Below, piece after piece: positions 1 to 34,325 of a stretch of 34,325 nt of DNA (the first letter of the stretch is position 1; each line of letters begins with the position of its first letter). Source of the stretch: Arcobacteraceae bacterium (GTDB taxonomy: Bacteria > Campylobacterota > Campylobacteria > Campylobacterales > Arcobacteraceae); NCBI GenBank assembly GCA_048268245.1, contig JBLWVX010000030.1, positions 1-34,325 on the forward strand. The letters run 5' to 3'. Made by a program: the position numbers and the translations under genes. The notes below the pieces were generated by a model, which did not search any database, had not been told where the DNA came from, and saw only the letters and a program-made list of their open reading frames with translations.

Positions 1-1882
1 CAAATAAATCATAGTTTAGTATTTCTTTCTGATTAAATTCATAATCATGAATTTGATTAATAATTTCATCAATATTAGTTAATTCAAATTCACATTCTTT
101 TGCTCTTCTTTCTCTAATTGATAAAATAAAATCTCTATCTTCTTTTGTCAAACTTTCTTCATAAAAATGAGAAATATAATGATTGTATGTCTCATCAATA
201 TATCCATTTAGAATTAGGAATTTCAATAAACCTTTATCATTAAAATCACTACCAAACTCATTAACATTTTCATTCAATAATTCTTTAATACTCAATGATT
301 TAATTTTTAATTTTTTTCTTTCTAACTCTTCAATTAAAGTTCTTTGTTTATTTATATTCTCTTCACTTTTTTTTAGAATTAATGATTCACGTTCATCATA
401 AGGTTTACCATCCATATCTTTTTCTATTTCTTTAAAAGTGTAAATACTAGTATGATAAGAGTTATCCTTTTTTATATTGTTACTACTTTTAAGTAAATTA
501 AAATTTGTATTTTCATCTAAATCTTTTATTGAATAATAGTTGCTATCTATATATATTTCACTTTCATGTCTAATACCTGTTCTTTTTATTACATTGAAAA
601 TATAAATACTTCTTAAATCAGAAACATTATTAATTTTTTCATTTACTATTTTGTTAATATCATCATTGATAATTTTTATTTCTGAATTTATGGTTTTAAG
701 TTTATTAGTAACAATTTCATCTTTCTTATTTATAATTTGATAAACTAATCCTTTTCTATTACTAAGATTTGAAAAATCATCTGGAAATAAATTTTTATAA
801 ACAACCATACTAAAAAGTTTTTCATTTAATAAACTAGCCCCATAAAGTTTTTCTTTATAAATTATAAATTCATTAAAAATATTTTTTAAAAGTCTCATGT
901 TATCAATATATAAACATATATCATTTATAAAACCTTTTCTTAATATATGTTCATTTGCACCTATAGATATTTCATATTTTTTAAGCATTATCTTTAATTG
1001 TTCTGAAGAATTTGAATAGTCAATAATAGGGATTACAGGTATAAGAAAATCAAAAAACTTTGTTCTGTTCTCTCCTTCAAAATTTTCATCTTTTATAGCA
1101 TAAATAAATGTAATAGGTTGTTCTATATCTTTAGAGTTATTTAAAATTAAATTTATTTCTCTTAGTTTAATAAAAATATCTTTATTATTTTCATATCTAT
1201 CTAAATCTTTAAAAATCACTACATCGTAATCTGTTGCCTTAAAGAAATAAATAATTTCATCTAAGTTTTTGTTTAATATAGAACTCTCTTGTGTCTCTCC
1301 TAAATCTATTTCTGCACTTTTTAAATTAACTTTTTTTAAATCAATATTTCCTAATAAGTTTATTACTTTTGGCAAAAAAAGAAATATTCCAATAAAAGTA
1401 ATTACTAATGATAAATTATAAATTACATCATTTTTAAGAAACTCTAAATAAGTAGGTAAATCTTTGTTTTTGTAAGCAATTCAAAAAAAGATACTCCAAA
1501 TAAAAGTATATAATGTATAATCTTTTAAATCTTTAGCACTTATATCTCTAATTCTTTTAAATCTAGAGAATGGTATATCTTCATTTTTAACAGAATAAAA
1601 CATTTTCTGAAGAATACTTCTTTCAACATCTAAACTATCTTTATTTTTATTTGATCCTTCAAAATCTGCAAGTGAAATATTTAAAAAACTATACTCATTT
1701 TTATACTTTTTTTCAAATGTTTTTAAAATACTACTTTTCCCTGAACCATAACTACCTGACAATGCTACATTTTTTATATTCTCATCATCAATACCATATT
1801 TTAATGATGTAGAATATATTCCATTATTTTTTACATCATCATTAGGTGTTAAGTTTTCAAATATATGTTTTGAGTTTTCCAT
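1..1882 (-). pseudogene. YobI-family (KAP-like) P-loop NTPase, interrupted by an in-frame TGA at 1481-1483; runs off the window edge
   Basis: Walker A context ALSGSYGSGKSS. The same frame stays open from 1480 to base 1 with YobI-type motifs: LNKNLDEIIYFF, VVIFKDLDR, RTKFFDFLIPVIP, DNMRLLKNIFNEF, KLFSMVVYKNLFPDDF, LILNGYIDETY. Confidence 0.85.
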
Positions 1883-1950
1883 AAATACAATAATTCCTTA
1901 AATAACAGTTTATAGTTTTTTATTATTTATTATAGCTAAAATACATATAT

Positions 1951-2256
1951 TTAAAAACCATAAATCAAAAAGTCAATAGAATTTTTAATCTCTTCTTTTT
2001 GCCTATCTAAAGAACAAACCTTTTCATTTAGTTCATTTAACAAAACTGTACCTATTTGAGAAGTTATTAGATAAACCTTTTCATCATTTACTATTAACTC
2101 TTTTATTAATCCATTAAATACTTTTTTATCTCTAGATAGAGGTACTACAACTCTTGTATTTAGATGTTTCAGTACATCACTTTGCACATCTAAAAGATAT
2201 GGTGTTTTTTTATTTGTTCTTGGATTATCATTTTTATATACATCAAATTGAGCCAT
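1951..2256 (-). CDS. ccdB: CcdB-family toxin
   Basis: MAQFDVYKN...PYLLDVQSD..L.TRVVVPL and C-terminal IDFLIYGF match the CcdB pattern; 1-nt overlap with the upstream antitoxin. Confidence 0.88.
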   Translation of the reverse strand: MAQFDVYKNDNPRTNKKTPYLLDVQSDVLKHLNTRVVVPLSRDKKVFNGLIKELIVNDEKVYLITSQIGTVLLNELNEKVCSLDRQKEEIKNSIDFLIYGF

Positions 2257-2498
2257 TAGAACATCCTACTATCTTTTAGTATTAATCCCTCTTCTTCTAC
2301 TTCTTTGTTATAAGCATCAATGGCTTCTTTATTTTCTTTGTACCATTGTTCTGCTTTTTCTTCTTTTGAAGCAATATTTAAATAACTCGTTAATGCTTCT
2401 CTAATAATCTGACTTTTCTTTTTTCCTTGAGTTAAAGCTACATTATCTAGTTCTGAAAGTATAGATTCTTCTAGTGTAATTGTCATTTTTCTAGTCAT
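2256..2498 (-). CDS. ccdA: CcdA-like antitoxin with N-terminal ribbon-helix-helix domain
   Basis: RHH-like N-terminus (RKMTITLEE...KSQIIREAL) plus CcdA-like tail (QWYKENKEAIDAYN...G). Start placed at ATG 2498 because AAGGA precedes it. Confidence 0.82.
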   Translation of the reverse strand: MTRKMTITLEESILSELDNVALTQGKKKSQIIREALTSYLNIASKEEKAEQWYKENKEAIDAYNKEVEEEGLILKDSRMF

Positions 2499-2507
2499 TT
2501 TAAATCC

Positions 2508-2526
2508 TTTACCATATTTTACCATA
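2508..2526 (-). promoter_or_regulatory. Tandem direct repeat TATGGTAAA x2, candidate antitoxin operator
   Basis: + strand tttaccata at 2508-2516 and 2518-2526, between a TATAAA -10-like hexamer (2530-2535) and the ccdA RBS. Confidence 0.4.
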
Positions 2527-2558
2527 CAATTTATAAGCTTTATTGTTTTCTCTTATCC

Positions 2559-3331
2559 TTAAGCTAAATAGTTAACATACATACTTATAGTAACTAAACT
2601 CAACAATACCCCAAGAACTAAAGAGTTAATAGCTATTTTTTCATCTAAGCCACCCTTTATTGCTAATACTGTTGCCATAGTCATAGGAGGCATAGCTACT
2701 TCGATGATTGTAACTTTAACCCATGTTTCGTCAATTCCATAAAAGATTTGAAATCCAATTAATACAAGGATTGGAACAATAAGCATTTTTATACACATCG
2801 CCATAGTTACTATATGAAATTTCACAAATATATTTTTTAGTTCAAGTTTCATACCAATTGCAACCATTGCAAGGGGAACTAGTGTTGAGCCTAAAGTTTC
2901 ACTCGTAAGTAATAAAAAGTTTGGCACTTCAAAGTTTTTTGCTATTATTGTCAAAAAAACATCAAACTGGGAGGGAAAAGTACTAAACTTCTTAAAATAG
3001 ACTTTGTGTCATTTTTCTTACCTGTACCCCAGTTAATTACAATCATTCCTAAGGTAACTAGTAAAAAGAATGACCCAAAAATATCATAAATGATTCCATA
3101 AACTATAAAGTCTTGCCCATAAAAAGCATCTATATAAGAAAGTCCTATAAATGATGTATTTCCAAATGTAGCCATAATCATAAAAGTAGCTAAAGTCAAT
3201 CTATCTAATTTCATCAACCTTTCAATGAAATAAGCAAGTACTAAATTAAATAGAATAAATCCTATAAACATTATCATAAGACCTAAGATAGTCCCATCAA
3301 GACTTAAAGGATAAATCTTTGAAAAAACAAT
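2559..3331 (-). pseudogene. AEC (auxin efflux carrier) family transporter, 5'-truncated and frameshifted
   Basis: ATFGNTSFIG and EVAMPPM motifs lie in two ORFs joined by a frameshift at the A7 run 2953-2959. AEC-like sequence begins abruptly at IVFSKIYPL. Confidence 0.85.
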
Positions 3332-3760
3332 TATCAAGGCTTTTAAAAAGCGTTTTACATATAACCAAGTCAATGGAGAAAAGGAGCTTTTAGAGGCTTC
3401 ACTAAAAATAGATTTGATATAGATGATGAATCAATAAAAGACTTGGAAGACTTAGAACCAAAAATAAAAGTTTGTCCACAAAGAACATGTCATACTTTCG
3501 ACTAAAAGGCTACACAGAATCAAACCTTATAAAAATATAGCAAAAACTATTAGCTTTTAAGTATAAATGTAAACTAAAAAATAGTACACATATTGGAATT
3601 TACCACGATAGTATGTTTTCATATGAAGAGTATAGTTATATCGCTGCACTTGAAGTTGATGATAATTTTGAATCAAATAATTCAATAAGTAAATTAAAAA
3701 TCTACGAATCTCTATGTGCTGTTTTTCATTATAAAGGAAAGTATTGAGATATTGCTCAAA
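3332..3760 (+). pseudogene. Remnant of an AraC-family regulator with a GyrI-like effector domain
   Basis: Stitched translation IKAFKKRFTY/PSQWRKGAF...EPKIKVCPQRTC/YFRLKGY...KI*QKLLAF...IGIYHD...YSYIAALEV...LCAVFHYKGKY*DI. Frameshifts near 3363 and 3491; stops at 3538-3540 and 3745-3747. Confidence 0.75.
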
Positions 3761-3763
3761 ATA

Positions 3764-3804
3764 AAAATAAAAAGGATAGGAAACACGTCTATCCTTTTTA
3801 TTTT
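3764..3804. terminator. Bidirectional intrinsic terminator
   Basis: Perfect 16-bp inverted repeat AAAATAAAAAGGATAG / CTATCCTTTTTATTTT with a 9-nt loop, at the stop of the FmdE-like gene. Confidence 0.8.
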
Positions 3805-4396
3805 AAACTATTGTTATTACTTTATCGATATTATTAAATATATTTTTAACTCTATCTTGCCAAAGTTGTGTAAATATTACCTTTTCTTCTTTGCTTGCTA
3901 CTTCTTGCATAATTTTTTGCATTAATACAGAAATTTCTGGATTTGCTGTTATAATATTTGGATTATAGATAAGCTCAACCACTTTTTTATTATCAAGTCT
4001 TTGAAACTTAACATTAGAAGTAATTTCTTCATTAAACTTCATCAATCCATGTCTTTTGAATTTACCATTTAATCCTTTAAACCCCATTGTTTCTGTAGCT
4101 GCTGTAATTTGAGTTATTACATTTGCTATAACTCCTGATGTTCCTTCCGAAGAATCTTCTTTAAAACTTACTAAGATTTCACCTCGTTTTGGTATTTCTT
4201 CTTTATATAATTCTTTTAAAGCTACATAAGTCATAATATATGCTCCTGCAACAGTTGGACATGAATGCCCTGCAGTTTTAACAATATCTAAATATGTAAA
4301 CTCTACAATACCATCTTCACATGAACCTAAAAGCTGTGCTAAATCATCTTGTAACTTTATAGATTCAACTTCATCAAAAAATTCTGGATAGGTCAT
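3803..4396 (-). CDS. FmdE-like (formylmethanofuran dehydrogenase subunit E family) protein
   Basis: GHSCPTVAGAY metal-binding motif; 197 aa. Confidence 0.7.
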   Translation of the reverse strand: MTYPEFFDEVESIKLQDDLAQLLGSCEDGIVEFTYLDIVKTAGHSCPTVAGAYIMTYVALKELYKEEIPKRGEILVSFKEDSSEGTSGVIANVITQITAATETMGFKGLNGKFKRHGLMKFNEEITSNVKFQRLDNKKVVELIYNPNIITANPEISVLMQKIMQEVASKEEKVIFTQLWQDRVKNIFNNIDKVITIV

Positions 4397-4969
4397 CTAT
4401 TTTCCTTTTTTCTTTGGATTAAATATAAATTTATTAAACTTTACACCATCTGGGTAGTGTCTATGTCTTGATATATTGTTTACAACTAGAGCTATAATTA
4501 ATAAAATAAATGCTCCTGTAGAAACAGGATATAAAACATACAAAAAACCCAAATCATGAATATTTTCACTTCCTAGTACAGCTATTAAAGCTGTAGCACC
4601 ACCCGGAGGGTGTAAGGTGAGTGTTAATTGCATCACTAAAATAGAAGTAGCAACAGCAAAAGCAGAACATAATAATAAGTTATCTGAAAAAAGTTTAAAA
4701 GAAATTACACCTACAATGGCAGATAAAATATGTCCAACTATTACATTCCTTGGCTGTGCTAAAGGTGAATGAATTGCTCCATATACTAAAACAGCGCTTG
4801 CACCAAAAGAACCTATCACTAAACCTAAATCTTCATCTCCTAAAATATCTCTATGAAATACTGTAATACATAGTATCCCAAGAAAAGAACCAACCCAAGA
4901 CCAAATAAAATTTGACCTTTCTATTGGTTCTGTATTTATTCTTTTAAATTGTTTGAAAAACTTCTTCAT
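4397..4969 (-). CDS. HPP family membrane protein
   Basis: SFGASAVLVYG..SPLAQPRNV..GH and HPPGGATAL. Confidence 0.92.
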   Translation of the reverse strand: MKKFFKQFKRINTEPIERSNFIWSWVGSFLGILCITVFHRDILGDEDLGLVIGSFGASAVLVYGAIHSPLAQPRNVIVGHILSAIVGVISFKLFSDNLLLCSAFAVATSILVMQLTLTLHPPGGATALIAVLGSENIHDLGFLYVLYPVSTGAFILLIIALVVNNISRHRHYPDGVKFNKFIFNPKKKGK

Positions 4970-4993
4970 CTTTAATTTTGCTATATTCCTCTA

Positions 4994-5296
4994 TTAACCT
5001 GCTAACTTTGCTTTTACTTCATTTGTTGCCATACTTATATTCCAAGCAGGCTCCCATACTAACTCAACTGTTGCCAATTGAACTTTTGGTAGTTCTCTTA
5101 AAACAGCCTCTTCTACCCACTGAACAATCATTTGATGTAAAGGGCAAGCCTTTGTACTAAGAGTCATTGTTATAATAACTTCCATTTTCTCATTACAAAC
5201 AGCATCATAAATAAGCCCCATTTCTACAAGATTGAAACCAACTTCTGGATCTATAACTGTTGATACAGCTTTAAAAATTTCTTCTTTACTATACAT
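4994..5296 (-). CDS. SufT/DUF59 (MIP18/PaaD-like) metal-sulfur cluster assembly factor
   Basis: VIDPEVGFNLVEMGLIY, MTLSTKACP, ELVWEPAW. Confidence 0.9.
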   Translation of the reverse strand: MYSKEEIFKAVSTVIDPEVGFNLVEMGLIYDAVCNEKMEVIITMTLSTKACPLHQMIVQWVEEAVLRELPKVQLATVELVWEPAWNISMATNEVKAKLAG

Positions 5297-6530
5297 CTTC
5301 TTTAAACCTTACCATATAAATAATATCTTTGAACAAAAAAATTGCACCAATACACAACAAACTAACACCTGCTTTATAAATACTATCATCCATGTATAAA
5401 ATACCTATGGTTGTTACTATTACCCCAAAAGATGAAAAATCAAATTGAATATTTGCACTTTTTATAGGAATCATATCAGCTAACATTGGAACTTTTTTCT
5501 TTCCTACATAAGGAGAGAATCTTTCATACCATACAAGAAAAGGGATGATTTTATATAAGTGTCCAGTAATTACAAAAGTAATAAACCCAAAAATACTAAT
5601 CCATCCTATAGCTAATAAAAGACTTTGAACTGGATTGAAAATATAAACTATTCCCATTAAAATTGCTACAAGTAAAGAGATATAAGAAAAAACAATACTT
5701 TTAAAGTAAATATCTTTTTCTATTCTAACTCTTGTTTTATAAATAATAAATATTTGAACAAAATATAAAATAAGAGCTAAAAATGTAAGCATATATCCAC
5801 TATATTCGAAAAAGTTTATATTTATAAATGCAGAGATTAATACAAAAACTATCCCTATACTAAGTAATGCTAAGGCTGTTTTTACATATACCCATGAAAA
5901 ACCATGACTAAGCCAAAACATTGGTAATAAAATTAAAGACATTCCCATAATTGTAATACCTACATAACCTATTAAAACTAAATACACATGAGCTTTAAGT
6001 ATTTGATGAATATTTACATCTAATACACCACTATAACCTAAAGCTAAAATAATTCCAATTACCAAACCAATAAATAAAAAGATATTTGCAATTAAAACAG
6101 TTGAAATTACAAAATTAAGTTTTTTTACCTTTAATATAGTTAAAAAAGTTTCTAACAAAAAAATACTAAATGATATAAAAGCAATAACCCCACCATAAGG
6201 TAATAATAAAGTGTAATAATTAAAACCTATTACCATTAGTATTGTTCCTATTAATAGTAAAGGGTATATTATATAATACAAATCAACTGCAAAATGCCCT
6301 ACTTCTAGTACCACAGGAACTAGTTGTGCCATAGCTCCAAAAATAACCATCATTACAAAGCTCAATAAAAATAAGTGTACCCAAGCAAGGGTATTACTAT
6401 TTAAAGTATGTATATTTGATATGTCAACACTTAAAAGCAAAAAACTACTTACTAGTAAAGTAAATATTCCAATTAAAAAATATGGGGCTATTAGCTTAAA
6501 TGGTGGAGCAAACTCTTGTGAGATATTCAT
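5289..6530 (-). CDS. Polytopic membrane protein (~12 TM) with intramembrane His; type often found with DUF2249/DUF59 genes
   Basis: Highly hydrophobic; WVHLFLL, KAHVYL, GHLYKIIPFLVW motifs; internally repeated halves (QLVPV / LILLPMF). Confidence 0.65.
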   Translation of the reverse strand: MNISQEFAPPFKLIAPYFLIGIFTLLVSSFLLLSVDISNIHTLNSNTLAWVHLFLLSFVMMVIFGAMAQLVPVVLEVGHFAVDLYYIIYPLLLIGTILMVIGFNYYTLLLPYGGVIAFISFSIFLLETFLTILKVKKLNFVISTVLIANIFLFIGLVIGIILALGYSGVLDVNIHQILKAHVYLVLIGYVGITIMGMSLILLPMFWLSHGFSWVYVKTALALLSIGIVFVLISAFININFFEYSGYMLTFLALILYFVQIFIIYKTRVRIEKDIYFKSIVFSYISLLVAILMGIVYIFNPVQSLLLAIGWISIFGFITFVITGHLYKIIPFLVWYERFSPYVGKKKVPMLADMIPIKSANIQFDFSSFGVIVTTIGILYMDDSIYKAGVSLLCIGAIFLFKDIIYMVRFKEDV

Positions 6531-6543
6531 GACTTATCTTTTA

Positions 6544-6864
6544 TTACCCACAAGTATTTTGTGAAAAGTCAGTACTTCTTACTGAGCCACTTTTTTTAGT
6601 AAATATAATTTTTACTTTCCCATCTTCTACATTCTCTTCATGAAATTCAAACTCTTCTTGAACCTTTGGAAATAAACCTGCTGGTGATTTATGATTTATC
6701 ATAACTAATTGCGATTCATCATCTAACAATTGTAAACCTGCCATTGCATTAACCATTGGATCTGGTGGTCCACACATACTTGTATCAAATATATAAGTAG
6801 TTACACCATTTTGAATCTCTTTAAAAAAATCTACTGTTGAACCTAATACTTCTATTTTTTCCAT
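6544..6864 (-). CDS. DUF2249-like / TusA(SirA)-fold small protein
   Basis: DTSMCGPPDPMVNAM..L..L...LVMINHKSPAGLFP; AAGGA RBS upstream. Confidence 0.65.
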   Translation of the reverse strand: MEKIEVLGSTVDFFKEIQNGVTTYIFDTSMCGPPDPMVNAMAGLQLLDDESQLVMINHKSPAGLFPKVQEEFEFHEENVEDGKVKIIFTKKSGSVRSTDFSQNTCG

Positions 6865-6886
6865 TTTAAATCCTTTTATTTACGAA

Positions 6887-6928
6887 ACTATATCAATACT
6901 GATAATATTTCTCATTGATACAAATCAA
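6887..6928 (-). promoter_or_regulatory. Class II Crp/Fnr-type promoter: TTGAT-N4-ATCAA box plus extended -10
   Basis: TTGATACAAATCAA at 6915-6928; minus-strand TGATATAGT (hexamer 6887-6892). Box centre falls at -41.5 if the hexamer is -12..-7. Confidence 0.8.
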
Positions 6929-7038
6929 GAAAATAAACGATTTATATATTAGACAAGATATTATATTAATTATAAAAAAGTTGATTAACAACTAAAATTA
7001 GATAAACTATCATTTAAATTTAAAACAAAAGAGAAAAA

Positions 7039-7371
7039 TTGAAGAAAACTTTTAAACTTGAAGATGGTAGAAGACATCCAGATAGAATTATTGATGCTAT
7101 TAAACACGAAGTTAGAAAATACATCAAAAGAGAAAAAAAGAAAAAATTACCTGAAAACACTGACTTTTGGAAGTTTGAATGTAAAAGTGCTATAAACGGT
7201 GAAGAACCACAGACTTTAGAGTTTGTAGATATTACAAAAGCTATTGATGAAGCAGCAGCTTCAAAAGCAGAGTCATTATATCTTGAGATTATTGCAAAAG
7301 CTACTGTAAAAGAAAAAAAAGTAGTACAGGAAGAAGCAACAGAAGAAAATCCTGAAGAAATTTCAGAATAA
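7039..7371 (+). CDS. DUF6172-family protein
   Basis: MKKTFKL....HPDR...AIKHEVRKYIKREKKKKLPE..DFW.F.C pattern, followed by an acidic tail. Confidence 0.75.
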   Translation: MKKTFKLEDGRRHPDRIIDAIKHEVRKYIKREKKKKLPENTDFWKFECKSAINGEEPQTLEFVDITKAIDEAAASKAESLYLEIIAKATVKEKKVVQEEATEENPEEISE

Positions 7372-7379
7372 TACACTAG

Positions 7380-7880
7380 ATGAGTCCACTAGCACTTTAT
7401 ATTATAGGAACTTTGTCTGTACTTTTGCATGGTATTGGTACAGCTCAAACAAGTCCTGTTTTATCTAAACTTTTTATAGGAAGTGCTGTAGTACTTATCA
7501 TCCCTGATTTATATTATAGTGGTGGTTTACATGGTGCATACCAATCTATAATCATTGCTATATTATTCTTTCTTGGAGCTTTACAATTTGAAAAGATTGA
7601 AAAAATTGTAAAGCTATTTTTACCTTTTTTTACCCTATTTCTATTATTTAAATTACAAGAACCCATAGGAATACTTTTAGTTCTTGCAGGAATTACAACT
7701 ACATTAGCAACTATTGCAAAAGACAATATCAAAGTAAAAAAACTTTTATTTATATCACTTACGTGTTGGGGAACTTATGCCTTTTTCAATCAAGCATGGT
7801 TCACACTAGCCTTTGATATCCTTGGAATACTTGGAATATTTTACTCTCTACATAAAGAAAAGCAACAAGTAATAAATTAA
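7380..7880 (+). CDS. Small inner-membrane protein, possibly YgjV-like
   Basis: 166 aa, hydrophobic throughout; C-terminal CWGTYAFF..AW segment is reminiscent of YgjV. Confidence 0.5.
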   Translation: MSPLALYIIGTLSVLLHGIGTAQTSPVLSKLFIGSAVVLIIPDLYYSGGLHGAYQSIIIAILFFLGALQFEKIEKIVKLFLPFFTLFLLFKLQEPIGILLVLAGITTTLATIAKDNIKVKKLLFISLTCWGTYAFFNQAWFTLAFDILGILGIFYSLHKEKQQVIN

Positions 7881-7970
7881 GTATATTTTGCTTCATCTAT
7901 TTTATAGCAACAATTAAGTATCATATCTCAAAAATTTATAAATGAATAAAAGTATAAAAGGATTATTAGT

Positions 7971-8618
7971 TTGAAGAAAAAAAATCATATTAAAAAAATA
8001 TCAGATTATGCTATGGTTGGTGGATTAGGTGCTATTTTAGTTACAGGTCTTGTAGGATGTAGTGATGGTGGAAACAACCAACAGCAACAAGGTCAAAGTG
8101 ATGCATTTTCTCAAGCTTCACAAAAGCAAGGTGCTTTTGTTGTTATTGAGCAGTCTACTGATGGAAGATATGCTATTGCAGATGAATTCCCTGCTTCTAA
8201 AACTACTATAGTTTTAAGACAACCTGATGGAACAGAGAGAATTTTAACACAAGAAGAAATTGACACACTTGTAAAACAAGAAGAAGCAAAAATTGATGCA
8301 GGTACTTCTGCTCTTACAAACCCAGAAATGTCAAATGGTGGTATGGGACTTGGTGGAGTTTTATTATCTTCAATTGCAGGGGCTATGATTGGTTCATGGT
8401 TAGGTAATAAACTATTTAATAACCAAAACTATCAAAACCAAAGAAAAGCTCAATACAAATCACCACAAACATACAGTAGATCTCAAAGTTCATTTAGTAA
8501 AAGTGCTACTAGTTCTAAAACATCTAGTACAAGTAAGAAAAGTGGATTCTTTGGAAGTAAATCATCAACTTCTAGTTCAAAAAGTTCATTTGGTTCTTCT
8601 AGATCGTTTGGTGGGTGA
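7971..8618 (+). CDS. UPF0323-family lipoprotein
   Basis: Lipobox LVGC, LLSSIAGAMIGSWLGNKLFNNQNY, Ser-rich tail with KSGFFG; directly upstream of the GSP synthase gene. Confidence 0.85.
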   Translation: MKKKNHIKKISDYAMVGGLGAILVTGLVGCSDGGNNQQQQGQSDAFSQASQKQGAFVVIEQSTDGRYAIADEFPASKTTIVLRQPDGTERILTQEEIDTLVKQEEAKIDAGTSALTNPEMSNGGMGLGGVLLSSIAGAMIGSWLGNKLFNNQNYQNQRKAQYKSPQTYSRSQSSFSKSATSSKTSSTSKKSGFFGSKSSTSSSKSSFGSSRSFGG

Positions 8619-8621
8619 TAG

Positions 8622-9800
8622 ATGAAACTTCAAAAATTAGAACCATTAACAGATGAGTATTTAGAATCTATAGGATTTGTATGGCATACAGATGAAGATA
8701 ATACTTCTTATGTAGCAGATGAAATAGTAGAAATAACTCCTGATGAAGCAGAAGCTTACTATGAAGCTACAAATGAACTTTATGATATGTTTTGTGAAGC
8801 AGGAGAGTATGTTGTAGAAAATGATTTATTTCATGAATTAAACATACCTTTTAATCTTGTTGAAATGATAAAAGAATCATGGGAAAATGATGTTCATTGG
8901 CATTTATATTCAAGATTTGATTTAGCAGGAGGTATTGATGGCAAGCCTATAAAACTTATCGAATTTAATGCAGATACACCAACTTCACTTTTTGAAACAG
9001 CTATTATTCAATGGGCAATGCTTAAGAAAAATGGACTTGATGAAGCAAGTCAATTTAATAACTTATATGATGCACTAAAAGACAACTTCAAAAGAATTAT
9101 TACACTTGATAGTGATTTAGAAAAATTTGATGAGTACTACTCAAAACTTGGGTGGAAAATACTATTTACTTCTATTTCAGGGCTTCCAGAAGATGAAAAT
9201 ACTACTAAGCTTTTACAGCATATAGCAACAGAAGCTGGATTTAATACTGACTTTGAATTTATAGACCAAGTTGGATTTAATGACGAAGGTATTTTTAAAG
9301 AAGATGAACTATTTGAGTTTTGGTTTAAGCTTATTCCATGGGAAGATATAGCTATTGATGAAGGAGAGTTAGCTCTTATTTTAACTGAAATCATCAAAGA
9401 GAAAAAAGCTATTATTTTTAATCCTGCGTATACACTAATGTTCCAGTCAAAAGGCTTTATGAAAATACTTTGGGATTTATATCCAAATCACCCATTGTTA
9501 TTAGAAACTTCATTTGAGCCGCTAGAAGGTAAAAAACAAGTTGAAAAAAGATGTTTTGGTAGAGAAGGTGCAAATACTAAAATCATAAATGAAGATGGAA
9601 GTATTGATGTAGAAACACAAGGTGAATACGAAGGTCATAAAGCTATCTATCAAGAGTATGTAGAACTTCCTACAGATAGTCAAGGAAATTCATATCAAGC
9701 AGGTGTTTTCTATGCGTACGAAGCTTCTGGACTTGGTTTTAGAAGAGGTGAAAAAATTCTAAATAATATGTCTAAATTTGTAGGACATGTAATAAACTAA
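8622..9800 (+). CDS. Glutathionylspermidine synthase family (ATP-grasp) protein
   Basis: RFDL, KLIEFNADTPTSLFE, FKLIPWE, FGREGAN motifs. Confidence 0.93.
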   Translation: MKLQKLEPLTDEYLESIGFVWHTDEDNTSYVADEIVEITPDEAEAYYEATNELYDMFCEAGEYVVENDLFHELNIPFNLVEMIKESWENDVHWHLYSRFDLAGGIDGKPIKLIEFNADTPTSLFETAIIQWAMLKKNGLDEASQFNNLYDALKDNFKRIITLDSDLEKFDEYYSKLGWKILFTSISGLPEDENTTKLLQHIATEAGFNTDFEFIDQVGFNDEGIFKEDELFEFWFKLIPWEDIAIDEGELALILTEIIKEKKAIIFNPAYTLMFQSKGFMKILWDLYPNHPLLLETSFEPLEGKKQVEKRCFGREGANTKIINEDGSIDVETQGEYEGHKAIYQEYVELPTDSQGNSYQAGVFYAYEASGLGFRRGEKILNNMSKFVGHVIN

Positions 9801-9802
9801 GC

Positions 9803-9835
9803 TAAACAACTAAGGCAATAAGCCTTAGTTGTTTA
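9803..9835. terminator. Bidirectional terminator hairpin between convergent genes
   Basis: 14-bp inverted repeat TAAACAACTAAGGC / GCCTTAGTTGTTTA with a 5-nt loop. Confidence 0.75.
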
Positions 9836-10753
9836 CTCTTCTTCATAAAATTCTAACTCTCCATAGGCATCAAAAATATTTCTTGAATTTACTTCATCAT
9901 ATAAAGCTTTATCTTTAAACTCTTCAAGTTTTACCACACTATTTATATTTGCAGCACCCACATCTTCTTCAACTGCTTCTAAAACTCTTTGTTTTAATAA
10001 AGTAAAATATTTTAAAGTCTCATCCATAGCTGTTTTTGACGTATCATATCCATGTCCTGGAACTAAAGTATTCCATTGCTTACTTTTTATCATCTCTAAA
10101 GCTTTTAAAGATCCTATAACTGAACCATCCCTATTTGAAGTAACCCTTCCATTCATTACTAAATCACCAGTAAATAAAGCTTTATTTTGAGGTACATAAA
10201 CAAATAAATCTTCTGATGTATGAGCTTTAACTCCAATAGGAATCATTATAAACTCAGTATTCCCTACTTTTATAGTAGTAGTTTCATTGATAACTTTATC
10301 TAAGCTCATAAGCTTTGTATTTTTCATTTGCTCTTTTGATAAAACATGAAAAACTCTCGGCTTATGTCCAAGCTTTACTTGCTCATTAATAGTTTGAGTT
10401 CCTATTAACTCACTATTAAACTCATCTTTATAGAAACTATTTCCTAACCAATGGTCATCATGTCCATGAGTATTTAAAACCTTAGCTACTGGAAGTTTTT
10501 CTATTTTTTCCATTTGTTCATAGGCTTGTTTTGCTAAGTTATAGTTAGAACCACTATCTATTACAACATAGGCTTTTGAAGTTTTAACATAACAAAAGTT
10601 TGACATAAACGCACCATTCTCTTTTTTGGGCATATCTAAATGACCTAAAAAACACCAAGTGTTATCTGCTACTTTTTTTGGTTTAAGATTATAATCAAAT
10701 GCAAAAATATAACTTGCACCAAATATAAGAAGTAAAAACATTTTCTTTACCAT
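9833..10753 (-). CDS. Exported MBL-fold metallohydrolase (SoxH-like)
   Basis: Signal peptide; THGHDDHWLGN, AHT, FTGDLV, VPGHG motifs. Confidence 0.85.
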   Translation of the reverse strand: MVKKMFLLLIFGASYIFAFDYNLKPKKVADNTWCFLGHLDMPKKENGAFMSNFCYVKTSKAYVVIDSGSNYNLAKQAYEQMEKIEKLPVAKVLNTHGHDDHWLGNSFYKDEFNSELIGTQTINEQVKLGHKPRVFHVLSKEQMKNTKLMSLDKVINETTTIKVGNTEFIMIPIGVKAHTSEDLFVYVPQNKALFTGDLVMNGRVTSNRDGSVIGSLKALEMIKSKQWNTLVPGHGYDTSKTAMDETLKYFTLLKQRVLEAVEEDVGAANINSVVKLEEFKDKALYDEVNSRNIFDAYGELEFYEEE

Positions 10754-10891
10754 TAGTTATCCTTAATTAAAATTAATAATACTATTATAATAAAACTTTA
10801 TATAAACATAGCTCAATGTTTTTCATCTATAAAAATCAAAAAAATTAAGATATAATGTAAAATAATTTTTACTCATTTAAGGAAAAAGTTT

Positions 10892-11923
10892 ATGAATAGT
10901 GTTATTGCATTAGAAGAATTGATAAAAGAAGAAGAAAGCAGAGCAGCTCTACTTCAAAAACAGTTAACAAACCATGAATCAGGAGAAAATAAACTCTCAA
11001 GATTAGCTCTAGCATCTACAGAATCAACTCTTGAAGAAACACAAGAAAAACTTACTAAACATAAAGCTATGTATGAAGAGCTTATGAAACAAGACTTAAA
11101 AGAGCTTGAAGAAAAAGAGAAACTCGAAGAAGCTATTAGAAGAAAAAAATATTTTGAAAATCAAAACACCCGAATAAAAAATAACAATGAAAGAGCAGAT
11201 GATCAAAAATTAGAAGCAATGATGATTTTAGATGAACTACCCCAAGAAGTAAACTTTGAAGATGATGAGCTTTTTGAGATTGCTCAAAAGTCCTTAGAGT
11301 TAAACCTAAAAGACCATAAAGAGTTAAAAGATGAGTTGTCAGTTATTAGAAAAGACTTCCAATCTCACCTAAAAAACTGTAAAGATGAAAAACTAAGTGA
11401 AATAGAGTTATTAAACTTTAGAATACCTATACTTGTACTTCATTTTAGTGTTTTACTTAAAAATATAGAAAACAACTTTGTACCAAAAGATGGTGAAGAA
11501 AATAAAGAAGAAGCTAAAAAGTTTACAGGTTTTCCAAGATATGAAGATTGGTGGATACAAGAGTTATGGTCTAGCCATCAAGCTTATTTTGCCTTGTTTA
11601 AATTCAAAGCCATTATTATGAATCTATGCAAAACTGGTGAACAAAAAAGATCATGGTCGAAGATATTTGATAACTGGGTATTTGTAAAAAAAGTACTTAC
11701 TGATAAAGGTGCCCTAGCACATGATTATCATTTTGCACTTGATGCCCTACTTCATAAATATGCTAGATTAGATGAAGAGTTAGAGAGTAAAAACTTAGAA
11801 TCTATGGAAACTATCATAAAAAAAATTACTAAAAAAGAGGATTTTACAAAAATGGCTAGAAACCATAGTCTAATCACTCCTTATTTGAAATTTAAAAAAG
11901 AGAAGTTAAATAGTCTTAAGTAA
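10892..11923 (+). CDS. Hypothetical protein with long N-terminal coiled coil
   Basis: 343-aa ORF with AAGGA RBS and upstream TATAAT; no family recognised. Confidence 0.8.
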   Translation: MNSVIALEELIKEEESRAALLQKQLTNHESGENKLSRLALASTESTLEETQEKLTKHKAMYEELMKQDLKELEEKEKLEEAIRRKKYFENQNTRIKNNNERADDQKLEAMMILDELPQEVNFEDDELFEIAQKSLELNLKDHKELKDELSVIRKDFQSHLKNCKDEKLSEIELLNFRIPILVLHFSVLLKNIENNFVPKDGEENKEEAKKFTGFPRYEDWWIQELWSSHQAYFALFKFKAIIMNLCKTGEQKRSWSKIFDNWVFVKKVLTDKGALAHDYHFALDALLHKYARLDEELESKNLESMETIIKKITKKEDFTKMARNHSLITPYLKFKKEKLNSLK

Positions 11924-12355
11924 AACCTTAAAACTATCTTCTATTTTTTTTAAATCTCTTAAAAGCAATATTGGATTATGATTTAGATAAAGACTCTTTT
12001 TTCTAAAGTCCTTTGCCCTAATATCTATTTTCCCATCAATTAATACTACATCATAAAAGACTTTTCCATCACTAAAGCTAATACACAAAGGTAAGTAATA
12101 CTCTTCTTGATCATCAGCTAAATACCACATAGATTCATTATTTATAGTTACAAAAGGAAGAGTAGCGTCTATCTTTATTTGAGATAATCCTTCTTTATTA
12201 AATAACACTTTCTTAATATTTTTTATATTTAAAACATCTTTATCTATATTTTTTTGAACTCTTTTATACATGGTTCTCCACATGAAAGAGTCAAGTCTTC
12301 TTGTACTATCAAAGTGAGCTAAAGGCTCATCATTTATATAATGTATATTACTCAT
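11906..12355 (-). CDS. Hypothetical protein
   Basis: 149-aa ORF whose start overlaps the lpxK stop by 8 nt. Confidence 0.7.
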   Translation of the reverse strand: MSNIHYINDEPLAHFDSTRRLDSFMWRTMYKRVQKNIDKDVLNIKNIKKVLFNKEGLSQIKIDATLPFVTINNESMWYLADDQEEYYLPLCISFSDGKVFYDVVLIDGKIDIRAKDFRKKSLYLNHNPILLLRDLKKIEDSFKVLLKTI

Positions 12356-13292
12356 ATGATTTTATATACTCTTCCATAATTTTAAAGTCTGTATTCTCAT
12401 CAAATTTAATATCTAAATCCATTAGATATAAGTCTTTGATTTTAAATTTATTTAGTTTTACTAAGTCTTTTCCAGTAGTTATAAAACTAAAACCTTTATA
12501 TTTTTTATAAATAGATTCTATGTCTTCTTTAACAAAACTATAATGATCAGGAAAACTAACCATCTTAGTATCTTTTGGTAAAAACTCAAGTAGTCTTTTA
12601 GGTTTAGAAATAGCAGTTATTAATACAAGTTTAGAAGGAAGTTTAGTTTCAACACCATTCTTTTTAAAAGTAATAACTCTATGAAAATCTTTACCTTCTT
12701 TTAATTCAATATCAGCATTAAAATAAAAACCTTTAGGTTCTCTGTAACATCCACTAGGTAAACAGAAAATATTTGTAGGCTCTTTTTTAGGTCGAAGTAA
12801 AATATCAAACTTTTTTATATGATACTTTGAAAAGCCATCATCTAAAAAAACTATCTTGCAACCAAGCTCTTTGGCTTTTTGTATAGCTTTAACTCTATTT
12901 TCACTAACTATTACAGTTGCTTTTGGCAAAGAGTTTGCTAAAAGCATAGCTTCATCACCTGCTGTTTTTACATCTTCCAAAACTTTCCCATTATGAGAGA
13001 TTACATATAAACCTTTTGAAGCTCTTCCGTAACCCCTTAAAACTACACAAGCTTTTTCATATTTTGAAGCAAGCTTTATAGCAACAGGTGTTTTCCCACT
13101 CCCACCTACAACTATATTTCCTATAGATATTACAGGTATTCCTAAGTGTACCTCTTTTGCCATTGCTCTTTTAAAGAAAATTATAAGCATATATACAAAA
13201 GTTAAAGGTATTAATAAAAATGAGATTAGTTTTTGGAAAGTATTTGGATAGAAGAGATAATCTTCTATCCAAGTATAAAGTTTTTGTTTCAA
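12348..13292 (-). CDS. lpxK: Tetraacyldisaccharide 4'-kinase
   Basis: PVISIGNIVVGGSGKTP, LRGYG, GDEA, LDDGF, LPSGCYRE, FPDHY. Confidence 0.95.
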   Translation of the reverse strand: MKQKLYTWIEDYLFYPNTFQKLISFLLIPLTFVYMLIIFFKRAMAKEVHLGIPVISIGNIVVGGSGKTPVAIKLASKYEKACVVLRGYGRASKGLYVISHNGKVLEDVKTAGDEAMLLANSLPKATVIVSENRVKAIQKAKELGCKIVFLDDGFSKYHIKKFDILLRPKKEPTNIFCLPSGCYREPKGFYFNADIELKEGKDFHRVITFKKNGVETKLPSKLVLITAISKPKRLLEFLPKDTKMVSFPDHYSFVKEDIESIYKKYKGFSFITTGKDLVKLNKFKIKDLYLMDLDIKFDENTDFKIMEEYIKSYE

Positions 13293-13298
13293 GTTATT

Positions 13299-14438
13299 TT
13301 ATATCCACTCTGATGCAACTTCGATAACTTGGTCACATACATAATTCACTTCCTCATCTGTAAGCCCTGCATACATTGGAAGAGAAAGAATTTGTTGATA
13401 GTTATTAAGTGCATTTGAAAATGCTGTAATCTTAATTGAATACTTTGTTTTATAGTAAGATAAAAGATGTAAAGGAATATAGTTAAGACCAGTAGCAACC
13501 CCTCTATCTTTTAAAGCTCTTGCAAAAGCATCTCTGTTTCTTGATACTTTTACAATAAATTGTGTAAATATATGCTCATCTTTATGAGGAGGTATAGAGA
13601 TATGTTTTACCCCTGTTAATCTCTTCTCATATAAAGCTGCAATCTCTTTTCTTCTTTTGATAAAACTTTTTGTTTTATTTAACTGAGCTAAAGCATAAGC
13701 TGCATCTAACTCAGATAAATCATATTTATGACCAATGTCTACAACATCATAAACATAATCCAAGTTTCCATAGTTATCATAAGTAGTAGTTAAGGCATGA
13801 GTTCTTAATAATTTTGCCCTATTTGCAATCTCTTCATTATTTGTTACAATAATTCCAGATCTTGAAATAGCGTATTTTGAGTTTGATGGATTTGTAGAGA
13901 AGATAGTCATATCAGCTCTTAAATTACCAACTGTTTTACCTTTGTATGTCGCACCTAGTGATGATCTACAATCTTCAATAAGAATAATTCCATACTTCTG
14001 AGCAATATCATAAATTCTATCTAAATCAGGAGTTTGACCGCCTACAAAAGTGATAATTGCACCTCTTAATTTTTTAGAGTTATTCTCTTCTAAGGCTTTT
14101 TCAAATTTATCAACATCAATATTCATATCTTCCATATTAATATCAATAAAAACAGGCTCTGCATCAAAATGTCTAACACACTCAGGTAAGTTAACAAAAG
14201 AGTTAACAGACATAAGTATTTTATCCCCTCTTTTAAGTTTTATAGCACTTAATGCAAGGTGAATTGCTGCAGTTGAAGTAGCAGTAGCAACTGCATGTTT
14301 TGCTCCTACAAAATTCTTAATACTCTCTTCAAATTCAAGTACTTTTGATAAGTCATCTTTTGATTCTAAAACACTTCTTATCTGATTTAATTCCTCATTA
14401 TCTAAAGATGCCTTATAAATTGCAACTTCTCTTTTCAT
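13299..14438 (-). CDS. DegT/DnrJ/EryC1/StrS-family aminotransferase-like protein (divergent)
   Basis: TAAIHLAL, PVFID, IEDC, ILSLPMY motifs; PLP-lysine region atypical. Confidence 0.85.
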   Translation of the reverse strand: MKREVAIYKASLDNEELNQIRSVLESKDDLSKVLEFEESIKNFVGAKHAVATATSTAAIHLALSAIKLKRGDKILMSVNSFVNLPECVRHFDAEPVFIDINMEDMNIDVDKFEKALEENNSKKLRGAIITFVGGQTPDLDRIYDIAQKYGIILIEDCRSSLGATYKGKTVGNLRADMTIFSTNPSNSKYAISRSGIIVTNNEEIANRAKLLRTHALTTTYDNYGNLDYVYDVVDIGHKYDLSELDAAYALAQLNKTKSFIKRRKEIAALYEKRLTGVKHISIPPHKDEHIFTQFIVKVSRNRDAFARALKDRGVATGLNYIPLHLLSYYKTKYSIKITAFSNALNNYQQILSLPMYAGLTDEEVNYVCDQVIEVASEWI

Positions 14439-14442
14439 AAAT

Positions 14443-15204
14443 TTAACTCCACTTAATTTTTGCTATTGTAGGTAATTTACCTTTAAAAGCATTTGCTTTT
14501 ATTCTGTAATCTAACATATCTATTAATTTCTCTTCAAAACCTAAAGCTAATAGTTCATCTTTTGATTTAGCTTCATCAACCATAGGTTTTAGTGCATCAT
14601 CCATTTGCTTATATGAGTAACCTAACTCATTTTCATCACTTTGACCTTCCCAAAGGTCCGCACTTGGAGCTTTATTTACTATTGCATCTGTAACACCCAA
14701 GAATTTTGCAAATTCAAATTCATCACTTTTATACATTTCACCTATTGGATTAATTGCACATGCAATATCTCCAAAAATAGTTCCATATCCTAAAAGTAAT
14801 TCACTTTTATTAGATGTTCCAACAACTATAGACTTTTCTCTTGATGATACATCATAAAGTACTGACATTCTTATTCTTGCACTAAAGTTTCCAATTCTAA
14901 GTTTATCATCATCCATATTATCTATAAACGATTCAACCATCGGAGCAATTGAAATTATTTCATATTTGATATCAAACTTTTCACAAAGTTCAATAGCATG
15001 GTCAGTTGAACTTTGTGATGAAAATTGTGATGGCATTAAAACACAATTTAATTTATCACCAAAAGCTTCTTTACAAAGTACTGCTACTACAGCTGAGTCA
15101 AGTCCACCTGATAGACCTACAGTAACTTTTTCTAAACCTGTCTTTTTTACTTCTTCTTGCAAAAAAGTTATTAGTTGTTCTTTTATATTTTTCCAATTAA
15201 TCAA
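14443..15204 (-). CDS. nadE: NH3-dependent NAD+ synthetase
   Basis: GLSGGLDS, GNFSARIRM, GTSNKSE, GYGTIFGD, KAPSADLWEGQSDE. Confidence 0.96.
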   Translation of the reverse strand: MINWKNIKEQLITFLQEEVKKTGLEKVTVGLSGGLDSAVVAVLCKEAFGDKLNCVLMPSQFSSQSSTDHAIELCEKFDIKYEIISIAPMVESFIDNMDDDKLRIGNFSARIRMSVLYDVSSREKSIVVGTSNKSELLLGYGTIFGDIACAINPIGEMYKSDEFEFAKFLGVTDAIVNKAPSADLWEGQSDENELGYSYKQMDDALKPMVDEAKSKDELLALGFEEKLIDMLDYRIKANAFKGKLPTIAKIKWS

Positions 15205-15228
15205 TTAATATCCTTTTGACGAAGATTA

Positions 15229-15441
15229 TTATAGCTCATCTTTTTTTGTTTTTTCATAAAGCTCATCTAGATAAACACTACTAACCGCTGACATATTGTT
15301 TTTTTTCTCTAAAAGCTGATTTTTTATATCTAAAAGTTCATCTTCTTCAAAGTAGTTTAAATAATTTGGATTAATTTCTATACTATCTTCATCAGATGTC
15401 TTTATAAGCTCTTTTATCTCTTTTATTAATTCTTCTTTCAT
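15229..15441 (-). CDS. Small acidic hypothetical protein
   Basis: 70-aa ORF 1 nt from the upstream BFD gene, within the operon. Confidence 0.7.
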   Translation of the reverse strand: MKEELIKEIKELIKTSDEDSIEINPNYLNYFEEDELLDIKNQLLEKKNNMSAVSSVYLDELYEKTKKDEL

Positions 15442-15442
15442 A

Positions 15443-15673
15443 CTATTTCTTTGTAAACTTGTCTAAGATTTCTACTAAATAAAGTTCCATCTTTTCTGCA
15501 CCTATATCATTAGCTGGACTTTTACATGATTTACAACAAGTTCCTGCATCTGTAAATTCACCTATTTCTTCAAGTGTACTTGCCCCTCTTTCTTTTATAG
15601 AATGCATTATCTCCCCCAATGTTACATGTTTACATGTACATACTTCATAAGAATGAGGAAATTTTCTAGCCAT
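15443..15673 (-). CDS. BFD-like [2Fe-2S]-binding protein
   Basis: VCTCKHVT...TDAGTCCKSC. Confidence 0.88.
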   Translation of the reverse strand: MARKFPHSYEVCTCKHVTLGEIMHSIKERGASTLEEIGEFTDAGTCCKSCKSPANDIGAEKMELYLVEILDKFTKK

Positions 15674-15677
15674 ACTT

Positions 15678-15905
15678 TTAATCCTTTTTTAATTCATTTA
15701 AAATTTGTTTACAGTAAATCTTTTTTTTAATCTTCCCAAAATCACCTTCTTCAAAAATACAATGTCTACATTCAGTACCAACTGTAGTAGTATCTTGAAG
15801 TTCTCTTAGTGTTTTTACATTTTGATCATTTACTGCATTTTTTATATCATTTATTGTAACATTTTTACAATTACATACTTCATAAGAGTCATCAAAACCT
15901 AACAT
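15678..15905 (-). CDS. BFD-like [2Fe-2S]-binding protein (second copy)
   Basis: VCNCKNVT...TTVGTECRHC. Confidence 0.85.
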   Translation of the reverse strand: MLGFDDSYEVCNCKNVTINDIKNAVNDQNVKTLRELQDTTTVGTECRHCIFEEGDFGKIKKKIYCKQILNELKKD

Positions 15906-16667
15906 TTAGTTCCCTCTGCTTTTTTTGATAATTTCGTAAGCTTGGTTAATTTCTTGAAGTTTTGAAGTAGCCTCATCTATTATACTTTGAGAAGCACCTT
16001 GTCCAGCAACAATATCAGGGTGATGTTTTTTAACAAGTTTTCTATAATTCTTTTTGATAGTAGAGTCATCATCATTAACATTAGATTCTAAAAGTTCATA
16101 AGCTTTATCTAAACTTAAAGCTTCACTTTTTGCAGCGTTTGCATAAAAGGCTTTAAAATTACTAACTAAGTTCTCAAAATCAATTTGTTTGATTTTTAAA
16201 GCATTTGCTATATCTTCTGTAATCATTTTTTCTGTATCTGAAAAATCTTTATCAATAAATGCAAGGTTTAACAGATATTCCATAATTTTAACACGCTTTG
16301 TGTAATCAAATTTTGTTAAATTGTATAATTTTTCACAAATTTCTATTGTATTATCAAAGCTTTCTTTTTGCTGTGTATACAACTGCTTTAATCTATCTCT
16401 CATTTCATCTTGATTTTCAAAATGTCTTGAAATATCATTTAATGTATGTTTTAAAAGTTCCGCTTCCAACTCACATACTTTTCCATCAGCTTTTGCAACT
16501 TTTGCCATTAATGAAACTAAAAGACCAGCTTCATGAGTCATTAAATCACCATCAAATTTCTCTTTAACTTTTAAATTAATATTTTTAAACTTTTCAGTCT
16601 TGTAATTTCTTGCTATTAAAAATAAAATAAAACCAATTACTAGTAAAACTATTATTTTCATCATCAT
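15906..16667 (-). CDS. djlA: DjlA-like co-chaperone (N-terminal TM, TerB-like domain, C-terminal J domain)
   Basis: AKVAKADGKV..LE; YRKLVKKHHPD; QEINQAYE. Confidence 0.85.
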   Translation of the reverse strand: MMMKIIVLLVIGFILFLIARNYKTEKFKNINLKVKEKFDGDLMTHEAGLLVSLMAKVAKADGKVCELEAELLKHTLNDISRHFENQDEMRDRLKQLYTQQKESFDNTIEICEKLYNLTKFDYTKRVKIMEYLLNLAFIDKDFSDTEKMITEDIANALKIKQIDFENLVSNFKAFYANAAKSEALSLDKAYELLESNVNDDDSTIKKNYRKLVKKHHPDIVAGQGASQSIIDEATSKLQEINQAYEIIKKSRGN

Positions 16668-16753
16668 CCTTTTATTTAAATACGATTATTTTGCTAGATT
16701 TTATCAAATTTTAGTTAAAATCTTAACCTTTAAATATACACTGGAGTTATATT

Positions 16754-17272
16754 ATGTTTGGAATGGGCTTTATGGAAATCCTGCTTATTGCAGTAATTGC
16801 AATTGTTGCACTAGGACCTGATAAACTACCTACTGCAATGGTAGAAATAGCAAAATTTATTAAGAAATTCAAATCAGGTGTAGATGATGCGAAATCAACA
16901 CTTGACAGTGAATTAAATCTTAAGGAGATGAAAGAAGAAGCGCAAATGTTCAAAGCACAGATTGAAAATACTAAATCTTCTATGAATTTAAATAATCACG
17001 TTGACTTAGGTTTAGATAATATCATAAATGATGATTTACCATCTTCTTCAAAAGAAAAAGTTGATAAAGAAGAAGAACCTTCAAAAGATGAAAAAGTATC
17101 TTTCAAAAAGAAAAAGAAGAAAAATAAAATTCAAGATGAACCTACAGAAGAATTAGCTTCAATTGAAGAATCAAATGAACAAATCATGCAAAATGCTGCA
17201 AATAAATTCAAAGTTAACTTTCATGAAGATAATGACAAAAATAAAGATGAAAAAAAAGAGGATAATGCTTAA
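16754..17272 (+). CDS. tatB: Tat translocase subunit TatB
   Basis: MFGMGFMEILLIAVIAIVALGPDKLP; coupled to tatC. Confidence 0.93.
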   Translation: MFGMGFMEILLIAVIAIVALGPDKLPTAMVEIAKFIKKFKSGVDDAKSTLDSELNLKEMKEEAQMFKAQIENTKSSMNLNNHVDLGLDNIINDDLPSSSKEKVDKEEEPSKDEKVSFKKKKKKNKIQDEPTEELASIEESNEQIMQNAANKFKVNFHEDNDKNKDEKKEDNA

Positions 17273-18000
17273 TGCTAGATGATTTAAAACCGCATATAGC
17301 GGATCTTAGAAAAAGGTTGATGATATCAGGAGCATGCTTAATAGTTATGTTCTTTATATGTTTTTTCTTTTATGAGCCAATTTTAGGTTGGATGATGGTT
17401 CCTATTGAGGCTGTATTACCACCTAATTCACAAATGGTAGCAGTAGAAATTCAAGAGACATTCTTTACAGCATTAAAAGTTGCTTTCTTTTCAGCTTTCT
17501 TATTATCTTTGCCTGTAATATTTTGGCAGATGTGGCTATTTTTAGCTCCTGGACTTTATGAGCATGAGAAAAAACTTGTTGTACCTTTTGTGTTTTTTGC
17601 AACACTAATGTTTTTAGTTGGTGCTTCATTTGCATACTATGTAGTTGTACCTTATGGATTTGAATTCCTTGTAAACTTTGGTTCTGCTGTTGTTACAGTA
17701 TTACCAAGTATTGGTAAATATGTAGGATTCTTTACAAAACTTTTATTTGGTTTTGGTGTTGCATTTGAATTACCAGTAATTACATTTTTCCTAGCAAAAA
17801 TAGGACTTGTTGATGATAGAATGTTAAAAGACTTCTTTAAATACGCAGTTGTACTTATTTTTATTTTAGCATCACTTTTAACACCGCCTGATGTATTAAC
17901 TCAATTTTTAATGGCCGGTCCATTAATCTTATTATATGGTGTATCTATTTACATTGCTAAAGTATTTAACCCAGCAGATAAAGAAGAGGAGGAAGAGTAG
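17272..18000 (+). CDS. tatC: Tat translocase subunit TatC
   Basis: HIADLRKRL, FLAPGLYEHEK, FGVAFELP, LTPPDVLTQ. Confidence 0.96.
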   Translation: MLDDLKPHIADLRKRLMISGACLIVMFFICFFFYEPILGWMMVPIEAVLPPNSQMVAVEIQETFFTALKVAFFSAFLLSLPVIFWQMWLFLAPGLYEHEKKLVVPFVFFATLMFLVGASFAYYVVVPYGFEFLVNFGSAVVTVLPSIGKYVGFFTKLLFGFGVAFELPVITFFLAKIGLVDDRMLKDFFKYAVVLIFILASLLTPPDVLTQFLMAGPLILLYGVSIYIAKVFNPADKEEEEE

Positions 18001-18005
18001 AATTT

Positions 18006-19028
18006 ATGCTTGATCCATTAAAAACTTCAAGCTATGACTACAACTTACCTAATGAGCTCATAGCAACAAAACCCGTAAGCCCAGCAGATTCTGCTAGGCT
18101 TCTAGTTTATGATAGAAAAACTGACACAATAACTCATACAACTTTTAAAAACCTAATGGATTTTTTACCTGATGATATTTCTGTATTTTTAAATGATACA
18201 AAAGTAATTAAAGCAAGAATTTATGGTAAAAAAGAATCAGGAGGAAAAGTTGAACTACTTTTAAATAAACCTTTGTTTATGGATAGATACCTTGTAATGA
18301 CAAGAGGTAGAGTAAAAGTTGGAACTGAAATCTTCTTTGATAAAGGTTTGCAAGCAAACGTTATTGAATTAAATGAAGATGGTAGTAGAGTAGTAAAATT
18401 TACTAAAAATGGTGAAAAAATAGATTTCTTAGAATTAGTAGAAATCTTAAATAATATAGGACATTTACCTCTTCCTCCATATATGAATAGAGAAGATAAT
18501 CAAGAAGATGAAAAAGACTACCAAACACTATTTGCTAAAAACTATGGAGCAGTTGCAGCACCAACTGCTTCACTTCACTTTACAGAAGATCTACTACAAA
18601 AAATAAATGATAAGTTTCCTGTAAACTATCTAACACTTCATGTGGGAGCTGGTACTTTTAAACCTGTTGATGCAGATGATATTTTAGAGCATCCCATGCA
18701 TAGTGAATATTTTGAAATAGGAGCTACTACGAAAGAGGCTTTAGATAAAGCAAAAAGTGTCTTAGCAGTTGGAACTACAGTTACAAGAACAGTTGAGTAC
18801 TATGCTAGAACAAATAAAATCCAAGGTGAATGTGACTTATTTTTAAATCCAGGAAATGAGCCTATAAAAGTAAACCATCTACTTACAAACTTTCACCTTC
18901 CTAAATCTACACTTATTATGTTAATTGCATCATTTGTAGGCTTAGAAAAAACACTTGAAATATACAATACAGCCATGGAAGAAAAATATAGATTCTACTC
19001 ATATGGTGATGGTATGTTAATCATTTAA
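18006..19028 (+). CDS. queA: S-adenosylmethionine:tRNA ribosyltransferase-isomerase
   Basis: PLPPY, GAVAAPTASLHF, TLHVGAGTFKPV, TNFHLPKSTL, YRFYSYGDGMLI. Confidence 0.97.
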   Translation: MLDPLKTSSYDYNLPNELIATKPVSPADSARLLVYDRKTDTITHTTFKNLMDFLPDDISVFLNDTKVIKARIYGKKESGGKVELLLNKPLFMDRYLVMTRGRVKVGTEIFFDKGLQANVIELNEDGSRVVKFTKNGEKIDFLELVEILNNIGHLPLPPYMNREDNQEDEKDYQTLFAKNYGAVAAPTASLHFTEDLLQKINDKFPVNYLTLHVGAGTFKPVDADDILEHPMHSEYFEIGATTKEALDKAKSVLAVGTTVTRTVEYYARTNKIQGECDLFLNPGNEPIKVNHLLTNFHLPKSTLIMLIASFVGLEKTLEIYNTAMEEKYRFYSYGDGMLII

Positions 19029-19034
19029 AACTAT

Positions 19035-19058
19035 AATAGGCTTAAAACAAAGCCTATT
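19035..19058 (+). terminator. Possible terminator hairpin after queA
   Basis: AATAGGCTT / AAGCCTATT inverted repeat with a 6-nt loop; short U tail. Confidence 0.5.
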
Positions 19059-19106
19059 TAGAAAACTGCTTTTAAAATACAAAACTTAGATAGAAGGAAA
19101 TACAAT

Positions 19107-19859
19107 ATGCCACATTATGTGTTATTTGATACAGAAACAACAGGAAATCAAGAAGAAGATAGAGTAATTCAATTTGGAGCTATGATAGTTGACCAAACAG
19201 GAAAAATAGAAGCTTATGATGAGTTTTGTTCTAGTGATATAAAAATTAAAATTGAAGCTATGGAAGTTCATAATATTACTTCTGATTTAATTGAAGGAAA
19301 ACCAACAGCTACTCAGACTACTTTTTATAAAAGATTAGAAGAACTAAATACACCTGAAAACTATCTAATTGCTCATAATATTGCTTTTGATATGGGAATG
19401 ATTGAAAAAGAAGGATTTGTAAATAACTATCAAATAATTGATACATTAAGATGTGCAAAACATTTATTTTCTGATTTACCATATCATAGACTACAGTATT
19501 TAAGATATGCCCTAGAACTTTATAAAACAGAAGAAGCAGAAGCTGCAAGACACAATATCACTATTAAAGCTCATGATGCTATTGGTGATGTTTTAGTTAT
19601 GAAACTATTTTTAACAAAGCTTGTAGCTAAATGTAGAGAAGCTTATCCTGATTATAATCCAATGGAAAAATTAGTTGAACTTACAAAAACTCCTGTATAT
19701 ATCAAAACTTTCAAATTTGGTAAACATAAGGGCAAAGATATAGCTGATGTCGCAAAAGAAGATTCAGGATACTTAAACTGGATGAGAACAAATATGGATT
19801 TAGATGAGGATTTAAAATATACTCTTGATAAAGTTTTAGGAAGTAATCAAACTTACTAA
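19107..19859 (+). CDS. DEDDh 3'-5' exonuclease (ExoX/DnaQ-like) with C-terminal FGKHKG domain
   Basis: FDTETTG, AHNIAFD, AHDAIGDV, FKFGKHKG...YLNWM. Confidence 0.9.
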   Translation: MPHYVLFDTETTGNQEEDRVIQFGAMIVDQTGKIEAYDEFCSSDIKIKIEAMEVHNITSDLIEGKPTATQTTFYKRLEELNTPENYLIAHNIAFDMGMIEKEGFVNNYQIIDTLRCAKHLFSDLPYHRLQYLRYALELYKTEEAEAARHNITIKAHDAIGDVLVMKLFLTKLVAKCREAYPDYNPMEKLVELTKTPVYIKTFKFGKHKGKDIADVAKEDSGYLNWMRTNMDLDEDLKYTLDKVLGSNQTY

Positions 19860-19958
19860 AACTCCATAAATTCTATCTTTTTTATATAATTTAAGTTAAT
19901 TTCATTTAAGTTTCATTTAATTTCACTATAATTACGGAAAATTTTTTAAAGGTTTAGC

Positions 19959-21296
19959 TTGAACAAATTTTCTAGAATAGGATTTATTCTAGCAGCTGCG
20001 GGTTCAGCTGTTGGTCTTGGAAATATATGGAAATTTCCATATGTTACGGGAGAATACGGAGGGGGAGCATTCGTACTTGTTTACCTACTAGCGATTCTTT
20101 TTATTGGTTTAACTGTTTTCTTAGCAGAAGCAGTTATAGGACAAAATGCACAATCTGATGTAGCAACATCATTTGTAAAGACTTCAAAAACGAAAAATGA
20201 AAACTGGAAATTTGCTGGTTTTATGATCATAAGTGGTCTTTTAATTTTATCTTTTTACTCTGTTGTATTAGGATGGATTTTAGATTATGTAATCACTTCT
20301 TTTTCAGCACTTCCTACTGAAGCTAGTGTTGCTGGTGCTGCTTTTGAGAAGCTTATTAGCGATGATATTGGTAATTTAGTAGTTTATCATACACTTATTG
20401 CAGGTACTGTAATCTTTATTGTACTAAAAGGTGTAAAAGATGGTATTGAAAAAATCAACTTAATCTTAATGCCTTTATTAGGACTTATTCTAGCTGGTTT
20501 ACTTATTTATGCTTTAACTTTAGACTCATTCTCACAAGCTGTATCATTTATGTTTAGCCCTGATTTTAGTAAGATAAATGGAGATGCCCTACTTGCTGCT
20601 TTAGGTCAAGCATTCTTTACACTTTCACTTGGTGTTGGTACTATTATGACTTATTCTGCATCTTTACCTAAGGAAGCAAACTTTGTTAAATCATCATTTT
20701 ATGTAGCTGTAGTTGATACAACTATTGCAATTATTGCTGGTCTTATCATCTTCTCATTTTTATTTGAAGCTGGTGCTCCTAGTGCTGCTGGACCTGGACT
20801 TGTATTTATTTCATTACCTGTAATTTTCTCAGGTTGGGGAGTATTAGGTCAAGTTATTGCTGTATCTTTCTTTATTGCATTAGTATTTGCAGGTATTACT
20901 TCTGCTGTATCTATGATAGAACCATCATTAAAATTCTTTATTGAAAGATTTGGTTTTACAAGAAGAAAAGCAACTATTATTTGTGGTTCTATTTTCTATG
21001 GATTAGGTATTGTAGCTTTATTATCTATGTCAAAAGCTTATGGAGCAGAGTTAACATTCTTTGGCAAAAATGCCTTTGATTGGATGGACTTTATGACTTC
21101 ATCTATAATGATGCCATTAGCTGCAATTATTACTTGTATTTTCTTAGGATATTTTGTTGATAAGCAAATGCTACAAGAAAAGTTTACAAAACACACAAAT
21201 GAAACTGTGTTTAATATTTGGTATTCATTAATTAGATATGTTGTACCAATAGCAATTATAATTCTTTTCTTAAATAAATTAGGAATCCTTTCATAA
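19959..21296 (+). CDS. Sodium-dependent transporter, NSS/SNF family
   Basis: GFILAAAGSAVGLGNIWKFPY..GEYGGGAF; GQAFFTLSLG; GPGLVF; TTG start with AAGG. Confidence 0.95.
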   Translation: MNKFSRIGFILAAAGSAVGLGNIWKFPYVTGEYGGGAFVLVYLLAILFIGLTVFLAEAVIGQNAQSDVATSFVKTSKTKNENWKFAGFMIISGLLILSFYSVVLGWILDYVITSFSALPTEASVAGAAFEKLISDDIGNLVVYHTLIAGTVIFIVLKGVKDGIEKINLILMPLLGLILAGLLIYALTLDSFSQAVSFMFSPDFSKINGDALLAALGQAFFTLSLGVGTIMTYSASLPKEANFVKSSFYVAVVDTTIAIIAGLIIFSFLFEAGAPSAAGPGLVFISLPVIFSGWGVLGQVIAVSFFIALVFAGITSAVSMIEPSLKFFIERFGFTRRKATIICGSIFYGLGIVALLSMSKAYGAELTFFGKNAFDWMDFMTSSIMMPLAAIITCIFLGYFVDKQMLQEKFTKHTNETVFNIWYSLIRYVVPIAIIILFLNKLGILS

Positions 21297-21325
21297 TAAA
21301 CTAAAGGCTTAAAGCCTTTAGTTTA
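21297..21325. terminator. Bidirectional terminator hairpin between convergent genes
   Basis: TAAACTAAAGGCT-taa-AGCCTTTAGTTTA palindrome. Confidence 0.75.
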
Positions 21326-22454
21326 ACTTCATACTTAAAACTTTAGCTATATTATAAGCACTTAATTCTAAATTTTTTTTTGCATCTTTTTTTATAGTTT
21401 CAAAAGGCATTGAAATTGGTGTTACATCAAATACAGCATCAATACCATATTCATATACAAGTTCATAATCATTTGACGTACAGCCAGCAATAGCAATGAC
21501 TTTTTTATCATATTTCTTTGCAAGTCTTGCTACACCTACAGGAGTTTTACCTTTTATAGTTTGACTATCAATCTTGCCCTCACCTGTAATAACTAATGAA
21601 GAATCTTTTATATGCTCTTCTAAATTTACTTTTTCCATTACTATATCAATACCGCTTTTCAGTTTTGCATTCATAAAAGTAATCAGTGCAAAACCTAAAC
21701 CTCCAGCAGCACCACATCCCTCAATATTTTTTGTTTTTTTATTAAAAGCTTTTTCACATAAGTTTGCAAAGTTTTCTAAGCTTTTATCTAAAGTTTTTAT
21801 TGTTTTCTCATCTGCACCTTTTTGTTTCCCAAAAACGAAAGAAGCACCATTTTTACCACATAAAGGATTTGTTACATCACAAGCTACTTCTATGTTTATA
21901 TCTTTATACTTTTCTAAACTACTAATATCAAAAGAATTAATCTCATCTATATATTTAGCACCAATTATCGGTAATTCTTTTTTATTCGTATCAAAAAACT
22001 TTACACCTAAAGCTTGAAGCATGCCAATACCACAATCATTTGTTGCACTACCACCAAGACCTAAGATAAAACTTCTAACACCTTTTTCAAAGGCATCTTT
22101 TATTAACTGTCCAAAACCATAAGTTGTTGTTTCTAAAGGATTTTTTTCATCTTGTTTTAAAAGTTCCAATCCACTTGAAGTCGCCATTTCAATTATAGCA
22201 GTCTTACTATCTCCTAAAATTCCATAATATGCTTCAATATCTCTTTGCAATGGATCTTTTACTAAAACTTTTTTTATTGAGCCATTTGTTGCATCAACTA
22301 ATGCTTCTACAGTTCCCTCACCTCCATCAGCAAGAGGTACTTTTATAAAATTAGCATCTATGAATACCTTTTTAAACCCTGTTTCAATTGCATTTGCTAC
22401 ATCTTTAGCACTTAATGTTTCTTTATATGAATCAGGTGATATAACTATCTTCAC
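21318..22454 (-). CDS. glxK: Glycerate kinase (GlxK/GarK family)
   Basis: KIVISPDSYKETL, PLADGGEGT, GLGGSATND, GAAGGLG, VITGEGKIDSQT. Start reassigned to GTG at 22454 (AAGGA upstream). Confidence 0.93.
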   Translation of the reverse strand: MKIVISPDSYKETLSAKDVANAIETGFKKVFIDANFIKVPLADGGEGTVEALVDATNGSIKKVLVKDPLQRDIEAYYGILGDSKTAIIEMATSSGLELLKQDEKNPLETTTYGFGQLIKDAFEKGVRSFILGLGGSATNDCGIGMLQALGVKFFDTNKKELPIIGAKYIDEINSFDISSLEKYKDINIEVACDVTNPLCGKNGASFVFGKQKGADEKTIKTLDKSLENFANLCEKAFNKKTKNIEGCGAAGGLGFALITFMNAKLKSGIDIVMEKVNLEEHIKDSSLVITGEGKIDSQTIKGKTPVGVARLAKKYDKKVIAIAGCTSNDYELVYEYGIDAVFDVTPISMPFETIKKDAKKNLELSAYNIAKVLSMKLN

Positions 22455-24189
22455 TTTCTTCCTTTTGTTTGTAAACAACAACTTTATTTTTTCCTATTCT
22501 TTTTGCTTTATATAGTGCTTTTTCTGCTCTTTGTAGTATTGTTTCAAAACTTTTATCTTCATATTTATCAAAAATTGAAATACCCATACTTAGAGTAAAT
22601 TTGATATCTAGTTCACCTATTTTAAAATTAGTGTTTTGTATATCTTCTCTTAGTTTTTCACTTATTTTAAAAGCATATTCAAGCTTTGTTTTTGGAAGCA
22701 CTAAAACAAACTCTTCCCCATCGACTCTACTTATCACATCACTTTTTCTAAATCTGCTTAATAGTTTATTTGATAATTGAACTAAAAGCTCATCACCCAC
22801 ATCCTGACCATAAGTATCATTTATTCTTTTAAACTCATCTATATCAATGATTATCATACATAAAGGCTCATTATTTCTTATTGAAATTTTGATTAATAAA
22901 TCAACAGCAAAATTTAAATAAGTTTTATTGTATAAATTTGTCAATGAATCTTTTTCTACAATTTGCTTTAGAACTTCTTTTGAATCCTCTAACTCATGAG
23001 TTTTTGTTTCTATTTTTTGCTGTAAATTTTTATTTAAATATTTCAAACTATTTTTATATTTTTCTAAAATAGTATTAACTTTTTTTGATAAATAATAAAG
23101 AATAAGAATTCCAAGTAAAGTTATAATAAAAGAAAAACATATTACATTGTAAATCATACTATCTAATTGTTTATCTAATTTCTTTTCGATTTTTATGATA
23201 TTTTTTTCTATATAATCTGTATAAACTCCAGTACCTATTACCCAATCAAATTTATCAAAACTTTTTACATAAGAGATTTTTTTTGATGGCTTATTTGTCA
23301 AAGGATCAATGGTTGTAGCATACTCAATAAAACCACCATCATTTTGTTTTCCTTTTTTTATAATATCTTGAACGATATACTTCCCATCAGAATTTAAATG
23401 CCATCTGTTTTTACTTATCAACTCTTTTTGAACATGAGAAATAGTAACACCTGTATAATCATAAGCAAAAACATAACCTTGGTTATAAAAAGTCATTATA
23501 CTTAATAACTCTTGTAACTTAGTCATAGTAGAAAAATATATATCTTCTTCGTATTTAGCACTACCAATAAAGATATTTAAAGGCTTAAACTCTTTGATGT
23601 ATCCAATTTTTTCTTTTGTTATTGACTCATTTGGCTTAAACCACTTCCATGTCAAAAACCCTTCACTATTAAATTTTAAAAAATCTAAAAATCTATTTAT
23701 TGTATTTTGAGCCGCTACATCATCAAGAATTAAAAAGTTTTTTCCTTCATATTTACTATTATGTGGATGCATTAAAGAAGTACCACCATAATCGAATAAA
23801 AAATAGTAACCCATTTTATTTTCAAAGAATCTAATATAAACTAATTCTTCTTTTACTTTTTGAATTATCTTTTCTTTTGGTAAATTTTTATTCTTATCAT
23901 ATATTTTTTCTATAATATTATATGCAATATTTACAGTATTTTTGATTTCTTCTTTTTCATTATCTTTTATTTGTTCATAAGACTTATCTAAAAGGTTTAT
24001 TGTATTTAAAACCCTTGATTTAATTTCATTTTTAACTTTAGTTTTTTCTTGAAAAATCAACTGCTGTTTTTGATTTTCAAAATAGTCTTTAAATTGCAAG
24101 ATAAATATATTAGTCAGAAATATAGAAGTAAATAATACTCCTACAATAGGAATAATTATAATCAATTTCTTAATATTATTTTCACTCAT
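22432..24189 (-). CDS. Membrane sensor with two Cache domains and a C-terminal GGDEF domain (DGEEF variant)
   Basis: Two TM segments flank the GYYFLFD / GYVFAYD...WVIGTGVY Cache repeats; DSLTNLYN, DIDEFKRINDTYG, RKSD, RVDGEEF, ALYKAK..GKN. Confidence 0.9.
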   Translation of the reverse strand: MSENNIKKLIIIIPIVGVLFTSIFLTNIFILQFKDYFENQKQQLIFQEKTKVKNEIKSRVLNTINLLDKSYEQIKDNEKEEIKNTVNIAYNIIEKIYDKNKNLPKEKIIQKVKEELVYIRFFENKMGYYFLFDYGGTSLMHPHNSKYEGKNFLILDDVAAQNTINRFLDFLKFNSEGFLTWKWFKPNESITKEKIGYIKEFKPLNIFIGSAKYEEDIYFSTMTKLQELLSIMTFYNQGYVFAYDYTGVTISHVQKELISKNRWHLNSDGKYIVQDIIKKGKQNDGGFIEYATTIDPLTNKPSKKISYVKSFDKFDWVIGTGVYTDYIEKNIIKIEKKLDKQLDSMIYNVICFSFIITLLGILILYYLSKKVNTILEKYKNSLKYLNKNLQQKIETKTHELEDSKEVLKQIVEKDSLTNLYNKTYLNFAVDLLIKISIRNNEPLCMIIIDIDEFKRINDTYGQDVGDELLVQLSNKLLSRFRKSDVISRVDGEEFVLVLPKTKLEYAFKISEKLREDIQNTNFKIGELDIKFTLSMGISIFDKYEDKSFETILQRAEKALYKAKRIGKNKVVVYKQKEESEDSYIT

Positions 24190-24278
24190 GATAAGAAACC
24201 TTTTTTATATATTATAAATTATAACAAATTATATTTAGAGACCATATCAAAAATGTATCAATTTAGATTTTTTTGAAT

Positions 24279-24319
24279 AAAAAAAGGGGAAAAGAGTTCG
24301 CGATCCTCTTTTCCCCTTT
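24279..24319 (-). terminator. Strong intrinsic terminator (minus strand)
   Basis: 14-bp stem at 24283-24296 / 24306-24319 with a GGGG/CCCC core; U7 tail on the minus strand. Confidence 0.88.
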
Positions 24320-24408
24320 ACTATTATCAAGTTTAAGAATAAACAGTCTTTGTTTATCTTAATCACTATGTAGTGAATGTTTATTATTTTAAGTTTGTTA
24401 CAACAATA

Positions 24409-24432
24409 CTAAGAATGATAATCCTTCGTCAT
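24409..24432 (-). CDS. Putative 7-aa micropeptide MTKDYHS
   Basis: GGAGGTG (24436-24442) with GGAGG 5 nt before ATG ACG AAG GAT TAT CAT TCT TAG. Confidence 0.4.
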   Translation of the reverse strand: MTKDYHS

Positions 24433-24461
24433 TTACACCTCCATATTGTTCGGATAATGTA

Positions 24462-24490
24462 ATTATAACATCTTTTTATCTTAAAAGCAA
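24462..24490 (-). promoter_or_regulatory. sigma70-type promoter
   Basis: TTGCTT (24485-24490), 17-nt spacer, TATAAT (24462-24467) with the extended TGn motif. Confidence 0.75.
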
Positions 24491-24505
24491 CTTAAAAGTG
24501 GTTAG

Positions 24506-25945
24506 TTACTTCAACGCATTTAATGTCTTATACTCATCAAGAGCAAAATCATCTGTCATACCAGATATATAATCAATAAGCAACCTTGCCCTTAAATACC
24601 ACTCTTCAAGCTTATATTTATCACTATTTTTATCATGTTTCATATCTTCTAAACTATTTCTATAAGCAACTATATGTTTTGAAGATAACCGTTTTACTAA
24701 CCGCTGTGAAATAAAACATGAGATGTTTTTATCAGAAATTAGGTCAAAAAAATCTTCACTTGATAGTTTTAATAAAGGTGTATATATATCAAGTAAGGAA
24801 CTTAATATTTTATGCCCTTTTAGTTCTAATGTTTGTTTGTCTTTATTACTATAAATATATTTGATTGATATTTCTTGTAAAATATTTATGGCTTTTGTAT
24901 ATTTACTATCTTTGTCAAACTCTAAAAGTGCGTCATTAAACTCTCCATTAAATACTTTTTCATGATTTTGTACATAAATATCTGAAACATGTTCTACTAA
25001 AGCATGTGTTAATTTTGCTCTTGTTAGAGTTAAGAAAAGGTTGAATTGATAAGGTTCATCTTCATTCTCTTTTGCTTTTTGATAAAAGCCTTCAACTAAA
25101 TCATGTAAATAAGTTTCCCCTATTTTCTCACAATGCTCTTTTATAAGTCTATAAATATCTTCAAATTTTAATATTCCTTTATCTACTGCATCTTCCATAT
25201 CTGCATTTAAATATGATATATCATCAGCTGCTTCCATAATATAAGTAATAGGAAATCTACACCCTTTTTTTATATCTAAAGTCTCACAAATTTCTTTTAC
25301 AATATCTCTTTCAGAGTAGTAAAATCCTGGTTTTTTCATAAGATAACTATATGGATGCTCTTTTTGTGGCCTTTTTTCATATGCTGCTCTTGAATATTTT
25401 AAAATCGCTGCTATTTGAGTATATGACAAATTTAATCTTTGAAGTCTAGTCACAACTCTGATTGCTTGTGCATTTCCATCAAAGTTACAAATATCTTCTA
25501 TCAGCATTTCTTTAAAATCTTCATCTTCTTTTCTAACATCAACTAAATAATCAAGTAACTTTACGCCCTTATTTCTCATCCAATCATTTATAGCAACTTC
25601 AGCAAAATGTCCAAAAGGAGGATTTCCTATATCATGAAGAAGACTAGTCATTTCAGCTGTTGAAACAAAAGCATCACCAAGCTCATCTAAGCCATGTTTC
25701 TTATCAAGTTTTTTTATAATAGTTTTTGCAATATATCTTGCTGTTTGAGAAACTTCTAGTGAGTGAGTAAGTCTACTTCTTACAGCTGCGTTTAACTCCA
25801 AAGGAAAGACTTGTGTTTTTTTCTGTAATCTTCTTAGAGCAGGAGCAGAAAGAATTCTTCCTCTATCACTCTCATAAGAATTGTTTATATCTGAGATAGG
25901 ATACATTTGTCTGTGTGTAGTAATTTTGTTATTATAATCAATCAT
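24506..25945 (-). CDS. dgt: Deoxyguanosinetriphosphate triphosphohydrolase (dGTPase)
   Basis: RRLQKKTQVFPLE, RLTHSLEV, LLHDIGNPPFGH, FDGNAQ, MEAADDISY, DYISGMTD. Confidence 0.95.
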   Translation of the reverse strand: MIDYNNKITTHRQMYPISDINNSYESDRGRILSAPALRRLQKKTQVFPLELNAAVRSRLTHSLEVSQTARYIAKTIIKKLDKKHGLDELGDAFVSTAEMTSLLHDIGNPPFGHFAEVAINDWMRNKGVKLLDYLVDVRKEDEDFKEMLIEDICNFDGNAQAIRVVTRLQRLNLSYTQIAAILKYSRAAYEKRPQKEHPYSYLMKKPGFYYSERDIVKEICETLDIKKGCRFPITYIMEAADDISYLNADMEDAVDKGILKFEDIYRLIKEHCEKIGETYLHDLVEGFYQKAKENEDEPYQFNLFLTLTRAKLTHALVEHVSDIYVQNHEKVFNGEFNDALLEFDKDSKYTKAINILQEISIKYIYSNKDKQTLELKGHKILSSLLDIYTPLLKLSSEDFFDLISDKNISCFISQRLVKRLSSKHIVAYRNSLEDMKHDKNSDKYKLEEWYLRARLLIDYISGMTDDFALDEYKTLNALK

Positions 25946-26702
25946 CTTCTTCTCTTTTTTTCTTATATTTTTTTAATTTCTTTTCATTTATTTTTTCAAG
26001 TAACGCAGATGTAAAAATACTGCCAGGAATAGCATAAAAAGCAATACCCAAAAAGCTTACAATTGTAGTTAAAATTCTTCCCATTACAGTAATAGGATAC
26101 ATATCCCCATAACCTACAGTTGTAAAAGTAATAATCGCCCACCACATAGTAGTAATCATACTTGTAAAAACTTCTGGTTGAGCATCTTTTTCAAAATAAT
26201 AAACTAAAGGAGTAATAGTTAAAAGCAGTACAAAAAGTAAAACTGTAATAAAAAAGAATTCTTCTTTTTTCTCTTTTATAATTGAGCTTAGTAAATTATC
26301 AAATTCTCCAAACTTTGCTAGTCTAAATAACTTAAAAATTCTTAAAACTCTTAAAGCTCTTAAGAAACCAAAGTCAAGATTAAACATAGATAAATAAAAA
26401 GGTAAAATTGCAATCAAATCAATAATCATAAAAGGTCGTAAAACATATTTTACTCTTGTGAGTTTTGATTTATAAGTGATACAATAAACTCTTAGAATAT
26501 ACTCTATTGTAAATAAAAATATATTTATAAAATTTATCGTACTTAAGACATCAAAGTACTGGGATAAACTCTTTTCTGTTTGTAAAAATAAAACTGCAAT
26601 ACTTATAAAAATATTTAAAAATATAGCTACTTGTATAATAGTTCCATATTTATGTTTTCTTGGGTTTTCAAAGATAATATATAATTCTTGTTTTAAGTTC
26701 AT
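25938..26702 (-). CDS. 6-TM voltage-gated-type potassium channel
   Basis: S4-like LRALRVLRIFKLFR; pore helix and filter WWAIITFTTVGYGDMYP. Confidence 0.93.
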   Translation of the reverse strand: MNLKQELYIIFENPRKHKYGTIIQVAIFLNIFISIAVLFLQTEKSLSQYFDVLSTINFINIFLFTIEYILRVYCITYKSKLTRVKYVLRPFMIIDLIAILPFYLSMFNLDFGFLRALRVLRIFKLFRLAKFGEFDNLLSSIIKEKKEEFFFITVLLFVLLLTITPLVYYFEKDAQPEVFTSMITTMWWAIITFTTVGYGDMYPITVMGRILTTIVSFLGIAFYAIPGSIFTSALLEKINEKKLKKYKKKREEDD

Positions 26703-26819
26703 AAGCTCTTTATTTTTTTGGATTTTAAGTAATAATTTATCTTATCAGCTTCCAACTTACACTTTGGTTTATTATTTTTTAAAAAAACTAATATATAATT
26801 GGATTTTAAAGGATATAAG

Positions 26820-26987
26820 ATGTTTGATAAAATCAAAGAGTTTTTTAAAGAAGAAGAAAAATTTCCTTGTATAGTTTGGGATGGAAAAATGATGAAATAT
26901 CTAGATCTAACTCAAAAACAAATTGATGAAATAAATAATGAGTCTAAATATGAGGGTTGGACAGCTACTAAAAAGGATGAGTGCTAG
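26820..26987 (+). CDS. Small hypothetical protein (55 aa)
   Basis: ATG at 26820 preceded by AAGGA; abuts aat. Confidence 0.7.
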   Translation: MFDKIKEFFKEEEKFPCIVWDGKMMKYLDLTQKQIDEINNESKYEGWTATKKDEC

Positions 26988-27664
26988 AATATATGGAACT
27001 ATTAGATAAAGAATATGGAATATACTTATTAGATTTAGACAACTATGAATTTCCCTCTCTTAGTATGATGAAAGATGATTTAGTTGCTGTTGGTGGAGAT
27101 TTTCATCCACGAAGACTTATAAATGCATACTCAAATGGTCTTTTTCCTTGGTTTATAGATGAGTATAATCATATACATTGGTATAGTCCTAATAAAAGAA
27201 TGATACTTTATCCAAATGAAATGAAAGTATCAAAAAGCCTAAAGAAATCTATAAAAAACAAAGGTTTTGTAATAAAAACCAATGAAAACTTTGAAGAAGT
27301 TATGAAAAACTGTGCAAAAGTTAAAAGAAAGCATGAAGATGAAACTTGGATAAATGATGATTTTATTCAAGCTTATACAAACTTATATAAATTAGGTTAT
27401 GCCTACTCTATAGAGACTTATTTAGACAATGAGTTAGTTGGTGGGTTATATGGGGTTTTAATAGATGATGTATTTTGTGGAGAGAGTATGTTTGCAAAAG
27501 TAAGCGATGCTTCAAAAGTTGCATTTTATCATTTATGTAAGCAAGCCCAAGAAAATGACATAAGACTAATAGACTGCCAAGTGTACAATGACCACTTAGC
27601 AAGCCTTGGAGCTTATGAAATACCAAGAGAAGAGTATTTCAAGCTTTTATATAAAGAGGATTAA
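26981..27664 (+). CDS. aat: Leucyl/phenylalanyl-tRNA--protein transferase
   Basis: LVAVGGD, AYSNGLFPW, TWI, LVGGLYG, FCGESMF, DASKVA, IDCQV..HL.SLGA. The start may be ATG 26993. Confidence 0.95.
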   Translation: MLEYMELLDKEYGIYLLDLDNYEFPSLSMMKDDLVAVGGDFHPRRLINAYSNGLFPWFIDEYNHIHWYSPNKRMILYPNEMKVSKSLKKSIKNKGFVIKTNENFEEVMKNCAKVKRKHEDETWINDDFIQAYTNLYKLGYAYSIETYLDNELVGGLYGVLIDDVFCGESMFAKVSDASKVAFYHLCKQAQENDIRLIDCQVYNDHLASLGAYEIPREEYFKLLYKED

Positions 27665-27791
27665 ACCTCTTTTATACATCTTTAAAACTATCTCTTATTT
27701 TATAAAATTCATCTAAATTATCGAAGAAAAGATCCACAAGTTTTGAAACAAAAGGTAATGTAAAAAGCTGTATACTTCTTAAGTTTTTTAT

Positions 27792-30161
27792 TTATAATTC
27801 TATAATATTTTCAAACATCTCTTTTATCTCTATTTCATGGGAAATTAAAAAGATTTGTCTATATTGTTCTTTTATAGTGTGGAAAGCTTCTAGTATTTCT
27901 ATTCTTCTATTTTCATCTTGACTTCCAAACACCTCATCAAAGGCTAAGAATCCTATTGAGTTATTTCCACTAAGCTCAGTTAAAGTCTTTGAAATAGCTA
28001 TTCTTAAAACCAAGTTCGCTAAATCAACTTCACCCCCACTAAACCTCTCAATAGGATACTTTTTCCCTTCATCATAAATATAAAAATCAAAATCATTTGA
28101 TACTTCTATATGCTGATACTTTCCTTTTGTAATTTGAGAATACATAGTTGAAGCAATATCAGAAATTCTAGGAGCTACTTTTGCATTTAGTTTTGTTTTA
28201 AAACTTGCTAGACTTATTTTGATTTTGTCATAATCTTTTAAATCATCTTGTTTAGTTCCTAATTTTTCCAACTGCTTATCATTGTTAGATAGAGCTTGAT
28301 TTATATTTTTTATCTGTCCTTGCATAGTGGCTACTTGAACTTTTATATCATTTAGTTCATTTAAGATTTCATCTTTTGTTTTTAGTATTTGCTCATACTC
28401 TTTTTTCTTCTCTTCATGCTGTTTTGTATCATAGGCTACACTTTTATACTCTAACTCTTTTTCATTGTATTCAAACTCATATTTCTTTATATTTTCATTT
28501 GTCTTATCTAAATCTTCTTTTACGCTATCAACTCTTTTAAGCATAGCCTCTAAACTTAGTGCATTCTCATATTTTTGCTTTAAATGCTTTTGTTTTTCAA
28601 GTAGTTCTTCATGCTCTTGTAATACATAGTTTATATTTTCTAGTTTCTCTAACTGTACTTTATTTTTTAAGCCCTGCTCTTTTACTTTCTCAAAATGCTC
28701 TTTTTCACTTAATAAATCTCTTTTTTGATTTTCCATAAGATTTATATTTTTAGAAAGCTCTAAATTCTCTTCACTTAAACTTTTATACGTTTCATCAAGC
28801 TTTTTTAATTCAACTTCTAGTAACTCTTTTTGCTCTTTTAAAGTATCAATTTTCTCTTTTTCAGTTTTATTTACTATTAGCTCTAGTGAGTTTAAAACTA
28901 AATCATACTCTTCAAGTAAAGGTCTTGTACATGTAGGACAAGCAGAGTCTTTTCCTAGTAACTGAATATTTTCAATTTTTTTGTTTATATCTTCTATTAG
29001 CTTTTGCTCACCTGCTATTTGTGAACTTAGTTTATTTATATCTAATTGGCTTTTCTTTATATTTTGAGCTAACTGATCTAAAGTCTCTTTCATGCTTTTT
29101 TGCTTTTCAACTGCTTTTGTATAAGCTGATGTTTCAAACTCTAACCTTGAGATAGTATCCCTTGACTTTTTATAATGTTCTCTTAGGTTCTCTTGCTCTT
29201 GTAGTAAAGACTGTTTTTTAATATCTGCTTGCTTTAACTCTTCTTGTTTTTTAATAGCCTCATGTAGTTGTGTATACTCTTGTTTTACAGTCTCTAAGCC
29301 TTTTAACTCTTTTTGTTTTAAATCTAAACTTTCTAACTCTTGCTTTAACTTGTCACTATTTTGAAGATGTGAGTTTATAGTAGATTTTAAAAGCTCACAT
29401 TTTGAAAATAAATCTTGCTTCTTATCTTTTGTTTGTTGTAACAAATCTAAAGCTTTTTTACTATCTAGACTTTTTAAAGTAGTTTCATCAAGATGTTTAG
29501 TTTTTGTATCTTGCTTTTGTTTTAACTCTTTTTCTAAAAGCTCATACTCTTCTTTTTGTTTTTTCTTTTGCTCTATTTCATCTTGTGGCATCAAAAACTC
29601 AGCAAAAGCAGTTATTTCTCTTTTTAACTCTCTACTTTTTTCAATCAGTTCTTTTTCAATAAAATCTATTTTCTCTAAACCTAAAAGCTTTCTAATCATC
29701 TTTTTTCTATCTTCATTTTTTAGACTACTTAAACTTGTAAGCTCTTTTTGTGAAGCAAATAGTGTATGTAAAAAAGCATCTTTACTCATCTTGATTAGAT
29801 TTACAATAGAAGTTGTAACTTCTTTTGCTCCTGTGGTTACAAGCTCATCAGCTTTAAAAAACTTAGCATTAGCACTTAGAGTCTTTCCTCTAAACTCTCT
29901 TCTTACACTATAATCCACACCCTCATACTCAAACTCTAACTCTACAACAACTGGGTCTTTTGAAGTTGCATTTGCGTTTCGTACTACTTCTTTATAACCC
30001 TTTGTTTTAAGCTCCCCATATAAAGCAAAAAAGATAGCTTCAAAAATAGTTGATTTCCCACTACCATTTTTTCCAATGATTCCAACTAAACCTTGGTTAA
30101 ACTCTAAGGTAAACTGTTCATATCTTTTAAAATTTTCTAATTTTAGTTTAGTTAATATCAT
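27792..30161 (-). CDS. sbcC: SbcC/Rad50-like SMC ATPase
   Basis: Walker A GKNGSGKS, long coiled coils, CPTC zinc hook, FSGGE signature, FLAFDE Walker B, ISH. Confidence 0.92.
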   Translation of the reverse strand: MILTKLKLENFKRYEQFTLEFNQGLVGIIGKNGSGKSTIFEAIFFALYGELKTKGYKEVVRNANATSKDPVVVELEFEYEGVDYSVRREFRGKTLSANAKFFKADELVTTGAKEVTTSIVNLIKMSKDAFLHTLFASQKELTSLSSLKNEDRKKMIRKLLGLEKIDFIEKELIEKSRELKREITAFAEFLMPQDEIEQKKKQKEEYELLEKELKQKQDTKTKHLDETTLKSLDSKKALDLLQQTKDKKQDLFSKCELLKSTINSHLQNSDKLKQELESLDLKQKELKGLETVKQEYTQLHEAIKKQEELKQADIKKQSLLQEQENLREHYKKSRDTISRLEFETSAYTKAVEKQKSMKETLDQLAQNIKKSQLDINKLSSQIAGEQKLIEDINKKIENIQLLGKDSACPTCTRPLLEEYDLVLNSLELIVNKTEKEKIDTLKEQKELLEVELKKLDETYKSLSEENLELSKNINLMENQKRDLLSEKEHFEKVKEQGLKNKVQLEKLENINYVLQEHEELLEKQKHLKQKYENALSLEAMLKRVDSVKEDLDKTNENIKKYEFEYNEKELEYKSVAYDTKQHEEKKKEYEQILKTKDEILNELNDIKVQVATMQGQIKNINQALSNNDKQLEKLGTKQDDLKDYDKIKISLASFKTKLNAKVAPRISDIASTMYSQITKGKYQHIEVSNDFDFYIYDEGKKYPIERFSGGEVDLANLVLRIAISKTLTELSGNNSIGFLAFDEVFGSQDENRRIEILEAFHTIKEQYRQIFLISHEIEIKEMFENIIEL

Positions 30162-31272
30162 CACTTACCTCTTCTTCATACTTAGAAAATAACTCTTTTA
30201 CTTTTAGTTTAAGTCTATCACCCTCAATCTCATCTAAACTATCTTCTTTGATATGCTCTATAAAAAAGTCTTCAAGACTTATAGCTTCTATCTCTTCTAA
30301 ATCTTGGGTGTTGGTATCTTTTTTAAACTCTCTTTTTATAGTGACACTCATAGCTTCACTAAATAGCTCTTTTATTTGCTTGTTTGATATATCTATTGAT
30401 TGCATTGCACTTAAGTCTTTTAGAACTACTTCTACAATAGCATCTTTTATATCGCTTGTATCAAGACTTTCTATACTTTGCTCATAGTTTATACAATCAA
30501 TCTGCTTTGATATAATAGGTCTTATATTTATCTCTTTATACTCTACTTCAAGCTTATCTTCTAAAGTTACTACTACAAAACCTTTTGAGTTTCTTTTGTC
30601 ATTTAGACTAGTTCTCTCAGTACTTCCACTATAGTATACATTTTCATGTTTTCTCACATTTCCAAAACCATGCCAATGTCCAAGGGCTACATAATCCATC
30701 TTTTCAAAGATATACTCTTTTGAAGTAGGATATACCCACTCTCCAAACTCTTGCATAAGATACCAAGCTCCAACACTACAGTGTAACATCATGATATTTT
30801 TTCTATTTTCATCTATGTTTTGCTCACATAGTTCTATTTGCTTTTCGGCTATCGTTTCATCATTCATATGTGGCAAGGTATGAAATACTATATCATCAAA
30901 CTCTATTTTTTTATACTTTTGATTATATGAAACATAAATATTTTTATAGTTTTCAAATATCTTTAAAATAGGACTGCTTAAATTTGTTCTAGGTGTTGAG
31001 TGATTTCCTGCTATTAAAACAAAAGGTATATCTAAAGAGCTTATTTCTCTTATCTTCTCCAATGCAAAAGTAATAGCTCTATTACTAGGACTTGCTCTGT
31101 GAAATAAATCTCCTGTATGGATTATATAATCAGGTTTTATTTCTTTTATTTGCTCTACTACTTGGGTAAAGGCATCGTAAAAATCTGCTTCCCTTTGGTT
31201 TACATTGTTTTGGTCTAATATATCTAAGTCATTGTAACCTAAGTGAGTATCTGAGAAATGAACTATCTTCAA
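30148..31272 (-). CDS. sbcD: SbcD/Mre11-like DNA repair nuclease
   Basis: HFSDTHLG, GDLFH, AGNHS, YVALGHWH, YSGSTE; overlaps sbcC. Confidence 0.92.
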   Translation of the reverse strand: MKIVHFSDTHLGYNDLDILDQNNVNQREADFYDAFTQVVEQIKEIKPDYIIHTGDLFHRASPSNRAITFALEKIREISSLDIPFVLIAGNHSTPRTNLSSPILKIFENYKNIYVSYNQKYKKIEFDDIVFHTLPHMNDETIAEKQIELCEQNIDENRKNIMMLHCSVGAWYLMQEFGEWVYPTSKEYIFEKMDYVALGHWHGFGNVRKHENVYYSGSTERTSLNDKRNSKGFVVVTLEDKLEVEYKEINIRPIISKQIDCINYEQSIESLDTSDIKDAIVEVVLKDLSAMQSIDISNKQIKELFSEAMSVTIKREFKKDTNTQDLEEIEAISLEDFFIEHIKEDSLDEIEGDRLKLKVKELFSKYEEEVSDDIN

Positions 31273-31306
31273 AGCTTCGCCTTTTTTTGATTTGTAAAAT
31301 TATATC

Positions 31307-32545
31307 TTAGATATATAAATACACAGTAAAAGCAAATAATAAAATATTTAGAAAATAAAAAGCCCTTTTATTAAAAATAGCGTAAAAAGAAAAGAACATA
31401 AATAGTACTAAAAACCAAAGGCTTGTTACTTTATCAAAGGGTTTAAACTCATAAGATAAAAACATCAATATATACTCATCTAAAAAGCCACCAAAAGAAA
31501 AAATATGAGCAAAAAATTCTAAAGGATAAAATAAAGTAAAAGCCATAGTAACAAAAGGTGAAAGTAACTGTTCATAAGTAGTCAAAGGAAAGAAATAATG
31601 ACCTAAAGGATTCATAGCTAAATAAATCCAAAAGTTAAAAAGAACTAAATGTAAAAACTTATTTTTTATGTCTTTAAAATACTGTATATACAAAAAGATA
31701 TAAAAAACTCCAAAAATAGAAAACCATAAAGAAAGAGAAAATATATATTTTGGAAAAAGTGCAAGAACAAATGCTAAAACTATAAATAAAGTAGCAAAAG
31801 AAAAAAGCTTTATATTACACCTTAGAAGATAAATACCTAAAGCCATCATCACAAATGCCCTTGTCAAAGAAGCCACAAAACCTGTAAAGATGAGGTAAAC
31901 AAAAAGTAAACTAAGAGTAATAAGTAAAATATCAAACTTTTTATTTCTATAGGGGAAATATCTTAAATGAAAAAAAGCATAAGGATAATAAACAACACCA
32001 TAGATTATAAAACTTAGAACTGCAAGATGAAAACCACTTAATGCGATGAGATGACTAATACCATAGTTAGTACAAACTTCTCTTAACTCTTTTGAAATTG
32101 GTTTTGCAAAAAACAAAGCAGAAAATAGCTCATCTATCATTTCGTTATGATGTTGTGAAGCACTATAGTTTACAAGGCTTGAAGAAAAACTCTTTTGTTT
32201 TTCTAACTTATCAAAATATACACTCTTTACATAAAAACCTTTTAGATAGTCAATAAAAGTAATATTTGTAGTAATAAATCCTAAATTTAAAATATCATAT
32301 TTCAAAACTTGTGTATTTTTGTCAAAATTTGTAAAAATTGTAAAATTTGCATTTTTCAATTTTAGTACATTATATTTTTCTTTTTTGTAGATATTTTGAA
32401 CTTCAAATTTTGCTTCATAAATCTCTTCATCAATTAGCTCTTGGTATTTTGAATACTCTATTGACAAATTTATAAAAAAAACTAATAGTACAAAAGTTGT
32501 CAATACTATATAATTATAGTATTTAATATTTGTTTTTATAATCAT
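31307..32545 (-). CDS. comEC: ComEC/Rec2 competence membrane protein (short form)
   Basis: GISHLIALSGFH, SLTRAFVM, SLSLWFS. Confidence 0.9.
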   Translation of the reverse strand: MIIKTNIKYYNYIVLTTFVLLVFFINLSIEYSKYQELIDEEIYEAKFEVQNIYKKEKYNVLKLKNANFTIFTNFDKNTQVLKYDILNLGFITTNITFIDYLKGFYVKSVYFDKLEKQKSFSSSLVNYSASQHHNEMIDELFSALFFAKPISKELREVCTNYGISHLIALSGFHLAVLSFIIYGVVYYPYAFFHLRYFPYRNKKFDILLITLSLLFVYLIFTGFVASLTRAFVMMALGIYLLRCNIKLFSFATLFIVLAFVLALFPKYIFSLSLWFSIFGVFYIFLYIQYFKDIKNKFLHLVLFNFWIYLAMNPLGHYFFPLTTYEQLLSPFVTMAFTLFYPLEFFAHIFSFGGFLDEYILMFLSYEFKPFDKVTSLWFLVLFMFFSFYAIFNKRAFYFLNILLFAFTVYLYI

Positions 32546-32623
32546 AAATATTATTATACAAAAACAAACTTATATGTTATAATCTTAATCCTAGCTTTAA
32601 CAAAACACAAAAAAGGAGCCCAT

Positions 32624-33433
32624 ATGAGTGAAAAACTAGTTTTAGGTCCTTTATTATCACTAGAAAATGATAATAAATATGTTGTGTGTTTTTTAAGTAA
32701 AACAACCCAAGAATACTCTGTTTTTTTTGATGAAAAACAAGTAGAAGCCAAGAGGCTTGGAAATCTAAAGTTTGGCTATTTGTATAGAGCTGAACTTACA
32801 ATACCTTTAAGTAAAGAAGCCAAAAACATAACTTACATCATTAAAACAAAAGATGGTTTAGTAAGTGATAACCATGAAAGAAAATGTTGGTCTTTTTATA
32901 TACCATCATCAAATAAAAAAGCAAGATTTGGGATTGAGTCTTATGAAAACTTCTTAAATGAAAATCTACTAGAAGAAAAAGAAATACCATACTCTATGCT
33001 GATTTTAAATGAGTTCAATCTAATAGATGATGAGGTTCTATCTCAAATAAAAGAAATAAAAAACTGGTCAAAAGATAATCTTGATGATTTTTTTGAGAAA
33101 CTATATATAGAGAAACTTGGTGATGAAAAAATGTCTTTAGCCCTAGCTAGTATCCCAACTATGATAATGTGGCATAAAACAGAAGAAAATAAACTTGATG
33201 ATAAAATCCTTCATGAATCAACTAAAAAATATTATGAAATATTTCAACTGCGAACACTAAAAAACAATACCCTACTTACAAAAGATAGAAGTCACTTCTC
33301 TTTTGCTTTAGAGTTTGGAGGAAATGAAATACTAGCCCTTGATAGTAAAAATGATGAGAAATCTAAACTACTAAACAACTACTTAGAAAATAAAAAAGAT
33401 CATTCAAACTTGATGATTATTTATAATAACTAA
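32624..33433 (+). CDS. Degenerate PhoD-like (alkaline phosphatase D fold) protein
   Basis: LVLGPLL N-terminus, LALASIPTMIMW, YYEIFQL, ILALD; metal ligands appear absent; AAGGAG RBS. Confidence 0.55.
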   Translation: MSEKLVLGPLLSLENDNKYVVCFLSKTTQEYSVFFDEKQVEAKRLGNLKFGYLYRAELTIPLSKEAKNITYIIKTKDGLVSDNHERKCWSFYIPSSNKKARFGIESYENFLNENLLEEKEIPYSMLILNEFNLIDDEVLSQIKEIKNWSKDNLDDFFEKLYIEKLGDEKMSLALASIPTMIMWHKTEENKLDDKILHESTKKYYEIFQLRTLKNNTLLTKDRSHFSFALEFGGNEILALDSKNDEKSKLLNNYLENKKDHSNLMIIYNN

Positions 33434-33462
33434 AAAAAGGGAAGATATTTCTTCTCTTTTTT
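33432..33462 (+). terminator. Intrinsic terminator
   Basis: AAAAAAGGGAAGA-tatt-TCTTCTCTTTTTT directly after the stop. Confidence 0.75.
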
Positions 33463-33521
33463 ATATTCTACTAAACTTTCGAATGATGATATAATACATA
33501 ATTTATTTTAAAGATTATATT

Positions 33522-34016
33522 TTGCAAGTAAATTTTGATAATAATAAAAATATTTCATATGATTCAGCAGGAAGAGAAATAGTTGAAGAAAAAAACTCTA
33601 CAAACTCAGCTTTTGCAAATGACCTAGATGAAGCTCAAAAATCAAATGAACAAAATAGTAAAAATGAAGAAAAAGAGAAAGAATTAACAACAAAAGAAAA
33701 ACAAGAAGTTACAGATAAACTTGTAGAAGATATCATGTCTTTATTTAAAACAGGTCTTACAGTTGAAGAGTTAGAAATGATTCAAAAACTTCTTGATGAA
33801 ATCAAAAAGAAAATCTCAGAAGAAAAATTACCTCTAAATTCAAATGATATTAAAGAAATTGACTCTTTACTTACTAAACTTGAACTTATGATAATGCAAC
33901 TTCAAAAAAGAGCAAAGGGTGAAGCTGTAATAGATATGGAAGATTCTCCTACAAATGATATTTCAAAAGAGAATAAATCAAGTAGTAATAAAAGTATATC
34001 TTTAGCAGTAAGTTAA
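33522..34016 (+). CDS. Hypothetical charged helical protein
   Basis: 164-aa ORF with TTG start, upstream TATAAT, host-like codon usage. Confidence 0.7.
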   Translation: MQVNFDNNKNISYDSAGREIVEEKNSTNSAFANDLDEAQKSNEQNSKNEEKEKELTTKEKQEVTDKLVEDIMSLFKTGLTVEELEMIQKLLDEIKKKISEEKLPLNSNDIKEIDSLLTKLELMIMQLQKRAKGEAVIDMEDSPTNDISKENKSSSNKSISLAVS

Positions 34017-34038
34017 AAAATATATTTATTCTATTTTT

Positions 34039-34325
34039 GGTAGTGTAAAAATAACTGTGTAAATTCAAAAAAGACAATTTATTAGATAGAATAAAAAACA
34101 ACTATCTAGTAAATTTATTTAAAGGATTTACATTATGGGAATATTAAATAAAGAAGAACTGCGAAAACAAATAAGAGAAGGTAAAGAAGTATCATTAGAT
34201 GGTATTTTAGATGAATTTAAAGGTTTACTAAAAGAAGCTTTACAAACTGCTACACAAGAAGAACTCACTTCACATCTAGGTTATGATAAGAATCAAGAAT
34301 CTCAAAATCCGAATTATAGGAATGG
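34039..34325 (+). mobile_element. IS256-family insertion sequence, left end (truncated by the window)
   Basis: GGTAGTGTAAAAATAACTGTGTAAA resembles IS256-family terminal repeats and is followed by a transposase N-terminus. Confidence 0.85.
34135..34325 (+). CDS. IS256-family transposase (partial)
   Basis: MGILNKEELRKQ...EELTSHLGYDK...NYRNG; AAGGA RBS; absent from the ORF track because it runs off the edge. Confidence 0.9.
   Translation, partial: MGILNKEELRKQIREGKEVSLDGILDEFKGLLKEALQTATQEELTSHLGYDKNQESQNPNYRN

Follow-up and report, generated by a model that had tools for sequence, protein, structure and literature searches.

Dual-function small RNAs with a small ORF, such as SgrS/SgrT, RNAIII/hld, and SR1/SR1P, have frames of 26-43 or more residues and conserved peptides. 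In organisms with RNase J, ribosome-binding sequences near the 5' end act as stabilizers of RNA, for example the ermC leader with its stalled ribosome and the cryIIIA STAB-SD. In RNA thermometers of the fourU type, weak pairs form between the purines of the Shine-Dalgarno (SD) sequence and a U run. The Arcobacteraceae are environmental, marine, and food-borne Campylobacterota that are not known to encode Hfq, and little small RNA (sRNA) biology for this family turned up in our literature search. The nearest described system to the locus presented here is the mccA transcript of microcin C operons, known from an Escherichia coli plasmid and, as a homologue, from Helicobacter pylori. In two reports, mccA is described as a short, abundant, ribosome-stabilized RNA that ends at an intrinsic terminator (PMC4231749), with a 7-codon frame that was re-translated in vitro without dissociation of the ribosome (PMC6495379); the same reports describe a strong SD, bound ribosomes, and conservation of the 7-codon length but not of the peptide (PMC4231749, PMC6495379).

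The locus described here occupies positions 24279..24490 on the minus strand of a 34,325-nt stretch of DNA from a member of the Arcobacteraceae (hereafter, the window), and is a real, stand-alone gene for a structured RNA of approximately 177 nt. Like the mccA transcript, it combines a short RNA, a 7-codon frame, a strong SD, and an intrinsic terminator, and the length of the frame is kept rather than the peptide; by analogy, ribosome binding and reiterative translation might be shared as well. Unlike mccA, it has no adjoining mccB-E genes, its 7-codon class lacks the terminal Asn needed by MccB, two extra covarying hairpins are present, the 1-3 copies per genome are orphans in varied contexts, and its own frame occludes the SD. 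Of the features of an MccA-type precursor gene, the short RNA with a 7-codon frame was found but a C-terminal Asn and an adjacent mccB were not. The locus resembles SgrS/SgrT, RNAIII/hld, and SR1/SR1P in that a small stand-alone RNA, under a promoter and terminator of its own, carries a translatable-looking frame, but that frame has 7 codons and its peptide is apparently unconstrained. A very strong SD near the 5' end and an RNase J gene in the host genome suggest an analogy with the ermC leader and cryIIIA STAB-SD; however, those elements stabilize a downstream mRNA, whereas this RNA stops approximately 130 nt later with no gene attached. As in fourU thermometers, GAGG is paired in the predicted fold with UCUU or UUUU through weak G-U and A-U pairs, but no protein-coding gene is controlled and no cistron lies downstream beyond the mini-ORF.

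A stand-alone RNA gene and its distribution

Transcription is predicted to start near 24455, 7 nt past the -10 element, and to end within the U-tract at 24285-24279. Across the family, the predicted RNA has a median length of 172 nt (range, 161-186). The features of the window copy are as follows.

24480..24496, minus strand: direct repeat TTTAAG-N5-TTTAAG (TTTAAG-TTGCT-TTTAAG) in the -35 position, a candidate HsrA/CosR-type activator site
24490-24485 and hexamer 24467-24462, minus strand: TTGCTT, a 17-nt spacer, then TG-n-TATAAT, read from the sequence
24462..24470, minus strand: extended -10, TG-T-TATAAT, with an A-rich tract upstream at 24479-24471, read from the sequence
24279..24455, minus strand: predicted transcript of approximately 177 nt, placed from the promoter and terminator
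24402..24450, minus strand: P1 hairpin with outer stem AACAAUAU/GUAUUGUU, from the minimum free energy (MFE) and consensus folds
24436..24442, minus strand: SD GGAGGTG, read from the sequence
24409..24432, minus strand: mini-ORF ATG ACG AAG GAT TAT CAT TCT TAG (MTKDYHS plus stop), start ATG at 24432-24430 and stop TAG at 24411-24409, read from the sequence
24377..24401, minus strand: A-rich single-stranded linker, unpaired in the MFE fold
24363..24376, minus strand: P2 hairpin, 5-bp stem and 4-nt loop, from covariation
24333..24362, minus strand: P3 hairpin, 12 pairs and one bulge, from covariation
24279..24319, minus strand: intrinsic terminator, 14-bp G+C-rich stem at 24319-24283, 9-nt loop, and U7 at 24285-24279, from sequence and fold
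24226-24218, minus strand: TGTTATAAT of the downstream GGDEF gene, read from the sequence

The window copy is flanked by an HD-domain (HD/HD_assoc) dGTPase-like gene and a dCache-GGDEF gene; no modification or export genes, mccB-E included, adjoin it. A second copy in the same genome (C1:99322-99443) has a different context. Neighboring genes vary from genus to genus, and the promoter and terminator move together with the RNA between many genomic contexts. The next ORF of at least 80 codons was on the opposite strand in at least 6 of the 16 copies inspected. Because the promoter and terminator travel with the RNA, next ORFs can be convergent, and no Rfam family was matched, the RNA is an independent transcription unit. 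An initial annotation, made from the letters of the window, had already set this unit apart from a leader of the GGDEF gene, and the varied contexts and the separate TGTTATAAT of that gene agree with it. The RNA matched nothing in plasmid and phage collections, and so shows no sign of a mobile origin.

Rfam 15 gave no match to any part of the window at the gathering score, in keeping with the initial annotation, which had recognized no known RNA family. The best match below threshold was OrzO-P (24.6 bits against a threshold of 60; E = 0.084), aligned most strongly at the terminator, and the sub-threshold matches were rejected as terminator look-alikes. A full-text literature search found no description of the RNA. 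With a covariance model, it was detected in 69 of 151 genomes of the family, covering 14 of 22 genera at 1-3 copies each. Among 140 genomes from 25 further families of the order, none had it. When a single genome from each of 185,579 species was scanned with a strict pattern, 35 places were returned, the titles of which were Arcobacter, Halarcobacter, Poseidonibacter, Ca. Marinarcus, Arcobacteraceae, or unclassified MAGs of Campylobacterales, Campylobacteraceae, Campylobacterota, or Epsilonproteobacteria. BLASTN matches outside the Arcobacteraceae (G029, G033, G009) were discarded as 21- to 34-nt A+T-rich promoter or linker matches for which the covariance model was negative. The RNA family is new relative to Rfam and, among the genomes searched, confined to the Arcobacteraceae. 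Every copy has the extended -10 and repeat, a P1 invariant in sequence, covarying P2 and P3 hairpins, and an intrinsic terminator (scored in 78 of 80).

Hairpins, Shine-Dalgarno sequence, and mini-ORF

The window RNA folds with an MFE of -42.4 kcal/mol (z = -4.07), and none of 200 shuffled sequences folded as well. In an alignment of 80 sequences, 92.5% of cells were paired compared to 78.8% in shuffles, and none of 500 shuffles equaled the observed alignment on any of five measures. That alignment was fitted to the covariance model and so favors the structure; controls in which the 3' partner was slid by 1-3 columns were 39-50% paired, against 92.5%. Two-sided changes occurred at 21 of 31 pairs, and an alignment of 15 sequences gave the same picture. 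When MAFFT and RNAalifold were run on the 15 sequences, only P1 and P2 were recovered, P3 and the terminator being lost because they were misaligned; model-guided alignments were used instead. P2 and P3, which had been proposed at 24363-24376 and 24333-24362 from the window alone, had compensatory changes at 5/5 and 12/12 pairs, with 98.7% and 88% of cells paired, respectively, among the 80 sequences. The predicted 14-bp terminator with U7 is likewise present, and a hairpin followed by at least T4 was found within 100 nt of P3 in 78 of the 80 copies. Conservation of the linker is partial (UAUUGUUaaa...UAAU).

In contrast to the freely drifting P2 and P3, P1 hardly varies: its cells were 92-100% paired in the 80 sequences and two-sided changes were almost absent, so that P1 is conserved in the sequence itself rather than by covariation. 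The outer stem pairs AACAAUA (24450-24444) with UAUUGUU (24408-24402) and encloses the SD and mini-ORF, as had been anticipated, in both the MFE and consensus folds. The inner stem proposed at the same time, AAUGA with UCAUU, is not supported by relatives, as 5 of 15 sequences have A-A in place of the A-U pair that closes it (by eye). In both folds, the GAGGUG of the SD pairs instead with codons 6-7 of the frame (CAU.UCUU), and AUG and codons 2-5 are left in the loop. The SD is occluded because GAGGUG is paired with the 3' codons of its own frame, although a paired SD in a predicted MFE fold could equally mean that the SD is never used.

The SD itself is unusually strong for the host genome and among its strongest; of 1734 long ORFs from a crude call, only 21 have GGAGG at -18..-4, and the longer SD match claimed by the initial annotation is present at 24442-24436. 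GGAGGTG was found by script in 69 of 80 copies, and 7 more were scored as AGGAGGT, of which at least 6 also read GGAGGTG by eye on the alignment (L104, AGGAGGTT). The remaining 4 copies are SD variants, 3 of which still have GGAGG. A GGAGG-like SD and an ATG are present in 80 of 80 copies at a spacing of approximately 5 nt, exactly 5 in 72. Conservation of the SD and ATG in relatives, one of the points by which the locus was to be judged, was seen in all 80 copies.

The frame MTKDYHS lies where it had been described and has 7 codons in 63 of 80 copies (61 by script and 2 script misparses re-read by eye), 6 codons in 1, and 12-15 codons in 16; frame length is not strictly fixed because of these 16 copies, in which the stop sits in the linker motif UAAU, conserved in any case. 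Stops are TAG in 57, TAA in 23, and TGA in none of the copies. In L064, a 3-nt deletion leaves TAG in frame. At codon 2, ACG stands in 35 copies and ACA in 21, giving Thr in 56 of 80; at codon 3, AAG stands in 47 and AAA in 6, with Lys or Arg in 61 of 80 and synonymous alternation. Both ACG and AAG are rare in the crudely called ORFs of the host genome, at 2.6% of Thr codons and 13.8% of Lys codons. The consensus is M-T-K-x-x-H-F/S, with radical changes at positions 4-5 (D/V, Y/S/F/L/E) and also at 7, and the heptapeptide sequence looks unconstrained. Peptides of the 7-codon class end in S, F, I, A, Y, T, or W, and by eye none ends in Asn; these statements on heptapeptides rest on the peptide list of the family read by eye. 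The conserved CAU (the His codon) and TAG double as pairing partners in P1, and RNA structure alone could account for part of the apparent conservation of the ORF.

In one further genus, 8 of 8 genomes carried a variant form. Here P1 is rebuilt with approximately 25 extra nt and another partner occludes the SD, and 7 codons plus TAG were found in 8 of 8 copies listed. Peptides of this class (MIGLLQW type) and of the 12-15-codon class have almost nothing in common with MTKDYHS beyond Met. The chance that an ATG opens a frame with precisely 7 codons is approximately 0.05, estimated from the A+T-rich base composition, and the recurrence of 7 codons in the variant subfamily is suggestive rather than decisive for that reason. 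Taken together with the SD, ATG, and short frame in 80 of 80 copies, this recurrence lends comparative support to the structure-controlled mini-ORF that the initial annotation had listed among its options, and the conservation of a short frame across relatives is suggestive of translation.

Promoter box and candidate regulator

Targets of the HsrA/HP1043 regulator in Helicobacter pylori go up upon translation arrest. The promoter of the window copy had been read as TTGCTT-17-TATAAT with an extended TG. These elements are present as given, but TTGCTT is better taken as part of a direct repeat, in which it covers the spacer and the beginning of the second half-site, with TTTAAG at 24496-24491 and again at 24485-24480, and it is this repeat that is conserved in the family. 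A -10 element and upstream box are present in 80 of 80 copies, the repeat having the family form TTTAAG-N5-TTTAA(G/T). Counting from the base that opens the -10 hexamer, the first half-site has TT at -28/-27 in 72 of 80 promoters and AA at -26/-25 in 55 and 67; the second has TTT at -18..-16 in 66, 78, and 75 and AA at -15/-14 in 63 and 66. The hexamer is T71 A80 T67 A78 A76 T80, with G at -2 and T at -3 each in 63 of 80.

Compared on the repeat sequence, this box matches the HP1043/HsrA consensus, which two reports give as ttTAAG-5bp-tTTAAg (PMC5253667, PMC8345958). Like HP1043/HsrA-activated promoters of Helicobacter pylori, among them those of the sRNA cncR1 and of tRNA genes, the RNA promoter has TTTAAG-N5-TTTAAG in place of a -35 and an extended -10 downstream, its first half-site is the better conserved, and an orthologue-like regulator is encoded. 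The gene at L122:1492-2139 specifies 215 amino acids with an atypical receiver domain and matched 8uvx at E = 3e-26 and 2hqr, which we take to be HP1043, at 9e-20, compared to 2e-8 or worse for generic OmpR-family chains; by sequence it is an orthologue-like HsrA/CosR-type regulator. The RNA itself is unrelated in sequence to CncR1, and the box alone is not enriched genome-wide.

The TTTAAG repeat alone occurred at 21 sites in the host genome compared to 21-30 in shuffles, and a looser composite at 32 compared to 21-33, neither being enriched. In contrast, the strict box plus -10 had 8 sites versus 1-3 in shuffles, including both RNA copies, a 6-tRNA operon, an AhpC gene, and two porin genes. 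A position weight matrix from the 80 promoters found both RNA copies and one weak site only in the host genome, because the matrix is too family-specific. The encoded HsrA/CosR-type regulator probably drives transcription of the RNA. A simple promoter and terminator scanner called neither the promoter nor the terminator, because no more than 3 of the 6 positions of the -35 hexamer match and the 9-nt loop of the terminator exceeds the limit of 8; this miss is not evidence against either site.

Possible functions and traces in RNA libraries

As a whole, the locus is best explained, with slightly better than even confidence, as a stand-alone structured RNA that engages ribosomes and works like the mccA transcript without the mcc genes. 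The conserved core would be a ribosome-loading site, not a base-pairing seed. Ribosomes would open P1 and translate the heptapeptide frame, which would fit within approximately one ribosome footprint and might allow a ribosome to re-initiate repeatedly. Occupancy of the 5' end would decide the fate of the RNA by shielding it from 5'-end-dependent decay and by keeping P1 open or closed, and the level and conformation of the RNA would thereby follow the translational state of the cell. As candidate outputs, the RNA might pair through its linker, P2, or P3, might titrate ribosomes or a rare tRNA, or might act by way of the peptide. A trans-acting sRNA, which the initial annotation had listed as well, is a possibility. 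If the frame is translated, it would rank among the shortest conserved frames known beyond microcin C clusters, and would be a natural system for reiterative translation and ribosome-dependent RNA stability in an organism with RNase J.

Should an HsrA/CosR-type regulator of the kind that responds to translation arrest in Helicobacter pylori drive transcription, the family might be a translation-state sensor. The RNA would be switched on when protein synthesis falters and would act as a self-occluding ribosome trap with a 7-codon frame that begins with rare codons and on which ribosomes cycle or pause, their occupancy gating stability or conformation, and hence activity in trans, or titrating ribosomes or a scarce tRNA. 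We offer this extended proposal as a speculative one that is rather unlikely to be right in full. If true, a relative of the mccA RNA mechanism would exist in stand-alone form, away from any antibiotic operon, and would be fixed throughout a family that has lost CsrA.

An untranslated riboregulator is unlikely though far from negligible. In such an RNA, P1 would be a protein- or RNA-binding hairpin, GGAGGUG and AUG would be kept for a partner or as an SD mimic or anti-anti-SD, and the linker or loops would act in trans. Pairing of the SD in the MFE and consensus folds, the second role of the CAU codon and TAG stop as pairing partners, the poor conservation of the peptide, and covariation of P2 and P3 as in classical sRNAs would all suit it; Hfq-independent sRNAs are the rule in the phylum, and Hfq was not found in a search of the host genome. 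However, the structure needs no invariant GGAGGUG, since the opposing strand is U-rich and weak, with G-U pairs, and in the variant subfamily the register of that strand shifts while the SD, ATG, and 7 codons are retained. An optimally spaced ATG in 80 of 80 copies and indels that keep the frame are unexpected if the RNA is untranslated, and the unpaired linkers, which are A+U-rich, are unlike between the two paralogues of the host genome. If the RNA is not translated, it is an ordinary but new family-specific sRNA. The heptapeptide could, at the other extreme, be the effector (a signal, a ribosome-acting peptide, or a precursor) with the rest of the RNA tuning its synthesis. Seven-codon genes expressed from short, abundant transcripts do exist, mccA being one, and the strong SD and the preference for Thr at codon 2 and for Lys or Arg at codon 3, with synonymous alternation, fit a peptide gene. 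Radical changes at positions 4, 5, and 7, the near absence of shared residues with the 12-15-codon and variant classes, the absence of a terminal Asn in the 7-codon copies and of a modification or export gene beside the window copy, and the lack of any role for the covarying P2 and P3 make this micropeptide gene quite improbable.

Two further readings concern the neighborhood and CsrA. If the element acted in cis, it might serve the dCache-GGDEF gene as a leader or attenuator, or form the 3'UTR of the dGTPase-like gene. This would agree with the six genomes of the host genus, in which the RNA directly follows the dGTPase-like gene, the same-strand GGDEF gene being next in 4. Yet the RNA has its own conserved promoter 15-45 nt past the upstream stop codon and a strong terminator, the GGDEF gene has its own TGTTATAAT, convergent next ORFs and genus-specific neighbors are found as above, and no antiterminator segment complementary to the 5' arm of the terminator was seen by eye in the window copy. 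A cis element is very improbable and largely refuted by these contexts, and the conserved promoter and terminator in varied contexts also speak against the region being only the dgt 3'UTR, one of the findings that were to have undone the initial annotation. That annotation had also suggested a CsrA-binding RNA from two ANGGA motifs, one of them exposed in a loop. Both motifs are in the window copy, on a small terminator-ended RNA as in the CsrB/RsmY/RsmZ decoys, and FliW is encoded; but the loop motif is poorly kept, reading AAGGU in many copies and lacking GG in the 12-codon class, and the only conserved GGA is that of the SD, in a stem. With the Pfam model of CsrA (PF02599), 0 of 81 genomes of the family were over the cut-off, the host genome (99.3% complete) included, and one sub-threshold match lay inside a 432-residue frame, whereas the same model, run as a positive control on 57 genomes from the order's other families, found CsrA in 42. 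A CsrA-sequestering decoy, with one or two sites only (a single one conserved) versus many in CsrB/Rsm RNAs, therefore has almost no probability and is essentially refuted.

Whichever reading applies, the analysis provides a well-supported new RNA family together with its covariance model; the core of the structure is clear, there is a candidate for the regulator, and the hypothesis linking a 7-codon frame with occupancy by ribosomes is testable. Metatranscriptome contigs from 4 runs in 4 studies cover 24307-24438, 24317-24443, 24317-24397, and 24322-24434 of the window with 0-1 differences; these contigs carry no strand, ends, or level, and DNA may be present in RNA libraries. The flanking genes appeared in these runs only as 18- to 37-nt pieces, a gap that cannot count as RNA-only expression. 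Contigs also had T-rich loose ends at 24317 and 24322, which may be library artifacts.

The RNA gene and its family

All of the elements that the initial annotation had placed between the dGTPase-like and dCache-GGDEF genes were seen on the minus strand. The locus was read as follows, with the flanking genes identified by Pfam and the elements by sequence.

24506-25945: HD-domain dGTPase-like gene; the RNA gene begins after its stop codon
24496-24480, minus: perfect direct repeat TTTAAG-TTGCT-TTTAAG
24467-24462, minus: hexamer of an extended -10, TG-n-TATAAT
24450-24444 with 24408-24402, minus: outer stem AACAAUA/UAUUGUU of P1, the 5' hairpin
24442-24436, minus: Shine-Dalgarno sequence (SD) GGAGGTG
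24432 (ATG) to 24411-24409 (TAG), minus: mini-ORF ATG ACG AAG GAT TAT CAT TCT TAG
24376-24363, minus: hairpin P2
24362-24333, minus: hairpin P3
24319-24283, minus: 14-bp terminator stem, with a run of seven T
22432-24189: dCache-GGDEF gene, the other flank

The predicted RNA, 24455 to 24279, folded at -42.4 kcal/mol (z = -4.07), a value equalled by none of 200 shuffles. A consensus scanner called neither the promoter nor the terminator of the window copy, owing to the cut-offs of the scanner itself. GGAGG was found upstream of just 21 of 1734 long ORFs (crude calls) in this genome, and the SD of the RNA is therefore exceptional for it. Immediately 5' of the mini-ORF ATG, the window copy also reads ATG GAG GTG TAA in frame (24433-24444); this upstream ATG is not conserved, and many copies have ATAC at that place.

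The initial annotation had proposed a search for copies in Arcobacteraceae, and BLASTN found a second one in the same genome, on contig C1, with 80% identity across the promoter and P1, as well as further copies in other genera. The second copy (L172, G000:C1:99322-99443, minus strand) has a 7-codon frame (MTKVLHF) and a linker unlike that of the window copy; a 311-residue ORF flanks it on one side and a convergent ORF, at least 470 residues long, on the other. Two covariance models spanning P1-P3 were built, one from four nearly identical sequences and a structure written by hand, and the second from 15 sequences as aligned by the first. The second model placed the RNA in 69 of 151 family genomes (58 of 133 high-quality genomes) and 14 of 22 genera, at 80 places in all and one to three per genome. 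It had no match outside the family, where 140 genomes of the order, drawn from 25 families, were searched. BLASTN with a divergent copy (L015) as query added a variant form in 8/8 genomes of one further genus and 1/2 of another. A strict sequence pattern matched 35 places among 185,579 species, scanned at one genome each; the titles of all 35 were Arcobacter, Halarcobacter, Poseidonibacter, Candidatus Marinarcus, Arcobacteraceae, or unclassified MAGs of Campylobacterales, Campylobacteraceae, Campylobacterota or Epsilonproteobacteria. Plasmid and phage collections held no match. The initial annotation had recognized no known family in the RNA; nothing in Rfam 15 reached gathering score, the best match below it being strongest over the terminator, and a search of the literature on Arcobacter and Aliarcobacter sRNAs and transcription start sites found no paper on such an RNA. 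The RNA is a gene family and not a local accident.

A -10 element and the upstream box were present in all 80 copies, and a hairpin with a T-run followed P3 within 100 nt in 78, giving a predicted RNA length of 161-186 nt (median 172 nt). The neighboring genes vary from genus to genus. In one genus, a same-strand ORF of 105 residues follows the RNA (L009:about 1375-1058, genome G022), and its start presumably resembles an SMR/SugE-type transporter. Metatranscriptome contigs from four runs of four studies covered 24307-24438, 24317-24443, 24317-24397 and 24322-24434 with 0-1 differences, which is evidence of the sequence in RNA libraries and gives neither ends nor strand. The contigs of three runs break off at 24317 or 24322, immediately short of the terminator stem, and go on in T-rich letters, which are A-rich when read on the RNA strand; such ends could reflect processing or tailing of the RNA, or could be an artefact of the libraries.

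Conserved structure and mini-ORF

In an alignment of 80 sequences that was fitted to the covariance model and is thus biased toward the structure, 92.5% of cells were in standard pairs compared to 78.8% in shuffles, and sliding the 3' partner by 1-3 columns left 39-50% paired. Two-sided changes occurred in 21 of 31 pairs, and none of 500 shuffles reached the observed value on any measure. Covariation was free in P2 (5/5 pairs) and P3 (12/12 pairs); P1 was almost unchanged, with mainly one-sided G-U changes in its outer stem and an invariant SD strand. The 15-sequence alignment and single-sequence folds of 16 copies agreed with this structure. The inner AAUGA/UCAUU stem of the initial annotation found no support, its closing pair being A-A by eye in 5 of 15 sequences. 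The conserved P1 pairing, found in the folds of the window copy, of the consensus and of single sequences, is instead that of GAGGUG with CAU.UCUU or CAUUUU, and the SD is therefore occluded by mini-ORF codons 6-7 through weak G-U and A-U pairs.

Every one of the 80 copies had a GGAGG-type SD and an ATG. The SD was scored by script as GGAGGTG in 69 and as AGGAGGT in seven more, at least 6 of which were GGAGGTG by eye. SD and ATG were 5 nt apart in 72 copies. For two copies the script picked a TTG, with the ATG one codon further on. The frame was 7 codons long in 61 copies by script and in two more by eye (L070 and L086, which the script had parsed from the GTG inside the SD). One copy had 6 codons, a 3-nt deletion leaving TAG in frame, and 16 had 12-15 codons (L088-L104 and others, genera g10 and g20), a 1-nt deletion having put TAG out of frame so that they end at the TAA of a conserved linker motif. 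Stops were TAG in 57 copies, TAA in 23 and TGA in none; stop usage in 1149 long ORFs of the genome was 70% TAA, 21% TAG and 9% TGA. At codon 2, 35 copies had ACG and 21 had ACA; at codon 3, 47 had AAG and 6 had AAA. By crude ORF calls, just 2.6% of the Thr codons in the genome are ACG, and 13.8% of its Lys codons are AAG. Another GGAGGTG and ATG, followed by a 12-codon frame, lie at G000:C1:14405 (plus strand).

The variant subfamily (L181-L189 and L105, genera g17 and g3) is the most telling case. Here P1 is extended by about 25 nt, with an extra internal hairpin, and the SD partner differs (ACUUCU, codons 4-5), and all eight copies read, L185 and L186 being left out because they did not pass the anchor, had 7 codons and TAG. 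Its peptides are of the MIGLLQW and MTGILHW types. Taken together, these data make the RNA a genuine Arcobacteraceae sRNA family, marked by a frame of 7 codons behind a ribosome site that is unusual, conserved and self-occluding.

Proposed mode of action and rival explanations

From the sequence comparisons we conclude that selection acts on ribosome binding and on a very short frame, and probably not on the peptide sequence. Of the options in the initial annotation, a micropeptide mRNA with structure-controlled translation was the best supported, in that SD, ATG and short frame are kept. Among known systems, the mccA RNA of microcin C operons comes closest. PMC4231749 describes it as short, abundant and terminator-ended, with a 7-codon frame, and as ribosome-bound and hence exceptionally stable; PMC6495379 reports that the 7-codon length is conserved but not the sequence, and that the frame is translated again without ribosome dissociation. 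The Arcobacteraceae RNA shares the 7 codons, strong SD and terminator but lacks both a C-terminal Asn and a neighboring mccB, and it may therefore work like mccA RNA without belonging to that family. The mechanism we propose is that ribosomes would load on P1 and then cycle on the 7-codon frame, and that their occupancy would govern RNA lifetime and P1 opening. RNase J is encoded in this genome, and Hfq was not found in it.

Four rivals to this ribosome-cycling explanation were weighed. One is a riboregulator that is never translated. Three points speak against a coding reading: CAU and TAG of the mini-ORF double as structural partners, peptide positions 4, 5 and 7 change radically, and in DNA of such composition 7 codons would be the frame length by chance with a probability of about 0.05, by our own estimate. 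The SD and ATG present in every copy favor ribosome binding. Another is a bioactive heptapeptide, against which the same radical changes speak. Alternatively, the RNA could be a cis leader; however, in at least 6 of 16 inspected copies (L006, L011, L019, L012, L002 and L014) the next ORF (at least 80 codons) is on the opposite strand, directly after the terminator, and the RNA is therefore not a leader in general. With its conserved promoter and terminator and varied neighbors, it is the independent unit that the initial annotation took it to be.

The suggestion of a CsrA-binding RNA, or CsrA decoy, was refuted. Pfam CsrA (PF02599) was over cut-off in 0 of 81 family genomes, including this one (99.3% complete), compared to 42 of 57 genomes in which the same search detected it among the other families of the order, and the RNA conserves a single GGA. 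The family genomes gave one sub-threshold match, inside a 432-residue frame, and Arcobacteraceae appear to lack CsrA. FliW, a protein antagonist of CsrA, is encoded in this genome (L173, G000:C3:76443-76766).

Promoter box and candidate regulator

The 80 promoters have in common a direct repeat (TTAAG, N6, TTAA) whose period is 11 bp and whose distance from the -10 does not vary. PMC5253667 and PMC8345958 describe HP1043 (HsrA), an essential orphan regulator of Helicobacter pylori, with the consensus ttTAAG-5bp-tTTAAg, of which the first hexamer is better conserved; the repeat takes the place of the -35 box in activated promoters, and the targets of HP1043, among them an sRNA and tRNA genes, go up after tetracycline.

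An OmpR-family protein of 215 residues, whose receiver domain is atypical, is encoded in this genome (L122:1492-2139; G000:C18:48884-49531, minus strand). Its best PDB matches were 8uvx and 8uuz (about 3e-26) and 2hqr (9e-20), the last of which we take to be HP1043, with generic OmpR-family members far behind at 2e-8. It is an HsrA/CosR-like orphan regulator.

Neither the repeat by itself nor a looser composite was enriched in this genome over shuffles. The strict box with -10 (TTAAG-N6-TTAA-N12-14-TAnAAT) occurred at 8 genome sites; five block shuffles gave 1-3. The 8 sites belong to both RNA copies, an operon of six tRNAs, the genes for AhpC, a MOMP-type porin and another porin, and two doubtful small ORFs. 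Those at named genes were:

G000:C24:2873-2905: before the Ser-Met-Gly-Gly-Met-Met tRNA operon
L178 (C4:96130-96162), L177 (C2:108553-108585) and L179 (C32:12415-12447): the AhpC gene and the two porin genes

We infer a link of the box to an HP1043/HsrA-type regulator.
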